From contig JAUSHJ010000045.1 of assembly GCA_030648615.1 (NCBI GenBank), positions 25,071-89,070 of the forward strand: a stretch of DNA of 64,000 nucleotides. The letters run 5' to 3'. The position numbers and the translations under genes were made by a program. Below the pieces are notes generated by a model. That model was not told the origin of the DNA. It saw only the letters and a list, made by a program, of their open reading frames with translations, and ran no database searches. Origin of the DNA: Candidatus Micrarchaeota archaeon (GTDB taxonomy: Archaea; Micrarchaeota; Micrarchaeia; Anstonellales; Bilamarchaeaceae). Position 1 is the first letter of the stretch, and every line of letters begins with the position of its first letter. This document shows positions 1 to 64,000 of this stretch, one piece after another.

Positions 1-219
1 GATCAATGCTCGTACGACTTTCTTTATCATTTCAGGGTTTCCTTTTTTCACTGAAGCAATTATAATATCCCCAATGCCTATTGATGGATTTCTTGAACGT
101 ACTCCTTTTGTTCCGAGTGTACCTATTACGAATAGTTCTTTTGCACCACTATTATCATTGCAAACCAGATATGAACCGGTTGTAAGACCTTTTGTAATTT
201 TTGCTGTGAGTCCCTTCAT
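1..219 (-). CDS. rpl14: 50S ribosomal protein uL14 (3' part cut by window edge)
   Basis: Reverse-strand translation from ATG at 219 gives MKGLTAKITKGLTTGSYLVCNDNSGAKELFVIGT..., typical uL14; follows S17 as in the conserved spc cluster. Confidence 0.8.
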   Translation of the reverse strand, partial: MKGLTAKITKGLTTGSYLVCNDNSGAKELFVIGTLGTKGVRSRNPSIGIGDIIIASVKKGNPEMIKKVVRALI

Positions 220-270
220 AATAATCTAATCCATTTATTTAGTTTTAGTGAACAAGTTCACTGCTCCACG

Positions 271-573
271 TTACTCCGTGGATGGCTTTACAATTTCCAA
301 AACAGTCCATGCCTTTGTCTTGCTGATTTTTCTGCACTCGCCCACGGTTACAACATCTCCTATTTTTGCTCCGATGCAAGCTGGATTGTGTGCTGGAATT
401 TTTGAATGTTCCTTTGCCCATCGCCTATATTTCGAAAGGAATTTTGTAATGTCGAGTTCTACCACTGCGGTTAATTTAGCTTTTGTGGTAACTACTCTAC
501 CTTCTGTTCTTCCCCCTCGAACGCGAATGGTTCCGTGAATATAACAATTTTTATCTGTGCATTCTGTTGTCAT
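271..573 (-). CDS. rps17: 30S ribosomal protein uS17
   Basis: 100 aa; TECTDKNCYIHG...RGGRTEGRVVT motif typical of archaeal S17; operon position between rnp1 and L14. Confidence 0.8.
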   Translation of the reverse strand: MTTECTDKNCYIHGTIRVRGGRTEGRVVTTKAKLTAVVELDITKFLSKYRRWAKEHSKIPAHNPACIGAKIGDVVTVGECRKISKTKAWTVLEIVKPSTE

Positions 574-794
574 TTATATACCTCGACATGAGCATCTCTA
601 AGTTATTTAACGCCACTATAATGAGGCGAAGCTTGAACTGGTTTCTCTCGAAACATTCAAGGTATTCGAAGTTAGATCTCGTATCCGTTAGACACGAGCT
701 CTCGATGAAAGTTCAATTTCATCAAGATTAATAATTCTAATCGAAAATTTTAAAATTCTAAAGTTAATTTAAGAGGAAGGATTTATAAAGACTC

Positions 795-1076
795 CTACAC
801 TTTCTTCGCTCGATCTTCAGGTCTGAACATTATTTCCTTTCCGTCTATGTCAAAAGTACTCTTGTCTCCTAGATAAAATCTAAAGGTACAAGAACGTTTC
901 TGTAACTTTTTTTCTTGTCCGACCTTATTCTCAATTACAATTAAATTTTTCGTCTCATCAACTATTTTTCCTTTAGCACCAATCATATTTCTAGAGTGAG
1001 AATTTACAACTTCCACCATAAGACTAATGAATGTTGCATAGAGAATTGTTTGTCTGTTACGAAACATCTGTTGCAC
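795..1076 (-). CDS. rnp1: RNase P protein component 1 (Rpp29/Pop4 family)
   Basis: 93 aa; GAKGKIVDETKNLIVIENKVG core resembles Rpp29; conserved archaeal position between SUI1 and S17. Confidence 0.6.
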   Translation of the reverse strand: MQQMFRNRQTILYATFISLMVEVVNSHSRNMIGAKGKIVDETKNLIVIENKVGQEKKLQKRSCTFRFYLGDKSTFDIDGKEIMFRPEDRAKKV

Positions 1077-1824
1077 CTTGTAAATTTTCTGGAATGTTTT
1101 TCTTTAATGTAAGTACTATGTCAGCTGTAGAAATTTCTCCGTTTAAATACTGAAGAAAGAAAGGTTGTGATTTCCTTGAAGTTAATCCAGTAAATATAAT
1201 TTCAGGATTATTATTTAAATCGATAATTTTTCTGCAGGCAATTAAAACAATTTCAGGTTTTTGTGAAAACAATACCAGTGCATCTGGATTAAGAGCAAGA
1301 AACGAAAGTATATTGTCCATACCTCGCTTAGTTACTCTTGCTAGTTCAAGAAATGAATTTGGATTTCCCATAAAAGCTAGAGAAAGAGTGTTGGATAAAT
1401 GTTTAAAACAGGAGAAAGCTTTTTGACGGGTCGCAATTGCAATCTCAACAAAAAATGCTGGATCCTTGCTAAAAAGGTTAGATGCTGCCTCATATTCTAA
1501 TAGTCTACTAAGAGAATTAAAAACCATGAAAAGACCGTTGTCACTACTTGCTAGAGCCATTTCAACAAACGGAGTAGGGTCAGCTACAAAAAATTTATAG
1601 AATATTGTACTGTATTTAGAATTCTCCAGACGATAGATAGCCCGACTAAGATTTTCATCAGTGAGTGTTGCTTTCAATTTATTGAGTGCGTCTCTTACCA
1701 GTTCGAGTTTTTTATTTGGGTTATCACTATTTATTATAGCTAAGACCATACCGTCAGAGCAACCTGAGCCTACTGCATGTTTGATGCCTTCAGGAGTTCG
1801 TTTTGTTTTTGGTTGAGTTGACAT
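1057..1824 (-). CDS. hypothetical protein, paralog A; shares N-terminal TKRTPExIKHAVGSxCSDG motif with the 1936..2442 ORF
   Basis: 255 aa ORF inserted in the ribosomal operon; N-terminal 20-aa motif plus ~75 nt of ~85% DNA identity with its neighbour; helical C-terminal domain, no family recognised. Confidence 0.5.
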   Translation of the reverse strand: MSTQPKTKRTPEGIKHAVGSGCSDGMVLAIINSDNPNKKLELVRDALNKLKATLTDENLSRAIYRLENSKYSTIFYKFFVADPTPFVEMALASSDNGLFMVFNSLSRLLEYEAASNLFSKDPAFFVEIAIATRQKAFSCFKHLSNTLSLAFMGNPNSFLELARVTKRGMDNILSFLALNPDALVLFSQKPEIVLIACRKIIDLNNNPEIIFTGLTSRKSQPFFLQYLNGEISTADIVLTLKKNIPENLQGATDVS

Positions 1825-1935
1825 AAATAATACCTATAGATATATTGGATAGTGAAGTAAATAAATTACGTACTTTTTGTTTTTCTTAATTCTTCTAAGT
1901 CTAGATAAGTATTAGTTACAATGACGTATTCACCC

Positions 1936-2442
1936 TTAGGATGTAGCCTTATCAAACTTTTCAAGAAATTGAAAAATTTCAGATGTAAATTCTTTTGGAA
2001 AAAAATCAACTAAAATTAGTAAATATTTATTATCCATATTTTCAAAAAATGAAACGAATACTGCATTTTGAACTTCGTCCTTGCTCTCTTCTTGACACCT
2101 CAATATAAATTGTGCAATTCTTTTTGTTAATTCCGTATCTTTTTTTGTAATTGCATCTTCACAAAATCTACGAAAATAACCAAATACAATATTAACTCCA
2201 ATATCACAATCTTCCTTATTATTTTCATAAATCTGTTTAAATTCAGGAAATGAGTTTATAAGTTCTTTAATAAAATTTTTTTCATTAATTTTTGAATTAT
2301 CACTATTTGCTATGACCCAACCCGTACCGTCAGAACAGTCTGAACCTACAGCATGTTTGATATTTTCAGGAGTTCGTTTTGTGCTTGGTGGAGCTTTTTC
2401 TCCTTTTTGTTGATCGCTAGATCGAAGCTGAAAAATTAGCAT
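1936..2442 (-). CDS. hypothetical protein, paralog B; same N-terminal motif
   Basis: 168 aa; its ATG overlaps the SUI1 stop (TAATG), implying translational coupling; contains TKRTPENIKHAVGSDCSDG. Confidence 0.5.
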   Translation of the reverse strand: MLIFQLRSSDQQKGEKAPPSTKRTPENIKHAVGSDCSDGTGWVIANSDNSKINEKNFIKELINSFPEFKQIYENNKEDCDIGVNIVFGYFRRFCEDAITKKDTELTKRIAQFILRCQEESKDEVQNAVFVSFFENMDNKYLLILVDFFPKEFTSEIFQFLEKFDKATS

Positions 2443-2747
2443 TATCTCACTTCTATGCTTTCCTTGGGATAACCGAGTTTCTCAAGAACAGCTGACACAT
2501 TCTTTTTGTGATTACCCTGAAGAATAATTATGCCATCTTTAGATGTACCGCCACAGGCAAACTTGTGCTTAAGCTCACTGGCAGTCTGATCAATATGTTC
2601 CTTTTCTATACCTTGAATAATAGTAACTAGTTTCTTGAATTTCTTGGCAGTAGTATAAATAGTAATTTTATTAGCTCCTTGTTTGTCCAAGACTTCACAT
2701 ACACAAAGATCCTTCAATAAGCCGCATTTGTTGCAAATATCTGCCAT
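2442..2747 (-). CDS. sui1: translation initiation factor SUI1/eIF1
   Basis: 101 aa; C-terminal FACGGTSKDGIIILQGNHKKNV matches the SUI1 fold signature; conserved archaeal position after L29. Confidence 0.8.
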   Translation of the reverse strand: MADICNKCGLLKDLCVCEVLDKQGANKITIYTTAKKFKKLVTIIQGIEKEHIDQTASELKHKFACGGTSKDGIIILQGNHKKNVSAVLEKLGYPKESIEVR

Positions 2748-2825
2748 TAATAATTTACCTCGATAGGTTTATATGAGTATGAACGAATTTAAAGTAATGT
2801 GTTCACAGTGACTTCAAACATTTAA

Positions 2826-3017
2826 TTATACTGCTGCTTTCCTTGCCAACTCGCCAATGTGGAATTTCAATGCTGCAATAGTTTTTCTCACAGACTTGGA
2901 TTTTTCCATCTTCCCTTCTCCGTGGAGTTCCAGCATTATTCTTTCCATTTCAAGGACTTTCTGCTCTGCCTGAACTTTTGAAAGTTTCTTCATTTCGATT
3001 TTTTTGATTAATGCCAT
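2826..3017 (-). CDS. rpl29: 50S ribosomal protein uL29
   Basis: 63 aa helical protein MALIKKIEMKKLSKVQAEQKVLEMER...; position between S3 and SUI1. Confidence 0.75.
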   Translation of the reverse strand: MALIKKIEMKKLSKVQAEQKVLEMERIMLELHGEGKMEKSKSVRKTIAALKFHIGELARKAAV

Positions 3018-3080
3018 AAATTTTCACCAAATTTATTATCTCAAAAATTGTGATTTTCTCGATGCCATAGGTATCACTTA

Positions 3081-3785
3081 TCACTTTGCAACTGGTTCGC
3101 TCTTAACTACAGATGGAGCTACCGATGGTCTAACTGCAGGTTGTTCTCCTTCAATCGTTTCAGCCGCAGTTATTACCTTTGGCAACGAAAGTACGTGAGT
3201 AGATTTCTTATCTGGAAATACAGTTCCCGGTGGAACTATTCTGACTAAAACACCAATAACACCAAATTTTGTAATTGCATGAAAATGTGCTTCTTTTACA
3301 AGTCTTGCTGGTTCACCTGCTTTTGGTATAAACCCACCTAAAACACGAAGGGTTTTTGCACGACCACCTTTGGACATGACACCAGATGCAACAATTTCTG
3401 CACCCAATGCACCTGCACTTATTATTTCCCTAAGGAAGTAATGTAATATTGAACGTACTTTCTTTCCCATTTCGATGTGTTTTGCAGCTCTTTTTGCCAA
3501 AATTCTTGGTTCTAAAAACTGTTGTTTAACTTCGATAACACTTATCTGCGGGTTTTCAATTTTGAAATCTTTTTTAATATCATCAGTAAGATCGTTGATT
3601 AATTTTCCTCTTTTTCCAATTATTCTTGCAGGATTTATTACTTCTAAGGTGATTCTTGTTACCAATGGAGTTCTCTGAATATCTACGCTAGCTAAACCTG
3701 CACGGTCAAGCTTCTGCTCAAGATATTTCATAATCTGGTATTTGACTATTGGTTCCTCGATAAGTTTGTCTGCATATAACATCAT
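3081..3785 (-). CDS. rps3: 30S ribosomal protein uS3
   Basis: 234 aa; KH-domain region and GAEIVASGVMSKGGRAKTLRVLGGFIPKAGEPA motif. Confidence 0.9.
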   Translation of the reverse strand: MMLYADKLIEEPIVKYQIMKYLEQKLDRAGLASVDIQRTPLVTRITLEVINPARIIGKRGKLINDLTDDIKKDFKIENPQISVIEVKQQFLEPRILAKRAAKHIEMGKKVRSILHYFLREIISAGALGAEIVASGVMSKGGRAKTLRVLGGFIPKAGEPARLVKEAHFHAITKFGVIGVLVRIVPPGTVFPDKKSTHVLSLPKVITAAETIEGEQPAVRPSVAPSVVKSEPVAK

Positions 3786-3786
3786 T

Positions 3787-4491
3787 TCACCTTAGCTGCT
3801 TATTTTGCTTGATATTTGACTCCGAATGTTTCACCTTAGCTGTCTGTTTTGCTTCGGATTTTGCATCATGTTTTACTTCTGATCTCGTATCATGTTTTAT
3901 TTCTGAATGTTCATGCTTTTCTTTTGTATCAGATGCCTCTAATTTTGTATCGTGAACATGTGGTTTTGCTTCAGTTTTAACTTCCTGTTTTGGATCTGGT
4001 TTCTTTATGTCAACCTTCTTCAAAGCTCCAGGAGTCCCTTTAAGGACTATTTCAATTCTAGCAGTGGAAAAGTTTTGTTTCATCTTTCTTCCTTTTGCTG
4101 ATAGTCTACCATAAATCATTTTGGTATTTGCTGCTGCATGAACTACAATAAGATCATTTTCACCAAAACCCTTAACGCGTGCATTTGCAATGGCACTTTT
4201 CACTACTTTTAATACTGCAGCTGCGGCTTTCTTTGGATATCTTCCTTGTCTTCCTCCCAATTCTCTTCTGTGCCCAAGATTCTTATTATGACGAGCAAAT
4301 AAAATTGGAATTTCTCCTTCTGCAGCTTTTTCCAAAAATGCAACAACTCTATCAGCTTTTTTCTGAGTTATTCTACCGCAAACCTGTGAAAGATCTCTTG
4401 TAGATGCATCTACTCCTTCCACTCTTGCGAATGCGAAGGAATTGATATCCTCTTTTGTTTCAAATGAGTAACTTTTTGTCATAATCATCAC
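3787..4491 (-). CDS. rpl22: 50S ribosomal protein uL22 with ~80-aa K/E/H-rich C-terminal tail
   Basis: N-terminal ~150 aa is the L22 fold (GRITQKKADRVVAFL...); C-terminus is low-complexity KHD/KSE repeats. Confidence 0.85.
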   Translation of the reverse strand: MMIMTKSYSFETKEDINSFAFARVEGVDASTRDLSQVCGRITQKKADRVVAFLEKAAEGEIPILFARHNKNLGHRRELGGRQGRYPKKAAAAVLKVVKSAIANARVKGFGENDLIVVHAAANTKMIYGRLSAKGRKMKQNFSTARIEIVLKGTPGALKKVDIKKPDPKQEVKTEAKPHVHDTKLEASDTKEKHEHSEIKHDTRSEVKHDAKSEAKQTAKVKHSESNIKQNKQLR

Positions 4492-4889
4492 TTTAGTGGT
4501 ACGAACTTGCTTCCTCTTGTTGCACCTACACCTGGACCAGAGTGTAATACTCTTCCGATAGTGTGCGAGAAGTCGCCGAGTCGTTTACCTACCTTATCAT
4601 ACGTAATTTCAACTGGTTTGAAATCTTTTCCATTATGAACGCCAAATTTTAACCCTACCCATTCAGGTATGATTACTGCATCTCGAACGTGAGTTCGTAT
4701 AACCTTCTTTGGATTCGTAGTCATAACTTTCTTGACTTTTTCCATGAACTGTTTCAGTCGAGGATTATTACCGAGTCTTTTAAGAGTCCTTCTATTTCTA
4801 GAAGTGGTCATTTTCACGAAATCATCCATTGAAATGGATTTGACATTTTCTGCATCAATACCTTTGAAAGTTTCACGTCGCATTATCAT
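4488..4889 (-). CDS. rps19: 30S ribosomal protein uS19
   Basis: 133 aa; GKDFKPVEITYDKVGKRLGDFSHT core; 4-nt overlaps with both neighbours. Confidence 0.9.
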   Translation of the reverse strand: MIMRRETFKGIDAENVKSISMDDFVKMTTSRNRRTLKRLGNNPRLKQFMEKVKKVMTTNPKKVIRTHVRDAVIIPEWVGLKFGVHNGKDFKPVEITYDKVGKRLGDFSHTIGRVLHSGPGVGATRGSKFVPLK

Positions 4890-5641
4890 TCACCTTGAGC
4901 GGCATCCATTGCCTTCTTTGATTTTCTTCTTCCAGTACTTCTGGCTGCTATGTGTCCTACCTTAGAACCTGGAGGTGATCCTCTAGCAATAGTAGTTGGC
5001 TTACCAACGTGGTGCTGTTTACCACCATGTGGGTGGTTATATGCAGACTGGTGAACCCCTCGGTTCATTGGCCAGCGTCTGTGTCTTGCAGTAAACTTAT
5101 GGAATGAATTTCCTGCTTTAAGCATTGGTTTATCCAATCTTCCTCCGCCAGCTGCGACACCAATTTGTGCACGGCATTCGTTGGAAATTATTATTGTTGT
5201 CTTACTTGGCAACCTTAGATATACTACATCATTTTCTTTTGAAATTATATTTGCATAACTTCCTGGTGCGCGAACCATCTTGCCGCCGTCACCTGCATTT
5301 CTTTCAATATTAAATATATAAGCGCCATCTGGAATTCTGTAAAGAGGCAGTACACTCCCTAATAATAGTCTTGCCTGTGCACCGACTTCAATATAATCAC
5401 CAATTGCAATTCCTTCTGGTGCTAGGACATATCCTACTTCACCATTATCATAACGAACACTAATAAGTATGGTATCTCTTGCTGGGTCATCGACTAATTT
5501 CAAAACTTTTCCTCTAAGTACGCCTGTCTTTTCAAGATCATCGTAACTTCTATAGTTCAAATCAGTCTTGAATCTACTTGTTGGAGCAATGTAACGCGGA
5601 CTTGCTGAACCACGTCTCTGTTGTTTTAGTCTCTTACCCAT
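4886..5641 (-). CDS. rpl2: 50S ribosomal protein uL2
   Basis: 251 aa; C-terminal MNRGVHQSAYNHPHGGKQHHVGKPTT... L2 signature. Confidence 0.95.
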   Translation of the reverse strand: MGKRLKQQRRGSASPRYIAPTSRFKTDLNYRSYDDLEKTGVLRGKVLKLVDDPARDTILISVRYDNGEVGYVLAPEGIAIGDYIEVGAQARLLLGSVLPLYRIPDGAYIFNIERNAGDGGKMVRAPGSYANIISKENDVVYLRLPSKTTIIISNECRAQIGVAAGGGRLDKPMLKAGNSFHKFTARHRRWPMNRGVHQSAYNHPHGGKQHHVGKPTTIARGSPPGSKVGHIAARSTGRRKSKKAMDAAQGE

Positions 5642-5714
5642 AAATATTCACCAAATTTATAATCATTTATATTCTACATTTTACCAATCATCATTCTACC
5701 TTCTACCAATCATA

Positions 5715-5975
5715 TTACGCCATCTTCAATTTAGTTGTAACGTCTTCTGCCTTGGAACCTGCTGCTAACTTTACCAGAGCACGTTTTACTCCCTTGGCAG
5801 TTATAAATGTTTTAACATGTACCACTTTGACAGCGAAAAGTTTTTCAACTTCATGCTTCACTTCTGCCTTATTGGCGTTCATACTTATCTCGAATGTTAA
5901 TGTATTTTCGAATTCGATCTTTCCGATCGCTTTTTCAGTTTTAATTGGTGCTAGTAATATCATAAAATCACGCAA
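5715..5975 (-). CDS. rpl23: 50S ribosomal protein uL23
   Basis: 86 aa; position between L4 and L2; KLFAVKVVHVKT motif. Confidence 0.85.
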   Translation of the reverse strand: MRDFMILLAPIKTEKAIGKIEFENTLTFEISMNANKAEVKHEVEKLFAVKVVHVKTFITAKGVKRALVKLAAGSKAEDVTTKLKMA

Positions 5976-6711
5976 ACATTTTTTTCAATTCGTTTAAAGC
6001 ATTCTCACTATATATGGTTACCCTTCCACCAGCACAGCCAGGAGCCAAATGTTTTACTTTCAATTTAGAAGGTGAAACGGTTTCTACACCAGCAATATTT
6101 TTTGCTGCTTTCAAAACGTTTCCAGTGGCAACTACTAATGCACCTTTGCAACCATTGCTCTTGGAATTGATAACCATTGAATTTAAGTTAAGCAACTCGA
6201 AAACTTTTAATACGTCTTGAGTTTTCTTCAGTGATTCAAAAGAATTATCCATAACTAAAGGATAGGAGGCTAAGGAAAGTTTTTTGTATCTTGCATTTAC
6301 AACATCCTTCTGAGCTGTTGCAGCCAATGCACTCATTAATGCTTTCCTGTATTCTTTCTTATTAACTTCTTCTATTATTTTAGTTTCAGGTTTTGGAGGA
6401 TGTGCTCTTCTACCCTTAACAGCATGAGGAACTCGTTTTACTTTACCGAACTGTCCTTTTGGCTGGACTTCGTGAGGTAAGTGTGGAATACCTTTGTTCT
6501 TTATTGCACCGTACATTTCTTTTCTTCCACGGTATTTGGCACTAGTTTCCAAACCTGCAAATTTATAAGAACCCTTTGGCTGGTATTCTTTGCTTTCATC
6601 GCTAAGGACTGCTCGCTTTATCAAATCATCACGATAATGCCCTTCGAAAACTTCCGGCAAATCTATTTGTTTGAGCGCTTTTCCTTCAATCGAATATAAT
6701 GTTGTTTTCAT
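5968..6711 (-). CDS. rpl4: 50S ribosomal protein uL4
   Basis: 247 aa; position and composition typical of archaeal L4. Confidence 0.9.
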   Translation of the reverse strand: MKTTLYSIEGKALKQIDLPEVFEGHYRDDLIKRAVLSDESKEYQPKGSYKFAGLETSAKYRGRKEMYGAIKNKGIPHLPHEVQPKGQFGKVKRVPHAVKGRRAHPPKPETKIIEEVNKKEYRKALMSALAATAQKDVVNARYKKLSLASYPLVMDNSFESLKKTQDVLKVFELLNLNSMVINSKSNGCKGALVVATGNVLKAAKNIAGVETVSPSKLKVKHLAPGCAGGRVTIYSENALNELKKMFA

Positions 6712-6720
6712 ATGTTACAC

Positions 6721-7665
6721 CTATTGCTTTGAATCCAAAGAAGTATAGTTAAGCTGTGGCTCCTTGAATGCTGGAGAACGAACACCTAATCTTAATTTCA
6801 CAAGTCTCTTTGGTGGACCTGGCACTGAACCATGTACTATTATGTAATCATTTCTTACAAAACCATAGTGAGGAAAACCATCTTTTGGATTTATTTCTTC
6901 TACTTTCTCACTAATTTTCATAATTTGCTTATTCAACTCAGTTCTTTTATGATAACCAGTTTGACCAGCTTGTGGAACAGTGTAAAGTACGTAAGCAGGA
7001 TGCCACTGACCCAAAGTACCTACGTGTCTATATTTACCTGTTGCTTTTCTTCTTTGCTTGGCAATACCAAATCTTTTTACAGGACCTTGCCAGCCTTTAC
7101 CTTTTGTAATAGAAACAATATCTACGAATTCACCATGCTTGAAAACATCTTTTGCTCTTATTTCTTTGCCAGCCAATGTTTTTGCATATTCGATTTTTTC
7201 ATTGACATCTTTTCCACCAATACCAAGTTCCATTCTTTCAATGTGCTTCTTGCCTATCTTGGTTTTTGATGGCTGTACGAAAACTAGTAAACGAACATCA
7301 TTAACAGATTCTACTTTAACTTCCTTTTGCTGTAAAGGTTTTTTTATGTTGAGTAATTTTAATACAGTAGCATCTGCAGTTAAAACATCTGCAATTGAAT
7401 CCATGCCATCGTAGCATCGATAACCATATACTTGTATTGGTGGCACTTCAATTACCGTTGCTGCACCAGTTAGCTCCTGACCTTTTGTAGGAGATTCTCT
7501 GTGATCTATATATGAAATATGAGTCATTCCAACTTTATATCCTGCAAATCCTAGAACACGTTTTTGTTCTTCGTCCTTCCAGTAAACCCTAGGGTTCTGA
7601 CTAGCTGCCCTTTTTCTTGGACGGAATGCCATACTACCTCTGCGCGGTCTTCTTAAGTCTGTCAT
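6721..7665 (-). CDS. rpl3: 50S ribosomal protein uL3
   Basis: 314 aa; PRRGSMAFRPRKRA N-terminus and FGIAKQRRKATGKYRHVGTLGQWHP motif; first gene of the cluster. Confidence 0.95.
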   Translation of the reverse strand: MTDLRRPRRGSMAFRPRKRAASQNPRVYWKDEEQKRVLGFAGYKVGMTHISYIDHRESPTKGQELTGAATVIEVPPIQVYGYRCYDGMDSIADVLTADATVLKLLNIKKPLQQKEVKVESVNDVRLLVFVQPSKTKIGKKHIERMELGIGGKDVNEKIEYAKTLAGKEIRAKDVFKHGEFVDIVSITKGKGWQGPVKRFGIAKQRRKATGKYRHVGTLGQWHPAYVLYTVPQAGQTGYHKRTELNKQIMKISEKVEEINPKDGFPHYGFVRNDYIIVHGSVPGPPKRLVKLRLGVRSPAFKEPQLNYTSLDSKQ

Positions 7666-7694
7666 TGATAAAACACCTTATGTTTTTGAAATAT

Positions 7695-7775
7695 CCCAAT
7701 TGTTGCAATGCAACAATGGGCATCTTGTCGCTCAACGCGACAAGCTTGTTGTCCGTTAGGACAATTCATATGAAT
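7695..7775. repeat. hairpin-cluster repeat element, copy 1 (upstream of the ribosomal operon)
   Basis: cccaattgttgcaatgcaacaatgggcatcttgtcgctcaacgcgacaagcttgttgtccgttaggacaa: three consecutive TTGTYG/CRACAA stem-loops plus the AATGGGCATCTTG linker. Confidence 0.8.
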
Positions 7776-7946
7776 TACCTAAAACGTCTTGTGGTGGGTG
7801 TAAAAATGTTTAATTCTTAACACGCTACGAAGACTAAAACCTTTTTCTCTTGCATTGCCCTACATTGACAAATCGCTCTTAGCGACAGCCGAACAGGGTT
7901 GCCAAATTAAAAGTATAGAGTAAATATGAAAAGAAAGGTTTAAATA

Positions 7947-8555
7947 TCAACTGGTGTGTTTTCCAAAATCTTTTGTTTCTCCATTAGCAGGTTGAACTTC
8001 GAATAATTTTAACTTTTCTTCACTTAGAGAATCAACAGTAAGACGAGTTACTAGCTCAGTGTAAAAAAAATGCATACCTTTTTTTGCCCACGCATAAATA
8101 AGCATAATTGCAGTTGCAGCCATGACAGCAAATGCCCATTTTCTTGCAGGCTCACCTAAATCACGCGCATGATCAATTAAACGATTTATCAGAAATGCAA
8201 CCGGCGTAATCACTGACCAAAAAGTACCCACTAAAGTAATAGTTGCAATGCTTACTCTGGCATGCATATAAGCAATTTTTCTTGCTTCCATAACTGCAGT
8301 TTCATCTAGTTTTTTTGATTCTGAAACCATTGGTGTCGCAATGAGAGCACGATCTAATCTACGCATATGTAATACTTCATGAAATATATAAGAACCGGAT
8401 TTACCTATGCCGGCATCTTCTAAATGCAATTTGTCTCCTCTTAATGATTGTGCTTTCAACCGATCTAACTTAAAACGATTTATTCCACTTGGAAGCAGGT
8501 ATGCTCTTTCGAAAGGTTCTTTGAATACCATTTTTCGTTTTATATCGATTGCCAT
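7947..8555 (-). CDS. hypothetical membrane-anchored protein, family X member 1
   Basis: 202 aa; shares MVFKEPFE, HMRRLDRALIATP, ARKIAYMHAR and EPARKWAFAVMAATAIM with the 8616..9155 ORF; C-terminal transmembrane helices. Confidence 0.55.
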   Translation of the reverse strand: MAIDIKRKMVFKEPFERAYLLPSGINRFKLDRLKAQSLRGDKLHLEDAGIGKSGSYIFHEVLHMRRLDRALIATPMVSESKKLDETAVMEARKIAYMHARVSIATITLVGTFWSVITPVAFLINRLIDHARDLGEPARKWAFAVMAATAIMLIYAWAKKGMHFFYTELVTRLTVDSLSEEKLKLFEVQPANGETKDFGKHTS

Positions 8556-8615
8556 AAATTACGCGTCACCTGTTTTTCCTGAAGTTTGTTAAACATCGAA
8601 TAATTTTAACTTTTC

Positions 8616-9155
8616 TTAACTTAGAGACTTTCCAAGGAAAAAATCTATTAGCCAGTTAACATAGGATTGAAGAACATCTTGTCCACTTTTGAAACTAGTC
8701 ATAATTGCAGTTGCAACCATAACAGCAACTACCCATTTTCTTGCAGGCTCTATAAAAATCGCTATAGATGCTGCTACTTCACCCGCTAAAAGAGTTATAC
8801 CAACTGCATCAATAGATGCAATGAATAACCGAGCACGCATATATGCATTTTTTCTTTCTCCCATTATTTCTGCTTCCGTAAATTTTTTAAATTCACTGTC
8901 GATGGGAGTTGCAGTAAGCGCACGATCTAATTTACGCATATGACTTATTTCACTGCCAGTATAAACACTCAGACTTATCATAATAGTTGTATCTTCTAAA
9001 AGCAAATTATTTCTTGCCAGTACATTTGACCTTAATTTAGCTAAATTGACAAATTTATTAAGGACCGGAAGTACTTTTTCAAATGGTTCTTTAAATAGCA
9101 TTTTTCTATCTAGACCAAATAATTTTCTAGTTAAATCAGTTCCCATAAATAACAC
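8616..9155 (-). CDS. hypothetical membrane-anchored protein, family X member 2
   Basis: 179 aa; clear paralog of the 7947..8555 ORF (MLFKEPFEKV, HMRKLDRALTATP, ERKNAYMRAR, EPARKWVVAVMVATAIM). Confidence 0.55.
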   Translation of the reverse strand: MLFMGTDLTRKLFGLDRKMLFKEPFEKVLPVLNKFVNLAKLRSNVLARNNLLLEDTTIMISLSVYTGSEISHMRKLDRALTATPIDSEFKKFTEAEIMGERKNAYMRARLFIASIDAVGITLLAGEVAASIAIFIEPARKWVVAVMVATAIMTSFKSGQDVLQSYVNWLIDFFLGKSLS

Positions 9156-9191
9156 TAAATTATAATTAGTATAAAAAGGTTTTAAATAGTG

Positions 9192-9626
9192 TTATATCAC
9201 GCTTCTTCGTGTTTTCAAATGAATTGTCGCTTTGAACTTTTTTCTTAAAATTTCCTTTGCCGCCTTTATTCTCTCCCCTTCTTTACCTATTGCAATTCCC
9301 CTATCTTTCTCATCTATTGTAAGTACTATAGCCAAATCGCCCATAATATTCTGAACTTCCACAGATAAAATAGAAATATTATTGAACATACCTCTGACAA
9401 AAAGTTCAGGATCAGACATATCTCCAATTATAATTACTTTTCTCTTGAAGGCATCTCTCAATTTCTGCATATTACTGCCGTTTTTACCTATTGCTTTTCC
9501 TAGTTCAGCAACAGGGACAAGAAAAATAAGCAATGTAGCTGAAGGTTCATAATCAGATGGCATAACACGAGTTATGTTTTCAAAAACAGAAAACATATTT
9601 AAATCATCATTTGTAAGTTCAACCAT
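9192..9626 (-). CDS. nusA: transcription termination/antitermination factor NusA (archaeal, KH domains)
   Basis: 144 aa; two KH-like GKAIGKNGSNMQKL and IAIGKEGERIKAAKEIL motifs; position after L30e. Confidence 0.8.
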   Translation of the reverse strand: MVELTNDDLNMFSVFENITRVMPSDYEPSATLLIFLVPVAELGKAIGKNGSNMQKLRDAFKRKVIIIGDMSDPELFVRGMFNNISILSVEVQNIMGDLAIVLTIDEKDRGIAIGKEGERIKAAKEILRKKFKATIHLKTRRSVI

Positions 9627-9630
9627 AATT

Positions 9631-10224
9631 TTAACCTTTTACCTCTGTAGCTCCAGATTCTATTTTATTATTTCTATTAACATAATGTTCAAATGTTTTC
9701 CCTAAAAAAGTAACTAAACCGATGGTAATTCCACCAGCAATACCTTGAAATATCCAATGACGATGATATGTGGAAAACAATGCTGCTAAAACAGGAGCGC
9801 TAAGAATAGTTGCTACTGTAGCCTCGCATGAAATTGGAAACCATGTATTTACTCGTGATGAATGTGTGTATCCAATTTCCCTTACTTCGAATCGTTCTTG
9901 TTCCGTCAACGTTTTCTGTGGCCATTCAAATATTTCTGCTTTTATTGCATGCGCTTTAACACGCATTAATTTAGTCTCTTCAATTTTATATCTCGCAAAA
10001 ACAATTGGATGCGATAGTATTGCAAGTGTCCTGCCTTTTCTTGGATTAACATAAGTATAAGAAAAATCAGATACTTTTCCATTTCCCCTCGTATCTGGAT
10101 GAATTAAACCTTTCCCAGTATATTTTGAGACGTAAAAAGCAAATACTTTGTCAATCGCCGATTTGAAAAGAACAGCTTTACCTTGTACAACAACCATTTG
10201 TGTTAACCTTTTTTTACAATGCAA
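9631..10224 (-). CDS. hypothetical membrane-anchored protein, family X member 3 (divergent)
   Basis: 197 aa; N-terminal MVVVQGKAVLFKSAIDKVFAFYVSKYTGKG...LSHPIVFARYKIEE aligns with MVKIYGFSERVMFREVQDTVRASFKSTKGKS...LEHPVCAFRYARAE of the 15581..16183 ORF; C-terminal transmembrane region; inserted between L30e and NusA. Confidence 0.5.
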   Translation of the reverse strand: MHCKKRLTQMVVVQGKAVLFKSAIDKVFAFYVSKYTGKGLIHPDTRGNGKVSDFSYTYVNPRKGRTLAILSHPIVFARYKIEETKLMRVKAHAIKAEIFEWPQKTLTEQERFEVREIGYTHSSRVNTWFPISCEATVATILSAPVLAALFSTYHRHWIFQGIAGGITIGLVTFLGKTFEHYVNRNNKIESGATEVKG

Positions 10225-10226
10225 AA

Positions 10227-10661
10227 TTACTTTGCTTTCTTCTTTACAAGATCAAGAATGTTTGAACTTCCTTGTTCATAAATCGACAATATGCTAATTG
10301 GAAATGGTTTACCGCATATGGAACCGAGATCGATTGAACTACCTTCAAATTCAATTGTAGGTACCTCGCTCTTCAATGCCTTGAATTTTTCCATGACTCC
10401 TGAGACATTGCCAGCAACTACGAAAAGTTTTGCCTTGCCAACTGCAGCATTCTTGAGACCAATATTAGAACCAAATTCTACTTTTCCACTTTCAACTGCC
10501 AATCTGATTGCAGCACTTAGAGGATTTTCTTTTTCTTTCTTAGACTTTCTCCTTCGCACTACTTTCTTAGTTGGAGCATACTCGTCTTTTCCTGCTTCGA
10601 GTTCACTATCAGTTTCAGTACTTTCTTCTACGCCCATTTTTTCTTCTTTTTCGTCAACCAT
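10227..10661 (-). CDS. rpl30e: 50S ribosomal protein eL30 with charged N-terminal extension
   Basis: C-terminal 95 aa LSAAIRLAVESGKVEFGSNIGLKNAAVGKAKLFVVAGN is the L30e/L7Ae fold; conserved position after rpoA''. Confidence 0.8.
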   Translation of the reverse strand: MVDEKEEKMGVEESTETDSELEAGKDEYAPTKKVVRRRKSKKEKENPLSAAIRLAVESGKVEFGSNIGLKNAAVGKAKLFVVAGNVSGVMEKFKALKSEVPTIEFEGSSIDLGSICGKPFPISILSIYEQGSSNILDLVKKKAK

Positions 10662-10689
10662 AAAAATTACCCCTCATTTTTGTAAATAT

Positions 10690-11766
10690 TTACTTCTTTC
10701 CCTTTAGTATAAGCTTAATCTTACCAGTACCAACCGGAACGGTCTGACCAACTATAATATTTTCAGTTACACCGATAAGATTTTCATCTTCAGAGAACGC
10801 ACTTGCATTTATCAAATGCTTTATTGTTTCTTCGAAAGCTGCTCTTCCGAGTACACCGACTTTTTCTCCGCTTAAACCGTGTCTTCCAATTGATTTGACT
10901 TGACCAGAATAACATACTGCATCGGAAACAAGCATGATATGCCTAATGTCAACATAAAGTTTTTGCATGTCCATGACATCTTTTATTTCTTTTATGATTG
11001 CATTTCTAGCAGCTTCTATACCGAAAACTCGTTCGATTTCTTTTATGTTATTAGTATAGATTCTTTTCGGATCTACTGCTGGATTTTCCATGGCACCTAA
11101 AATATTACTTCCTGCAGCTCTTATAAAGTATTCACCGTCTCCTTTAAGTACCACTGCTCGTTCTATTCCAGGAACTCCTTTCACTATTCCGTTCTTAATT
11201 TTATTTCCGAGTCTGCGGACATTTTTAGCTGTGAACTCCAATGTCTCCTGTGGTTCGCCTTCCTTGGCAGTTTTTTTCTTCTCTTTTTTAGGAGAAATTA
11301 CTATTTTTTCTTCTCCTACTATTTTGAGATTAGCAGAAAAGTTTTCAAGAGCTTTCTTGAGTGCGTTGAAAGTAACACCTAAAGTTTTTCCATCTTTCTC
11401 ATTAAACGTAACAGTTATTGTCTTATCTGAAAGATCATCTTCTACTCTGGCGACATCTCTTACGAACACACTGGTTATTTCCAGCATTATTTTTCCAGCT
11501 TCTGCTTCACTTTTGTGAGCACTCTTGAGATAAATATCGATGACTGGTTTCTTTGGTTCTTTTTTTGAATCTACTATTTCAATTAATCTAGGAAGACCAG
11601 TTGGCACGTGCTCTGCTACACCTGCATAGTGGAATGTTCTCATTGTCATCTGTGTACCTGGTTCACCGATGCTTTGTGCTGCGATTACTCCAACTGCTTC
11701 GAACGCAGGAATAGATGCTTTCCTTAATTTTTCCATTTTGTCAGATTTATCAGATTTTTCTACCAT
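10690..11766 (-). CDS. rpoA2: DNA-directed RNA polymerase subunit A''
   Basis: 358 aa; [21 protein letters not shown] and C-terminal GQTVPVGTG motifs typical of A''. Confidence 0.9.
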
Positions 11767-11848
11767 ATAAAAATCACCATTTTTATATATTTGTCGGCAT
11801 TTTTTCTTGACGACAAATCATAAATTTTTCACCTTGTAAATATTATTT

Positions 11849-12247
11849 TCATCTTATAACCAACTGAGCTCGCATAGAAGCTAAATACTGATCACTTTGA
11901 ACTTCGGAACGATTTACAACATAGAATGCCTGTTTCACTTCTTGTGGCAAAGATCCGACTAATCCCAAGAAACGAGACTGTGCAGTTGTAACCGCAGCAA
12001 CAAACTGTGATACTTCAGTACGAGTTTTTCTACCCTTACCCATAGATACGATATCATGTCTCAAAGCATGAAGTTGCCCAATTCTAGAAGCTAGGACAGA
12101 ATCTTCCTCTCCAGTAGCATACTTCACTTTTTTCTGTCGATCTTTCAACACAATCTCTACTGCACCAACCTGATTTGTAAATCCACGAACGTATGCTCGA
12201 GCATGATCCGGTAAAGGTTTTCCTTTGATATTAGAATGTCTTGTCAT
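11849..12247 (-). CDS. small basic hypothetical protein (MTR-start ORF 3 of 3)
   Basis: 132 aa Arg/Lys-rich ORF; only long ORF on either strand in this interval; tandem with two similar-sized ORFs between rpoA' and rpoA''. Confidence 0.4.
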   Translation of the reverse strand: MTRHSNIKGKPLPDHARAYVRGFTNQVGAVEIVLKDRQKKVKYATGEEDSVLASRIGQLHALRHDIVSMGKGRKTRTEVSQFVAAVTTAQSRFLGLVGSLPQEVKQAFYVVNRSEVQSDQYLASMRAQLVIR

Positions 12248-12268
12248 TGTATCTCCATTTAAATATTA

Positions 12269-12526
12269 TTAGTATCGTTTAGTTGGCTTTGCAACAGGAC
12301 AGATTAATGGAATTGGATACTCTCCCATTGAACCTAGCATATAGCTGCCACCAACATCGTGATAAATCGTAGGTCTTCTTCTTACGTATAATGTTGCACT
12401 TGCACATAAAATACCCTCACGTTCTACCAACGGTTCTTTTCTATGAATTACTAACCTGCTACCTCGTTGAAGCGAATAATGTCCTCTGATATTTCTTTCT
12501 TCTCTTCTTGTGAGTGTTCTTGTCAT
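12269..12526 (-). CDS. small basic hypothetical protein (MTR-start ORF 2 of 3)
   Basis: 85 aa, starts MTRTLTRREERNIRG; 13-nt spacing from upstream ORF. Confidence 0.4.
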   Translation of the reverse strand: MTRTLTRREERNIRGHYSLQRGSRLVIHRKEPLVEREGILCASATLYVRRRPTIYHDVGGSYMLGSMGEYPIPLICPVAKPTKRY

Positions 12527-12539
12527 TATTATTCACCAG

Positions 12540-12815
12540 TTATACATCAATATTTCCTTTACTAGCTGTACGTATTTCTCTAGCCCTCGCTTCGTTCCTT
12601 TCATTGGATTCTGCTACGTCTCTATCGATTCTTCGAGCATATTCTTGAAAGAACTGAACACTTGCACGAGTGTCAGCAAGTTGTTTTTCTGATGATTTGA
12701 TTTCTGGAACTTCTACTTCCAAAGGTTTACTTTTGAACGGAGGCTTTGTTGTATCTACAACGCTACCCGTCCTTCCGCTTCTACGACGTTGTGTATCAGC
12801 TCTGAATCTTGTCAT
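12540..12815 (-). CDS. small basic hypothetical protein (MTR-start ORF 1 of 3)
   Basis: 91 aa, starts MTRFRADTQRRRSGRTG; sits 76 nt after the rpoA' stop. Confidence 0.4.
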   Translation of the reverse strand: MTRFRADTQRRRSGRTGSVVDTTKPPFKSKPLEVEVPEIKSSEKQLADTRASVQFFQEYARRIDRDVAESNERNEARAREIRTASKGNIDV

Positions 12816-12891
12816 TTTTTCACCATCAAATTAAATGCCTCGAGACCCAGAACCAAAATTCGGAACTGAAGACTCGAAACTCAAAACAGAA

Positions 12892-15558
<2,667 letters not shown>

Positions 15559-15580
15559 GTTTATTACCTCGTGAATATTA

Positions 15581-16183
15581 TTATCCTGATTGAGTTCCTG
15601 CACTTGATACTCCTCGTAAATGTTCTACGTTAGATAATATTGCTTCTGAAATATCAAATTGTACAGTCAATTTAGGATCGTAAGCTTTTCTTTCGCAACG
15701 TTGTCTTGCTACGTAACCCCATACCAAAGCAATTGCTACTCCAGCTGCAGAAGCCATGAACCGAAGATTGGAAAGACTAGGTCCGAGTGTCACGAAATGC
15801 GTAGCGATATCTGCAGCAAGAATAAGCGCAGTACCACCGGTTGCAATAATAGAACCTCGCAAGTCCCCCAGATGCTGCCATGCATTGGAATATGCATTCT
15901 TTCTAGCAGTTCTAACTATTACTTCACGCGATTCCACATTCGGAGAAGTCACCGGAGTCGCAACTTTAGCTTTAGCAATATCTCGCATGTATTTTCTTTC
16001 TGCCCTTGCATACCTAAATGCACAGACTGGATGCTCGAGCATTAGACTACGTTCGCCATCCAGATATTTTCTGCTGAAAACATCAAACGCTGATTTGCCT
16101 TTCGTAGATTTGAAACTAGCTCTAACTGTATCTTGCACTTCGCGGAACATCACACGTTCACTGAAACCGTATATTTTTACCAT
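15581..16183 (-). CDS. hypothetical membrane-anchored protein, family X member 4
   Basis: 200 aa; paralog of 7947/8616/9631 ORFs (VMFREVQDTVRASF, YMRDIAKAKVATPVTSP, ARKNAYSNA); lies between rpoB' and rpoA'. Confidence 0.5.
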   Translation of the reverse strand: MVKIYGFSERVMFREVQDTVRASFKSTKGKSAFDVFSRKYLDGERSLMLEHPVCAFRYARAERKYMRDIAKAKVATPVTSPNVESREVIVRTARKNAYSNAWQHLGDLRGSIIATGGTALILAADIATHFVTLGPSLSNLRFMASAAGVAIALVWGYVARQRCERKAYDPKLTVQFDISEAILSNVEHLRGVSSAGTQSG

Positions 16184-16258
16184 GATTTTTCAACCTTCTA
16201 CCAGAGTTCTACCATCTAGCATCTACCCTCTACCCGTAGTTCTAGCTTCTAGCAATAA

Positions 16259-18103
16259 CTATCCTTTATCCCTCATCAATAATCTTGGGAATATATACAA
16301 TGATTTTATTTCATCAAGCAACAACTTGAATGCGTAACTCATTTCAACTGCATGAACATTTTCACTTTCACAAACAGGACAAACATCCTTGTTTCTTGCG
16401 TAATCATGAGTTGCAACTCCACCACATTCGTTACAAACGAGTTGTACAGTCTTGTCGCTTTCTTCAAGCAGTCTTTCCCTGATTAACATACTTGCGCCGT
16501 AACCAAGTAAACAATCACGTTCCATTTCCCCGAATCTGAGACCACCTTCTCTTGCGCGGCCTTCAGTTGGCTGATGAGTAAGTAATTGCACTGGACCTCT
16601 CGATCTTACGTGCATCTTATTGCTTGCCAAGTGATGCAATCTCTGATAGAAAACTACACCAATGAATATTTTTGCTTTTATCTGCATACCAGTAATACCA
16701 TCATATAATATTTCTTCTCCGTGTTCTTCGAAACCGTTTTTCTTTAATATGTCACGATATTCTTCTTCACGATTACCACTGAACGCAGTTCCGTTCATCA
16801 ATTTACCTACTATACTTCCTGCTTTTCCACCTAGGGTTTCAAGCAAGTGACCACATGTCATTCTGCTTGGTATTGCGTGAGGGTTAACTATCAAATCTGG
16901 CACGATACCTTGAGCAGTAAATGGTAAATCTTCCGGTTGTGCTAAAAGACCGAGTACACCTTTCTGTCCATGTCTTGATGCAAACTTATCTCCTACCTCA
17001 GGAATTTTTATCACTCTTAGTCTGACCTTAACCAATCGGTTTCCGCTTGGACCTTCTGTGATAAGAACTGAGTCGACTTTTCCTGTTTCTCCAGGTTTCA
17101 GTGCTAGTGAGCTTTCTCTTTTTTTCTCTTCAACTGAACCAAAAACAGATATTTCTTCAAGGAATCTTGGAGGTGAGGTTTTACCAACTAAAACTTCTTT
17201 TCCAAATACTTCGCTTTCTGGTAAAATTATACCATCTTCAGATAAATGTTTGTAAATCTCTTCACCACGATAGCCAGCTACTTCTGGAGTTGGTGCTTCT
17301 ATTTTATCTTTCTGACCACCAGGATAAATTCTTTCTTCTGTTTCGTATGTTTTGAGCATTGCAGTTCTGAATAAACCCCTATCAATGGCAGCACGATTAA
17401 CGACAATAGCATCTGCCATGTTGTAACCGTGATAACTAGTTAATGCAACTACACAGTTTTGACCTGCAGCTTTATTTTTAAGTTTCAAAGCGTCATACAT
17501 CTTGGTTTTTACAAGAGGTTGCTGTGGACCGTAGAGAATATATGCTCTCGTATCAAATCTAAGATTGAAATTAGATGCATATGTACCAAGACTTTGCTTA
17601 GCCATTGCGCAAGCCATGGTAATTCTCGGTGAAGAGTTATATTCTGGGTAAGGAAGAACTGATGCAACTACACCAAATATTGTTGAGGCATCGATTTCCA
17701 AATGAGTATGCTCTGGGGAAATGCTCTCTGGCTTCAGTGCCACGTAGGCATTCTCTTCCTCTTGAGCATCCAGGAATTCTATAACTCCCATTTTTATCAA
17801 ATGATGCCAATTGATTGTATTATTTTTTAATTTCTCAAGCATTTCTGAAGTAAGTCTTGCCTTTCCAGCTTCCACTACGATATAAGGTCTGCGTACTCTA
17901 CCTTTATCAGTAGTTATATGTAATTCATCAGCTTTTTCAGTATAGTAAACGTTAACCTGGTGATTGAGTTCGTTGGTTCTTCTTTTTTCTCTCAAACGAT
18001 TTGCAAGATCTCTACCATTAGCGTGAGTACCGACTAATTTCCCATTAAGATAAATTGAAGTTCGTGCATCTGCAGATCTCACTCTTCTTTTCCTTTTTGC
18101 CAT
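16259..18103 (-). CDS. rpoB1: DNA-directed RNA polymerase subunit B' (C-terminal half of split RpoB)
   Basis: 614 aa; C-terminal Zn motif CNECGGV...CPVCESE; GQKGV and NPHAIPSRMT motifs. Confidence 0.95.
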   Translation of the reverse strand: MAKRKRRVRSADARTSIYLNGKLVGTHANGRDLANRLREKRRTNELNHQVNVYYTEKADELHITTDKGRVRRPYIVVEAGKARLTSEMLEKLKNNTINWHHLIKMGVIEFLDAQEEENAYVALKPESISPEHTHLEIDASTIFGVVASVLPYPEYNSSPRITMACAMAKQSLGTYASNFNLRFDTRAYILYGPQQPLVKTKMYDALKLKNKAAGQNCVVALTSYHGYNMADAIVVNRAAIDRGLFRTAMLKTYETEERIYPGGQKDKIEAPTPEVAGYRGEEIYKHLSEDGIILPESEVFGKEVLVGKTSPPRFLEEISVFGSVEEKKRESSLALKPGETGKVDSVLITEGPSGNRLVKVRLRVIKIPEVGDKFASRHGQKGVLGLLAQPEDLPFTAQGIVPDLIVNPHAIPSRMTCGHLLETLGGKAGSIVGKLMNGTAFSGNREEEYRDILKKNGFEEHGEEILYDGITGMQIKAKIFIGVVFYQRLHHLASNKMHVRSRGPVQLLTHQPTEGRAREGGLRFGEMERDCLLGYGASMLIRERLLEESDKTVQLVCNECGGVATHDYARNKDVCPVCESENVHAVEMSYAFKLLLDEIKSLYIFPRLLMRDKG

Positions 18104-18112
18104 AAAATGAAC

Positions 18113-18175
18113 ACCTCAAACTTTGTTTGAGGACCGACAAATCGAAGTTTCGATTTGTGGTCCACAAAATGCCAC
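18113..18175. repeat. hairpin-cluster element, copy 7 (short; between the rpoB halves)
   Basis: cctcaaactttgtttgagg, caaatcgaagtttcgatttg and gtggtccac: three adjacent perfect inverted repeats. Confidence 0.6.
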
Positions 18176-18235
18176 TAGCATTTTGTAGGATTTTTGAACA
18201 ACAGTTCAATCAATCCTCATTAATGAATATTATTT

Positions 18236-18550
18236 TTATTCTAGTTTACTTCGACGCCTACTGTAAGTTATAGCAACCGGAACACGTCCAGAGCCTGGAT
18301 GAGTAATACCATCACGTACACTATGAGTTGGACCGACTACAATTCCTCCACGAATGAGACTAGTTTCTCTAGCCCGAACAAATGGATGTCCACCACCATC
18401 ACCAAATGCAGAAGCTTCTGCAAGTGGATTTTCAACCAAACCTCTTCGATTACGAACATCTGCCCTGACACCGGCATGTCTTCTGCTGGTATTGACTGGC
18501 TCTGCAGCTTGTCTTTGAATTGATCGATCTTGAGTTTTTTGTCTTGACAT
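18236..18550 (-). CDS. small Arg/Gly-rich hypothetical protein inserted between rpoB'' and rpoB'
   Basis: 104 aa from ATG 18550, 5 nt after the rpoB'' stop (the listed ORF 18236..18559 begins with a GTG codon overlapping the rpoB'' stop by 4 nt); sequence MSRQKTQDRSIQRQ...GGGHPFVRARETSLIRGGIVVGP; higher GC than surroundings. Confidence 0.4.
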   Translation of the reverse strand: MSRQKTQDRSIQRQAAEPVNTSRRHAGVRADVRNRRGLVENPLAEASAFGDGGGHPFVRARETSLIRGGIVVGPTHSVRDGITHPGSGRVPVAITYSRRRSKLE

Positions 18551-18555
18551 GAAAA

Positions 18556-20004
18556 TCACTTGACGTCAAACGCTTTGAGCAATTTATGAATTTCCTCATC
18601 ATCAATACCTGTGGAAACTTCTGCCATAACTGCAATGTTCTTTACAAGAGAACAACTTGGACCTTCTGGAGTTTCGTTCGGACATAATTTACCAAGATGA
18701 GTACCATGGAGATCTCTTGCTTTGAAGTGTGGATGCTTCTTGCTCAGTGGAGAAATAACTCTCCTCAAATGCGAAATAGTTGAAAGATAACTGACACGAT
18801 CAAGTAATTGTGAAACACCAGTTTGACCTGCAATCCAGTTACCGGTTGCCATTGCATATCTTATTCTGTCTGCCATAGCATCCTGTCTAACTAAAGTATG
18901 TACTTGCAATCTTCTTCCACGAGCATCTGCTCTTGAAGCCTGATAAACTAAATCTTTGATCAAGAATTGGAATGCATATCTAAACAACTCTTCCATCATT
19001 TCTCCGGCTAATTTCACTCGCTTATTTGCATAGTGATCTTTGTCATCAGGAGCAATTTCTTTATATGAAACTCGGGTTGCTTTTTCTGCCATCTTTATTA
19101 AAAATTTAGCTTTTTCAATTCTGTCAGCTTTTGTTACACCAACGTGAGGCAAAAGATAATTATCGATTAGGCTTTCCATCCTGTTTAATCGGAATTCTGC
19201 AGGCTGGCCTGGAGAAAGTTTTCTGCTAAGTAGATCGACTGCATCTTCTCTGACTTTACTCTCTTCTGTTTCCGTATTGAGTATCACATCGTTCTGTATG
19301 TGCTTCTGCTGAGAGAATGCTTTTGATATCTCGCTATTACTTTCGAAAGCTAAAACTCTCAAAAGTTGAAGTAATGGTATTCCTGCTGGAGCTGATGGGA
19401 ATTCTACGCTGAATGCACCATCTGCATTTCTTTCAACCACACATCTTGCTCTAAATCCATAATGAGTTGAAAATATTTTTGCCACGATACCAGATTTTTC
19501 TGTGGTTACCATCAGTTTGTTTGGTACCAAATCTTCTATGCTAACCAATACACGTTCACTTCCATTGATGATAAAATATCCACCCGGATCGTCTGGATCT
19601 TCGCCATTTTGAATAAGTTCGCTTTCACTTAAATTAGATAAATAACATAATTTTGATTTTACCATTACTGGAATTTCACCAATAAAAACATCACTGTAGG
19701 TTGGTCGTTCAACACCGTTGAAAATTGGAATTATTTCAAGAAAAACAGGTGAAGCGTAGGTAAGATTTCTTAATCGTGCTTCAGTTGGATGGATCTGCAT
19801 GTAACCACCTTTTACTTCGTAATATCGTGGCTGCTCTATCCTAACTTTTCCAAGCTTAAGTTCAAAACCTTCTACGTTAGTTTGTATTTTTCCTATATGA
19901 GTAACAACATCCTGTATCCCCTTATCAACAAATTTATTGTAGGATTCGAATTGTTGTTTTACTAAAGTATTTGCTCGATAATATGCTTCAATTAATCCAT
20001 CCAT
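18556..20004 (-). CDS. rpoB2: DNA-directed RNA polymerase subunit B'' (N-terminal half of split RpoB)
   Basis: 482 aa; rifampicin-pocket and fork-loop region motifs (GYFIINGSERV, ANKRV). Confidence 0.95.
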   Translation of the reverse strand: MDGLIEAYYRANTLVKQQFESYNKFVDKGIQDVVTHIGKIQTNVEGFELKLGKVRIEQPRYYEVKGGYMQIHPTEARLRNLTYASPVFLEIIPIFNGVERPTYSDVFIGEIPVMVKSKLCYLSNLSESELIQNGEDPDDPGGYFIINGSERVLVSIEDLVPNKLMVTTEKSGIVAKIFSTHYGFRARCVVERNADGAFSVEFPSAPAGIPLLQLLRVLAFESNSEISKAFSQQKHIQNDVILNTETEESKVREDAVDLLSRKLSPGQPAEFRLNRMESLIDNYLLPHVGVTKADRIEKAKFLIKMAEKATRVSYKEIAPDDKDHYANKRVKLAGEMMEELFRYAFQFLIKDLVYQASRADARGRRLQVHTLVRQDAMADRIRYAMATGNWIAGQTGVSQLLDRVSYLSTISHLRRVISPLSKKHPHFKARDLHGTHLGKLCPNETPEGPSCSLVKNIAVMAEVSTGIDDEEIHKLLKAFDVK

Positions 20005-20047
20005 TAATTACACCCCATTGCGATTTCCTGTGAAAAACAGTAACCGA

Positions 20048-20380
20048 TTAACCATCTATGACTAACTTATAACAGGTAGATTTGCCAGTAAGATCACTAC
20101 GATTTATTTCTACTACGTCATCTACGCTTGCCTTTAGAGCTACCATTGAACTATCAGAAACAAGTAACCTAGGAAGCTGCCATTTAGTTATATTATATTT
20201 CTTAAGAACTCGATTTTTTTCTTCTGTGGACAGAATCTTCATTTCTGGCACGAGTACATGCGAGAGAACGTCTATACCTTCGGTTTTTACTTTCTTTCTC
20301 TTAACCAACGAACCACCTATAGAATAGATATACAAACAGGCGATATGACTAGTAAACTGCAAAAAACAGAGTTCCAGCAA
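20048..20380 (-). CDS. rpoH: DNA-directed RNA polymerase subunit H (Rpb5 homolog); start uncertain
   Basis: C-terminal 75 aa HVLVPEMKILSTEEKNRVLKKYNITKWQLPRLL...YKLVIDG is canonical RpoH; the listed ORF has a ~35-aa hydrophobic N-terminal extension that may not be translated. Confidence 0.7.
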   Translation of the reverse strand: MLELCFLQFTSHIACLYIYSIGGSLVKRKKVKTEGIDVLSHVLVPEMKILSTEEKNRVLKKYNITKWQLPRLLVSDSSMVALKASVDDVVEINRSDLTGKSTCYKLVIDG

Positions 20381-20423
20381 TCGCTCTAAAGCATTATCAT
20401 AGTTTGTCTAAGAGATAATTTAG

Positions 20424-20432
20424 GAAGGAAAG
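20424..20432 (-). promoter_or_regulatory. candidate TATA box upstream of the rpoH operon
   Basis: tttaaataa ~45 nt upstream of the rpoH ORF in AT-rich intergenic DNA; archaeal TATA consensus TTTAWATA. Confidence 0.25.
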
Positions 20433-20496
20433 ATTTAAATAACATTGCTTAAAATGCTAAATTGCATATTTACAAGGTCGATAATGTTGCTAGTAA

Positions 20497-21324
20497 CTAG
20501 GAACTAATAGAGAATAACTGATTCAAACGCGCAGCTTCCAGTTGAACAGAAGTTAGTAAATTTAAAGAATCTGGAATTACTCCAGCTGCAAATTTTGTTA
20601 TATCTTCCACAGTAACGTCTCGTGCAAGTTCTTTTGTAATTTTTCCTTTCCCATTGATTTCTATAAGATCATGCGTAACGTATGTCACTCTGAACGCTCC
20701 ATGACAGTTATAACCTGCATCGATGATACGCCTAGAATAGAAACCGCTAACATCACGAACCACGGGTCTTACACCTGCACTATCAACTCGGAATAACCAT
20801 CTCTTTTTTCGATCTCTAATCCTTTGTGCTAAGCCCTGATCCATTTGTAAAGGTACTCTTGTGGCATCATCCACTATCCCACACTCGCCATTGATTTGAA
20901 TAAACGGAGTTATAACAGTAATTTGTTGTAGTTTAGCTAAGACAATTACTCTTTGGTCAGAAACTTCTAAACTTTCAGGATCGACAAATAGACCTGCATT
21001 TTCTACCCCCACTACTTCTTTAGGAACACATGAACCAGGAAATATCCATTCCTTCCGTCCATCATTTTTATGATTATCAACGATGTCTATTCCTTTCTTA
21101 AATAACGCATATCTTTCCGGGTAAACAAGAATTTCTCTTGACCAGACAGGATAAACACTCCTCATTTCTTGATATCTTTTTGACCCTACAAGATAATTAT
21201 CATGTAAAACATTGGAAGGCAATCCACCTTGAGCAGCTATAGCATTTCTGGCTTCAATAAAAGGCAGGTTCTGAGCAATTGGAACTATTCTTGGACGGAA
21301 TATAAGATTTGTCATAAATAACAC
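20497..21324 (-). CDS. hypothetical protein (275 aa)
   Basis: Long ORF with good start context; no family recognised. Confidence 0.5.
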   Translation of the reverse strand: MLFMTNLIFRPRIVPIAQNLPFIEARNAIAAQGGLPSNVLHDNYLVGSKRYQEMRSVYPVWSREILVYPERYALFKKGIDIVDNHKNDGRKEWIFPGSCVPKEVVGVENAGLFVDPESLEVSDQRVIVLAKLQQITVITPFIQINGECGIVDDATRVPLQMDQGLAQRIRDRKKRWLFRVDSAGVRPVVRDVSGFYSRRIIDAGYNCHGAFRVTYVTHDLIEINGKGKITKELARDVTVEDITKFAAGVIPDSLNLLTSVQLEAARLNQLFSISS

Positions 21325-21395
21325 TACTCAAAATATTTTAATATGTGATATGAAGGGATTAATAATGTTTGTATATGGTACTGATGCTAACGAGA

Positions 21396-21872
21396 CTAAT
21401 GCCCCTTAGATTTCGCCATATAAGATATTACAGAAGCCAGGAAATAGTAATATAAAACAAATATTATGAAAACTACGATTCGATTAAGATAACTGTAAGT
21501 GTTTATCCCAAAATAACTAATTATTGAAATAATTATGTGCCCAGTTACAAGAAGTGGAGCAGATATTGCTAACCATATCCAGTAGAAGACTAACGATAAT
21601 GTAGAGTCTACGTAAAATCTGAAAGTCTCATAGAATGGAGCGAGTTTCAAATCATCAGATCTTGCACCATAAAAAGTTGAAGAATAACTGCCCAAGAAGT
21701 GCAGTACAATAAGAAATATGAATAAAATAATATTGATAACTCCTGGCTTGAATAATGCGAAATGATCTTCTTCTGCCATAGCTATAATTAATAGTGCAAG
21801 GATTAAAAAGCGAACCTCAGTAAAAAACTTATGAGCACCCTCATTGTCGATCACGGTTCCCAATATACTCAC
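21396..21872 (-). CDS. hypothetical integral membrane protein (158 aa)
   Basis: 4-5 predicted transmembrane helices; overlaps the guaA-A start by 42 nt, so one of the two starts is probably shorter. Confidence 0.4.
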   Translation of the reverse strand: MSILGTVIDNEGAHKFFTEVRFLILALLIIAMAEEDHFALFKPGVINIILFIFLIVLHFLGSYSSTFYGARSDDLKLAPFYETFRFYVDSTLSLVFYWIWLAISAPLLVTGHIIISIISYFGINTYSYLNRIVVFIIFVLYYYFLASVISYMAKSKGH

Positions 21873-22406
21873 TTGATTAAGAGAAATTGTCGTGACTTAG
21901 GTTACGATGCTGAAATTGTCAATAGCAAAACCGGCAAACTAAGCGAGATTAATATAACTGAAATTAAAAAAATTATTCTAAGCGGTGGTCCTAGTTCAGT
22001 TTATGCAAATAGCAATGGGCTGGGGGAAGAAATAGCAAAGAAAGTAGCAACAAGTGAAATAAAAGTTCCAATATTAGGAATATGTTTCGGACATCAACTG
22101 CTAGCACACGTCTTCGGTGGAAAGGTTGAAAAAGGAAAAAGTGCGGAATATGGATTAAGCAGAATTACTATTGATGATGAAGATTTACTACTTAGCGGAA
22201 TACCTAAAGAGTTTAATGCCTGGACGAGCCACTTTGATGAAGTCAATGAATTACCAAAAAAATTTATAGCACTTGCACACAGTGACTCTTGTAAATACGA
22301 GGCAATGCGGCACGAAACCAGAAATATTTTTGGTTTGCAATTTCATCCAGAAGTCTGGCACACTGAACATGGTGAACAGATTTTGAAGAATTTTTTGGAG
22401 TTATAA
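21831..22406 (+). CDS. guaAA: GMP synthase glutamine amidotransferase subunit A (class I GATase)
   Basis: 191 aa; catalytic LGICFGHQLL Cys, C-terminal FGLQFHPE His-Glu; stand-alone GATase as in archaeal two-subunit GMP synthase. Confidence 0.85.
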   Translation: MSTLIVDHGSQYTHLIKRNCRDLGYDAEIVNSKTGKLSEINITEIKKIILSGGPSSVYANSNGLGEEIAKKVATSEIKVPILGICFGHQLLAHVFGGKVEKGKSAEYGLSRITIDDEDLLLSGIPKEFNAWTSHFDEVNELPKKFIALAHSDSCKYEAMRHETRNIFGLQFHPEVWHTEHGEQILKNFLEL

Positions 22407-22459
22407 GGCGCCACATAAAAAACTCATGTCGCCTAGCTAGTCATTTGTTTTTCTTACAG

Positions 22460-22538
22460 ACGCGATTCCAGTCGCTCTCGATTGTTCTGTGGAACAATGG
22501 GCATATTGTCGCCGTAGCGACAATCATGTCGCGACAGC
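22460..22538. repeat. hairpin-cluster element, copy 2
   Basis: ttgttctgtggaacaa, then tgggcatattgtcgccgtagcgacaa, then tgtcgcgaca. Confidence 0.75.
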
Positions 22539-22584
22539 CGTTTAATGAATAGAAATTAATAACTAGCACTGTATTAACTTAGTT

Positions 22585-23208
22585 ATGGAAGTCCTCGTAC
22601 AAAAAGTAAATTCAGTGAAAAGAACTGCAATATCAAAATTAGTAGATCAACGATCGGAAGAATTTGAAGCTGTTTTTGCAGATGATTCCAAAGTATTCTC
22701 AGAATTATGCTTTTGTTTGACTACTGCAAACTCCAGTGCAGAAATGGGAATAAAAGTTCAAAATGCACTTCAAGGAAGATTAGATAAGCTCACTAGAAAA
22801 GAACTTAGTGTTGAACTAAGAAAATTAGGCTATAGATTCTACAATAAGAGAGCAGAGTACATTGACGAAGCAAAGCAGTGGCGTAATATAAAAAATAAAA
22901 TAAAAGAGTTCCAAGGTGAAATTGAATTAAGAGAGTGGCTGGTTGAGAATATTCTTGGTTTCGGATATAAGGAAGCATCTCATTTTCTTAGAAATATAGG
23001 ATTCAAGGAACTTGCAATTTTAGACAGACATGTTTTACGCACAATGCATGAGCATGGAATGATAAAAGAATTACCAAAAACACTTAACAGAAAAAGATAT
23101 TTGGAGTATGAGGGTAAGTTAGAGGAAATTTGTAAAAGAACAAACCTTAATCAGTCACAACTTGACCTTTATCTTTGGTACATGAAGACGGGTAAAGTTT
23201 TGAAATAA
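22585..23208 (+). CDS. ogg: N-glycosylase/DNA lyase, archaeal Ogg2-type 8-oxoguanine DNA glycosylase
   Basis: 207 aa; ELCFCLTTANSSAE, HhH-GPD GFGYKEASHFLRNIG with catalytic Lys, ILDRHVLR Asp, C-terminal LYLWYMKTGKVLK as in M. jannaschii Ogg. Confidence 0.85.
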   Translation: MEVLVQKVNSVKRTAISKLVDQRSEEFEAVFADDSKVFSELCFCLTTANSSAEMGIKVQNALQGRLDKLTRKELSVELRKLGYRFYNKRAEYIDEAKQWRNIKNKIKEFQGEIELREWLVENILGFGYKEASHFLRNIGFKELAILDRHVLRTMHEHGMIKELPKTLNRKRYLEYEGKLEEICKRTNLNQSQLDLYLWYMKTGKVLK

Positions 23209-23327
23209 TTTATGAAGAAAAACATGTTTTGGGGCGATCTTCAAATACGCAGTATTTGAACGAGCTAGAGAGCGACATTTGCTCTCTGGACAACCGCCCT
23301 TTTGATTAGTTGAGCTAGAGCAATAAA

Positions 23328-23369
23328 ATTGCGGTGTGGTATATGAAAACTGGCAAGATTTTGAAGTGA
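23328..23369 (+). pseudogene. 3'-terminal remnant of a second ogg2-type gene
   Basis: att gcg gtg tgg tat atg aaa act ggc aag att ttg aag tga = IAVWYMKTGKILK*, 11/13 identical to the Ogg2 C-terminus 120 nt upstream; preceded by a stop after 3 codons. Confidence 0.5.
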
Positions 23370-23370
23370 G

Positions 23371-24369
23371 CTATTCCGCCATCCTAAATCCCTCAGTTTC
23401 TGCCAGCTTGGCATGTGCGTATAATTCATTATATATAGCTTGTAAGGTTGGATTGGACTGAGTAAGTTTTGTCGTTGCATCTCTTAATGTTTCATAAGCT
23501 AACGCTAATTCTGGAGATAATGAAATACCTGCAATGTTTCTGAAGACTGAGTTCTCAACTAGATATCTAGCTACAATTTCACTTACAAATATTGGCGCGT
23601 ATCTATTAAGATATTCTGGTTTTGCCTTAATATTAGCTGCGTCTCTTTGAATATCCTCAGAGAGCACAAATGATTGTTCATCTTGTAAGATCCTCAGTTT
23701 CACTCTTACTTCGGAAATTACTATTCTTAACTCTATTTTAGATTGTTCGTCTTTGGGAATTGCAACTAATACTGGCAACAGATGATTATCTGATAAGAGC
23801 CCTCTAGATTTCATAACATATGTAGAGGCGTCTTCAGTAAATGCATCAAAACCCAAATGATAATCATCTACTACGTGTTTATATTCATGATCGAAATAAA
23901 ATTTCCAGCGCGCAGCCCAAAAATCTACAGCACTTTCTGTAGTATTCCAAGAATGAAGAAGAGCAAGGCAAAAACTTATGGCTCGTTCACCACTATCATT
24001 GATTTCATGACCAACATAGGCCATAGTGTCTATCTCTCCGAGTGAACATTTTTGTTCTGCAATTTTGATAGCTACGGTGTGTACCAAATTCTTTTTCGCA
24101 AGTGATTCTCCTATATTAGTCACTCTGGCCATAATTGCATTTCTTAAATCCGCTGGATACAACTCAAAAAAATTTCCCTTTTTCATATTAGTGAACAGTG
24201 GAGATGGTGTTGATTGTGAAAAGGGCGCATCTTTTTCCTTTTTGGAATTTGCTGGGTCTTCTACTAATGGCGGATTACCAATTAATATAAATGGCACGAC
24301 CAAATTTAAAATTGCTAAACTAATATTATGCCTAAATTTAAACGGTCTTATTTTTGGTTTTCTATTCAT
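23371..24369 (-). CDS. hypothetical protein with HExxH motif (possible metallopeptidase)
   Basis: 332 aa; FDHEYKHVVDDYH contains HEYKH; no further family assignment. Confidence 0.45.
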   Translation of the reverse strand: MNRKPKIRPFKFRHNISLAILNLVVPFILIGNPPLVEDPANSKKEKDAPFSQSTPSPLFTNMKKGNFFELYPADLRNAIMARVTNIGESLAKKNLVHTVAIKIAEQKCSLGEIDTMAYVGHEINDSGERAISFCLALLHSWNTTESAVDFWAARWKFYFDHEYKHVVDDYHLGFDAFTEDASTYVMKSRGLLSDNHLLPVLVAIPKDEQSKIELRIVISEVRVKLRILQDEQSFVLSEDIQRDAANIKAKPEYLNRYAPIFVSEIVARYLVENSVFRNIAGISLSPELALAYETLRDATTKLTQSNPTLQAIYNELYAHAKLAETEGFRMAE

Positions 24370-24393
24370 GTGATAATAAGTGTATGAATATAT

Positions 24394-25146
24394 TTAAAAC
24401 TCTTTACCCTCATTCTTTTTCATGTTTGTGCAGAAATAGTTTCCATCTTTTTTATAGAATAATAGACTTGCCTTAGAACAAACTATTTCTCCGTCAATGG
24501 CATTGCTAACTTCAAATGATTTTGGAGTAAGATATGGTATTCTTCTTGCATCTTTTGAATGAACTAAATCTGAAAACACTTCACTTGCTGAAACTAAATC
24601 AATTGCCGCTCTTAATTTTGCATCATCAAACTTCCCAGCAAGAGCGATCTTCATTTTCCTGTCAACACGAACTGCATTCTTGAAACCGAAAGTATGCTGA
24701 AGATTATTTTCAGTGGAGTAGGCATCTTCTGCATTGTCAAAACGCATTAATTCCACAAAATAGTCTGCACCCTGCTCCATAGTTCTTGTTTCTACACGTT
24801 CTGTCCTTGTCACTCCACACTTAATTATAGAATCGCCAAATGCTGCAAGGTAAATACTAAAATTCTGCTTGGACATTTCCTCTTTGATGTGTTCATAGCC
24901 AGTAAAATTAAGTCGAGTATAAACCTTTGAAATGTCCTTGTGCATACAGTAAAAACATTGCTTTGCACCTGCACGATTATATTTGCATTTGTGCCAACCA
25001 TGCTCCGTCTGATAGCCAACACATTTTTTATCAATTGAAAATTCAGCAGTTAAATTTCTTGATAATTCAACATCTTTTAGCTCATCATCTTCCCAGAAAG
25101 TCATTTTTGGAGATGGGGAGGAGTAGAAGTATATAAGATGATTCAT
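24394..25146 (-). CDS. hypothetical protein (250 aa, Cys-cluster near N-terminus)
   Basis: CVGYQTEHGWHKCKYNRAGAKQCFYC looks like a zinc-binding motif; function unknown. Confidence 0.45.
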   Translation of the reverse strand: MNHLIYFYSSPSPKMTFWEDDELKDVELSRNLTAEFSIDKKCVGYQTEHGWHKCKYNRAGAKQCFYCMHKDISKVYTRLNFTGYEHIKEEMSKQNFSIYLAAFGDSIIKCGVTRTERVETRTMEQGADYFVELMRFDNAEDAYSTENNLQHTFGFKNAVRVDRKMKIALAGKFDDAKLRAAIDLVSASEVFSDLVHSKDARRIPYLTPKSFEVSNAIDGEIVCSKASLLFYKKDGNYFCTNMKKNEGKEF

Positions 25147-25253
25147 GCTTCAATAAAACACTTCACAATTAAATGCGTTTCTAAAATTACTAATTTAATC
25201 GCATCACCGAATTGACAGATGATTTTTAACACCTTGCAGTTATTATCATTTTT

Positions 25254-25877
25254 GTGCACACACATACACCGAGACAACGTGTAGTCTATTACAAAGATAA
25301 TACTGGTAGAGTTCATGGAATGGACAAGGAAACATTTTTTAGACACCCTGCACTTTCAGAACGATTAACCTTAGTCTCAATAGAAAATCTCCCTATTAGG
25401 CAACCAGGCTATGATGTAGATGGGAATTGGAGAAGTATAACCGAAACTAAAATAGTCGAACATGTAATTAATGGTGGAACTAGAAAAGGTCACCTGAATT
25501 TCGTTTCATTGACAATGTGTGGAATCCCTGCTTTCGATCTTGAAATAATATCAAAGAAAAAATTTAGAGCCACCAAAATAGTAAAAGCCATATGTGAATT
25601 GTTAAATAGAAAAGATGCAGACATACAAAAAGAAATTGAAAAACATAAAGAAGATTGTGTAATAGGCTCTGATTGTCTTCCATGTAAATCCACTACAGCT
25701 GATTACAAAAATTATCTAATTAAAACTTTAAAGTATATTGAAGAATTAGGAATAGGAAAAATTGACTGGAAAGAGGTAGAAAAAATTATTCCGAATGCAA
25801 GAGCAATGAGGTTTAACTTGGATTTAGATACAAAAGATGGGACATTTTTCATTTATGGTGCAATAGTAGATCAGTAA
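25254..25877 (+). CDS. hypothetical protein (207 aa)
   Basis: ORF only; no recognisable motif. Confidence 0.4.
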   Translation: MHTHTPRQRVVYYKDNTGRVHGMDKETFFRHPALSERLTLVSIENLPIRQPGYDVDGNWRSITETKIVEHVINGGTRKGHLNFVSLTMCGIPAFDLEIISKKKFRATKIVKAICELLNRKDADIQKEIEKHKEDCVIGSDCLPCKSTTADYKNYLIKTLKYIEELGIGKIDWKEVEKIIPNARAMRFNLDLDTKDGTFFIYGAIVDQ

Positions 25878-26686
25878 CTAGATAGACTAATTTTATCTCC
25901 AATTTTTATTTTATGTTTATCGGCAAAATTACCCATATTAACTGCAATTTCAACTCTTCCAAAATCATCATCTAAAATAACTTCTTTTCCTTTTTCTACT
26001 TCACCAAAAGTAAGTGAGTATCTTAATTCAATGATTTCGGTTTTAGTTTTGATTTTTATAATGTCACCAAGTTTAGCAAGTTTATGCATTTCTTCTGCAA
26101 GAACATTTACGAATAAACCCCCGAATTTATTTATGTGAATAATTTCACAGTCTATTTTTCTATTTTCAATTTTCGCATTTTCATACGAAGATTTGGTCAA
26201 TTCACTTGATTTTAGTTCCTTGCCGAATTCATCAATCTTAACTCCGTTCGCAAGATAAGCAGCTGCTGGAATAAAAATATCTCTACCATGAAATACTGGA
26301 GAAACTGGCAATTGCATGTATTTTTCATTAGTTATTTCTACAACTTTTTCTATCCCACCTAAGAACCAGGTTGCTGAAATTAGTACTCCGTTGTCAGGAC
26401 CAATAAGATAATCACCACGCTTTGTTTTGATGATAATTGCTTTTCTTTTTGTACCAACACCTGGGTCAACAACACAAACATGATGACCAATAGGCAAATA
26501 GGCAACTGATTCTAAAATTCTAGCACCTGACCGAATATCAAAACTATCAATATTAGAAGCTAATTCGATTACGTGTGCATCTTCACATATTTTTAATGCA
26601 GTTGCCATTAGCACACCGCTGCCTTTCGTGGAAGGTCCAAAATCAGTAATAAAACTTATGAAAGGACGTTTCATAATAAACCCCAC
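25871..26686 (-). CDS. S-adenosyl-L-methionine hydroxide adenosyltransferase (DUF62 / SalL-fluorinase-like family)
   Basis: 271 aa; ITDFG, VVDPGVGTKRKAIIIKTKRGDYLIGPDNG motifs characteristic of this family. Confidence 0.75.
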   Translation of the reverse strand: MGFIMKRPFISFITDFGPSTKGSGVLMATALKICEDAHVIELASNIDSFDIRSGARILESVAYLPIGHHVCVVDPGVGTKRKAIIIKTKRGDYLIGPDNGVLISATWFLGGIEKVVEITNEKYMQLPVSPVFHGRDIFIPAAAYLANGVKIDEFGKELKSSELTKSSYENAKIENRKIDCEIIHINKFGGLFVNVLAEEMHKLAKLGDIIKIKTKTEIIELRYSLTFGEVEKGKEVILDDDFGRVEIAVNMGNFADKHKIKIGDKISLSSY

Positions 26687-26687
26687 A

Positions 26688-27803
26688 TTACCTAGTAATG
26701 TCCCCTTCCTTTATCTGTTCCAGATATTCTTTATGTTTAGCAAAATAGTCACGAGAAGGCTTAAGCATATTTACCAATTCACGAGCAACTGCATTCTTAA
26801 GATCCATAGGATGTAATTTTCCTTCTGCGTAGACACTCTTAAGCTCTTCTGCTGTTTCGAACACTATGTCGCCACCAAACTTAGCAGGTCTTTCAATTTT
26901 CAATGGTCGATCACGTAACACTAAATATTCTGCATACTCAACCATTGGATTTCCATCAGAAACTTTCTCAGGACAGTATGCCTTCTTTATTTTTCTCTGA
27001 ATTTCTTCTTCTGAATCATGAACGAATATTGCTGAATCTGGCTTTGATTTACTCATCTTAGCATCTATTAGCTCATCTACTTTTGCATCAACAGTAGTAC
27101 CAGTTTCTACACCAGGAGCATTCATCCTTCCCGGACCCTGTAACCCTGGAAGCAGATGCCCATGTACAGCACAAATCTTCTTCTTGAACTTTGGAGCTAA
27201 CTCATAAGCAAGCATGTGAACTTTTCTCTGATCCATACCTGCATGAGCTATTTGTACATCTAAAAGAAAGATATCTGCTGCCTGCATCGCAGGATAAACA
27301 ACTGCTGAACTTTGTAACGTCTCTGATTCTTTTCTCCCCATAATTGTAACACAGCGAAGCATACGATTCATAGTAGTGTCTTTTGAAATTTTTAGCATGT
27401 CTGCCCAAAACTCAGGATGTTTTTTGTAGGTAGTACTGGCAAGAAGAAAATCTACTTTCTCTTCATCTATACCTGCACTAATTAACGCATGTTTAAAGTA
27501 ACCTTCTCCGATTTTTTGAATTTTATCTAAATCTCCACCGAACTTACCGTTAATCCATGCATGATAATCTGCAAGCCATATAGTAGGCTTAATACCTGCA
27601 GCCAAGAAATCTTTTATCTTTAGGCCAACTGCCAAACCGGAACCGATATGTACCATACCGGATATTTCATAGCCGATGTAGTGTTTAGGGTGAGCGTAAT
27701 TCTCGAATATTTCTCTTAGGTCTTTTTCAGTAACTACTTCTTCAGTAGGTTTTTTCTTAACTAGGTCTATTTTTGTTTCAATGTCCATAGTGATCACGTA
27801 CAT
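26688..27803 (-). CDS. tyrS: tyrosyl-tRNA synthetase (archaeal type)
   Basis: 371 aa; class I HIGH-equivalent (YIGYEISGMVHIGSGL) and KMSKS (AKMSKSKPD) motifs; length fits archaeal TyrRS. Confidence 0.8.
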   Translation of the reverse strand: MYVITMDIETKIDLVKKKPTEEVVTEKDLREIFENYAHPKHYIGYEISGMVHIGSGLAVGLKIKDFLAAGIKPTIWLADYHAWINGKFGGDLDKIQKIGEGYFKHALISAGIDEEKVDFLLASTTYKKHPEFWADMLKISKDTTMNRMLRCVTIMGRKESETLQSSAVVYPAMQAADIFLLDVQIAHAGMDQRKVHMLAYELAPKFKKKICAVHGHLLPGLQGPGRMNAPGVETGTTVDAKVDELIDAKMSKSKPDSAIFVHDSEEEIQRKIKKAYCPEKVSDGNPMVEYAEYLVLRDRPLKIERPAKFGGDIVFETAEELKSVYAEGKLHPMDLKNAVARELVNMLKPSRDYFAKHKEYLEQIKEGDITR

Positions 27804-27884
27804 GTGCCATAAATAATGAATTTATTAAGGTCGATACCTAATAAAAAGTATAGGATATATTAAAACCCCCGTTTTAAGTTAATA

Positions 27885-28910
27885 ATGCGATCAAAAATAG
27901 CAACAATGATGATTATAATTATGGTGTTTGGTTGTACTTCCTATCAAGATAGTATTGACCAAAATAAGACTTCTGACTTAGTGTTACCTGCAAATGATAT
28001 AACTGACAACGCCAGCGAAAATTATACATTTGAAAGTCCATTTGCGTATATCGAATACAAAAATAAAACTGAATTAAAAGAAATTTATTACAATTTTGAA
28101 AAGAATGGATTTGGTGGATGCAATGCAAAACTATATTTGGACAAAACAGGAAGATTAGAAAAATTACAATTTGTAGATATGCTAGAACCTGGAAAAAATA
28201 AAGAGAATATTTTTGTAAGAACCAGTAATTGTAGCGGCCACAACATTATATTAAGCGGAAATAGAGAAATGATAGCTAGATGGCTAGCAAATGCTCTTGC
28301 TGAAAATTCAGACATAACCGAAGTATATAATAAAAACATAGAGATGACAATAACTGAACTAAACTATTCTGGCAGAATCATGGATATACGAATAGATACA
28401 CCTCGCCAAAATAATATTTCCGGGTATCCCGTAAAGAGCGTATATGATATAGACGGAATAGGTATAATTTCTTCTGCCAGAATTGCTTTGAGTGAATATA
28501 ATGGCACAAAATATTATTGGATCACAATTAGTAGAAGTTATTATCCTGAACCAAAGATAAAGATAAAACCAAAGATAGAACTTAAGGAAGCAAAGGAAAA
28601 ACTAGTGGAAAATTATAATAAAAAAGCAGAGGAATGCAAAAAAGAATATTCTAGTGCAAGTTCAGAATCAGCACCAAAACCTAACTGCAGTTTTATAAAT
28701 AGAACAATTTTGCTTACGGAAGATGAAGAAAAAAATAGCAGGATGTATCAAAGCTCGTTAGTGGTTATTGCTAGAGAAAACGACCTATTAGAAAGACTAG
28801 AATATAAGTTAGCTTGGAATATGATAATGAAGAGGAATTGCGATAATGATGCGTATGTAGATGCGATGACAGGAGAACTAATAACTATAATTGATCATTG
28901 TGACTATTAA
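27885..28910 (+). CDS. secreted lipoprotein, N-glycosylation-sequon rich, function unknown
   Basis: Signal peptide MRSKIATMMIIIMVFGC with lipobox-like Cys; many NxS/T sequons. Confidence 0.5.
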   Translation: MRSKIATMMIIIMVFGCTSYQDSIDQNKTSDLVLPANDITDNASENYTFESPFAYIEYKNKTELKEIYYNFEKNGFGGCNAKLYLDKTGRLEKLQFVDMLEPGKNKENIFVRTSNCSGHNIILSGNREMIARWLANALAENSDITEVYNKNIEMTITELNYSGRIMDIRIDTPRQNNISGYPVKSVYDIDGIGIISSARIALSEYNGTKYYWITISRSYYPEPKIKIKPKIELKEAKEKLVENYNKKAEECKKEYSSASSESAPKPNCSFINRTILLTEDEEKNSRMYQSSLVVIARENDLLERLEYKLAWNMIMKRNCDNDAYVDAMTGELITIIDHCDY

Positions 28911-29485
28911 TCGAGTTTCTTCAAATTAGCATACCATTCGGTGCTTTTCATTGTTTTAATTTTGTCCATAAGTTTCTTTGCAGTTGGAGTTTTTAGTCTT
29001 TTCTCAATGCTCACGAGCCACTCTTCCGCTGCAGTGTAGCCAATTTCCAGATACTCCTTAGCTTGCAGTGCCATTTCTAGCAAATCTGCATCCTTGAGAA
29101 TTGTTTTTTCTCGCTCACTAAGATTATAAAGATGATTAACAGACTGTTTTAGTTCATTTGGTAGCATTGCAATCTGCTCTTGTTCAACTTTTGAACCTAA
29201 TACCTCTTGTTTATCGATATATTTTGCAGCTACTTTATTTACATCTAGTATTCTGCATTCGTGTATATCGTGGAATACTGCTGCACTACATATTTTATTT
29301 GCTATACTATCATCTTGACATTCTAGTTTTGCAAGAACAAATGCAACTACTGCTGTACGAAATGAATGTTCAGCAACGCTTTCAGGATCTTTTATACCTG
29401 CAAGCCACCATCCGCTGCGTTTCACTCGTTTAAGAGTACCTGCTTCAAATAGATATTTTGTAATATTTGAGAAATCGTCTTGCAT
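28907..29485 (-). CDS. HD-domain metal-dependent phosphohydrolase
   Basis: 192 aa; AEHSFRTA (His) and VFHDIHE (His-Asp) HD motifs. Confidence 0.75.
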   Translation of the reverse strand: MQDDFSNITKYLFEAGTLKRVKRSGWWLAGIKDPESVAEHSFRTAVVAFVLAKLECQDDSIANKICSAAVFHDIHECRILDVNKVAAKYIDKQEVLGSKVEQEQIAMLPNELKQSVNHLYNLSEREKTILKDADLLEMALQAKEYLEIGYTAAEEWLVSIEKRLKTPTAKKLMDKIKTMKSTEWYANLKKLD

Positions 29486-29493
29486 TAGTTCAC

Positions 29494-30039
29494 CTATTCT
29501 TGATATGTCTCAAAAATTAAATCGTTAAACTCATATTCCAACGAATTCTCTTTTAATATTTTATCCATGTCCTCACCGCTTAAAGTTGAACATGTTTCTG
29601 GTATTATAATGTGCTTCACATTTTTATGCTCGAACGAAACAAAAACCCGTTTATTTTTTGCGAGAAGTACTTTTACATTTGGCGTATCAATGGCACGAAG
29701 CAATGCTGTGAGCAAAATCGCCTTATCCATTGGATGTGCTGCCTTTATCTCAACTATTTCTTCAAAACTCATCCAGAAAGGAATCGATAGTTCAAAATTA
29801 TGTATTGACTCGATATAATCTAAAATAAGTGGCAATGCTTGAGAAAAATTAGTTTTATAATCGTAAACAGGCAAACGTGCGATTAATTGATCCTTTAAGT
29901 TTTTAATAAAATCAGTGTAAGGAGAACAACGTTGCCGTAGCTCAGTAATATTCTGCTCTTCCTGTTTTGCGATTAAATCCTTGTACCTACTAACAATCAA
30001 CATGTACAGCTTAAGCTTTGTCTCGGTGTCTATTGACAT
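29494..30039 (-). CDS. hypothetical protein (181 aa)
   Basis: ORF only. Confidence 0.4.
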   Translation of the reverse strand: MSIDTETKLKLYMLIVSRYKDLIAKQEEQNITELRQRCSPYTDFIKNLKDQLIARLPVYDYKTNFSQALPLILDYIESIHNFELSIPFWMSFEEIVEIKAAHPMDKAILLTALLRAIDTPNVKVLLAKNKRVFVSFEHKNVKHIIIPETCSTLSGEDMDKILKENSLEYEFNDLIFETYQE

Positions 30040-30063
30040 CTAAGTTATAATAAATAGAAAGGT

Positions 30064-30516
30064 TTAAGGCGATTTTGATTCGTAACCGATGATCTTTTTT
30101 CCTGTTTTTTGTTCTAATTCTGCAAGCATAAGTTTGTAATTATCGAACGAATCGATACGAATCAAAATATGCGACGTATTCATCGTATGTAATGTAAGAT
30201 TCCAGCTAGGATACACACCAAGATAATCATAGAAGCATTCAAATTTCGTGATATCCTTTAAGTTAATTTTTATCTTCTTTTTAGATGTAAACAACCAAAT
30301 CAAATCTGAAGTTATTATTACTCGCACAATTTTGGACAAGAGAGTTAAATAAAATATTGAAGAAACAACGATAAACAAAACGATGAGTGTAACTCCAAGA
30401 TAAATATTTTCACTGACAACCGCGGACAGTATATAAATAAGGATAATGAAGATACCAACATGACAACCTAAAGATAATTGTTCTTCGAAGTCAAAAAGCC
30501 TGCGTTTGTATTCCAT
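30064..30516 (-). CDS. hypothetical membrane protein (150 aa)
   Basis: Two N-terminal transmembrane helices, cytoplasmic C-terminal domain. Confidence 0.4.
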   Translation of the reverse strand: MEYKRRLFDFEEQLSLGCHVGIFIILIYILSAVVSENIYLGVTLIVLFIVVSSIFYLTLLSKIVRVIITSDLIWLFTSKKKIKINLKDITKFECFYDYLGVYPSWNLTLHTMNTSHILIRIDSFDNYKLMLAELEQKTGKKIIGYESKSP

Positions 30517-30678
30517 TCAGCTCACTTCAGTAAACTTCAATTTTGATTACTATTCTGGAAGCGATCTCCAGTTTTTCCTCATTTTATTAACTAGGTTAAT
30601 CATTTCTTCTGTGTCGTTATCGCTCATGAAACTCCAGGCTCCGGCAAACTCCATAAAACTTTTTTTGTTAATTGCCAT

Positions 30679-31602
30679 TCATCTCACATACTCGAGCCAT
30701 TTTTCGTATCTTGGCTCTTTGCCAGTAACAATACCACGAAACTTTTTCTGTAAAGCAGCAGTAATAGGGCCTTTCTTTCCTTTTCCGATGGTTACATCAT
30801 CCACTCTGCTAATAAAATTTATTTCTGAAGCAGTGCCAGTCATAAATACTTCATCTGCAGTATATAACTCATCCCTTAGAACAGATTTCTCTTCTACAAC
30901 GTAACCAAGGTCTTTTGCCATTTCAATCACCGATTCTCGTGTAACTCCACCAAGGACACTATCATAAAATGGAGGTGTAATTAACTTACCTTTTCTTGCA
31001 AGAAAGATATTTTCCCCAGTTCCTTCGCTTACATGACCCTCGTCAGTAAGCATGATTGCTTCATCAAACCCTTCCCTTTCTGCTTCTGCTTTTGCTAGGA
31101 CGGAATTCATATAATTAGCACTTGCTTTAACATGTGGAGATAGTTGATTAACTGAAATCCTATGCCAACTTGAGATACAACAATGTAAACCACGTTCAGC
31201 TTTTTTAGGATCAAAATAATGATCAAAACGTACTGGAGCTATGGCAACCTTTACAGGAACATCTTTCATACTTAGACCCATAGTTTTGTAACCAAGATAA
31301 ATTATTGGTCTTATGTAACAATGATCAACTTTGTTTACCTTGATTACTTGAAAAACAGCTTTTCTAAATTGTTCTTGTGAATACGGAATTTCAAAATGAT
31401 ATGACTTTGCGCCTCGGTATAATCTTGCGATATGATCTTTAAGTCTGAATACGGCTGGACCTTTTTTCGTAGAGTAACACCTCAGACCTTCGAATATTGC
31501 TGTACCATAATGCAACGCGTGGGTAAGCACGTGCACCTGTGCTTTTTTCCATGGAACTAATTTTCCGTCCATCCAAATTTTTTTGAGTTCTATTCCTGCC
31601 AT
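30679..31602 (-). CDS. ilvE: branched-chain amino acid aminotransferase (class IV PLP fold)
   Basis: 307 aa; HALHYGTAIFEGLRCY, TDEGHVSEGTGENIF, VFMTGTASEI motifs. Confidence 0.9.
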   Translation of the reverse strand: MAGIELKKIWMDGKLVPWKKAQVHVLTHALHYGTAIFEGLRCYSTKKGPAVFRLKDHIARLYRGAKSYHFEIPYSQEQFRKAVFQVIKVNKVDHCYIRPIIYLGYKTMGLSMKDVPVKVAIAPVRFDHYFDPKKAERGLHCCISSWHRISVNQLSPHVKASANYMNSVLAKAEAEREGFDEAIMLTDEGHVSEGTGENIFLARKGKLITPPFYDSVLGGVTRESVIEMAKDLGYVVEEKSVLRDELYTADEVFMTGTASEINFISRVDDVTIGKGKKGPITAALQKKFRGIVTGKEPRYEKWLEYVR

Positions 31603-31711
31603 GATAAAGAGTAGAGGTTAAGGATTAAATAGATTTTGACAACTAAAATAAAGGGAAAATAAAAAAAATAGAAAATCAAGACTCGAAATATCTAAACACT
31701 AAAATCGAATC

Positions 31712-31864
31712 TCAAAATAGCGGGAATACTACACTAGTAAGGAATGCTACGAGTACAACGACTATCACAGTCATAAGAATGTAGTCATCGTTGTGAAACC
31801 AATGGTCCTTACCGGATGCAAATCCGCCTGATTTTTTCTGGGTTTTTGATTTTTTGGTCGCCAT
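31712..31864 (-). CDS. small tail-anchored protein (50 aa), possibly Sec61-beta/SecG-like
   Basis: Unlisted ORF MATKKSKTQKKSGGFASGKDHWFHNDDYILMTVIVVVLVAFLTSVVFPLF: basic N-terminus plus single C-terminal transmembrane helix; coordinates approximate. Confidence 0.3.
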   Translation of the reverse strand: MATKKSKTQKKSGGFASGKDHWFHNDDYILMTVIVVVLVAFLTSVVFPLF

Positions 31865-32082
31865 GATAATATATACGACGTGGATATTTATAAAGTTAAC
31901 GCTGAAGAAGCAAGTTTAACATAGAGAAATAATGTGACGCTGCTTTTTAAAATATTCGAATATAAATGTTATAAAAGATAAGAATATAAGTAGGTGAGAT
32001 CATACATAACGAACATGCACCTCTAGCAGTTAGAGACAGTCACTTAATACCCTGGGCAGAAAATACATTAAACTTTGCAAGC

Positions 32083-33381
32083 GTGCCTGTACAATACGGC
32101 TACGGTTGTTTAGATGGACAAGTTAATGGACTAGTCTTAGATGAAGGTAAAGCATTTTTAGTAGCAGTAGATCTTGGTGCACACATTGCAAGACATATTT
32201 ACAATAGCTTAAGGTCTGTTGAATATAGGACAGTTGAACAGATCGGCACATTAGAAGAAGCAATAAAACTTGGGAGAAATTATGATTCTGATTATAAAAA
32301 TAGACTTGCAACAAGAACAGGAGAAATAGGTTTTAGAGAGTATTTTGATATTTATATAAGATTAATGTTTGAAAATATGAATCAGGGATTTGTCCATGGA
32401 AATTATGTGAGACCATTCTATGCCCCGTGTGATGAAAGAATAGATGGAGAACAGACTGATTTTCAGATAAACGGCAGAATATACAAAAAAACATTAACTA
32501 TTATGATGCTCCATTGGCCAGCACTATTAGTTCCAAGAGTTCCGACATTTGATGGCTTAAATGTTTTATTAACAACTAGTTCAGCGTCACCATACCCAGG
32601 TACAAGCTTAATAGAATACAAGGCAGAATCTTCCTATGCACCTACGAGAGGACCTGCAGTAGAAGAAAAAAACCAATTTAACGACAGATTTGGAAAAGAA
32701 CTAATAATTCATGAGGTTTTGATATTTGACCATAGCAGAAAATTTGCTAGGGAAGGAAGTGGATCTAATTTATTTTTATATGATCCGAGAAGCAGAACAT
32801 TTTACACTCCTTATTTGGATGGATCCATATTTCCTGGATTAACTAGAGATTTTGTAATGAGATTGATCAAAGGGGAATTTGGAGAAACGTTGAATTTGAA
32901 GGTGCAAGAATTAAATTTTGATGATAAATTTATAGGAGACGTTGCAAAACATGGGGGAGAACTTTTCCTTACAGGAAGTGCACTTGGAGTAGTATCTGCA
33001 AGAAGATTGATTGTGCGTAACGATAAAAAATCTGGAACTCTAACAGATTATGACATTATAGAATTTGAAAGACAACCTGAGTCCCCCGTATCACGAATTG
33101 GAGATTGCTATCGATGTTTTAGCAGTGGCAACGGAGCAGAAATCAAAACAAAAGAAGGAACCGTAAGAATGACTGAATTTTCTTCCTGGAGCGTAATGTT
33201 TGAGGTTCCAAAAGAATTAGCAACCAAAGCAAAAGAGGCATATACTTCTATAAATGGAACACGATTGGATTTGCCAACTGATCAGATTCTAAGAAGCGGA
33301 AAAGTTATTGCTATTACACCAAGAGAAAGAAGAGTAGTTACTAAAGGAGACTATGATAGAAGAAAAAAGGCAACGGTATAG
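32083..33381 (+). CDS. class IV aminotransferase-like protein (second, divergent paralog; start uncertain)
   Basis: 432 aa; central AREGSGSNLFLYD...IFPGLTRDFVMRL...FLTGSALGVVSA resembles the fold-type IV C-terminal domain; extra ~130-aa C-terminal region; in-frame upstream sequence suggests a non-ATG or earlier start. Confidence 0.55.
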   Translation: MPVQYGYGCLDGQVNGLVLDEGKAFLVAVDLGAHIARHIYNSLRSVEYRTVEQIGTLEEAIKLGRNYDSDYKNRLATRTGEIGFREYFDIYIRLMFENMNQGFVHGNYVRPFYAPCDERIDGEQTDFQINGRIYKKTLTIMMLHWPALLVPRVPTFDGLNVLLTTSSASPYPGTSLIEYKAESSYAPTRGPAVEEKNQFNDRFGKELIIHEVLIFDHSRKFAREGSGSNLFLYDPRSRTFYTPYLDGSIFPGLTRDFVMRLIKGEFGETLNLKVQELNFDDKFIGDVAKHGGELFLTGSALGVVSARRLIVRNDKKSGTLTDYDIIEFERQPESPVSRIGDCYRCFSSGNGAEIKTKEGTVRMTEFSSWSVMFEVPKELATKAKEAYTSINGTRLDLPTDQILRSGKVIAITPRERRVVTKGDYDRRKKATV

Positions 33382-33383
33382 TA

Positions 33384-35135
33384 CTAGCTAGAATAGTAAT
33401 AGTCCCCACTCGCCTTCTGTTCAGAATCCAATGAACTGCCAGGCTTATTGATACGTGGACGGTTGCTATCCTTATCTCGTCTCATCGTTATTCCTGCCAT
33501 CTTCAAAAACGCATTCATACCTTCTTTTTTAGAATATGGAGAAGACGCATGACCTTTCACTGAACTTTTTCCATCGAAAACTACTAATCGGTTAGCAACG
33601 GCATCCATGAAAACGATATCGTGGTCAACTACGAAAGCACTCTTGTCACTTTCATTTATTACTTTCCTCAGAAGAGAAGCAAACTCAAATCGTTGTTCCA
33701 CATCTAAAAATGCACTTGGTTCATCAAACAGATAGACATCAGCATCTCTGCTTACGGCCATAGATAGTGCAACTCTTTGTAGTTCTCCGCCACTTAATTC
33801 TGTTAACTTCTTTTCTAGCAAACTAGAAATTTTTAATTTTCTTTTACATTCTTCAAGAATTGCAATGTTTAATGATTGTGAAGCAAAAACTTCGTTTACT
33901 GTCACTTCTTCTGCATGAGCATATTGCGGCTTGTAAGATACTTTTAATTTTATTTTAGATTCGCCCTTATCTGGTTTCTCCACACCAGCCAGAATCTTAA
34001 CAAATAAGGATTTTCCTAGAGCATTCTTGCCTACAATACCAACTATTTCCCCTTTTCTCAGATCTCCAGAATCACTTGAAAATGAAAATGAATCAAACGT
34101 CTTCTTTATTCCTTCGTATTTTAGCATTGGAGAGCTTTTTATCTCCCCTTCACTGTGTTTAGTAAATTCTATTGCATGATTCCTAAACCTAACATTCTCC
34201 TCTTTTAGCATACCTTCAAGATACTCGTTTATACCTGCCCGAACGTTTTTTACTCCGGAAACTATGCCATAAACATTTTCATCACCGTAGAAAAGGTAAA
34301 CATAGTCACTAACGTAATCAAGCAGAGTGAGATCATGTTCTGCGATTACGACATTCTTTAAAAGAGAAAGATCTTTGATTACAATGCCGACGCGAAGACG
34401 TTCCTCTATATCTAAATAATTAGTGAATTCATCGAAATAATAGATATCTGCATCTTTCAAATATGTCACTGCCACTGCGATTTTCTGAAGCTCTCCCCCG
34501 CTTAATTGAGAAACATCTCTTTGAAGAATATCTTGTATTGCGAATAACTCTATTGCTTTATCAGTTTTTTCTTTTGATATTTTTTTCAATAAATCAATTA
34601 CCTTGCCCTTAAACACATCACGCAATTTGTCCACATGCTGAGGTTTATGACTAACTTTAATAGAGCTTTTAATATCTGAAAAATATCTTCTTTCTTCCAG
34701 AGATAAATTAGCAGTTATTTCTGATTCTTTTGGTTCATGATCTAGTATTGCAAAATTAGGTGAGAGTTGTTTGCTCAAAAGTTTTATTGCAGTTGTTTTT
34801 CCTATCCCATTTTTTCCTACCAATGAAACTGCACCACCTTTTGGCAGTGGCAAACCATAAAGTCTAAATGCATTAATGCCATATTGGTACATTGGGAATT
34901 GTTTTTTCTTTTCTTCTGCAAGATTAATTATAGAAATACAATCAACCGGGCATTTCTTTACACATAGTGAACAGCCAATGCAGACATCTTCGTAGATAAC
35001 TGGATAATTAGAATCTTTTTCTATGATTATGCATTCTTCGCCAATACGATTAGGAGGGCAGACATGTTGGCAAACATAGCCACATTTCTCCCTTATGCAA
35101 AGATCCCGATCTATTACTGCCACTCGTGTTACCAT
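33384..35135 (-). CDS. abcE1: ABCE1 / RNase L inhibitor-type ribosome recycling ATPase
   Basis: 583 aa; N-terminal double 4Fe-4S ferredoxin Cys clusters (CQHVCP, CIGCSLCVKKCP) followed by two ABC cassettes (GKNGIGKTT, LSGGELQ x2). Confidence 0.9.
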   Translation of the reverse strand: MVTRVAVIDRDLCIREKCGYVCQHVCPPNRIGEECIIIEKDSNYPVIYEDVCIGCSLCVKKCPVDCISIINLAEEKKKQFPMYQYGINAFRLYGLPLPKGGAVSLVGKNGIGKTTAIKLLSKQLSPNFAILDHEPKESEITANLSLEERRYFSDIKSSIKVSHKPQHVDKLRDVFKGKVIDLLKKISKEKTDKAIELFAIQDILQRDVSQLSGGELQKIAVAVTYLKDADIYYFDEFTNYLDIEERLRVGIVIKDLSLLKNVVIAEHDLTLLDYVSDYVYLFYGDENVYGIVSGVKNVRAGINEYLEGMLKEENVRFRNHAIEFTKHSEGEIKSSPMLKYEGIKKTFDSFSFSSDSGDLRKGEIVGIVGKNALGKSLFVKILAGVEKPDKGESKIKLKVSYKPQYAHAEEVTVNEVFASQSLNIAILEECKRKLKISSLLEKKLTELSGGELQRVALSMAVSRDADVYLFDEPSAFLDVEQRFEFASLLRKVINESDKSAFVVDHDIVFMDAVANRLVVFDGKSSVKGHASSPYSKKEGMNAFLKMAGITMRRDKDSNRPRINKPGSSLDSEQKASGDYYYSS

Positions 35136-35191
35136 AATTATCAGTAGAAGTAATGAAAGAAAGAAATTAAAAGAGAATTAGATTATGAAAT

Positions 35192-36646
35192 TTATGCGCT
35201 TCCTGAATTCCTTAAATCATAAAGATTCCGATAAATTAAGACATTCGCAACTACGCCAGGCTGGAAACCGTGAGTAATTGAGAGACTTTCGTCATTACCA
35301 TGATAATTATCAGCAGGGGAGTTAAACGCATTGAAAACTACAGGAACGCCCAAAAGAACTTGGTAATACATTGCTATAGGCTCAGTTCCACCACAACCCA
35401 TAAAATCAACTTTTGAAACATCGAAACCAACAGCCATGCCATCGGCAACTGCTTTGAAAGTTGCACTAGAAGTATCCTGCGCAAATGGATGAGCTAAAGA
35501 TTCAGCAACTATAGACAGCGCACTTTTTGAAAGGTTGGTGAATTCTGCTAATCTTCGATAAGCTTCTGCCTTGAACAATTTAAAGACAGCTTTAGGATCC
35601 TGATTTGCTACAAGTCTCATCGTCACGTATGCCTTAACATGGGTAGGTATGAGATTTGCAACTACTAATCCTTCATCAGTTCTGCTAAGCACAGTATGAC
35701 ATTCATAACTCGGTTGAGTCCATATTGTTTCCTGAGCGCTATGACCAGCTAGAGTTTGTATAACTCTTAAACCGTTATTGCGTCTAAAAAGAGCCATGTC
35801 GAAAGGCATTGCATTAAATGCTAAACGTTCAGAATCAGAAAGTATACGAACCGAATCATAAAATCCAGGAATATTAACCTTACCAGTTCGTAGATCCTTC
35901 ATGTCTAAGATTTTATTCAATGCCAATAGTGCATTAACCGTAAGATTTGTACCAGAATGCGGATCATTCGTCCCTAATTTCAGTTCAACATTTGCACCAA
36001 CAAGACCCCTGGCCATAGTAGTCACTACAGGAGAGCTCATTCTTCCAGGTTGAGAATCTGTAAGTATTACTAGATCACATTTCAAAAGTTGCTTATTAGC
36101 TCTAATGAAATTATCCATTTTAGGACTTCCGATTTCTTCTCCACCTTCTATTAAGAATTTAATATTAACTGGAACAGGAATTCCTAAATCTCGCATCATT
36201 TTTACTGCCATAAAATGTGTAAGTACTTGTCCCCAATCGTCGCTAGTACCTCTACCAAAAACTCGAATTTCGCCGCCTCGAGTTACCAGTTTTGGTTTGT
36301 GTGGCTTTGTTACATGCCACTGTTTAGCGGAAGAGGGTTGACCATCATAGTGTCCACCTACTAAAATAGTTGGAGCATTTGGAAGATCGGATTTTATTTC
36401 ACCGTAAACAGTAGGATGACATCCGGGATGATTTATTATCCTGGCATTTGGTACTCCTAAAGCTTTCATCGTATCTCTTACAATTTTTGCCGTTGACATC
36501 TGGTCATCCGGAGTCTTGTTTTTACTAACTGGAGAATCAGCGATAACTGGAAAAAGGAATTGAGTTACTGGTTTAACACCTAAACGTTCAACTGAACGTC
36601 TCACTTGACCAACATCAATAGTTCTTGCTTGTAAAATTGCTCCCAT
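35192..36646 (-). CDS. M20-family metallopeptidase (dipeptidase/ArgE-like)
   Basis: 484 aa; GHYDGQP, GRGTSDDWG, FLIEGGEEIGS metal-binding motifs. Confidence 0.8.
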   Translation of the reverse strand: MGAILQARTIDVGQVRRSVERLGVKPVTQFLFPVIADSPVSKNKTPDDQMSTAKIVRDTMKALGVPNARIINHPGCHPTVYGEIKSDLPNAPTILVGGHYDGQPSSAKQWHVTKPHKPKLVTRGGEIRVFGRGTSDDWGQVLTHFMAVKMMRDLGIPVPVNIKFLIEGGEEIGSPKMDNFIRANKQLLKCDLVILTDSQPGRMSSPVVTTMARGLVGANVELKLGTNDPHSGTNLTVNALLALNKILDMKDLRTGKVNIPGFYDSVRILSDSERLAFNAMPFDMALFRRNNGLRVIQTLAGHSAQETIWTQPSYECHTVLSRTDEGLVVANLIPTHVKAYVTMRLVANQDPKAVFKLFKAEAYRRLAEFTNLSKSALSIVAESLAHPFAQDTSSATFKAVADGMAVGFDVSKVDFMGCGGTEPIAMYYQVLLGVPVVFNAFNSPADNYHGNDESLSITHGFQPGVVANVLIYRNLYDLRNSGSA

Positions 36647-36727
36647 TTGGATACCCCCATAATTAGTTTACGTAGAATTAATTTTAGTACAACAATTTAA
36701 AAATTAGTGTCACATTGTTAGTAGTTC

Positions 36728-37618
36728 TTACTCTCCCAAAGAAGGTGGAATCGCTCCACTTTCCTTTTTCTTTCTAGGTCGATAGGATTTCTTTGGTGTT
36801 GCTACTTCAGACATTGGTTGATAAGATCTGGATTTATACGCACTGCCGCTTGAAGAATTGCCTGAAGAACCCTTTGAAGAATAAACATAGTATGCGATCG
36901 CACCTACAAGTACGACGAAACCAAGTCCTGCCAATAGTAAAAGAATCAGACCAGAATCTAATCCATTACTCGTTGGAATTATTGGAGATTCTGTGTTTTT
37001 AACAGGAGGAATGACTACACTAGTATTTGTTTCGTTCGTACTAACATTTTGTAACGGAACGATAACTTCAGTATTATTTTCCACAATAACTGGAGGTAAA
37101 TTAGTCGTATTATTAACAGTATTATTCTGAATAGTAACATTCACAATGATAGTTTCATTATTTTTAGGTGGTACTACCACCGGAGGCAATACAACAGGGC
37201 AAAGTGAAAATTGTAATTTAACAGTATCAGAAGGCCTATAGGCATCCTGAACAGCAATAATTTGATACGTGCCAGGCTTAATTAACAAAACAGATGTTTC
37301 TCCGATAATATTAGTAATATTATTTGCTACCTCACCAATATAGGGATCAACTAATAAAAGTCTCACGGCACCGCCAGTTACATAATTTCCATTTAAAGCA
37401 TCAGTAGTAATAATTTTAATATTCGCAGAACTATCGGAATTACATGTAACTGAATAGTTGATAGCCATATCTCTTCTTGGAGAGTTATTAGGATTATCTT
37501 GTTGGGTAGGCGCAGGATCAAATTTAAGTGAATTGCCATGTATCAAAGGCAATGCAACTGAAGCAAACAAAAACATTATCGATAAAACTACTGCCACGTC
37601 ATATTTTGATATTTTCAT
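36728..37618 (-). CDS. cell-surface protein, N-glycosylation-sequon rich, C-terminal transmembrane anchor
   Basis: Start chosen at MKISKYDVAVVLSIMFLFASVALPLIHG (signal peptide); the longer ORF to 37723 runs through a hairpin repeat; NxT/S-dense stalk, PPVVVPP, C-terminal transmembrane helix and basic tail. Confidence 0.6.
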   Translation of the reverse strand: MKISKYDVAVVLSIMFLFASVALPLIHGNSLKFDPAPTQQDNPNNSPRRDMAINYSVTCNSDSSANIKIITTDALNGNYVTGGAVRLLLVDPYIGEVANNITNIIGETSVLLIKPGTYQIIAVQDAYRPSDTVKLQFSLCPVVLPPVVVPPKNNETIIVNVTIQNNTVNNTTNLPPVIVENNTEVIVPLQNVSTNETNTSVVIPPVKNTESPIIPTSNGLDSGLILLLLAGLGFVVLVGAIAYYVYSSKGSSGNSSSGSAYKSRSYQPMSEVATPKKSYRPRKKKESGAIPPSLGE

Positions 37619-37642
37619 CGAGAAATCACCGCGTGCATTTCC

Positions 37643-37726
37643 GATTGTTCGATGTTTCGAACAATGGACATATTGTTGCGTTGCGCAACAATCTTGTCGA
37701 GACATTTGTCCTGCATGGGACAAATC
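37643..37726. repeat. hairpin-cluster element, copy 3
   Basis: ttgttcgatgtttcgaacaa, then tggacatattgttgcgttgcgcaacaa, then ttgtcctgcatgggacaa. Confidence 0.8.
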
Positions 37727-37854
37727 GTAAAGTCGCCATTGAGTATTAAAGAAGCAATCTTTATAAAGTTTTAGAGAGCAAAAAATTACGTTAGAATGAT
37801 AAACTAGTTCAATTAATTCAGAAACTAAGGCGATTTACCAAGGGGGATGGAACA

Positions 37855-38154
37855 ATGGAAGAAACGACTACAGTACAGCCTAGAAAAGATGAAAATGTTA
37901 TTTATGTAGGAAAAAAACCTACTATGAGTTATGTATTAGCAACCATAACTCAATTCAATAATGGAGCTGAATCAGTAATACTCAAAGCTAGAGGCAAATT
38001 AATATCTACAGCTGTCGATACTGCGGAAATAGTAAGAAACAGATTTATGCCTAATTGTAAAATCGCAGACATAAAAATAAAAACTGAAGAACTTACTTCT
38101 GAAGATGGATCTCTAAACAAAGTATCTGCCATAGAGATAACTATTCAAAAATAA
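37855..38154 (+). CDS. albA: Alba (Sso10b-type) DNA/RNA-binding protein
   Basis: 99 aa; [49 protein letters not shown] matches the Alba consensus. Confidence 0.85.
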
Positions 38155-38182
38155 TAATTAGTTTTTGAATAAGGGTGATTGA

Positions 38183-38794
38183 TTGGCTATAATGTTGGAT
38201 AAACAAGGTATTGCAATAGCAGTAATGATGGCAGTGGCCATTGTTTACTTTAGCAATGCGAATTACTTATTACTTATACTAGTTTTTTACGCTCTCGCCC
38301 TCATGGTTACTAAATACGAGTATAAAAGAAAAAAAGACCAGGGAATTTACGAACATGAAAGAAGTTGGGAAAATGTACTTTCAAACGGTCTCGTACCAAC
38401 CATGTTAGCTGTTGCCAGCCCATATATAGGAAGCGGTGCATTTATTGGAGCTGTATCTGCCATAACCGCTGATAAATTTGCTTCTGAACTAGGAGTTTTT
38501 GACAAAACGCCGCTCTCATTGGAAAATCTTAAACCTGTTAAACCGGGAACCAGCGGAGCAGTGAGCGTACTTGGATTTGTGGTTTCGTTGATGGGCGGTT
38601 GTTTTATAGGTGTAGCTACGATGTTTATCTTCAATAAAACTGCTAATGAAGCAATTATAATCGCAGTAATTGGATTAGCAGGTTCAGTTGTAGACAGCCT
38701 GTTCGGAGTGCTGGAAGAAAAAGGATTCGGAACTAAAGGTACGACAAATATGATTTGTTCGATAACTGGCGGACTACTTGGATATTTTAGGTGA
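38183..38794 (+). CDS. DUF92-family integral membrane protein
   Basis: 203 aa; RSWENVLSNG and GTSGAVSVLG motifs, 5-6 transmembrane helices. Confidence 0.55.
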   Translation: MAIMLDKQGIAIAVMMAVAIVYFSNANYLLLILVFYALALMVTKYEYKRKKDQGIYEHERSWENVLSNGLVPTMLAVASPYIGSGAFIGAVSAITADKFASELGVFDKTPLSLENLKPVKPGTSGAVSVLGFVVSLMGGCFIGVATMFIFNKTANEAIIIAVIGLAGSVVDSLFGVLEEKGFGTKGTTNMICSITGGLLGYFR

Positions 38795-39491
38795 TTTCTC
38801 GATGAAAACATTTGTATTATGCGGCGGACTTGGAACAAGACTTAGACCACTTACACTAAAAACGCCAAAGCCAATGCTTTTAGTTGGTGGAAAACCAATA
38901 TTATTTTATGTTATAGATAATTTGAGAAAAAATGGATTTGTTGATATAGTTCTTACTGTAGGGTATTTGAATGAACAGATGAAAGATTACTTCGGTGATG
39001 GTAAAAAATTTGGTGTAAAGATAGAATACCTCATTGAGAAAGAAAGACTGAATACTGCTGGATCAATTTTACCATTTAACGGTAAGCTCAAAGAAACATT
39101 TGCAGTGGTTATGGGAGATCATCTCACTAATGTAAACATGAAAAAAATGCTTGAATTTCACAAAAAAAGTGGTGCAATAGTCACCATCGCACTTCAAACA
39201 CAAAAACTAAAAATAGATTATGGTGTTGTAGATATTGACAACGACAAAGTCGCAGCATTCAGAGAGAAACCTGTTTTGGAACATCTGATAAATACTGGGA
39301 TGTATATCTGCGAACCTCAAATATTTGATTACATAAAAGAAAAAGAGGATTTTGCACATGATGTTTTCCCAAGATTGTTGAAACAAGGCAAAAAGATAGC
39401 TGCTTATCACCTGCCGGATGAATGGTTTGATATTGGACGGCTCAGTGATTATGAAAATGCCGGGGAATTGCTGAAGAGGCTGAATTTATAA
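38778..39491 (+). CDS. sugar-phosphate nucleotidyltransferase (glucose/mannose-1-phosphate NTP-transferase family)
   Basis: 237 aa; N-terminal CGGLGTRLRPLTLKTPKPML signature. Confidence 0.8.
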   Translation: MDILGDFSMKTFVLCGGLGTRLRPLTLKTPKPMLLVGGKPILFYVIDNLRKNGFVDIVLTVGYLNEQMKDYFGDGKKFGVKIEYLIEKERLNTAGSILPFNGKLKETFAVVMGDHLTNVNMKKMLEFHKKSGAIVTIALQTQKLKIDYGVVDIDNDKVAAFREKPVLEHLINTGMYICEPQIFDYIKEKEDFAHDVFPRLLKQGKKIAAYHLPDEWFDIGRLSDYENAGELLKRLNL

Positions 39492-39514
39492 ATAGTTATT
39501 AATAGTAAAAACAT

Positions 39515-40087
39515 ATGCGACTGCAATTTAGTCCAAAACAAATGTTTTCTAATTCCTTAAGGACAGTCAGAAATGGCTATTACCTGATTGATGATGTAAC
39601 ACATGCAACGATCCATAAAGTAGGAGATGACGTTGAAAAAGCAAGTAGTAAAGCAACCAAAGGATTGTTCGTTTTGCATAAAGAAAGAGTTGCAAGATTT
39701 ATGACCAGGATAAGTCCGCTCGCTACCGTAGCCACAATGATGAGTAAAAATATGCTAAATATATTACTTCCGGTAGCAATAGCCATGGCATTTGACACGG
39801 TGATTTTTTCAAAAGTAATTAGGTCTTCATCAGAACATGCAAAACGAAATGATGGTACCGAAAGCAGAGCAAATTATTTCCTGACCCTGGCAAGACTACC
39901 TTTTCTTGGTTTGGGGACAATTGCGCTATTGCTCGGAATACGAGAACACGATGCAATTAACTTTGGGATTTCAATATATATGACAGCACATGGGATTGCA
40001 TTTTACCTTGCCAGCTCTTCAAATGGAATGCTTAACAAGGCAAGAGAGTGGCTCATGACGTCTTCGGTAAAACCAACAACCAGTTAG
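39515..40087 (+). CDS. hypothetical membrane protein (190 aa)
   Basis: Several hydrophobic helices; no motif. Confidence 0.4.
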   Translation: MRLQFSPKQMFSNSLRTVRNGYYLIDDVTHATIHKVGDDVEKASSKATKGLFVLHKERVARFMTRISPLATVATMMSKNMLNILLPVAIAMAFDTVIFSKVIRSSSEHAKRNDGTESRANYFLTLARLPFLGLGTIALLLGIREHDAINFGISIYMTAHGIAFYLASSSNGMLNKAREWLMTSSVKPTTS

Positions 40088-40117
40088 ATTTATAAGAGAT
40101 AGATTGTTTTACTAATT

Positions 40118-41179
40118 ATGGAAATTTCTCAGGAAATGTTGGCTAGAGCAAAAAATAAAGGCAAGCTAATTCTTCATGATGAAGAGATAAAATACTCCAG
40201 ATTTCGGGAAGGTTCTGGTAAAATACCACGAGGAACAGTTTTGATTGGTGAAAGAATAATCTTTGGTTTTCCACACATTAAACGAATTTTCACGTTACAA
40301 AAAGGACTAGAAAAAAATATAACTGAGGACGAGTTTTACATAGAAGAGAAAATAGATGGATTCAATGTACGTGCTATATTGATTGATGGAAAGATTTTTG
40401 CATTTAGTAGAGGTGGATTCGTTGATCCTTTTGTAACTGAAAAAGTGAGAGAGATACAACTAGAAAAGTTTTTCTCTGATTATCCTAATTCCGTACTTTG
40501 TGGAGAGATGATTGGTAGAACACCTTATACCCGAAATGATTTTGAGCCTAAACTGCTTGTGTTCGACATTATGAATGCCGATGGAGAGTACGTGGAAGTT
40601 GAAAAAAAGTACGAAATACTAAAAAATTATAAAATTGATAGCGTCCCTACTTTTGGAAGATTTACTATAAAAAATATGGAAAAAATAAAACAAGTTGCAT
40701 TGAAACTCATGAAAGAAAAGAAAGAAGGCATGGTAATCAAAAGCAGAATTAGCAACCGCTGTAAATATGTGAATCCGTTTGCTGACATCCATGACATTAT
40801 TGGTAATGCAAGAATTATGTTCGACATGCCTTCTGGCTTTTTCATCCAGCGCGTTTTACGTTCAGCGATGTTTATTAGAGATTTCAAACTGGATGAAAAC
40901 AAGTACGCAAAAGAACTTGGCAGTGCATTTTATGGGAAACTTATTGAAACGCTAAAAGAAGTAGAAAAAGGAAAACTTATTGCAGAAGAATTTGAGATTT
41001 CCATAAAAGATGTTTCTATCTGGAACAAAATAGTAAAGCACATGGGAAAAGAGATAAAACTTGAGAAGATTTCGGAAAAGAAAGAGAATGGAAAATTAAG
41101 AATAAAATTTAGAAAAATATACAAGAGAACAAATCAGAAATTCCGGGAATTTTTATCCGGAAAGGGAATTGAGGATTAA
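40118..41179 (+). CDS. ATP-dependent RNA ligase (archaeal Rnl3/Pab1020-like)
   Basis: 353 aa; nucleotidyltransferase motif I EEKIDGFNVRA (KxDG), overall size and Lys-rich C-terminus as in archaeal RNA ligases. Confidence 0.6.
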   Translation: MEISQEMLARAKNKGKLILHDEEIKYSRFREGSGKIPRGTVLIGERIIFGFPHIKRIFTLQKGLEKNITEDEFYIEEKIDGFNVRAILIDGKIFAFSRGGFVDPFVTEKVREIQLEKFFSDYPNSVLCGEMIGRTPYTRNDFEPKLLVFDIMNADGEYVEVEKKYEILKNYKIDSVPTFGRFTIKNMEKIKQVALKLMKEKKEGMVIKSRISNRCKYVNPFADIHDIIGNARIMFDMPSGFFIQRVLRSAMFIRDFKLDENKYAKELGSAFYGKLIETLKEVEKGKLIAEEFEISIKDVSIWNKIVKHMGKEIKLEKISEKKENGKLRIKFRKIYKRTNQKFREFLSGKGIED

Positions 41180-41193
41180 CTTTGCAGACCACT

Positions 41194-41316
41194 CCCAATT
41201 GTTCGATGTTTCGAACAACACGATTGTCCGGCGTACCGGACAATGTGCGCATTGTCGCGCTCGACAATTGCGTGGGCATATTGTTGCGTAGCGCAACAAT
41301 AATGTCGTGGCGGCAG
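41194..41316. repeat. hairpin-cluster element, copy 4 (longest; between convergent genes)
   Basis: cccaattgttcgatgtttcgaacaa, then ttgtccggcgtaccggacaa, then ttgtcgcgctcgacaa, then tgggcatattgttgcgtagcgcaacaa. Confidence 0.85.
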
Positions 41317-41321
41317 ATCAA

Positions 41322-41855
41322 TTATATCGATAATTTTACGTAATCAATCAAATCATAACGCATACTTAATCCACTTTTTCTTTTCTTGGCCAAGTTCTGT
41401 ACGAAGCCGAGTTTCATATAGAAATCTATTGCTTTTTCGTATGCGTCAACAGTTACAAACCTACAACCAATTTCCTTAAGGATAGAAGATGCAATTTTAC
41501 CCATAGCTACCTTAACTAAAAATGTACCTATGCCAAGCTTTGCAAAATTTTTATGAACTGCCAACCTGCCTATCTTAACAGCTGGATATTCCCCCAACCT
41601 TTGTTTTGGTTCAGACATTGCTTCTTTTTCTCCTAAATCTAAACGGATGGAATCTGAAGAAAGACTAAAATAACCAACAATTTGGTTTTTGTGCAAACAT
41701 AAATAGGTAATTGCTAAAGCACCATTTTGATAAAGTAAAGCATCATCTTTAAGAAAAGAATTAAGATCTGAGTCACCACAATCAAAAGCAAGTAGATCGA
41801 AACCCGCTGAAAGTTTTACGATATCCAATTTATTAAAATCTATAATGTCTTGCAT
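41322..41855 (-). CDS. GNAT-family N-acetyltransferase (possible TA-type toxin)
   Basis: 177 aa; acetyl-CoA-binding motif A RLAVHKNFAKLGIGTFLV; preceded by a 50-aa co-oriented ORF. Confidence 0.7.
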   Translation of the reverse strand: MQDIIDFNKLDIVKLSAGFDLLAFDCGDSDLNSFLKDDALLYQNGALAITYLCLHKNQIVGYFSLSSDSIRLDLGEKEAMSEPKQRLGEYPAVKIGRLAVHKNFAKLGIGTFLVKVAMGKIASSILKEIGCRFVTVDAYEKAIDFYMKLGFVQNLAKKRKSGLSMRYDLIDYVKLSI

Positions 41856-41862
41856 TAAACCA

Positions 41863-42015
41863 CTAAAATGGTTTTTTTATATATAATTCGATACATTCTT
41901 TGATAAACTGAGCCTTCTTAAAACTAGGGTTAACCTCTGCATTTTCAGTTTCTTCATAGAACCTTTTTGCATCCTCTCCTTTTAGGATAGGAGTAGACTC
42001 GATTGGTTTTGCCAT
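41863..42015 (-). CDS. small ORF (50 aa) immediately upstream of the GNAT gene; candidate antitoxin/partner
   Basis: Unlisted ORF MAKPIESTPILKGEDAKRFYEETENAEVNPSFKKAQFIKECIELYIKKPF; stop lies 7 nt before the GNAT ATG. Confidence 0.3.
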   Translation of the reverse strand: MAKPIESTPILKGEDAKRFYEETENAEVNPSFKKAQFIKECIELYIKKPF

Positions 42016-42111
42016 GTTTATACCTAACAAGATTATTTATAATCCTTATTTAAAAGTTATCGAATTTCAGGTGGAAAGGTGATTGAGGATTGAGTAACAA
42101 TTTAAACATAT

Positions 42112-42777
42112 GTGAACAATAAACTACTTATGGCAACACAATTAATTAACAGAAAAACTGCACTCACAGAGCTCACAAGAATTCTTAAAAAAATAGATAG
42201 ACGAGAAGCTTTTCATGAAGTCGGAACTTTAATTGAAAAAATATTCGATCCAAAAACGCCTACATACGAACTGGACAGATTTAAAGTACAGATAATTTTT
42301 TATGAAAACGGAAAGCACATGCTAATTCCTCTGGACACAAAAAAAGCATATGAAGAACTCAGACAAGCATTAGATGAAGTTCTGCGTTTACGAGGCTATA
42401 GAAGTAATATACTGACATATCAGGAACATTGTCTACTAGGAAGCACTCAATCAGAAACTTTTGCCAGAGACCCATATAAACCAATAGGAATACTAAGGAG
42501 GGAATTAGGAATAGAAGAAACAATGCTTGCCAGAAAACTAGAATTGAAAGGCGGTGCCAGAGCATACTTCTACGGATTAAAAAGAGAAGGTATTATCGGA
42601 GTAACTACTTCGCTTGAACCACTTGATACAGAAGGAAGAACAGTGAGAGACCCGAGACCCATTAGCATGGAAAAATTGGATGAAGCACTAGCAAAAGGAA
42701 TACCACTGGAACAAATATTCGATCTCTGTGTAATTCCGTTCGTGAAGGATCCCGAATTTCCATTTAGAAGAGAGTAG
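42112..42777 (+). CDS. hypothetical protein (221 aa)
   Basis: ORF only. Confidence 0.4.
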   Translation: MNNKLLMATQLINRKTALTELTRILKKIDRREAFHEVGTLIEKIFDPKTPTYELDRFKVQIIFYENGKHMLIPLDTKKAYEELRQALDEVLRLRGYRSNILTYQEHCLLGSTQSETFARDPYKPIGILRRELGIEETMLARKLELKGGARAYFYGLKREGIIGVTTSLEPLDTEGRTVRDPRPISMEKLDEALAKGIPLEQIFDLCVIPFVKDPEFPFRRE

Positions 42778-43353
42778 CTATTTCTTCATCTTCTTAAGCA
42801 TTGCAAACATCTTACTGCCATTAAGCCATTCGCAACCAACCTTATTCGCGAATTTCAAAACACCTTCATCACTACTAACTAAAGTTGCCTCTAACTCTTT
42901 TGCAAGCATAACTAACTCAAAATCCTCTTTACTGTCAAGTAAACCTGCACGAACAGCATCCCTATATTTCTCTCTTAACTTCTGAAGTTTAACATTATTC
43001 TCAGGTTTATTATCCTGAGCATATTCCTCTGCCAATCGCAATCCTTTATTCATGCGACCTCGCACGTCCTCAATGAAATCGTGGAGCACTGCAGCAGGAA
43101 GATAAAGTGCATAAATATTTGGTGCTCTTTTTTTTATATGCAATTCAAATTCACTTGAAATTTTTTCTCCAATAAAATTCTTCAACTCCATGAATATCAA
43201 AGAGGGCATGTAAAACTCTGCATCCAGTTTAGATATCATTTTGATGAAAGATTTTACTGCAAGCGGAGGGGTCTTACCGAATTTCTCCCGTGCATGAGGA
43301 TTTACAAATAATGAAGTATCTAATACAAATCTTCTGGTTAGTACCATAGGCAT
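42778..43353 (-). CDS. PIN-like nuclease domain protein, likely HARP-type minimal protein-only RNase P
   Basis: 191 aa; N-terminal FVLDTSLF PIN start, RMNKGLRLAEEY and LLDSKEDFELVMLAKELEATLVSSDEG resemble Aq_880-type HARP proteins as recalled. Confidence 0.5.
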   Translation of the reverse strand: MPMVLTRRFVLDTSLFVNPHAREKFGKTPPLAVKSFIKMISKLDAEFYMPSLIFMELKNFIGEKISSEFELHIKKRAPNIYALYLPAAVLHDFIEDVRGRMNKGLRLAEEYAQDNKPENNVKLQKLREKYRDAVRAGLLDSKEDFELVMLAKELEATLVSSDEGVLKFANKVGCEWLNGSKMFAMLKKMKK

Positions 43354-43515
43354 GAACTCAAGGACAAGGATTAAATATATTGCTGAAAAAGGACAAAATA
43401 ATAAAAATTTTGTCCTGTTGTAAATTCTTATAGAATTTACAGTAGAACTAGAAGCCCCAGGATTCCAAATCTGGAACCTGAGACCCTAGAACCTATATTT
43501 ATTGTCTAGCAACTA

Positions 43516-44739
43516 TTATTTTTTCTTTGTTGTATCTGCACTGGTATTCTTTTTGAATTTCTTATAGATTTTGTATATCACAAAGATAATGATTACTGTA
43601 GGAAGCAGGAATCCGATTAATCCGGATAGCACCAGCAAAGCAGCTGATAGAGCAGCAAAGAATGTCCCTGTAAGATCTTCCAAAGGCAATTGGAGATTTG
43701 TCTTAACAGTAGATTTATCTTCTGTAAGTGTTACATAGACAAGAGACTTCTCCGGTCTATTCTTCTCATCAACATCTTTGCTTAGTTGTTTGACTTCTCC
43801 CAGAGCCTTGGCTTTCTCCATGAAAGAATCGAGCTTGTTCGAAGAAACTTGCACTACAGCATAGTATGTTTTCTGACCTGTTGATTCTACGAATCTAAGA
43901 GAACTGATTGATCCTCCTTCATCTGCAACTACAGCCTTAAGCGAATCAAGTGAAGTTGAAAGTTTCCCCTCATTTACCTTAACAGTCATATCTCCTTCTT
44001 TTGCTTCCGATGCAGCAACATCTTCATAGAGATCAAGAGTTATTGTTGACTTTTGTATCTTCCCTTCAAGTGTCCCCTTTTCATTTTTTAACTGTTCTAT
44101 TTCTGTTTCTATTCTTGTAATTTCTCTCTCAACAGTTATCAAATCTTCTACTAGTTCACTTTTATTATAAAGAATATAAAGTCTCTGCAACTCGATGTTT
44201 TTGTTTTGCAATCTTAGATCCAGATCACGATATTGTTTTGTAACATCTTCGATATTTACATTTGCTCCTTTTAATTCACCTAAATTTTTCAACTGTTCAA
44301 AAACACTATCAAATTTTTCAGGAGAAATCTTAAATGAAATAGAATAATGTTTTTGACCACTATATTCATCGTAAGATGTTGAAATTACGGTTCCACCTTG
44401 GGTTTCTACTATGCCTGTGGCTCCCTTTACTTTTTCATCAAGCTGACCACGTTCAAGCTTTATAGATATGGAGCCTTCTTTTGTTTTTAACGGCTGTTCA
44501 CCAGTAAACGTATCTGAAACCTTAGCTTCGTAATTAGCCCCGTCACTTAATGGAGCGTCTGAATAAGAAATAGAATTCTCATCTGAAAATGTATTAGAAG
44601 AAGATGTTACAGGAAAATAATCTGAACTAGATATATCATTTTTTTGTTCAGTAGTAGAATTAATTCCGGATAGACCAGCACATCCTGCAGACAGCAAGAA
44701 AATTCCAAACAGCAAAATAAAGAAAATGTTCAATTTCAT
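43516..44739 (-). CDS. coiled-coil lipoprotein with internal duplication and C-terminal transmembrane anchor (DUF4349-like architecture)
   Basis: 407 aa; lipobox LLSAGC, S/T-rich linker, two repeats (IVETQGGTVISTSYDEYSGQKHYSISFKIS and VVADEGGSISSLRFVESTGQKTYYAVVQVS), central heptad-rich segment, C-terminal transmembrane helix plus KKFKK. Confidence 0.6.
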   Translation of the reverse strand: MKLNIFFILLFGIFLLSAGCAGLSGINSTTEQKNDISSSDYFPVTSSSNTFSDENSISYSDAPLSDGANYEAKVSDTFTGEQPLKTKEGSISIKLERGQLDEKVKGATGIVETQGGTVISTSYDEYSGQKHYSISFKISPEKFDSVFEQLKNLGELKGANVNIEDVTKQYRDLDLRLQNKNIELQRLYILYNKSELVEDLITVEREITRIETEIEQLKNEKGTLEGKIQKSTITLDLYEDVAASEAKEGDMTVKVNEGKLSTSLDSLKAVVADEGGSISSLRFVESTGQKTYYAVVQVSSNKLDSFMEKAKALGEVKQLSKDVDEKNRPEKSLVYVTLTEDKSTVKTNLQLPLEDLTGTFFAALSAALLVLSGLIGFLLPTVIIIFVIYKIYKKFKKNTSADTTKKK

Positions 44740-44847
44740 AATTTATATTAAAAAGTAAAAGAATAAGAATGATTCGAATTTGTTAACATTTGCCCTAAAC
44801 ATTTTACTTTCTAGCAATCGCTCTGCCCTCTAGCAATAACTCTACCT

Positions 44848-44980
44848 CTCAATTGTCCAATATTTTGGACAACATTATTGTCCAGCGGGACAATATGCAT
44901 CTTGTTGCTCATAGCAACAAGCTTTGACGCATCTGCGTCAAATTTTGTCAGGATTTTTATCATCCTGACAAAGCTTGTCT
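44848..44980. repeat. hairpin-cluster element, copy 5
   Basis: ttgtccaatattttggacaa, then ttgtccagcgggacaa, then atgcatcttgttgctcatagcaacaa, then tttgacgcatctgcgtcaaa, then ttgtcaggatttttatcatcctgacaa. Confidence 0.85.
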
Positions 44981-44985
44981 ACCAA

Positions 44986-46035
44986 CTATATTAACTTAAT
45001 TAACCCTCTTCCTATTTCTGGAATATTCCCACCGAGCAGACTAGTTGTTGAAAGTACGAATGAAAAAACTATTACCATTGAAATCATTGGCAAGAAACAT
45101 ACTGATACGGTAAGTTGTTTGAGAATTGCAGGCGAAAGGACATTGGTCAATGAATCTATGTCGCCCCTGTAAGCATTAATCCATGAATTAACCTCATAAA
45201 CTTTTGATGGATTAGCATAGCCACAGTATTGAACTTCTTCAAGAGCAGGTAATGCACATACGTAAGCCACTGGATTATGAGTAATAGAATTAGAAACAGC
45301 GGTTGGATCAGCTAAAGTGGGTTGACCCATAAAACTTGGTCTTATAACAGGCAAAGAAATCGCTGATGAGATAATATAGGTAAACGGAAATATAAAATAC
45401 AACCCTAAAGAAAGCGCCATAACATAACCTCCTGCACCTCGAGTAGGTGGAAATGCACGAAGAATAACACCTAAACTTAAAATGAAAAGACCATATGAAC
45501 CTATGAACTTAGATATGTGAATAAGCAGATAATAAAAAAACATGTAGAATTGTGTTAATTCTGTGGCATTTTTTATGCGCTCAGCAAGTATCTTAAAACC
45601 AAAACCGCTTGCATGCTCACTCATGAATATTTCCATATATACAGATGTACCGGCTTCAACTGGTATGCTAGCGACATAGAGAGAACGCATTAAAGTTCGA
45701 GCACATGCTGCTGCCGGATCCATGTACATTATCATAATATCAGTAAGATGTGTACCAGGAGGAAAAACAATCTGACCTGGAAGTAAGCCTACTGAAGTTG
45801 CATAAAGATTCGTAGCTATACTTACTAGCATGCTCTCTCCGCCTGTGACAAATGTAATTAACATGAGAACTATAAAAACAGTTGAAATTGCATAAATAAG
45901 TTCAGTTTTGGCTGTCTGCTCAAGATTTTTTAGATCAAAGACTTTGGAAAACATGTATACTATTGCTGAGGCTATGATAGCTACCATGGAAACTGAAATA
46001 GCAATACCTTCCCAACCTACCACGTATTCTACCAT
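44986..46035 (-). CDS. polytopic membrane protein, FPPTR-loop family member P6
   Basis: 349 aa; N-terminal transmembrane helix, YMFSKVFDLKNLEQTAKTELIYAIS, loop ILRAFPPTRGAGGYVMALSLGLYFIFPFTYI, C-terminus GGNIPEIGRGLIKLI. Confidence 0.7.
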   Translation of the reverse strand: MVEYVVGWEGIAISVSMVAIIASAIVYMFSKVFDLKNLEQTAKTELIYAISTVFIVLMLITFVTGGESMLVSIATNLYATSVGLLPGQIVFPPGTHLTDIMIMYMDPAAACARTLMRSLYVASIPVEAGTSVYMEIFMSEHASGFGFKILAERIKNATELTQFYMFFYYLLIHISKFIGSYGLFILSLGVILRAFPPTRGAGGYVMALSLGLYFIFPFTYIISSAISLPVIRPSFMGQPTLADPTAVSNSITHNPVAYVCALPALEEVQYCGYANPSKVYEVNSWINAYRGDIDSLTNVLSPAILKQLTVSVCFLPMISMVIVFSFVLSTTSLLGGNIPEIGRGLIKLI

Positions 46036-46036
46036 T

Positions 46037-47266
46037 TTATATCAGCCTCGTAAGTGAATTGACATCTATTTCTTCGCCCAATGTCTTACTAAGATATTTA
46101 ACACTTTGAACAAACAATAATACTTGGAATGCAGGTAATAAATAGCCTATTACCAGTCCCATACCAACAGTAGCCATAGGTATTAGAAATGCGGTTGTTA
46201 CAGCAGCACCGAAAGCTACGGAAATCAGTTTACCTATCATGTCCAAAAAGCCAACGGTAACATTTTTGAAAAAATCAAAAATAATATCTCCCGTGTTCTT
46301 GGACTGTTCTTTTAGCGAGTCTGCTTTAGAATCTACAGTATGTGCAGTAAGGCCATAGATAGTAACACTTGCAAAATTATTTATATTATTATCGTAGACG
46401 TTTATTATGGAATCACTAGTTGTGAACAGCATTATGTATGAGGCATTTACATAGAGAGGATAAAGAAGCATGAAACCTATGGCTAACGCTATCAACGTCC
46501 CACCAAATCTACGAGTTGGAGTAAAACAGCGGAGAAATATACCTATTGGAAGATAATATTTTAGACAAGCTGCAATGGCAAATTTTAGTACGTTCAACTG
46601 TGCGATATTAATAATGAGTGCAATTGCCAGTGAAGTAAAAACATTGTAAATCATTTGTTTTAAAGGTGCGGCAAAACCAGCACCTGGAGTAGCAACTATA
46701 CCTACACCCAATGGTCTTGAATATGGAGTAATGGAAGCTAATTGATCGAGCCAAAGGTTTAGTGCATAATTAACATGCATCCAACCTTCAATCTTATCTG
46801 TTATTGAAGTGAAATATTTTTCAGTAGTATCATAAAAACCTAAACTACTGATAGCAGGATCAGTAATACTGGGAAAAACTGCCCCTAGCGTAAGAGAACA
46901 CATTGGAACCATGGCAGCTATGAAAGAACCTACAATGATTACACTTGCAAAAACTTCAAATAATTCTAATTTTACAAAACTTCTAATAGTATCAGTTTTA
47001 AAAAAATAGGAAAACATGTAAAGAAAAGTCAACAGCATGATAGATGCTACGATAGCTAATGGCCAAAATGGGACCCAGGTAGTCCAGAAATCTGAATCGG
47101 CAGCACCTTGAGAGCATATGAAAGCCTGGAGAGAAGAATTTGCAGGTGCACCTCCTTGACCACCTGTGGATGGTGTAGAACTCAGCCCTTCCATAGTACA
47201 ACCTGAAAGCAAAAGTAGAATTGCAAATGAAAGGACATAGAATAGTTTTTTAGTCATCATATCCAC
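46037..47266 (-). CDS. polytopic membrane protein, FPPTR-loop family member P5 (lipoprotein-type signal)
   Basis: 409 aa; LLLSGC lipobox, YMFSYFFKTDTIRSFVKLELFEVFAS, loop FLRCFTPTRRFGGTLIALAIGFMLLYPLYV, C-terminus EIDVNSLTRLI. Confidence 0.7.
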   Translation of the reverse strand: MDMMTKKLFYVLSFAILLLLSGCTMEGLSSTPSTGGQGGAPANSSLQAFICSQGAADSDFWTTWVPFWPLAIVASIMLLTFLYMFSYFFKTDTIRSFVKLELFEVFASVIIVGSFIAAMVPMCSLTLGAVFPSITDPAISSLGFYDTTEKYFTSITDKIEGWMHVNYALNLWLDQLASITPYSRPLGVGIVATPGAGFAAPLKQMIYNVFTSLAIALIINIAQLNVLKFAIAACLKYYLPIGIFLRCFTPTRRFGGTLIALAIGFMLLYPLYVNASYIMLFTTSDSIINVYDNNINNFASVTIYGLTAHTVDSKADSLKEQSKNTGDIIFDFFKNVTVGFLDMIGKLISVAFGAAVTTAFLIPMATVGMGLVIGYLLPAFQVLLFVQSVKYLSKTLGEEIDVNSLTRLI

Positions 47267-48537
47267 CTTGCAAAAGACATAAAGTTAACATCCACACTCA
47301 ACCAACTCGCCACTTCTCTTGCAAATGTCAGAGTCGTAAAAATATTTATGAATGGCAATAATATGCTTATTATAACGATATAATAAATCGCACTTCGTAT
47401 GAGTTCAAACGCGGTGGTAAGTCCTGCACCTATAAAGAAAGGCACGAATACCCCAGCAGCCAGGAATGAGATTGAAACTACAGTAAGTCCTACTCCCAGA
47501 AGGCCGCTATTAGTTACAAAATCAGTCATAATGCTCTTCTGCGACGTTACATCTACACCTAAACTATACTGAAGAATAGTATGTGCTTCATGAGTTACTA
47601 AAAACATAAACGGATACATTATCGCAAAACTAAAGAAAAGCGCTAATATTGCATCTCCAGCACCTCGTAGTGGTGGAATTGCCCTTAGAACTACACCTAG
47701 AGGAATGAAGAATGTCCATGTCCATTTTTTTATCATGCATAGCATGACTAAATGTATTATCCACTCACCTAAACCTACGGAAAGAAGCTGCATTGTAAAA
47801 CCCAGCATATCGACTATGGGCTTAAGTATTGGACCTAAATTAAATGAAAACATAGCACGCCAGGTTATTCCAAACCACATGGTAGCACTGAAAAGAGTAT
47901 GAATTATTGTATTGTATATCAAAAGAAAACCATAGGCTGAAGAAATTTCAGCTATCATTTGCCTGGAAAATGCCATAGATGCATCTATCATCGTATTCTG
48001 CTGGAGAACTGGATCGGTAGTGGTAAATGTTTTAAATCCATACCAGGTTTGACTTGCTTGCATAAACATAACTATGAATAGCAAAGCCAGAACAGTCCTG
48101 CCAAGTTCAAACATCAAATCCTTTGATACAGCAACAAGATTCTGAGACTGAAACAATTGACTAAACATGTAAATCAGGATTGCAACAAAAAGCACAATTA
48201 GCACAGACATGATGACATAGTTAGTCCATTCTGCACCGAATATGGTTAAATATTCTTTTGGAACACCTGGAACAGTAGAAACCCAGGATGTACCGCAACT
48301 ACCTGGGTCCACAATATCATAAATAGTACTTGCTGCAGCATTTGCTTGAGCACCCCCTCTTGTAAAACCAGGAATGTCATTAACGAATTTACTTATGGTG
48401 TCAATTATACCAGTACTTGGAGGGGGTGAAGTCTGCGCAAATGAAATTGTAGAAAGCAGTAGCACTAGTGCAACCACGAAAAATATTTTTTTGTTATCCA
48501 GTTTGTAATTCATAGAATCATCAGTTTGCTTTGACAT
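47257..48537 (-). CDS. polytopic membrane protein, FPPTR-loop family member P4 (signal peptide; start uncertain)
   Basis: Start at MSKQTDD (48537) or MNYKL (48513); the longer listed ORF runs into a hairpin repeat; loop VLRAIPPLRGAGDAILALFFSFAIMYPFMFLV. Confidence 0.65.
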   Translation of the reverse strand: MSKQTDDSMNYKLDNKKIFFVVALVLLLSTISFAQTSPPPSTGIIDTISKFVNDIPGFTRGGAQANAAASTIYDIVDPGSCGTSWVSTVPGVPKEYLTIFGAEWTNYVIMSVLIVLFVAILIYMFSQLFQSQNLVAVSKDLMFELGRTVLALLFIVMFMQASQTWYGFKTFTTTDPVLQQNTMIDASMAFSRQMIAEISSAYGFLLIYNTIIHTLFSATMWFGITWRAMFSFNLGPILKPIVDMLGFTMQLLSVGLGEWIIHLVMLCMIKKWTWTFFIPLGVVLRAIPPLRGAGDAILALFFSFAIMYPFMFLVTHEAHTILQYSLGVDVTSQKSIMTDFVTNSGLLGVGLTVVSISFLAAGVFVPFFIGAGLTTAFELIRSAIYYIVIISILLPFINIFTTLTFAREVASWLSVDVNFMSFARWI

Positions 48538-48552
48538 CTTTGATGTCAAATA

Positions 48553-48636
48553 TCCCAATTGTCGTTTGACGACAATGGGCATCTTGTTGCTTCAAGCAAC
48601 AAGCTTGTGTCAGCATTTTTCTGCCCTGCTGACAAT
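48553..48636. repeat. hairpin-cluster element, copy 6 (inside the membrane-protein array)
   Basis: cccaattgtcgtttgacgacaa, then tgggcatcttgttgcttcaagcaacaa, then ttgtgtcagcatttttctgccctgctgacaa. Confidence 0.85.
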
Positions 48637-48678
48637 GCTCTGCTGTGCAAATCTGTAAAGTAACATAGTTACTTCACA

Positions 48679-50034
48679 TCATATAAGGTGTGTTAAACCA
48701 GCTATTTCTACATCTCCACCCAAAGTTATTGAAATACTTCTTATTGCTGCAATGGTTGCAAGAACTCCGAAGAATGAAAAAAATACAGAGAAGAAAGTTA
48801 ACCTTGACACAACATCCATTACTCCACCGTCTTCAAGTGAAATGGATACGAAATTATCATAGAATTTTTTCTTTCCCAGATTACCTGTAAATGTAGTACC
48901 AACACCTTGTAACTCTTTTAAGTCAGCATCACTCAACTGATTCGTACGAGCAGTTAGATCTGCATCACCATTAGGTAAATTTAGATTAACACTTGGGAAA
49001 TAACCATCTGGAGAAGCACCATCTGCAATTTTATCTCTTGTAACTTGAGGCTCAACTCCAACTAAACTATAATAATCAAGCTGCTGCTGATTGAGGTCGT
49101 AACTGCCAGTGAGAAGTGGCACTTTACCGTTTATATAAAGATGATCTGCAATAGATGGGATATTATCAGGACCAAGGTATGCGGCATGCTGTATAGAAAT
49201 GGCTAACATTGCACCAAAAACATAGAACATAGGAAATATATAGAATAGTGCAAGAGCGATAGCCATGAGCAAACCCCCAAGACGCCTAGTAAATGAAAAT
49301 GTCCTAAGTACAAGACCAACAATGAAGAGATTTGGAAATAGTGCCTTTGATACAAAAGCTATTAGTATTTCCTGAAACTTGGTAAGCGTCATCATCTTCA
49401 TAGCAAAATCAAACCCAGCAGTCTTCATCGCATTACCCATGGTAAAAAAACCACGCCAGGGAGTTATGGTGAAGAAACCTGCTTTGTCAGTAACGAATTC
49501 GATATTTATCGCAAAATCAGCTATTGTTGAAGTAATCATGTATGATTGATAAATCTTAAATGCAACGTTTGAAGTTTCTTGGAAAATAGTATTTAAATAA
49601 TATATGGAAAGACGAATATGGCAATGAGGTATGTCAGCATAGGGAGAAACTGAACTAAGTGCAAGTGGATCTGCAGCTCTATCGTAATTAGTACCTGGTG
49701 CAAATGAGCATATATCCTGAGTTACATATTTACCTGGATTTGCAGCATCTGGAAAAAACCCTTGAGTAAGATACGAAGGATTAGACCCAGAGGAATCGTG
49801 CAATATCCCATAAGCAACACTGTCAAACATACCTATCCAAGAGAAAACTGCAGCAAGAAGAATCAGTGAATAAAATATTTCAAACAACTCTAATTTTGCC
49901 CATAGTTTCATCTTGTCATCTACAAGAACACTACCGAACATATACACCAGTGAGACTAGCACGGTACTTATTACCACTAATATGACCGCAACGAAACTCC
50001 ACGAAGAATATAATGCAGTTAGTGAATCAACCAT
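48679..50034 (-). CDS. polytopic membrane protein, FPPTR-loop family member P3
   Basis: 451 aa; YMFGSVLVDDKMKLWAKLELFEIFYS, loop LVLRTFSFTRRLGGLLMAIALALFYIFPMFYVF, C-terminus GGDVEIAGLTHLI. Confidence 0.7.
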   Translation of the reverse strand: MVDSLTALYSSWSFVAVILVVISTVLVSLVYMFGSVLVDDKMKLWAKLELFEIFYSLILLAAVFSWIGMFDSVAYGILHDSSGSNPSYLTQGFFPDAANPGKYVTQDICSFAPGTNYDRAADPLALSSVSPYADIPHCHIRLSIYYLNTIFQETSNVAFKIYQSYMITSTIADFAINIEFVTDKAGFFTITPWRGFFTMGNAMKTAGFDFAMKMMTLTKFQEILIAFVSKALFPNLFIVGLVLRTFSFTRRLGGLLMAIALALFYIFPMFYVFGAMLAISIQHAAYLGPDNIPSIADHLYINGKVPLLTGSYDLNQQQLDYYSLVGVEPQVTRDKIADGASPDGYFPSVNLNLPNGDADLTARTNQLSDADLKELQGVGTTFTGNLGKKKFYDNFVSISLEDGGVMDVVSRLTFFSVFFSFFGVLATIAAIRSISITLGGDVEIAGLTHLI

Positions 50035-50038
50035 AGTA

Positions 50039-51034
50039 TCAACTACTTTTTCCAGATAGGAATTTCATAAATGCGTTTATAAACGCAAGAGTTATCGTCG
50101 CTGAAAGGGCAGGAATAAATAAACTCGGTATTGATAACGCCCCTAGCGATTCTATTATGGGAAAGAAAAATGCTGGAGTTGCTATTATATTGACTCCGAA
50201 TTCTGAGAAAAGAAACTTTACAAATGGGGCAATAATGGGAATTCTTCCAAGTGGATTTTGATTATTACCAAGAACACCGAACAGAACCCATTGACCGCCA
50301 CAAAGCATAGTAACATCAAAAGTTTTTCCAGAATATATCTGGTCAGGCTTAGGGAAACCCATCAGTTGATCGTTATAAACCTGCATACTCAGGATATATG
50401 TAAGTGGAAAAACTGACTGAAAACCTATTGCTATGGCTATCAGAAATATACCTGCCTGTCTAGTTGGTGGAAAGAACCTTAGAATAATACCTGCTGGAAA
50501 TACAAACGGCAGCAATATGGCATCGATGATGACGAAAATAGTAGACTGTGCGGTAAGGCTCCCGTAAACTGCTATAAGTCCGTAGCCAACAACATTAGTT
50601 ATGGAAACCAGAGAATCTATACCTGGAAATAGTTTATAAGACAGAGTAAGTACGTACTCCCCAATACGTCTTTGGAAAGTACTAAGAACAGAAAGGCATA
50701 CCTGAGCCCTGAAAACATCAGTTATGGCATTTTGAGTACTCTCTCTTATTTGATAGATATAACCTATGGCAATATCTATGGCAGATTGAGAGGAACCACC
50801 CCCAACAATATCTGAAGCAACTGTGGAAGCAATGAAATTAGAAGATTCTAAGAAAGCTATGGAAAATATTACTATCAACAATGAGACAAAAACCTCTTGA
50901 AGTTCTATATTGAAATATGCTTCCAGTTCATTAGACTGAGTAAGTTTAGCTGCCATATAAGTAAGTGCTAGGAAAATAGTCATGATGAAGCCCATGATGA
51001 ATATTACCCAACCGTAGATAGCTATGTCAACCAT
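50039..51034 (-). CDS. polytopic membrane protein, FPPTR-loop family member P2
   Basis: 331 aa; YMAAKLTQSNELEAYFNIELQEVFVS, loop ILRFFPPTRQAGIFLIAIAIGFQSVFPLTYI; lacks the shared C-terminal tail. Confidence 0.7.
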   Translation of the reverse strand: MVDIAIYGWVIFIMGFIMTIFLALTYMAAKLTQSNELEAYFNIELQEVFVSLLIVIFSIAFLESSNFIASTVASDIVGGGSSQSAIDIAIGYIYQIRESTQNAITDVFRAQVCLSVLSTFQRRIGEYVLTLSYKLFPGIDSLVSITNVVGYGLIAVYGSLTAQSTIFVIIDAILLPFVFPAGIILRFFPPTRQAGIFLIAIAIGFQSVFPLTYILSMQVYNDQLMGFPKPDQIYSGKTFDVTMLCGGQWVLFGVLGNNQNPLGRIPIIAPFVKFLFSEFGVNIIATPAFFFPIIESLGALSIPSLFIPALSATITLAFINAFMKFLSGKSS

Positions 51035-51036
51035 TT

Positions 51037-52704
51037 TTACACCAATTTTGTTAATCCTGCTATTTCAAGTTCCCCACCTATTATGGCTGCAACATTTCGA
51101 TACATTGTAATTGTAAATATTATTTCTAAAACTGAAGTTATTATTATTAATACGATCAATTGAGAAACGGTAACTACTTCATCTATAATGAATTTATAAA
51201 GCCCAGAAGTAGATGCAGATGGGAAGAAAGGATTATTTGATAACGGATGGTGAATTACTTCTGCCATTGCACCTACAAATCCGGAAGTCATAGACCACAT
51301 AAACTTGCCTATGGTAAAAATATTATCCGTTGCAGCTGACAGAACACCTCCAAAATTAGATATGAGTTTCTTTCCGCTACACAGAAGACCCCAGAAACCG
51401 CTTCCGCATGCAGCCTGAACCTGGAACTCAGTTAATGTTTCTGATGCGAATTCATCTGTAAGCTCATCTTTTTTGTGTTCAGTTTCAATATCTACAAGTT
51501 CCTGTATTTTAGCTGGGTCAGGATTACCTAGCGGACTTATGGTTTTCGGAACATAGTTGAAATCTGCGGGTTTATATACATCAAATATCAAATAATTTGA
51601 AAAAAGAACTGAAAGCGGATATACATAAAATACTACGAACGAAATTGCGATAAGGCTCGAACCGGTTTTTCTTGTCATTGGAAAAGCTCTGAAAACTATA
51701 CCCAGAGGCAGAATTATCAGGGGGATTATATCTCTTGCAAAACCAAGAATTATTTGTTTTGCCATGATCGCAGTTATTACAAAACCTATTGCTTCTACAA
51801 CAACCGTATGTGCGTTACTCAGAAGCACAAGCCCGTCATAGGGCATAAATGAAAATGTGACTAGATTTACCAAAGGCAATGGAGAACCTAGAGGAAACGA
51901 TAAAGTTGAAAGAAAACCTATGAGGACTTCAAATAGATAAAGCTGGCTATAGGTAGCACGCATCTTTTCGAATAGTATATCAAGAGCTGCACTTGCAAGA
52001 TAAATGTGAGGAGAAACTGAAATTTCTGGACTTGTGGCATGGGCAGCAATAGCATCACCAACATTTGGTGAACCTGCAGTCAATATGCCAACTATCAAAT
52101 TAGGCAAATATGCATTACTTGCAAGCCAAAACCAAACTATAATCACGCTGAATATTGTTGCGGCTAGTTCTTCCTTGGCTATGGCACTTAGGGGTGGATG
52201 CTGAAAGAAATATGCCATCATGTAAGTGGCTGCTGTTATGAGCATGCAAAGCGTTATGGATTTGAGAACTGGGAGATATATAAGACTAAACATCGACGGA
52301 ATACCAGAGTCTGGATGCTCTATACCTTGAAGTGCGACAGTTGTGAGAATAGGGCTAAGTACAAATGCTATAATTGCAGCAAAAAGTGCTCCCAAAAGTA
52401 GATTGTGAGACCATACTACAGCACGTGCCCTAGTTTCTGCGCCTGATAACTGACCGACAACATAAACTAATGCTGCGAACATTATCATCATCATTATGCC
52501 GATGGGAACCCAGGAGCCATAAAGGTCAAAAAAGGCACAAATCTCATATGAAACCGTACCTGGTACGGGAGCATTTATTCGGTGTAAATTACAAAAATCT
52601 TCAACACCCTGGGCGGAAACGATATTACTAACAGAAATAAGAAAAAATACGATAAGAAATAATTTTGTAACTGTACCTGAGGGTAGAATAACACGATCTG
52701 CCAT
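51037..52704 (-). CDS. polytopic membrane protein, FPPTR-loop family member P1 (signal peptide, largest)
   Basis: 555 aa; signal LFLIVFFLISVSNIVSAQG, loop IVFRAFPMTRKTGSSLIAISFVVFYVYPLSVL, C-terminus GGELEIAGLTKLV. Confidence 0.7.
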   Translation of the reverse strand: MADRVILPSGTVTKLFLIVFFLISVSNIVSAQGVEDFCNLHRINAPVPGTVSYEICAFFDLYGSWVPIGIMMMIMFAALVYVVGQLSGAETRARAVVWSHNLLLGALFAAIIAFVLSPILTTVALQGIEHPDSGIPSMFSLIYLPVLKSITLCMLITAATYMMAYFFQHPPLSAIAKEELAATIFSVIIVWFWLASNAYLPNLIVGILTAGSPNVGDAIAAHATSPEISVSPHIYLASAALDILFEKMRATYSQLYLFEVLIGFLSTLSFPLGSPLPLVNLVTFSFMPYDGLVLLSNAHTVVVEAIGFVITAIMAKQIILGFARDIIPLIILPLGIVFRAFPMTRKTGSSLIAISFVVFYVYPLSVLFSNYLIFDVYKPADFNYVPKTISPLGNPDPAKIQELVDIETEHKKDELTDEFASETLTEFQVQAACGSGFWGLLCSGKKLISNFGGVLSAATDNIFTIGKFMWSMTSGFVGAMAEVIHHPLSNNPFFPSASTSGLYKFIIDEVVTVSQLIVLIIITSVLEIIFTITMYRNVAAIIGGELEIAGLTKLV

Positions 52705-52766
52705 AGGATACTTTATACTGTTTCGGATTATAAATATTACCTTACATACATGTTATTGGTAAAAAT
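52705..52766. promoter_or_regulatory. divergent AT-rich promoter region with TATA-like boxes
   Basis: 62-nt spacer between divergently transcribed P1 and the 52767 gene containing tttatact and ttataaatatt. Confidence 0.3.
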
Positions 52767-53354
52767 ATGGTTAACCATCCAGATAGCGAACATGGCACTA
52801 GTCCGATATTGGGAGGAGTAATTGCATTATTCGTAATTTTAATATCTGTAGCTGTTGGTATAAATAAAATAGAAATTGAATTCCCTAGCATCATTCATCC
52901 AAGAAAAACTGAAATATTTAAAACGTTAGAAAAAATAGAAAGAACTACGATGAAATGTCTAGAATTAAGTGAAAATAGTGAAGAAATATGTGGATGTAGA
53001 AAAACAGGATTACTTGCAAAACAAGAATTGCGTGCTATTTCTGAAACATTTCTTGATGAACCAGATAAAGATATATTAGTAATACTAAGTCAAACTGTAG
53101 ATCAACGAATAATAAGACTAATGAGTCCTGCATTTAGTCGATTACATCCAGAATGTTCAAATCAGGATTTAATGGGGCTTTATGGGTGGATGGAACGTCG
53201 TAAAGGGTGCTATTGTTCAGTGAATTTAAATGTTCAAGCAAAAGAAATAAATGAATTCTATAAAGAAGCGGTCAAAACGTTAAGTGGAAAAAAAGAGCGA
53301 ATAGAGACAATAGTCGAAAGACATTTTCCAAAAGTAGCTGCAAGAGTAAGATAA
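52767..53354 (+). CDS. hypothetical membrane-anchored protein (195 aa)
   Basis: N-terminal transmembrane helix ILGGVIALFVILISVAVGI, Cys-containing soluble domain. Confidence 0.45.
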   Translation: MVNHPDSEHGTSPILGGVIALFVILISVAVGINKIEIEFPSIIHPRKTEIFKTLEKIERTTMKCLELSENSEEICGCRKTGLLAKQELRAISETFLDEPDKDILVILSQTVDQRIIRLMSPAFSRLHPECSNQDLMGLYGWMERRKGCYCSVNLNVQAKEINEFYKEAVKTLSGKKERIETIVERHFPKVAARVR

Positions 53355-53410
53355 AAGCTAGAATATCAAATTACGATAGAATAAAAATCTAATTAATCTA
53401 ATAAACCACT

Positions 53411-56176
53411 ATGGATACTTCTGAGAATCTTGATTTCACCAGTGTAGAGGCTAAGTGGCAGGCACATTGGAAGAAAGAAAAAACATACGAACCTGAAATT
53501 GATAAAAAGAAAAAAAAGAAATTTGTAACTGCAGCTTTTCCCTACCCTAACTCGCCACAGCACATAGGCCATGGAAGAACCTACACTACTACAGATGTCC
53601 ATGCACGCTATCTAAGATTGAAAGATTACAATGTAATTTTTCCCATGGGTTTTCACGTTACAGGTACACCAATAATTGCAATGGCTAAAAGAATTGCCGA
53701 TGGTGACAGTGAATTATACGATGTATTCAAAAGAATATATGAAATACCTGATGAAACTACGAAAACGCTCACTGATCCGACTACGCTGGTAATGCATTTC
53801 TCCAAAGAAATAGAGGAAGGGATGAAAGAAATGGGTTACAGCATAGACTGGAGAAGAAAATTTTATTCATTTGACAAGCATTTTAATAAGTTCATAGAAT
53901 GGCAATTCGAAAAATTAAAGCAATTAGGTTATCTGGTGCAGGGGGAACATCCGATAGCATGGTGCCCTGCTGACAATCAGGCAGTGGGTGGGCACGATAC
54001 AAAGGGAGATGTTGATCCTGAATTAAAAGATTTCACAGCTGTGAAGTTTAGATATGGAGATGGATTCCTGCTTACGGCAACACTAAGACCAGAAACTATT
54101 TACGGGGTCACAAATATCTGGATAAATCCAGAAATAATGCACGTAAAAGCAAAGAGCAAAAAGACTGGAGAAAATTATTATATTTCAAAAAAAGCAGCTG
54201 AAAAAATGAACTCCCAGGGTTTTGAACTTGAGATTTTAGAGGAACTTAAAGGAGAAAAAATGCTTAGTGACAATATGAAAGCTAAAAACCCTATTACTGG
54301 AGATGATTTACCGCTCTACTCTGCTTTATACGTGAAAGATGATACCGGAACTGGCATAGTTATGAGCGTACCTTCACATGCACCCTACGATCACATCGCA
54401 CTTCTAGATATGGGTATCAAACTCGATTACGCACAAATAATCAAAGTTGACGGCTACAAATTCATGGCAAAAGAACTCGTTGAACAACGAGGAATAAAGG
54501 ATCAGCACGACCCAAAAATTGAAGACATAGTAAAAGAAGTTTACAAAAAAGAAATACTTACCGGAGTAATGATTATTGGCCCCCATAAAGGAGAGAAGGT
54601 CTCTATTGCAATAGAAAAAACAAAAAATGAAATGATCAAAAACAAACAGGCATTTCCTTTCTGGGAAATAACCAATAAACCTGTGTACTGTCGTTGCGGT
54701 GCAGAGGTAGTTGCGACTATACTAAAAAATCAATGGTTTATCGATTACGGAAACGAGCAATGGAAAGAAAAAGCTAGAGAGTGCATAGCTGGAATGACAA
54801 TAGTTCCTGAAAAAACAAGGCAAGAATATCTTGCTACTCTAGAATGGCTTAGACAAAAAGCATGTGCCAGAGCAAGCGGGCTTGGAACTAAATTTCCATT
54901 CGAAAAAAATAGAATGATTGAAGCGTTATCAGATAGTACAATTTACATAGCATTTTATTGTTTTTCCTATCTTCTAAAAAATATGGAAGAAGGTGAACTC
55001 AACGAAGAATTTTTCGACTATGTTCTGCTTGGGAAAGGTAAAGGAAATCCAAAATGGAAAGAAGCAAGAGAGCAATTCGAGTACTGGTATGGAGAAGATT
55101 CCTACCATAGTGGTGCAGATTTAGTAAGAAATCATTTGCCATTTCACATATTTAATCATGTTGCCATTTTTGACAAAAAATACTGGCCAAAACAATTTGT
55201 CACAAACGGATTCGTATTAATGGATGGAAAGAAAATGAGCAAAAGCATGGGAAATATTTTGCCATTGAGAAAGGCAATAAAAGAGTATGGTGCTGATGTC
55301 ATAAGATTTTCCGTAGTAAGCGGCGCAGATTTAACACAGGATACCGATTTCAACAAGAGCGTGGCAGAGGGGACCAAAAGCAGGCTTGAGTTCATTGCTA
55401 AACTAGTTACAGAGATTTCTAATGCAAAAGACAAAAAGAAAGATTCCAGAATAGATAAGTGGTTGCTCTCTCGTATGAATAGAAAAATTAAAAATGCAGA
55501 AGAACTTTACGAAAAAATAGCACTAAGAGAACTATCACTGGAGATATTTTATGATGTTTACAATGATCTTCAATGGTACCTGAAGCGTAGTGGCAATGAA
55601 AGCTATGGAGAAACGATAAAAGAATTCCTTAAAGTTTGGAGCGTACTAATTCAGCCATTCATGCCACACCTGGCAGAAGAATTCTGGAATTTACTTGGAG
55701 AAAAGAAAACTATTTCAAAATTCCCTGAATATAATGACAAGAAAATTAATGAAAAAATAGAAAGGGGAGAAGAACTCGTAAAACAAACTTTAGATGATGC
55801 ACTGAATATAGCAAAACTTCTTGGAAAAAAACCAGAAAAAATATATATTTATGTTGCTTCAGAATGGAAGAGGAAACTGTATAACATAGTTAAAAATGAA
55901 AAGGCATTTGACAAAGTAATGAAAACAACTTCACAAGATTCAGAACTCAGGACGCACATGCAAGACGTGCAAAGAATTACGAAACAGTTGATGAAGAATG
56001 CTTATTCACTTCAAGAAATAGAAAATGAAAAAGATGAACTTGCAACTCTCAAAGACGCAGAAGAATTCTTAACAAAGGAACTTGACTGCCCTGTGAATGT
56101 GGCAAGTGACAGTGGAGCAAAGCATGAACGTGCTAAGAATGCATTGCCTGGAAAACCCGCAATAGTATTGGAGTAA
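53411..56176 (+). CDS. leuS: leucyl-tRNA synthetase (archaeal type)
   Basis: 921 aa; HIGH motif PQHIGHGRT, KMSKS motif KMSKSMGN, editing-domain insertion; length typical of archaeal LeuRS. Confidence 0.95.
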   Translation: MDTSENLDFTSVEAKWQAHWKKEKTYEPEIDKKKKKKFVTAAFPYPNSPQHIGHGRTYTTTDVHARYLRLKDYNVIFPMGFHVTGTPIIAMAKRIADGDSELYDVFKRIYEIPDETTKTLTDPTTLVMHFSKEIEEGMKEMGYSIDWRRKFYSFDKHFNKFIEWQFEKLKQLGYLVQGEHPIAWCPADNQAVGGHDTKGDVDPELKDFTAVKFRYGDGFLLTATLRPETIYGVTNIWINPEIMHVKAKSKKTGENYYISKKAAEKMNSQGFELEILEELKGEKMLSDNMKAKNPITGDDLPLYSALYVKDDTGTGIVMSVPSHAPYDHIALLDMGIKLDYAQIIKVDGYKFMAKELVEQRGIKDQHDPKIEDIVKEVYKKEILTGVMIIGPHKGEKVSIAIEKTKNEMIKNKQAFPFWEITNKPVYCRCGAEVVATILKNQWFIDYGNEQWKEKARECIAGMTIVPEKTRQEYLATLEWLRQKACARASGLGTKFPFEKNRMIEALSDSTIYIAFYCFSYLLKNMEEGELNEEFFDYVLLGKGKGNPKWKEAREQFEYWYGEDSYHSGADLVRNHLPFHIFNHVAIFDKKYWPKQFVTNGFVLMDGKKMSKSMGNILPLRKAIKEYGADVIRFSVVSGADLTQDTDFNKSVAEGTKSRLEFIAKLVTEISNAKDKKKDSRIDKWLLSRMNRKIKNAEELYEKIALRELSLEIFYDVYNDLQWYLKRSGNESYGETIKEFLKVWSVLIQPFMPHLAEEFWNLLGEKKTISKFPEYNDKKINEKIERGEELVKQTLDDALNIAKLLGKKPEKIYIYVASEWKRKLYNIVKNEKAFDKVMKTTSQDSELRTHMQDVQRITKQLMKNAYSLQEIENEKDELATLKDAEEFLTKELDCPVNVASDSGAKHERAKNALPGKPAIVLE

Positions 56177-56180
56177 ACAT

Positions 56181-57200
56181 ATGTTATTCGCAAAAGTAAG
56201 AAAAAATATAGGTGAACGTGTAAGAAAGGAGCTTTTGCACAGAGAAGTTCTTTCAGCTAATTATAAAGTAAAAACAGATAATCATTTTGTCTATTTCCCA
56301 GTAACACGAAAAATAAATTTACATGGAGTACATTACATAACCATAGTTGTTGAACCTCAAAAGAAAAAACCAAAAAGTGTCGTTGAATATCTTGAAGAGA
56401 AATACGGGAAAACTACTACACAACAACTTACAAAGTCATTTGATATTGTAGGAGACATTGCGATAGTAGAATTACCTGAACGACTGGCACATTTTGACAG
56501 CAAAGTTGCAGAAGCAGTAATTGCGATACACCCCAATATTAAAGTCGTTGCGAAGAAACTTGGTGCGATGTCTGGAGAATTTCGCGTAAGACCGATGAAA
56601 GTAATTTATGGGGAGAATCGCACAGAAACGATACACCGAGAAAATGACTGCCTAATGAAAGTAGATGTTGCAAGAGCGTATTTCTCCGTAAGATTAAGCA
56701 CAGAAAGAATGAGAATTGCAACTTTAGTTAGAGAAGGTGAAAACGTACTAGTTATGTTCTCTGGTGTTGCACCATTTGCACTGGTGATCGCAAAAAGAAA
56801 ACCGCACACAAAGATAGTATGTATAGAATTAAACGAAGTGGCAGTGCAATATGCAAATGAAAATGTCAAGTTAAATAAATTTTATAATATAGAAAATATT
56901 TGTGGAGATGTTAAAGACGTTATACCTGAAAGATTTTTAAATTGGGCAGACAGAGTAGTTATGCCACTGCCAAAAACTTCTAATGAATTCCTAGATGTTG
57001 CATTCAAAGCTGCGAAAAACGGTGCGATGATACACCTATACCACATAGGTGATTTTGAGAATGCAGAAGAACTGATCCACAAGGTAGCAAAAGAAAATAA
57101 TGCATCTGTAAATATAACTGGTCATCACATTGTAAGACCCTACGCACCTAGGCTAGATCAGATTTGTGTTGATTTCGTAGTTAGGAAAAAAAATCAATAG
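56181..57200 (+). CDS. trm5: tRNA (guanine37-N1)-methyltransferase Trm5 (Met-10+ family)
   Basis: 339 aa; SFDIVGDIAIVE motif, Rossmann SAM-binding VLVMFSGVAPFALVIA. Confidence 0.8.
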   Translation: MLFAKVRKNIGERVRKELLHREVLSANYKVKTDNHFVYFPVTRKINLHGVHYITIVVEPQKKKPKSVVEYLEEKYGKTTTQQLTKSFDIVGDIAIVELPERLAHFDSKVAEAVIAIHPNIKVVAKKLGAMSGEFRVRPMKVIYGENRTETIHRENDCLMKVDVARAYFSVRLSTERMRIATLVREGENVLVMFSGVAPFALVIAKRKPHTKIVCIELNEVAVQYANENVKLNKFYNIENICGDVKDVIPERFLNWADRVVMPLPKTSNEFLDVAFKAAKNGAMIHLYHIGDFENAEELIHKVAKENNASVNITGHHIVRPYAPRLDQICVDFVVRKKNQ

Positions 57201-58051
57201 ATTCCAGCCAGCAATCCAATCAGGAAAAACAATAACATTCCAAGAACAAGCGGTGGCAACGCAGGCAGAACTAATTTTTTATTTAAGAACAAGTGAAGAA
57301 AAACTAAAAGTGAAACGGTTGCACCTAGAAAAACCATAATGACTGCATTGAAACCAAATGGCAAAACCGAAACCTCAAGCATTATCGGAGCAATTATATC
57401 CCCAGTACCTAAATCTATTCTGTGTCGTTTTCCTTCAACAAACCTTGGAGTACCTTCAGCCGTTTGTGCAGTGATTGTAAAAGCAAGATCTTTTTTTATA
57501 ATAAATTCGGCCATCTCCACCATGTGTTTTGTGGTGAATACTGCCACAAAATCATATAGTGAAAGCAAGACCAAAAACAAGACTGCAGGAACGAGACCAA
57601 ACGATATACCAAATATTGCACCTACCCCTGCCGTAGCTAATACGGCTGCTGCATTCTTTGCTTTTGGTAAAACAAATTTTATGGCTGCAAATGCAAGCCC
57701 GGCAGCAATTCCAAAGGTAGTCGCATAACCATAGTCAAGAAAAATGCGTGAGATTGCATAGAAAACAATTGATGACGAAGTTGAAATCATAAAAAATTCA
57801 AGAAGTCTAAATAATATTTCGTGAGTTTTGAAAAACCTGATCATGATTATTATAAAAACTGCACCTATTAGGATGAAACCAAAATAATACAATGCGTTTA
57901 TCGGTTCATTTATATCTTCATTAACTGCAAAAGAAGCTACGTAGGGATTTGCTAATGTATCGTTCAGAATTATTATTCCTGTATAAATGCCCATTAACTG
58001 GGCAACTATGAATAATACTAGCAGATTGAATATGAGTTTCATATAATCCAT
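57194..58051 (-). CDS. presenilin/signal-peptide-peptidase homolog (A22 intramembrane aspartyl protease)
   Basis: 285 aa, ~9 transmembrane helices; ordered catalytic motifs LSLYDF (YD), LGTGD (GxGD), LPALPP (PAL). Confidence 0.75.
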   Translation of the reverse strand: MDYMKLIFNLLVLFIVAQLMGIYTGIIILNDTLANPYVASFAVNEDINEPINALYYFGFILIGAVFIIIMIRFFKTHEILFRLLEFFMISTSSSIVFYAISRIFLDYGYATTFGIAAGLAFAAIKFVLPKAKNAAAVLATAGVGAIFGISFGLVPAVLFLVLLSLYDFVAVFTTKHMVEMAEFIIKKDLAFTITAQTAEGTPRFVEGKRHRIDLGTGDIIAPIMLEVSVLPFGFNAVIMVFLGATVSLLVFLHLFLNKKLVLPALPPLVLGMLLFFLIGLLAGIY

Positions 58052-58091
58052 TTAGAAGGCGTAATTTATAATTAAGCTATTTGACAAAATA

Positions 58092-58763
58092 TTATAAGCT
58101 TTCTACTGCCATGCCGTAACAAAGGGATGGTTCGTCACCAAGAACAACGTTCTGTCCGACATCACCACCAAACAAAACGTCGTAACCACGAGCAACAGGG
58201 CCAACTTTCTTATCAATTCTGGATAAATGCCTGGCTTGCTCAGAAAATGCTACTTGCTCTCCAGTTGGAATTCCATGAATAGGATCAGCTAAATACCAAC
58301 CATCTCTTATGGGAAATGCTGAGACGATATCAACTGCACTTGCATGAACTATCCGGTTATTTCCATCTATTTCTAAAGTATAATCAGGGTGTTCTGCAAC
58401 TAGAATAGCATTTCGTTCATTTCTATAAACATCTGGAACAGTAAATACCCATTTGATTTTTGTTTTAGAATCAATACATTCAATTTGTTTTCCTAGTTTT
58501 TTACCTGGTTTTGCATGGGCAATCATTGTAGCTGACCAGCATCTAAATGCATCTGCAATAGTTCTCCATTCTTCACTTCCAACTAATGCTCGAGTTAGTC
58601 TTATATTAGAGGTTACAATTCTATCCTCTACATTCGCTCTTGCTAAACCCTCTTCGAATGGAACTCCATTTGCTCTAGTTATAAAGGTAGCAATATTAGA
58701 ACCTCTGATTCTTTCTTGAACTTTATGTTGAACGATTGCAAATGTCATAATAAAAACCTTCAA
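58092..58763 (-). CDS. hypothetical protein, tandem paralog 2
   Basis: 223 aa; shares SEEWRTIADAF and KIKWVFTVPDVYRNE.NAILVAEHPDYTLEIDGNNRIVHASAVD with the upstream paralog. Confidence 0.55.
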   Translation of the reverse strand: MKVFIMTFAIVQHKVQERIRGSNIATFITRANGVPFEEGLARANVEDRIVTSNIRLTRALVGSEEWRTIADAFRCWSATMIAHAKPGKKLGKQIECIDSKTKIKWVFTVPDVYRNERNAILVAEHPDYTLEIDGNNRIVHASAVDIVSAFPIRDGWYLADPIHGIPTGEQVAFSEQARHLSRIDKKVGPVARGYDVLFGGDVGQNVVLGDEPSLCYGMAVESL

Positions 58764-58781
58764 TAAACTAAAACCAAAAGA

Positions 58782-59447
58782 TTAAAAAGTCTCAACTACC
58801 ACCCCAAAAGAATCGGACTGGCCATTTAGAACTACATATTGTTTAGGGTCGACGTTGAAATTGCAAAAAGTGAAGATGAGACCACGAACAATGGGACCGA
58901 CTAGTTTAGCAGTTCTCCATAAATACCTAGCATTAGGATTTGAAAAGTGAACCTGATCTCCTGCTGGTATACCATGTTTTGAATCTAGCAAATAACACCC
59001 AGTTTTTCCTGGAAACTCCGAAACCAAATCAACTGCACTTGCATGAACTATCCGGTTATTTCCATCTATTTCTAAAGTATAATCAGGGTGTTCTGCAACT
59101 AGAATAGCATTTCCTTCATTTCTATAAACATCTGGAACAGTAAATACCCATTTGATTTTTGTTTTAGGATCAATATATTCAATTTGTTTGCCTAGTTTTT
59201 TACCTGGCTCTACATAGGCAGTAATTGTACCAGACCGACAAGGAAATGCATCTGCTATGGTTCTCCATTCTTCGCTTCCAACTAATGCTCGATCTAATCT
59301 TTTATTAGAAGCTTTAACTAAACCTTGTGCATCTACTTCTGGCAAAACTTTATCGAAAGGAACACCTGCATATCTAGGTATTAATACTGCTAAATTAGGA
59401 CCTCTAATTCTTCGAACTTCTGTTCTTTGAACTGCTGCAATACCCAT
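58782..59447 (-). CDS. hypothetical protein, tandem paralog 1
   Basis: 221 aa; ~130 nt (58990-59160) nearly identical at DNA level to 58320-58480. Confidence 0.55.
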   Translation of the reverse strand: MGIAAVQRTEVRRIRGPNLAVLIPRYAGVPFDKVLPEVDAQGLVKASNKRLDRALVGSEEWRTIADAFPCRSGTITAYVEPGKKLGKQIEYIDPKTKIKWVFTVPDVYRNEGNAILVAEHPDYTLEIDGNNRIVHASAVDLVSEFPGKTGCYLLDSKHGIPAGDQVHFSNPNARYLWRTAKLVGPIVRGLIFTFCNFNVDPKQYVVLNGQSDSFGVVVETF

Positions 59448-59470
59448 AGATAAACGCCTCCAGAGAAGTA

Positions 59471-61516
59471 TTACTTCTCCCCGACCAGCTTCACATGACC
59501 ATGCTCTTTCTCATATATTTCTCCTTTTCTTAGAAGTTCTGTAAGAATTCTTCTTGTCGTCTGCTCATCTATACCGGAACTTATTGCCATCTGAATTATC
59601 TTATCCAACTCAGCACTATCATTATTACGAAGAAGATCTTTTATGATGTCAATTATAGTATCTACTTTTTGGAGCTTCTCGCGTTCACTCTTAGGCTTGC
59701 CAGTGGCTACCACATCAACATCTAATACCCCGGTAGCTTTATCAGTCATAATTTGTTTCATGACATGATTCATAAGTGAAACTGCCATTTCAGCATCACG
59801 TTGTTCTACCAGTGGATTAAGTCGAATTTTTGCATTTGCTTCTGCTAATCTCACCAAACCTTCCAAATAACGAGGAGTAATTGCAATTGCACCTGCATCC
59901 TTGCTTCTTCTTCTCAAATCAACATAGAAATCTTTTATTTTATCTACTGCTTCATTTGTAAGTAAAGGTCTGATATTTCTTCTAGCATAGGCAATGTATT
60001 TCCTTAGAAAATCCTTTTCTACTAAGCGTTTATCTTCACGCGGTGCATCTCCCTTATGCGCTGCAAGTATCTGCTGTGCCAATTTCAGGTCTTTCTCTTC
60101 GTCTAATACGTCTACTATTGGAAATATTAAATCGAATCTCGACAAAAGTGTTGGTGGCACGTCAAATTGATCGCCTAAATTTTTATTCTGATCAAATCTG
60201 CCATATTTAGGATTTGCTGCAGCAAGAATCGCAGTTTTTGTTTTGAATGTGGCGACCATACCAGCTTTTGCAATACTTATCTGCTGGGATTCCATAACTT
60301 CGTGAAGTGCAGAACGATCTTCTTCTTCGATTTTATCGAACTCATCTAATTGAGCAGTACCACCGCTTGCAAGTACCAATGCACCTGCTTTCAGTGTCCA
60401 TCCACCCTCTCCTAATTCGTCCTTTTCGGCGCTCACCGTTAATCCCACACCACTCGTTGATTTACCACTAACAAAAATACTTTTTGGAGCTATATCTGAA
60501 ACACTATGCAAAAAACGGGATTTAGCAAGTCCCGGATCCCCTATAAGCAAAACATGTATATCGTCTCTTATGGGCAAACCACCAGGCATAGTTTTACCCC
60601 GTGTACCTCCAAATAACTGAAGTATCAATGCGCGTTTAACTTCCTGATGACCATAAATACCAGGTGCAATGGAATCGACCAAAATCTGCTCAATGTTAGA
60701 ATCTCTAGAAAATTCCAATATGCGTTTCTCCTCTTCCTTATCTATTTCTATTTCTTCAAAATCTTTTTTCAAACTTTTCACATATACTACATCTAAAAAT
60801 CGGCCATAAAGCATTTCTTGTTTCTGCTTTGTTTTTATCGGTTGTTTTAATCTTAGTACACCAACAACTTCAACATTGTCACCTGGAGAAATAGTATTTA
60901 TGAAATCGTCTTCCATTAAAAGCTCAATGTGAGCTGCAGGTGCACTGCCACGCACACGTTCAAGAAGCTCCTGTGCTTCTGCCTTCTGAATATCAGTAAA
61001 TTTACTTTCTTCATCCATTTGTTTTAAAGCAAATTTTTTACAAGTTTCGCATTTTTTTGGAGGGATAAAGTTTTTAGTTACTATTTCCCTCATAGTACTA
61101 TCGCACACATCACACTTGAACACAGCAATTTTTACCTTATGCATTGTTTCTGCACGTTTTGTTATAACACCCTTGAAAGAAACAAGTTCGTTAAGATCCT
61201 TGGCCCCCAGTTGCTCTATTAGAATATCTGTACCTGGAAAATTATGAAAACGAATATGTGGAGCAAAAATACCTCCACTTGCAAGGGAAAAATTCATCAG
61301 TTTTATTGATTCTTCTGCAGCTGCTATTACTAAATCAGGCTCTTTCATCAGCTTATCTGCTAAATCTGGATCAAAACGTTCTAGATCAGAATAGTCTATG
61401 AATATACTCCTTTTTTTAGGATAGACTAGAAGCAAACCATCAATATGTTTTTTATAAATTGATGTAAAGAATTCGTTGAACGAACTTATCAAAGGAGTCA
61501 GATCCAGTTTTTCCAT
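59471..61516 (-). CDS. mcm: MCM replicative helicase
   Basis: Walker A GDPGLAKS, Walker B DEFDKIEEEDRSALHE, Arg finger SRFD, zinc-finger Cys4 in N-domain; start at MEKLDL (61516) because the longer ORF overlaps apgM. Confidence 0.9.
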   Translation of the reverse strand: MEKLDLTPLISSFNEFFTSIYKKHIDGLLLVYPKKRSIFIDYSDLERFDPDLADKLMKEPDLVIAAAEESIKLMNFSLASGGIFAPHIRFHNFPGTDILIEQLGAKDLNELVSFKGVITKRAETMHKVKIAVFKCDVCDSTMREIVTKNFIPPKKCETCKKFALKQMDEESKFTDIQKAEAQELLERVRGSAPAAHIELLMEDDFINTISPGDNVEVVGVLRLKQPIKTKQKQEMLYGRFLDVVYVKSLKKDFEEIEIDKEEEKRILEFSRDSNIEQILVDSIAPGIYGHQEVKRALILQLFGGTRGKTMPGGLPIRDDIHVLLIGDPGLAKSRFLHSVSDIAPKSIFVSGKSTSGVGLTVSAEKDELGEGGWTLKAGALVLASGGTAQLDEFDKIEEEDRSALHEVMESQQISIAKAGMVATFKTKTAILAAANPKYGRFDQNKNLGDQFDVPPTLLSRFDLIFPIVDVLDEEKDLKLAQQILAAHKGDAPREDKRLVEKDFLRKYIAYARRNIRPLLTNEAVDKIKDFYVDLRRRSKDAGAIAITPRYLEGLVRLAEANAKIRLNPLVEQRDAEMAVSLMNHVMKQIMTDKATGVLDVDVVATGKPKSEREKLQKVDTIIDIIKDLLRNNDSAELDKIIQMAISSGIDEQTTRRILTELLRKGEIYEKEHGHVKLVGEK

Positions 61517-61580
61517 AATATCATCTAGAAAGGAGAAGAAGTGGAATACTATTAGATGACAAGGGTTTAATAAATTTATC

Positions 61581-62792
61581 TTGAAAACAAAAAATATGAA
61601 AAAAGCAATTTTATTCATTATAGATGGACTAGGAGATCTTCCGCATCCTGAAACTGGTAAAACACCGTTGCAGACTGCAAGACTTTTGAATTTTGAGAGA
61701 ATGGCAAAAGAAGGTTCCACTGGATTAATGAGTACTATTTCTAACGGAGTAGTGCCAGGCAGCGATGTTTCACATCTTCAGATACTTGGTTACGACCCTA
61801 AAGAATTTTATCCTGGACGTGGACCGTTGGAAGCCTATGGAGCTAACATGGAATTAAAGAAAGGGGATGTTGCATTCCGAGCAAACTTCGCAACACTTAC
61901 TGGTGGAAAAATCACTGATAGACGCGCAGGAAGGATAGATAGCGCAAGTGCAAAAAAACTTGAAAGCACCATCAACATGAAAATAGATGGTGTGCAATTT
62001 ATTTTCAAAGCAACAACAGAACATCGCGGTGCATTAGTAATGCGAGGAAAAGGACTTTCTGCAAACATTACGGATAGCGATCCACACCACGATAACGAAA
62101 CACCTATTTGTAAATCATTAGATAAAAAATCTGCAAAAACTGCAAAACTAATCAACAAATTTACTTCTGAAGTATATAAGAAACTAAATAATCATGAAGT
62201 CAATAAAGGAAGAGAGAAACCAGCCAATGTAATTCTCCTTAGAAGTGCTGGAATTGCAATGCAAGTTCCAAAGTTTCAGGAACAGTTCAAATTAACCGCA
62301 GCGTGTATCGCAGGTGGTGCACTCTACAAAGGAATTGCGAAATACCTGAGCATAGACGTAATTGAAGTAGATGGTGCTACCGGAGATAAAAACACTAGCC
62401 TTACTGCAAAAGGTAACGCAGCAGTAACTGTACTCAAAAACCATGATTTTGTATTTCTACATGTAAAAGCGTGCGACAGCTTCGGACACGATGGAGATTT
62501 CGAAGGCAAAACAAATATGCTGAAAAGAATTGATGCTGAATTACTTCCAATTCTACGTGAGAGCGGGGCAGCAATAATAATTACAGGAGATCATTCAACG
62601 CCGTGCATAAGAAAAGCACATTCTGGCCATGAAGTACCAATTCTAATCTGGGCTAAGGGGGAGAGGGTAGATGGTGGAACTACTTTCGATGAAATTGCAT
62701 GTATGAAAGGTGGCATAGGGCATATTAGGGGAAAAAATGTGATGCCACTAATTTTGGATATAATTGAAAAAGCAGAAAAATACGGAAGTTAA
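61581..62792 (+). CDS. apgM: 2,3-bisphosphoglycerate-independent phosphoglycerate mutase, archaeal type
   Basis: 403 aa; N-terminal AILFIIDGLGD and metal-binding DSFGHDGD, ITGDHSTP motifs. Confidence 0.9.
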   Translation: MKTKNMKKAILFIIDGLGDLPHPETGKTPLQTARLLNFERMAKEGSTGLMSTISNGVVPGSDVSHLQILGYDPKEFYPGRGPLEAYGANMELKKGDVAFRANFATLTGGKITDRRAGRIDSASAKKLESTINMKIDGVQFIFKATTEHRGALVMRGKGLSANITDSDPHHDNETPICKSLDKKSAKTAKLINKFTSEVYKKLNNHEVNKGREKPANVILLRSAGIAMQVPKFQEQFKLTAACIAGGALYKGIAKYLSIDVIEVDGATGDKNTSLTAKGNAAVTVLKNHDFVFLHVKACDSFGHDGDFEGKTNMLKRIDAELLPILRESGAAIIITGDHSTPCIRKAHSGHEVPILIWAKGERVDGGTTFDEIACMKGGIGHIRGKNVMPLILDIIEKAEKYGS

Positions 62793-62868
62793 CTAATTAT
62801 TAAAAATGCTTGGAAAGAAAACGATAAAAATAAAGAAAAAAAGGGAAAAAAATAAAAAAACGAGAGAA

Positions 62869-63450
62869 TTACTTCTCCCTGACTGAACCAGTTATGGCTG
62901 CACTTGCTTGTCTCCATACACTTTGATCAACATCGTTGTCAAAATTGTACCAAACCACAAATTGGCCTCGGAAATCTCCACCCACTGCAATTGAAACAGG
63001 AGTTGATGGAGTACCTGGTTTAGAAATACAATCAACAGTTGGAGAATCGGAACCAGTCAAAAATTTGACGCTTCCACCTGCAGGTACATTTAAGTCAGAT
63101 ACGAATTTTGTTCCCCAATTCCTTTTTACATCTCCAATAGCTGCATTAGTACAAAGAACCTGATGTACTTTAACATTCTGGCCTTGTTGATTAAACATTT
63201 GAATGGAAACTTTAACTACTCCGCCTTCATTGAATATCGTTGGCTTAGTGTCACCACAGCTCAAACCCGGTTGTGAGAACAAGCAGTTTTCAGGTGGCTT
63301 AAAGAATTGTCCAGATAGGAACCACAATGCGGCCAATACAATTACTATGACTAAGATTGCCCAACCATAGGTCATGAGGTATTCCATCGCCGCCTGTCCT
63401 TTCAGGTGGCGAGCTTTGAACGAATTGTCGTTCAAACTAATGGCAGCTTG
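62869..63450 (-). CDS. archaeal type IV pilin-like protein (class III signal peptide); start uncertain
   Basis: KGQAAMEYLMTYGWAILVIVIVLAALWFL is the canonical prepilin-peptidase-processed signal (cleavage after KG) plus hydrophobic pilin helix; the listed ORF start at 63498 adds 30 residues and a hairpin repeat. Confidence 0.7.
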   Translation of the reverse strand, partial: QAAISLNDNSFKARHLKGQAAMEYLMTYGWAILVIVIVLAALWFLSGQFFKPPENCLFSQPGLSCGDTKPTIFNEGGVVKVSIQMFNQQGQNVKVHQVLCTNAAIGDVKRNWGTKFVSDLNVPAGGSVKFLTGSDSPTVDCISKPGTPSTPVSIAVGGDFRGQFVVWYNFDNDVDQSVWRQASAAITGSVREK

Positions 63451-63460
63451 CCCGCGCAAA
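63416..63460. repeat. hairpin element, copy 8 (within the pilin 5' region)
   Basis: ttgaacgaattgtcgttcaa perfect 8-bp inverted repeat followed by aatggcagcttg (linker-like). Confidence 0.55.
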
Positions 63461-63508
63461 GAATTGTTTTTCTTTATTTTATTACTATACATACACAAAT
63501 CACCTACA

Positions 63509-64000
63509 CTAAGTTAATGAAAAGAAAAATGCTGCAAAGAAAGCATTCACCAGGAAATAAACTACATATGCTATGCTACAAACAAACGGGAAATATTTAA
63601 GTCCTTCATTCCTTGAACCAGTTTTGATAACACCAACTATAAATGATGAAAATAGAGAAGTGAGGAATATGATTGCAAGACTAAAGTAGAAAAATTCTCC
63701 AGAAGTTATTATAGGTGTTTGTAACCCAACAGTAGAAATACTTCCGAAAACACCAGTATTAACAGAAGAAACACTTGGTATTGCCAATCTATACTTTTCA
63801 AATACTTCTACGAGCTTTCCGGCAACTGCAAATAGGAATGGCGTACCGAAAGTACTTGCAAATAGAATGAATATCTCATATAAAATAAGTGATGATGCCA
63901 CTTCCTTTTTTGTTATTCCTGTTGAACGTACATCTTCAGAAGTACGAGTAAGTACAGCTGCAATTTCACCACCTGAGGCAGAGGATTGTTTTATCAATGC
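63509..64000 (-). CDS. TadC/FlaJ-like pilus assembly membrane protein (C-terminal part; gene continues past window end)
   Basis: GGEIAAVLTRTSEDVRSTG matches the type II secretion system F-domain signature; multiple transmembrane helices; adjacent to the pilin gene. Confidence 0.6.
   Translation of the reverse strand, partial: ALIKQSSASGGEIAAVLTRTSEDVRSTGITKKEVASSLILYEIFILFASTFGTPFLFAVAGKLVEVFEKYRLAIPSVSSVNTGVFGSISTVGLQTPIITSGEFFYFSLAIIFLTSLFSSFIVGVIKTGSRNEGLKYFPFVCSIAYVVYFLVNAFFAAFFFSLT

Follow-up and report, generated by a model that had tools for sequence, protein, structure and literature searches.

The Ced and Ted systems, the DNA importers of Sulfolobales and Thermoproteales, consist of a VirB6-like protein (CedA/CedE or TedA), a VirB2-like pilin (CedA1 or TedC) and a VirB4/HerA-like ATPase (CedB/CedD or TedB). 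CedE is a VirB6-like paralog that Sulfolobales also carry. The N-terminus of CedA has been reported to be homologous to the CedA1 pilin (PMC9905601), and in R388 helix alpha-1 of VirB6 recruits VirB2. Rickettsia has five tandem VirB6 paralogs that are ~80% divergent, and its type IV secretion system (T4SS) genes are split into islets. In Patescibacteria, the chromosomal T4SS has been reported to be essential for epibiotic growth.

We found no literature linking Micrarchaeota with such a system. In this study, we analysed a 64,000-nucleotide stretch (the window) of contig JAUSHJ010000045.1 from a Micrarchaeota metagenome-assembled genome; the host is a DPANN archaeon, as the initial annotation of this DNA had supposed. 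Six membrane proteins encoded in it, P1 to P6, most likely make up the membrane platform of a machine that is related to bacterial conjugation (type IV secretion) systems and has not been described before.

The P1-P6 array in the window and in other Micrarchaeota

The P1-P6 genes are co-directional at 44986-52704 on the minus strand and are followed by a gene for a DUF4349 lipoprotein. The seven minus-strand ORFs (555, 331, 451, 441, 409, 349 and 407 aa) have the positions, lengths and junctions given in the initial annotation. P1 and P2 are separated by 2 nt, P2 and P3 by 4 nt and P5 and P6 by 1 nt, and P4 overlaps P5 by 10 nt. Bigger spacers lie between P3 and P4 (48583-48678) and between P6 and the lipoprotein gene (44740-44985, with four stable stem-loops in succession); the fold z-scores of their stem-loops are -4.7 and -8.6, respectively. 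A 36-nt element is common to both spacers, and their stem-loops include a repeated element on the minus strand at 48579-48606 (AAGCTTGTTGCT-loop-AGCAACAAGATGC) and 44897-44924. The true start of P4 is probably Met24, at ~48513; the consensus of the P4 orthologs starts at this residue, and the ATG called for P4 (48582) falls within the repeated hairpin element.

P1 to P6 are mutual paralogs far above chance by both BLASTP and profile-profile comparison, as had been claimed. Pairwise BLASTP identity among them is 21-43%, and when the profiles of the six ortholog groups were compared with each other, every pair reached a probability of 97.5-99.9% (E 1e-12 to 6e-25). They have in common a loop, [FL]RxF-P-x-T-R, called the FPxTR loop here. 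On the minus strand, it reads FRAFPMTR (51670-51693) in P1 (51037-52704), LRFFPPTR (50459-50482) in P2 (50039-51034), LRTFSFTR (49285-49308) in P3 (48679-50034), LRAIPPLR (47665-47688) in P4 (47257-48582 as called; with a signal peptide), LRCFTPTR (46511-46534) in P5 (46037-47266; with a lipobox-type signal, LLSGC) and LRAFPPTR (45439-45462) in P6 (44986-46035; listed as the shortest VirB6-like paralog). Eight positions are invariant in all six proteins (Y161, M162, G335, R339, R345, G348, A353 and P363 in P1 numbering), and these columns bear out both the conserved Y-M segment and the loop of the initial annotation. Searches of Pfam and NCBIfam gave no match of P1 to P6 to a curated family, in keeping with the initial annotation, which could not place the loop in any family known to it, and no confident profile match to a characterised family was obtained over the FPxTR loop.

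The order of P1 to P6 never varies, and their orthologs are 1:1, with ~40% identity, in ~45 complete arrays of other Micrarchaeota, which were drawn from 58 species-level Micrarchaeota loci and a few extra fetched contigs; the family comprises 2877 cluster representatives. The view of P1 to P6 as old, divergent paralogs in strict synteny is borne out by these arrays, and because of this divergence and synteny a hetero-oligomeric complex fits better than recent duplication. Archaeal T4SS-like genes are often plasmid-borne (PMC12102498), so P1-P6 might serve mating-pair formation in an integrated conjugative element or a plasmid. Mobile DNA of this kind is very improbable here, since the surroundings of the array are housekeeping genes (in almost every genome examined it is flanked by genes for LeuRS or AspRS, for RNA polymerase subunits, for a PIN_5 nuclease and for an RNA ligase), the 1:1 orthology tracks the phylum, and neither an integrase, a relaxase nor a compositional anomaly was found.

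The lipoprotein (43516-44739, minus strand, 407 aa) has a lipobox, two DUF4349 stretches (PF14257, E 7e-43), a coiled-coil segment and a C-terminal transmembrane (TM) helix. It had been counted as a member of the array. However, none of the other array-bearing loci that were fetched has a DUF4349 homolog within 10 kb of P1-P6, and by this comparison of loci the lipoprotein gene is probably an adjacent gene outside the conserved system.

Membrane topology and resemblance to VirB6

Loop charge and cysteine statistics, taken together with AlphaFold models, argue for five membrane-spanning segments in each core in place of the 6-9 TM helices proposed earlier, with the N-terminus outside and the C-terminus inside. 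On which side of the membrane the FPxTR loop lies had been left as a question; the cytoplasmic side is favoured. The charge and cysteine statistics also place a large loop outside after TM2. The core would begin with an N-terminal helical hairpin of TM1, a short basic cytoplasmic loop and TM2, followed by an extracellular region that is large and acidic and contains cysteines. A hairpin of TM3, the FPxTR loop facing the cytoplasm, and TM4 would come next, and a second extracellular region would lead to TM5 and a short conserved cytoplasmic tail. This tail, GG-x-x-E-I-x-G-L-T-x-L-I, is recognisable in four of the six paralogs (GGDVEIAGLTHLI in P3 and GGNIPEIGRGLIKLI in P6, for example) and diverged in P4, and P2 is the only one that lacks it. 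The five-TMS model of Agrobacterium tumefaciens VirB6, as cited in PMC2653234, has the same topology.

The best structural match of the P1-P6 family is VirB6; for two of the paralogs it is either the top match or the longest one. The initial annotation had set VirB6/TrbL aside; this exclusion is not supported in view of the structural match and of the T4SS-like gene neighbourhood in relatives, which contains pilins and an ATPase of the CedB/CedD/VirB4 family. P1 to P6 gave no match at E <= 1 to VirB6/TrbL in Pfam and NCBIfam, and hhalign gave probabilities of <3% against VirB6, whether the VirB6 profile was narrow or broader. The motif L-P-x-G-I-x-L-R-x-F-P-x-T-R is in register with G-P-x-F-I-x3-L-W-x-P-T-x-R of VirB6; the motif match is weak, and the local alignment outscores 146 of 150 column shuffles. 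No residue that is invariant across P1 to P6 corresponds to the essential Trp of VirB6. The link to VirB6 stands on structure and context; neither a significant profile match nor sequence-level homology could be demonstrated.

Pilin-like domains and the linked ATPase

P1 has the N-terminal signal peptide that had been recognised, but its first ~130 aa also include a separate VirB2/TrbC-like two-helix pilin domain (residues ~34-123; 52336-52605, minus strand) in front of the VirB6-like core. This domain is 35% identical over 91 aa (tblastn, E 2.9e-9) to a free-standing 114-aa pilin-like protein of locus L071, and an alignment contains the common motif Y-x2-GQ-x2-GAETRARA-x2-W. The top Pfam matches of the free-standing small proteins are TrbC and T4SS_pilin; those of L071 matched PF04956 (TrbC/VirB2, E 4.4e-5) and PF18895 (T4SS_pilin, E 8.7e-6), both just below the cut-off. 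The complete small protein of L074 matches the pilin-domain profile that we built. The pilin-like domain of P1 in the window itself had no Pfam match. Among 36 pilin-like segments, T4SS_pilin was matched by 4 and TrbC by 1, amid spurious matches to TM families, and the segments did not match solved pilins or TrwL. In the clade of the window the pilin-like domain is joined to the N-terminus of P1, and in most other Micrarchaeota P2 is ~515 aa long with two tandem pilin-like domains at its N-terminus. These P1 and P2 fusions are a Rosetta-stone link between pilin and platform, in agreement with the R388 and CedA cases.

In Ca. Fermentimicrarchaeum and its relatives, one operon comprises two pilin-like genes, the six paralogs, two ~270-aa proteins and an ATPase. 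One or two proteins of ~105-116 aa are encoded upstream of the six genes in relatives, and two paralogous ~270-aa proteins and the ~512-aa ATPase downstream. The full arrangement is present in L071/L072, in the P0263 contigs and in Ca. Fermentimicrarchaeum limneticum (L074), whose genome is complete. The statement that no ATPase is adjacent is correct for the window but fails for such genomes, in which the ATPase module directly adjoins the array. The window contains neither the ATPase nor the ~270-aa proteins, and most genomes lack them within 10 kb of P1-P6; the module lies apart from the array in the single further Micrarchaeota genome that was inspected. The ATPase clears the Pfam thresholds of DUF87, AAA_10 and P-loop_TraG, and in NCBIfam it scores best against CedD, CedB and VirB4-like conjugation ATPases. 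Among solved structures, HerA matches slightly better than VirB4. ATPase homologs 59-84% identical to the query come from diverse Micrarchaeota. Further conserved partners are a ~250-aa coiled-coil/wHTH protein, a ~800-aa protein and, in some lineages, giant secreted proteins.

P1 to P6 might instead form a lineage-specific membrane complex unrelated to T4SS, with a likeness to VirB6 that is convergent or a generic similarity of long helices; the ATPase and pilin-like linkage in one order would then belong to another machine, such as one for envelope, adhesion or a cell-cell bridge. This is essentially the view of the initial annotation. We regard it as unlikely, though a serious competitor, because independent weak signals agree: the VirB6 match in two paralogs, the Pfam matches of the small proteins, the nearest models of the linked ATPase, the topology and the pilin-platform fusion. 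Chance would need to yield all of these together. Immediately upstream of the complete cluster, the L071 and P0263 contigs carry PMT/PMT_2 glycosyltransferase genes, an STT3/AglB gene is close to the ATPase module in L073, and P1 to P6 have large cysteine-bearing extracellular loops, all of which would suit a complex for envelope biogenesis or for the handling of glycans or lipids (such as a flippase, a polymerase or a platform that glycosylates S-layer or pilus components) instead of a translocation channel. Such a complex is improbable, as no GT-C, Wzy, flippase or MOP similarity was found in Pfam, NCBIfam or fold comparison, the glycosyltransferase neighbours are missing from the window and most loci, and a pumping ATPase of the FtsK/HerA superfamily is unexpected in such a pathway.

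Proposed apparatus and known systems

With somewhat better than even confidence, we regard P1-P6 as a VirB6-like platform of six paralogs in a Ced/Ted-like apparatus that derives from a T4SS and has become fixed in the chromosome. The best reading is that this apparatus is phylum-typical for Micrarchaeota and of the same general kind as the Ced/Ted systems for DNA transfer in archaea. The comparisons show that P1 to P6 are paralogs, that their order is conserved, that their fold resembles VirB6 and that the other genes are linked to them in relatives; the stoichiometry, the coupling to an ATPase, the substrate and the transport direction are inferred. A pseudo-symmetric ring may form from one copy of each paralog; it would recruit VirB2-like pilin modules (fused to P1 here) to assemble a short pilus or tube or hold it in place. 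The cytoplasmic loops and tails of the ring would couple to a hexameric ATPase of the CedB/CedD/VirB4/HerA family whose gene would lie at another locus. Such a machine might pass a macromolecule between the archaeon and its partner cell, either DNA, by analogy with Ced/Ted, or other cargo. If so, it could be a route of material exchange between Micrarchaeota and their hosts.

Bacterial VirB6 has a like inferred topology (N-out, five TM, C-in), a functional link to VirB2-type pilins and, between two hydrophobic helices, a similarly spaced P...aromatic-x-P-T-(x)-R motif; long, largely hydrophobic helices are also found in TrwI of R388 (PDB 7o3v; VirB6/TrbL, PF04610). However, TrwI is a homopentamer and carries VirB5, whereas P1-P6 are six paralogs with larger extracellular insertions than VirB6, and VirB5 was not found in their system. 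The Rvh T4SS of Rickettsiales (RvhB6a-e) likewise has tandem, divergent VirB6-type paralogs, clade-wide in genome-reduced, host-dependent organisms, and its genes too are dispersed over several chromosomal islets. The Rvh copies are five, bacterial, diderm and much larger (670-1150 aa) and, unlike P1-P6, are recognisable TrbL/VirB6 domains beside virB3 and virB4. The Patescibacteria (CPR) T4SS is near-universal and chromosomal in ultrasmall episymbionts and comprises VirB4, VirB6 and VirB2-like pilins (PF04956/PF18895), but it is bacterial, of MPF-FATA type, has recognisable VirB4/VirB6 profiles and lacks a six-paralog platform.

No sequence similarity to the CedA or CedB equivalog models was detectable at their thresholds. 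Ced/Ted hosts are free-living Crenarchaeota, whereas the Micrarchaeota are DPANN symbionts. The Micrarchaeota set, unlike Ced/Ted, occupies two separate loci (judged from the single typical genome in which the ATPase locus was inspected) and adds partners, namely the ~270-aa pair, the coiled-coil/wHTH protein, the ~800-aa protein and the giant secreted proteins; it has six obligatory paralogs in fixed order against one or two VirB6-like proteins. Nevertheless, both are chromosomal, domesticated, T4SS-like archaeal systems with a two-helix pilin-like protein, a 5-TM VirB6-like protein and an ATPase of the FtsK/HerA superfamily, and both lack VirB3, VirB8 and the outer-membrane core. The N-terminal hairpin of the platform is reported to be pilin-related in CedA/CedA1 and is related to, or fused with, the pilin in Micrarchaeota.

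Layout and conservation of the six-gene array

The layout of seven minus-strand ORFs described in the initial annotation was seen in full: the six paralogous membrane-protein genes P1 (51037-52704, 555 aa), P2 (50039-51034, 331 aa), P3 (48679-50034, 451 aa), P4 (47257-48582, 441 aa), P5 (46037-47266, 409 aa) and P6 (44986-46035, 349 aa), followed by a lipoprotein gene (43516-44739, 407 aa). Within the two blocks, neighbouring genes are 1-4 nt apart or overlap by 10 nt, as had been described. Stable stem-loops follow one another in both of the longer spacers, P3-to-P4 (RNA-fold z-score -4.7) and P6-to-lipoprotein (-8.6), which have a 36-nt element in common. The called start of P4 (ATG, 48582) falls within a hairpin element. 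Since P4 orthologs begin at the equivalent of Met24, translation probably starts near 48513 instead, which would make the P3-P4 spacer ~165 nt long.

An intergenic hairpin element, AAGCTTGTYGC-loop-GCRACAAGATGC, occurs in three copies (7720-7747, 44897-44924 and 48579-48606, all on the minus strand), where none is expected by chance. The stem of the copy at 7720 is preserved by a compensatory T>C / A>G change, and the two copies in the array spacers are accompanied by 3-4 other stem-loops. It may terminate transcription, mark a site of RNA processing or be a dispersed repeat.

The proposed paralogy of P1-P6 was borne out by BLASTP identities of 21-43% and by hhalign probabilities of 97.5-99.9% between all pairs of ortholog groups, for which the alignments were built from other genomes. 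Among the columns that never vary between the six are the Y-M pair that follows the first helix and, surrounding the conserved [FL]RxF-P-x-T-R loop (FPxTR loop), G...R...R..G....A.........P, so both of the shared segments that had been pointed out are present. With the six-paralog profile, 2877 representatives of 50%-identity clusters matched at E <= 1e-3, and 1965 of them reached E <= 1e-10. Named sources among these matches were Micrarchaeota or Microcaldota, plus a few MAGs labelled 'Candidatus ainarchaeum sp.'.

We surveyed 58 species-level genome loci around P1 orthologs, in which ORFs were called and then classified against the window proteins. Every contig long enough, ~45 in total, carried a complete array in the order P1-P2-P3-P4-P5-P6 on one strand, which upholds the strict synteny claimed initially. 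Each array gene is the reciprocal best match of its window counterpart with ~32-45% identity, and shows ~20-28% identity to the other paralogs. The same six types in the canonical order were found in three divergent loci, including that of Ca. Fermentimicrarchaeum limneticum (L069, L071 and L074). The paralogs thus form six distinct ortholog groups and are old, as had been suggested; recent tandem duplication is ruled out by these groups. In one divergent Micrarchaeota MAG (AB1468 tags; P0202, P0230 and P0233), three family members lie on separate short contigs and their tag numbers are far apart; this may reflect a split array or merely a fragmented assembly.

PIN_5 and RNA ligase genes recur downstream of the arrays in relatives, and upstream is either LeuRS, in the clade of the window, or AspRS with SurE. 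The lipoprotein was correctly assigned to DUF4349 with two stretches (PF14257, E 7e-43, 146.8 bits against a cut-off of 27.7). Its inclusion in the array is not sustained: no homolog lies near any other array, so it is not a conserved member and was dismissed as a component of the system. Homologs of the window DUF4349 gene, a 195-aa divergent ORF, a GNAT acetyltransferase gene (41322-41855, minus) and a 221-aa ORF (42112-42777, plus) were absent from all other fetched loci. The latter two sit between the RNA ligase and PIN_5 genes of the window, which are neighbours in many other Micrarchaeota genomes; the 221-aa ORF had no family match.

P1 is identical to hypothetical protein Q7S22_05685 of a Candidatus Micrarchaeota archaeon MAG. 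Other genes of the window encode RNA polymerase subunits, MCM, LeuRS, a Trm5-like methyltransferase, an ABCE1-like protein, RNA ligase and PIN_5 nuclease. GC content is uniform throughout the window, and tRNA and Rfam scans of it gave no match. The setting of the array is the core chromosome; a mobile element is ruled out by the housekeeping-gene context and the conserved synteny.

Predicted topology and possible kinship with VirB6

Every ortholog group has its own conserved motifs upon a common scaffold. Charge and cysteine statistics were collected from 47-58 orthologs per group by counting K+R, D+E and Cys in each loop. The N-terminal end is acidic, the TM1-TM2 loop is short and rich in lysine and arginine, and the long region after TM2 is net acidic with conserved cysteines. 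In the FPxTR loop there are 1-3 K/R (2-3 in all groups but one) and few or no acidic residues; the second long region, after the FPxTR hairpin, is acidic again and the C-terminal tail slightly basic. Read with the positive-inside rule, the pattern fits five TM segments with the N-terminus outside, L1 inside, L2 outside, L3 inside, L4 outside and the C-terminus inside, and the helix layout of the structural models agrees. Five TM segments are thus favoured over the 6-9 TM helices of the initial annotation. The same rule predicts that the FPxTR loop faces the cytoplasm together with the conserved tail, GG-x-x-E-I-x-G-L-T-x-L-I. P1, P3, P5 and P6 have this tail; it has diverged in P4, and P2 lacks it. 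P1, P4 and P5 have a cleavable-looking signal or lipobox; P2, P3 and P6 begin straight at TM1.

This predicted topology is that of VirB6, which has an outside N-terminus, five TM segments, a large outside loop after TM2 and a cytoplasmic C-terminus. In AlphaFold models (P1, pLDDT 76 and pTM 0.65; P3, pLDDT 84 and pTM 0.83) the array proteins are all-alpha; their helices are very long, reaching ~50 residues, and in part hydrophobic far beyond the need of a bilayer. VirB6 of plasmid R388 (PDB 7o3v) has seven long helices, five of them mostly hydrophobic, and only alpha-1 and alpha-2 constitute its membrane part (PMC9259494). This description fits the odd helix lengths of the models.

The array proteins had been described as a family with an unplaceable motif, and this held in the searches of family libraries: no Pfam family matched P1-P6 at E <= 1, the gathering score of the PF04610 (TrbL/VirB6) HMM was not reached, and NCBIfam, PHROGs and PADLOC gave no match. 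The six-paralog alignment profile found only noise among PDB sequences, and a Foldseek search of the PDB with the P1 model gave no match. We also built a narrow profile of TrwI, the VirB6 of R388, and a broader VirB6 profile from ten further plasmid genes (11 plasmid VirB6 and 15 TrwI relatives). With hhalign, the probability was <= 1.5% for ortholog-group profiles against the narrow profile and <= 2.8% against the broader one for every paralog group and the merged family.

In these alignments hhalign registers L-P-x-G-I-x-L-R-x-F-P-x-T-R of the array on G-P-x-F-I-x3-L-[WF]-x-P-T-x-R of VirB6, with identical spacing of Pro, aromatic, Pro and Thr. The score of this segment, which was picked post hoc, was 15.4, column-shuffled controls gave 10.0 +/- 2.1, and 4 of the 150 controls scored at least as high; the motif match is suggestive at best. 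With regard to the essential Trp of VirB6, no Trp is invariant across P1-P6. The tentative motif alignment pairs the Trp/Phe position of VirB6 with a Phe of the array, which lacks the downstream F-x2-W. Since the profile tests were non-significant and an invariant Trp is absent, PF04610 membership is not established, and we describe P1-P6 as VirB6-like in topology, context and, tentatively, fold. The main rival explanation, which we consider unlikely, is that P1-P6 form an unrelated, lineage-specific complex whose fold features are convergent.

Pilin-like domains and the ATPase module

A complete co-directional cluster was found in contigs of the family representatives P0263 and P0244 (the latter L071 and L072) and in the complete genome of Ca. 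Fermentimicrarchaeum limneticum (L074). It consists of two small proteins of 104-116 aa, the six paralogs in canonical order, two ~270-aa mutual paralogs with an N-terminal TM hairpin and a soluble domain, and a ~512-aa ATPase. Further members are small proteins of ~95 and 120-145 aa, a ~257-aa coiled-coil/winged-helix protein, an ~800-aa protein and sometimes a giant secreted protein.

The small upstream proteins of L071 have a pilin-like architecture, namely a signal peptide and two hydrophobic helices with a short basic loop between them. Their best Pfam matches were PF04956 TrbC/VirB2 (E 4.4e-5, 24.1 bits, cut-off 27.9) and PF18895 T4SS_pilin (E 8.7e-6, 26.2 bits, cut-off 26.6), each slightly below its gathering cut-off. 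The pilin call is weak, since T4SS_pilin matched only 4 of 36 segments and TrbC one of 36, amid spurious matches to TM families. The pilin-domain profile matched neither TrwL nor PDB sequences, solved pilins included, and did not match the cores of P3-P6; a match in P4 covered the signal-peptide region only.

A free-standing pilin-like protein of L071 matches residues ~34-123 of P1 (35% identity over 91 aa, E 2.9e-9), so the ~130-aa N-terminal extension of P1 is, judged by sequence, a signal peptide plus a pilin-like two-helix domain. This domain carries the family motif Y-x2-GQ-x2-GAETRA[KR]A-x-[VI]W, and in the window it has no Pfam match of its own. In most other Micrarchaeota, P1 is ~420 aa and P2 is ~515 aa with two tandem N-terminal pilin-like domains, which explains the size dimorphism of P2. 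Thus the domain occurs in two copies in P2 (L004, L005 and L010-L055), in one copy in P1 (the window and L006-L009, the LeuRS-linked clade) or free-standing (Fermentimicrarchaeum-like genomes), and has shifted between subunits. A module that stands alone in one lineage but is joined elsewhere to one platform subunit or another argues for physical interaction. The CedA1 pilin has a homolog in the N-terminus of CedA, and a similar relationship links VirB6 with VirB2 (PMC9905601); the putative pilin-platform fusions echo, by analogy, this kinship.

In Pfam, the ATPase clears the cut-offs for DUF87 (the central domain of HerA), AAA_10 and P-loop_TraG. Its best NCBIfam matches were CedD (4e-19) and CedB (8e-17), parts of the archaeal Ced DNA-transfer system, then two VirB4-like conjugation ATPases (~1e-13) and HerA. 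All of these scores lie far below the equivalog cut-offs (CedD, 68.5 bits against 600; CedB, 61.1 bits against 700), and P1-P6 matched none of the Ced models in NCBIfam. Among solved structures, HerA (~4e-14) came before VirB4 (3e-8). The best 120 homologs are from diverse Micrarchaeota and have 59-84% identity to the query. In the typical genome L073, the module has its own locus apart from any six-gene array, with a ~270-aa protein, the ATPase and proteins of 136, 250 and 855 aa. The remark that no ATPase is adjacent is right for the window; the ATPase and its partners are missing from it and from the 10 kb around most arrays.

The last ~90 residues of the ATPase are homologous (39-49% identity) to a 93-99-aa protein directly downstream in L071 and L074, that is, a stand-alone ATPase C-terminal domain (compared regions: L071, 12247-14102; L074, 10001-11842; L073, 10001-11569). 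Giant Cys-rich secreted proteins (>2700 to >3100 aa) flank the array in divergent lineages (L069, 12524-19532; L074, 15677-21539; the P0263 contig), and P1 of L069 (3302-5584) has a ~400-aa Cys-rich extracellular N-terminal extension. They could belong to the same machine as adhesins or parts of its tip. In two lineages (L071, 569-2089; the P0263 contig), genes resembling PMT/PMT_2 protein mannosyltransferases immediately precede the complete cluster, and an STT3/AglB gene lies ~8.6 kb upstream of the separate ATPase module (L073, 1-1360). These genes may be a hint that pilin or surface components are glycosylated, or their location may be a coincidence.

A candidate T4SS-derived apparatus and its known counterparts

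We lean towards the view that P1-P6 are the platform of a T4SS-derived apparatus of the Ced/Ted kind that has been fixed in the chromosome of Micrarchaeota. A VirB6-like platform would have diversified into six obligatory paralogs, which may form a 1:1:1:1:1:1 pseudo-symmetric ring. Such a ring is suggested by the fixed number and order of the genes, the subunit-specific motifs and the absence of the tail from one subunit only. Its six-fold symmetry would match a hexameric motor of the HerA/VirB4 type, with the cytoplasmic FPxTR loops and C-terminal tails as possible docking surfaces and the ~270-aa TM proteins as candidate connectors. The cargo may be DNA, as in Ced/Ted, or other host-derived macromolecules. 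A bolder version, to which we give little probability, is a core, phylum-defining T4SS-derived machine in which six VirB6-like subunits make a hetero-hexameric channel matching the hexameric ATPase, unlike the bacterial homopentamer, and serve as the symbiont-side uptake conduit for host macromolecules.

How DPANN archaea draw on their hosts to meet their needs is a question of long standing, for which molecular candidates are, to our knowledge, scarce. The locus provides a concrete gene set conserved across the sampled Micrarchaeota, composed of six VirB6-like subunits, pilin-like modules and an ATPase module. In a full-text literature search, no paper linking Micrarchaeota to VirB6, VirB4, VirB2, T4SS or Ced was found, and the Micrarchaeota genome papers that were checked do not mention the system. 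Cryo-ET of the envelope of Micrarchaeon ARM-1 revealed a 21-nm barrel-like docking platform (bioRxiv 10.1101/2024.05.20.594898); that this barrel is the product of the array system is pure speculation.

T4SS-like systems are already known from archaea. Nanohaloarchaeota have giant proteins with VirB4/TraG-like domains (PMC10266531). Patescibacteria, which among bacteria correspond to DPANN, almost universally have a chromosomal T4SS, and their epibiotic growth depends on it (PMC12102498); if our reading is correct, T4SS-derived machines would reach a DPANN phylum, paralleling this essential system of bacterial CPR. The base of R388 VirB6 is pentameric, and it recruits VirB2 pilins via alpha-1 before they are polymerised (PMC9259494). 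The array would exemplify, in nature, how a homo-oligomeric secretion platform can diversify into heteromeric subunits that are fixed. There is precedent for VirB6 paralog arrays in Rickettsia, which has five divergent VirB6 copies and scattered T4SS islets (PMC2653234), and Bartonella genomes encode several distinct TrwI/VirB6 proteins. The six-gene array may thus have a bearing on the VirB6 paralog arrays of Rickettsiales and Bartonella.

Follow-up and report, generated by a model that had tools for sequence, protein, structure and literature searches.

The window that was analysed is one stretch of 64,000 nucleotides (64 kb) from a Candidatus Micrarchaeota MAG. Six genes were identified on its minus strand at positions 44986-52704, and all of them encode paralogous membrane proteins with five transmembrane (TM) helices (P1 to P6). 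The coordinates of the genes, their C-terminal tails and a second hallmark block of the family are shown in Table 1. The family was defined operationally by a 5-TM core with a YM-containing TM1, an LRxFPPTRxxGG loop and a place in the P1-P6 array, and P1-P6 of the window exhibit all three features. The family HMM matched only these six ORFs in the window. All 15 pairs of P1-P6 are mutually homologous with HHalign probability of at least 99.2%.

Table 1. Coordinates of the six array genes, their C-terminal tails and their TM3-TM4 loops, in positions of the window.
Feature	Coordinates	Strand	Description
P1, array gene 1	51037..52704	-	555 aa
P2, array gene 2	50039..51034	-	331 aa, short form; ends ...TLAFINAFMKFLSGKSS
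P3, array gene 3	48679..50034	-	451 aa; canonical 5-TM core, two large extracellular loops
P4, array gene 4	47257..48582	-	441 aa as longest ORF
P5, array gene 5	46037..47266	-	409 aa
P6, array gene 6 (last)	44986..46035	-	349 aa
P1 tail	51040..51078	-	GGELEIAGLTKLV-COOH
P3 tail	48682..48720	-	GGDVEIAGLTHLI-COOH
P4 tail	47260..47298	-	SVDVNFMSFARWI-COOH; diverged but homologous
P5 tail	46040..46078	-	GEEIDVNSLTRLI-COOH
P6 tail	44989..45033	-	GGNIPEIGRGLIKLI-COOH; one-residue insertion relative to other tails
P3 TM3-TM4 loop	49276..49308	-	LRTFSFTRRLG; second family hallmark block
P1 TM3-TM4 loop	51661-51693		equivalent of P3 loop
P2 TM3-TM4 loop	50450-50482		equivalent of P3 loop
P4 TM3-TM4 loop	47656-47688		equivalent of P3 loop
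P5 TM3-TM4 loop	46502-46534		equivalent of P3 loop
P6 TM3-TM4 loop	45430-45462		equivalent of P3 loop

P1 is the most conserved subunit and exhibits 40-56% identity to 118 orthologues. In this lineage, P1 has an N-terminal extension that consists of a signal-peptide-like segment and two extra TM helices. The true start of P4 is probably further downstream than that of the longest ORF, at the signal-peptide-like MNYKLDNKKIFFVVAL. The N-terminus of P5 resembles a lipoprotein signal (LLLSGC), and P5 probably starts at an ATG that shares the sequence ATGA with the P4 stop.

The gene order P1-P6, with each gene present once, is invariant in all complete-array loci among the approximately 80 species-level loci that were examined, and the pattern scan matched 260 species-level genomes. 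Neighbouring genes are separated by a median of 0-7 nt and exhibit ATGA-type overlaps, an arrangement consistent with translational coupling and with subunits made in equal dosage. The N-terminal TM module, which belongs to P1 here, is attached to P2 in most genomes and to P6 in locus L012. Such shifting of one module between subunits fits a single shared assembly. The only genes that are often adjacent to the array encode PIN_5 (48/80), RNA ligase (36/80) and LeuRS (27/80), which are housekeeping RNA enzymes. The neighbours recorded further consist of AspRS or LeuRS, PIN_5, RNA ligase, Trm5 and MCM. The best explanation of the sequence data is that the six proteins form a Micrarchaeota-specific, operon-encoded putative membrane complex of paralogous 5-TM proteins.

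The first-pass annotation had described a conserved C-terminal tail on P1, P3, P5 and P6, and the re-translated ORFs end exactly as it had given. Counting the last residue as position 0, the P1 orthologues exhibit the consensus IGGEAEI-x-GLTK-x-V, with G(-11) and G(-5) each in 71/72 and K(-2) in 67/72, and IGGE-x-E-[IL]-x-G-[LIV]-[TS]-K-x-[VI] ends 119 of the 120 P1 orthologues in the database. The P3 orthologues end with G-G-D-x-E-I-A-G-L-T-[RH]-L-I at the exact C-terminus in 79/80. The residues G, G, D, E, A and G are each found in 79/80 and L and T in 78/80, positions -6/-5 are A-G in 79/80, and position -2 is occupied by R in 44/80 and H in 34/80. The 76 P5 orthologues exhibit G in 76, D in 75, L in 72, T in 73 and R(-2) in 75. 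The 73 P6 orthologues exhibit E in 73, G in 72-73, R in 70 and K(-2) in 69, together with R-G at -6/-5 and the insertion.

The annotation had also taken P2 and P4 to be untagged, and this holds for P2 only. P4 has a tail that aligns column for column with those of the other paralogues, and the HHalign alignments of P4 against P1, P5 and P6 extend to the last residue. Among 76 P4 orthologues, the tail is conserved as [VTA]-[DE]-[VI]-N-F-x-[SA]-F-x-[KR]-[IL]-I, with K at -2 in 53/76 and [MS]-[SA] at -6/-5. P2 ends roughly where the 'GG' of the tail would stand. It is tail-less in 76/76 orthologues, which end approximately with TIAFINAMTKFIxxKx, and no hidden, frameshifted or read-through tail was found for P2 in the other frames. 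The tagged subunits are hence five of the six (P1, P3, P4, P5 and P6). The proposed division into alternating tagged and untagged subclasses that pair is abandoned: P4 is tagged, and the profiles do not separate tagged from untagged subunits (P4 groups nearest to P5, and P1 nearest to P3).

Every array position keeps its own tail variant at the exact C-terminus across approximately 80 species-level genomes. The spacing is fixed at 20 residues after the basic residue that closes TM5. Position 0 is I or V, and all five tails have a basic residue (K/R/H) at -2. Of more than 600 sequences, nearly all stop with the motif and have no residues beyond it; the exceptions are a few truncated fragments and one match with a single extra residue. 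Such an abrupt end is what a role for the terminal carboxylate, or for a closed pocket, would predict.

The tail is also specific to the family, at a level well above chance. Among the 231 stop-to-stop ORFs of at least 60 aa in the window, five end with [LF]-x-[KRH]-[LIVMW]-[IV], and these are P1, P3, P4, P5 and P6. In 84 related loci, the same pattern ends 343/479 family ORFs and 0/1275 non-family ORFs, and nearly all of 143 further HMMER matches finish in some tail type. The tail is thus not a generic feature of unrelated proteins, and it is kept in the orthologous arrays. The two conditions that the first-pass annotation had set for its own refutation were both tested and do not hold. The tails of P3 and P5 each rank first for conservation, among 439 and 397 13-mer windows respectively. 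The tails of P1 and P6 belong to the three best-conserved separate blocks of their proteins, with window ranks of 8 and 5. The original description of the tail as a short linear motif after the last TM helix of diverged paralogues, under strong selection at the protein level, is upheld.

Charge and cysteine distribution suggest a topology for the subunits. The density of K+R per 100 residues is 12-19 in three short regions compared to 4.6-5.6 in the long loops. Cysteines were found only in the long loops and N-termini, and P1, P4 and P5 have signal-peptide or lipobox N-termini. By the positive-inside rule and the cysteine distribution, the N-terminus would be outside and the C-terminus inside, which would place the tail in the cytoplasm. 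The TM3-TM4 loop, with the family consensus LRxFPPTRxxGG, contains R339, R345 and G348 that are invariant across the paralogues, and it exhibits 18.7 K+R per 100 residues compared to 2.8 D+E. This loop and the tail are the best-conserved parts of the family and are predicted to share the cytoplasmic face. Each subunit would have a small cytoplasmic face that consists of the TM1-TM2 loop, the Arg-rich TM3-TM4 loop and the tail.

The AF2 monomer model of P1 is all-helical with pLDDT of 77, and that of P3 has pLDDT of 84.8 and pTM of 0.81. TM5 in these models has pLDDT of 92-94. The pLDDT of the tail is 63 then 52 in P3, and 79 then 62 in P1. A conserved tail with low pLDDT in monomer models is typical of a segment that would become ordered on binding outside its own chain.

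We tentatively propose, as a reading that we rate somewhat short of probable, that the tail is a docking peptide that latches six different subunits into one fixed arrangement. In this mechanism, a site on a neighbouring subunit would receive the free carboxylate of the tail together with the two hydrophobic residues at its C-terminus, the basic -2 residue and the two acidic residues at -10 and -8. The receiving site would plausibly be the region of the Arg-rich TM3-TM4 loop. Docking would latch the six subunits, probably at 1:1:1:1:1:1, and the tail-less P2 would mark one differently built interface, such as a seam or gate. Docking in trans, the stoichiometry and the closure of the ring are all parts of the proposal. 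Subunit-specific tails that persist over phylum-scale divergence are more easily reconciled with a separate binding environment for each tail than with a single receptor for all. A docking tag for a common partner, as first suggested, is possible, but the subunit-specific tails argue more for fixed individual sites. Against the latch, closure of a six-membered ring should require six latches, whereas five are present, and the tail variants could also come from a multi-site cytoplasmic partner that contacts each tail differently. Covariation between subunits was calculated as MI with APC from 67 concatenated arrays. The mean Z of the tail columns equals that of entropy-matched controls, and the top-10 value is exceeded by 37/1000 of these controls, in a comparison to which 67 genomes and near-invariant tails give little power. 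The suggested pairs, P3(-2)/P4(-3) and the P6/P4 tails with each other, do not clearly beat the controls.

The tails may instead bind a cytoplasmic partner, as ligands of a separate soluble ATPase, adaptor or PDZ/TPR-like C-terminus-binding domain under the complex. We consider this rather unlikely, though it accounts for several observations. The motif is at the exact C-terminus and closes with two hydrophobic residues, and its pLDDT in the monomer models is low. Most of the paralogous subunits have the tail but one does not, a partial distribution like that of HbYX on Rpt2/3/5. However, the array encodes no candidate partner and its frequent neighbours are PIN_5, RNA ligase and LeuRS. The tail is absent from the non-family proteins of the loci, and a single receptor would not need subunit-specific variants. 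The DUF4349 lipoprotein at 43516-44739, which had been named as a possible partner, is rejected in this role. It adjoins the array in 0/80 other genomes, and most of it is extracellular, across the membrane from a tail that is predicted to be cytoplasmic.

Two known systems resemble such tails. In archaeal PAN and eukaryotic Rpt1-6, the HbYX tails are C-terminal, and their free carboxylate and a hydrophobic residue engage the 20S ring on docking. In the eukaryotic proteasomal ring of six paralogues, only some subunits (Rpt2/3/5) have HbYX. Both motifs are short, at the exact C-terminus, and found on some of six paralogues. However, the HbYX carriers are soluble ATPases whereas P1-P6 are polytopic membrane proteins without an ATPase domain, HbYX consists of hydrophobic-Tyr-X whereas the tail has 13 residues, and the proteins have no sequence or fold relationship. 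The tail is not an HbYX motif, as all five versions have V/L/I/M, and never Tyr, in the penultimate position. PDZ ligands of channels, such as those of connexin-43 (...DLEI) and Kir2 or the NMDA receptor (...ES[ED][IV]), resemble the array tails as cytoplasmic extreme C-termini of membrane proteins with an aliphatic end, but conservation in the array tails spans 13 residues. PDZ ligands are hydrophobic at position 0 and have S/T (class I), a hydrophobic residue (class II) or D/E (class III) at -2. The suggestion of a PDZ-like site is not borne out for a canonical ligand: position 0 (I/V) fits, but K/R/H at -2 in all five tails is outside classes I-III, which also counts against a PDZ-type soluble partner. 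No PDZ protein was seen among the scanned genes of the window.

It is unlikely that the tail acts in cis, as an interfacial element on its own subunit or on lipid headgroups that stabilises TM5 or gates a pathway. The AF2 models do place a short terminal helix (551-554 in P1 and 447-450 in P3) after a Gly-rich coil. From the sequence, a small hydrophobic face could consist of I(-7), L(-4) and L/I at -1/0, and the TM3-TM4 arginines of the same subunit are possible partners for the acidic residues at -10/-8. However, AF2 with a deep alignment is normally confident on conserved cis contacts, and yet no part of the P3 model scores lower in pLDDT than the tail. The three near-invariant glycines and the P6 proline disfavour a simple amphipathic helix, and P2 functions without a tail in every genome.

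A sorting, quality-control or processing signal, read by a tail-specific protease, by an insertion factor or as a degron masked by assembly, is very unlikely. Tail-specific proteases recognise non-polar C-termini, a feature the tails share, and a gene for a presenilin/SPP-type intramembrane protease is located at 57194-58051, 4.5 kb from the array. However, that gene is syntenic in just 9/80 loci, one reading machine implies a uniform signal whereas the tails are subunit-specific, and 13 near-invariant residues exceed the need of known degrons or sorting tags. Archaeosortase signals (PGF-CTERM, PEF-CTERM) consist of a motif, a TM helix and a short basic tail, and they are cleaved. The array tails are likewise conserved C-terminal elements on archaeal envelope proteins, but here the motif lies beyond the last TM helix, closes the protein and is predicted to be cytoplasmic. 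The idea of a sorting signal fails for the archaeosortase/exosortase type, as the last 13-15 residues follow the last TM helix with no hydrophobic segment after them. The P1-P6 proteins were also compared with the GxGD proteases themselves (presenilin, SPP and prepilin peptidase), which have two catalytic Asp residues in TM helices (YD ... GxGD). Membership of this class was rejected, as the P3 'GGD' follows TM5, outside the membrane, and no conserved intramembrane YD was found. Its Asp is not conserved either, the equivalents being GGE in P1, GEE in P5 and GGN in P6, and it is absent in P2 and P4.

Conservation imposed at the nucleotide level, by the RBS or start of the next gene, an overlapping gene or an RNA element, is effectively refuted: R(-2) of P3 and P5 is AGG in 42/44 and 69/75, and T(-3) is mostly ACG, which creates a GAGG Shine-Dalgarno-like string approximately 10 nt before the next start, but the other invariant residues freely use 2-6 synonymous codons, P6 as the last gene retains its tail with unbiased R/K codons, and the conserved 'GG' is 33-39 nt upstream of the next start, too far for an RBS. 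The DNA-level signal is limited to codon choice at -3/-2 and is secondary. Since synonymous codons at the invariant tail residues vary freely, selection acts on the protein.

Neither Pfam nor NCBIfam yielded a family for the six proteins, for 78 P3-type homologues or for the L001 orthologues. Three alignments were used as sequence profiles against the PDB and gave no match below E of 0.8, and Foldseek searches of the PDB with the P1 and P3 models found nothing at E<0.07. The top six Foldseek matches of the P3 model are TTYH proteins, at a level that is not significant (E of 0.07-0.28 and TM-score of 0.12-0.21). TTYH proteins are eukaryotic homodimers. TTYH1-3 exhibit five TM helices, an N-out/C-in topology and extracellular helices that continue the TM helices, as is predicted for P3, but TTYH proteins have no array tail and no sequence similarity to the array proteins. 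Membership of the Tweety (TTYH) family was rejected with the best match at E of 0.074, TM-score of 0.21 and rmsd of 18 A, and no PDB sequence match.

VirB6/TrbL arrays consist of long-helix polytopic paralogues that are thought to form one hetero-oligomeric membrane platform. They are similar to P1-P6 as tandem paralogous polytopic proteins with unusually long helices. Tandem arrays of VirB6/TrbL paralogues have been reported in the T4SS of Rickettsiales (PMC7648143). The TrbL/VirB6 family (PF04610) was rejected, with no Pfam match at E<=1 for the six window proteins, 78 P3-type members and the L001 orthologues. The VirB6 fold was also rejected: the Foldseek match of the P3 model to TrwI of R388 (8rt9_F) is at noise level (E of 1.1, TM-score of 0.18-0.26), and 8rt9_F is absent from the P1 list. 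No VirB4, VirB11, VirD4 or other T4SS genes flank the array. A viral or mobile origin was rejected as well, as no relatives were found in IMG/VR.

The searched literature on the motif and on Micrarchaeota membrane gene clusters contains no description of the array. The six-subunit putative complex, found across the Micrarchaeota phylum, is undescribed in Pfam, NCBIfam, the PDB or that literature. Micrarchaeota are host-dependent DPANN archaea, and to our knowledge, the greater part of the machinery in their envelope and for interaction with hosts lacks a molecular identity. It is conceivable that the complex is part of the barrel-shaped docking platform in the envelope of the micrarchaeote Microcaldus variisymbioticus ARM-1, which was seen by cryo-ET and is itself unidentified (PMC11329633). 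More broadly, P1-P6 might be a phylum-specific envelope machine that connects Micrarchaeota to their hosts or takes up host material, as a large hetero-oligomeric pore or a lipid/metabolite conduit. We regard this reading, the docking platform included, as improbable; it rests on the phylum-wide conservation, on an orphan fold whose extracellular helical domains are tall, and on the fact that no other function has been assigned. In such a machine, the five cytoplasmic tails and the Arg-rich loops would form an inner gate with P2 as the seam.

The tail, as a near-invariant C-terminal peptide of 13 residues, is a handle for truncation, tagging, use as bait and restraint of multimer models. With it, the assembly of the six paralogues into one complex and the identity of whatever is located beneath that complex become testable. 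The ending ...GGD-x-EIAGLT[RH]LI-COOH is also a simple signature for spotting the family in metagenomes.

The conserved C-terminal tail of P1 to P6, the six paralogous membrane proteins of the array, is the signature of a putative and previously undescribed six-paralogue membrane complex that is phylum-wide and has no detectable known relatives. The C-termini quoted in the first-pass annotation are correct when re-checked against the window ORFs. That annotation had assigned the tail to P1, P3, P5, and P6 and denied it to P2 and P4. This holds for P2, which lacks the tail in 76/76 orthologues and for which no hidden tail was found in another frame. It does not hold for P4, which has a diverged homologous tail. 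The end of P4, SVDVNFMSFARWI, can be aligned with the tails of the other proteins column by column, and the HHalign alignments of P4 with P1, P5, and P6 reach the last residue. The proposed alternation of tagged and untagged subclasses is not supported, as only P2 is without the tail.

The tail pattern [LF]-x-[KRH]-[LIVMW]-[IV]-COOH was scanned against the 231 window ORFs of at least 60 aa and is exhibited by exactly five of them (P1, P3, P4, P5, and P6). The same pattern is absent from all 1275 non-family ORFs of related loci. The pattern is therefore neither due to chance nor generic to unrelated proteins of the genome. Each array position also keeps its own version of the tail among the orthologues of about 80 loci, and the earlier observation is real and was understated.

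Features of the array and its surroundings, with tail consensus and conservation among orthologues (tail positions are counted back from the C-terminal residue, 0)
Feature	Position	Strand	Description
P1	51037-52704	-	ORF; tail IGGEAEI-x-GLTK-x-V, G(-11) and G(-5) 71/72, K(-2) 67/72
P1 N-terminal extension	52299-52704	-	P1 residues 1-135; signal-peptide-like segment and two TM helices
P2	50039-51034	-	ORF; no tail, end ~TIAFINAMTKFIxxKx
P3	48679-50034	-	ORF; tail G-G-D-x-E-I-A-G-L-T-[RH]-L-I, 76-79/80 at most fixed positions, I at position 0 71/80
P4	47257-48582	-	longest ORF; tail [VTA]-[DE]-[VI]-N-F-x-[SA]-F-x-[KR]-[IL]-I, n=76 orthologues
P5	46037-47266	-	longest ORF, listed start GTG; tail G-E-E-V-D-I-[ST]-S-L-T-R-[ML]-I, G 76/76, D 75/76, R 75/76
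P6	44986-46035	-	ORF; tail GGNIPEIGRGLVKLI, E 73/73, G 72-73/73, R 70/73
Biased T(-3)/R(-2) codons	46040-46048 (P5), 48682-48690 (P3)		last codons; same positions in related loci
DUF4349 lipoprotein	43516-44739	-	Pfam E 7e-43; coiled-coil middle, C-terminal TM helix
PIN_5 ribonuclease gene	42778-43353	-	near array
Rnl3-type RNA ligase gene	40118-41179	+	near array
Archaeal presenilin/signal-peptide-peptidase (SPP) homologue	57194-58051	-	PF06550, E 4e-21; 4.5 kb from array

The tail motif is the extreme C-terminus in nearly all orthologues examined. When 13-residue windows along each protein were ranked by conservation, the tail window ranked first in P3 (of 439) and P5 (of 397). Its rank is eighth in P1 and fifth in P6, and in both proteins it belongs to one of the three separate blocks with the highest conservation. 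The other top-conserved block is the TM3-TM4 loop. The tail always extends 20 residues past the basic residue at the end of TM5 (21 in P6).

The six proteins share a 5-TM core in hydropathy, TM1 with 'YM', and the loop consensus LPLGIVLRAFPPTRxAGG, and their alignment ends with the final TM helix and, except in P2, the tail. The identity of the paralogues to P1 is 21-24%, and when the profiles of the six orthologue groups are compared, 15/15 pairs reach a probability of at least 99.2%. The family HMM matches only the P1 to P6 ORFs in the 64-kb window. The P1 sequence exactly matches an NCBI entry that derives from a Candidatus Micrarchaeota MAG. The genes are spaced by 1-4 nt or by ATGA-type overlaps, except for an apparent 96-nt gap before P4. 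The longest-ORF starts of P4 and P5 are probably too far upstream. The signal-peptide-like segment of P4 starts at the internal Met 'MNYKLDNKKIFF', and a start there would account for the apparent gap after P3. The start of P5 is more likely the ATG that overlaps the P4 stop (ATGA) and is preceded by AAGGTGG than the listed GTG.

Searching 1.84 billion representatives with a profile identified 2877 relatives at E<=1e-3. Among the matches listed, nearly all span to the profile end and their final residues are one of the tail types; 119/120 P1 orthologues terminate with IGGE-x-E-[IL]-x-G-[LIV]-[TS]-K-x-[VI]. In GTDB species genomes, a scan for the pattern gave 260 loci. The 80 loci retrieved all belong to Micrarchaeota or unclassified archaea, the divergent relatives that bear names are also Micrarchaeota, and no relatives were found in IMG/VR. 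All complete arrays among these loci exhibit the order P1-P2-P3-P4-P5-P6 on a single strand with a single copy of each gene. PDB sequence profiles, Pfam, and NCBIfam yielded no known relative of the family, and no description of the motif or the gene cluster was found in the literature searched. The invariant order and copy number, tight gene coupling, mutual homology, and position-specific conservation indicate that the six paralogues would form one hetero-oligomeric membrane complex, each in a defined place.

We infer an N-out/C-in topology from charge, cysteines, and N-termini. Across about 460 pooled orthologues, the TM1-TM2 loop has 11.8 K+R per 100 residues, the TM3-TM4 loop 18.7, and the tail 12.1. 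The N-terminus and the two long loops have 4.6-5.6, a net acidic charge, and almost all cysteines. Signal-peptide-like or lipobox-like N-terminal segments are present in P1, P4, and P5. With this topology, the tail would lie on the cytoplasmic side, next to the Arg-rich loop. The AF2 models of P3 (pLDDT 84.8, pTM 0.81) and P1 (pLDDT 77.4, pTM 0.70) are confident and exhibit helices of 35-50 residues that leave the membrane and continue into helical and hairpin domains outside the cell. In these models, the tail is a coil with one helical turn, and its pLDDT is the lowest of the P3 model (63 then 52, compared with 92-94 for TM5). Foldseek of both models against PDB gave no significant match; TTYH1-3 top the P3 list (E 0.07-0.28, TM 0.12-0.21) and VirB6/TrwI has E 1.1, all non-significant.

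The tail is cytoplasmic by this topology, fixed in length, terminal, rich in Gly, specific to each subunit, and not placed by the monomer models. The simplest reading is a docking peptide that binds something other than its own chain. We tentatively favour, over four alternatives, that it docks on the cytoplasmic face of a neighbouring subunit, for which the tail-tail and tail-loop covariation test gave an inter-subunit signal not clearly above entropy-matched controls. A separate soluble partner, also outside the chain, is possible but less probable. A cis interfacial element, which would keep the tail with its own chain, is unlikely, and a sorting or processing signal at this terminal peptide is improbable. 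Conservation through nucleotide-level constraint is essentially excluded, as all synonymous codons occur among orthologues at invariant tail residues, and selection is thus on the peptide. A barrel-shaped platform has been seen by cryo-ET in a Micrarchaeote envelope (PMC11329633), and its link to the six-paralogue complex is speculative and doubtful.

The tail codons of P3 and P5 are biased to ACG AGG, where T(-3) is mostly ACG and R(-2) is nearly always AGG (42/44 P3 and 69/75 P5 orthologues). This secondary signal at the DNA level places a Shine-Dalgarno-like GAGG some 10 nt ahead of the next gene's start codon, and P6, the last gene, lacks the bias. Hence, the last tail codons of P3 and P5 also serve as a putative ribosome-binding site of the downstream paralogue.

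The array neighbours in the window are housekeeping genes (LeuRS, Trm5, SPP/presenilin homologue, MCM, GNAT, PIN_5, and RNA ligase). Only three neighbours recur across the 80 loci: PIN_5 (48), RNA ligase (36), and LeuRS (27). PIN_5 and the Rnl3-type RNA ligase remain paired and array-adjacent (for example, locus L001, 17621-19259) and are possibly a conserved pair for RNA repair or RNA processing; they show no evident link to the membrane proteins. The presenilin/SPP homologue is syntenic in only 9/80 loci and is thus probably unrelated to the array. The DUF4349 lipoprotein, once suggested as the tail partner, is not supported in that role, as a homologue is near the array in 0/80 other loci. 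Its gene is inserted between P6 and PIN_5 in the window. PIN_5 directly follows P6 in L001 and L003, which were inspected gene by gene, and in L004 the position is taken by a 291-aa ORF that is unrelated and lacks a Pfam match.

P1, with 40-56% identity throughout the phylum, is far better conserved than the five other subunits, and it has its own invariant polar residues (E527, T533, H299, T300, E304, and D325), among them the Glu E527 within TM5 and an S-N-A-H-T segment. The high conservation and these residues hint that P1 may be the functional core of the assembly. The window P1 extension (130 residues) is homologous to the N-terminal module of the long P2 (~515 aa; for example, the L004 gene at 11230-12783) of most other genomes, with 45-65% identity (E ~1e-13 in blastp, ~1e-8 in tblastn). 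The module is often present twice at the long-P2 N-terminus and once in P6 of L012. It seems to be an additional TM1-like hairpin that has moved between subunits. The arrays comprise 36 with short P1 and long P2, 28 with both short, five with long P1 and short P2 (the window included), and two with mid-length P2. Two separate arrays, L008 and L058, are from one MAG, 'MEGAHIT-group-1.587' (JBDRIM01), with mutual identity of 42-50%, one with short P2 and the other with long P2. Either some genomes have two complete arrays or this bin mixes two organisms.
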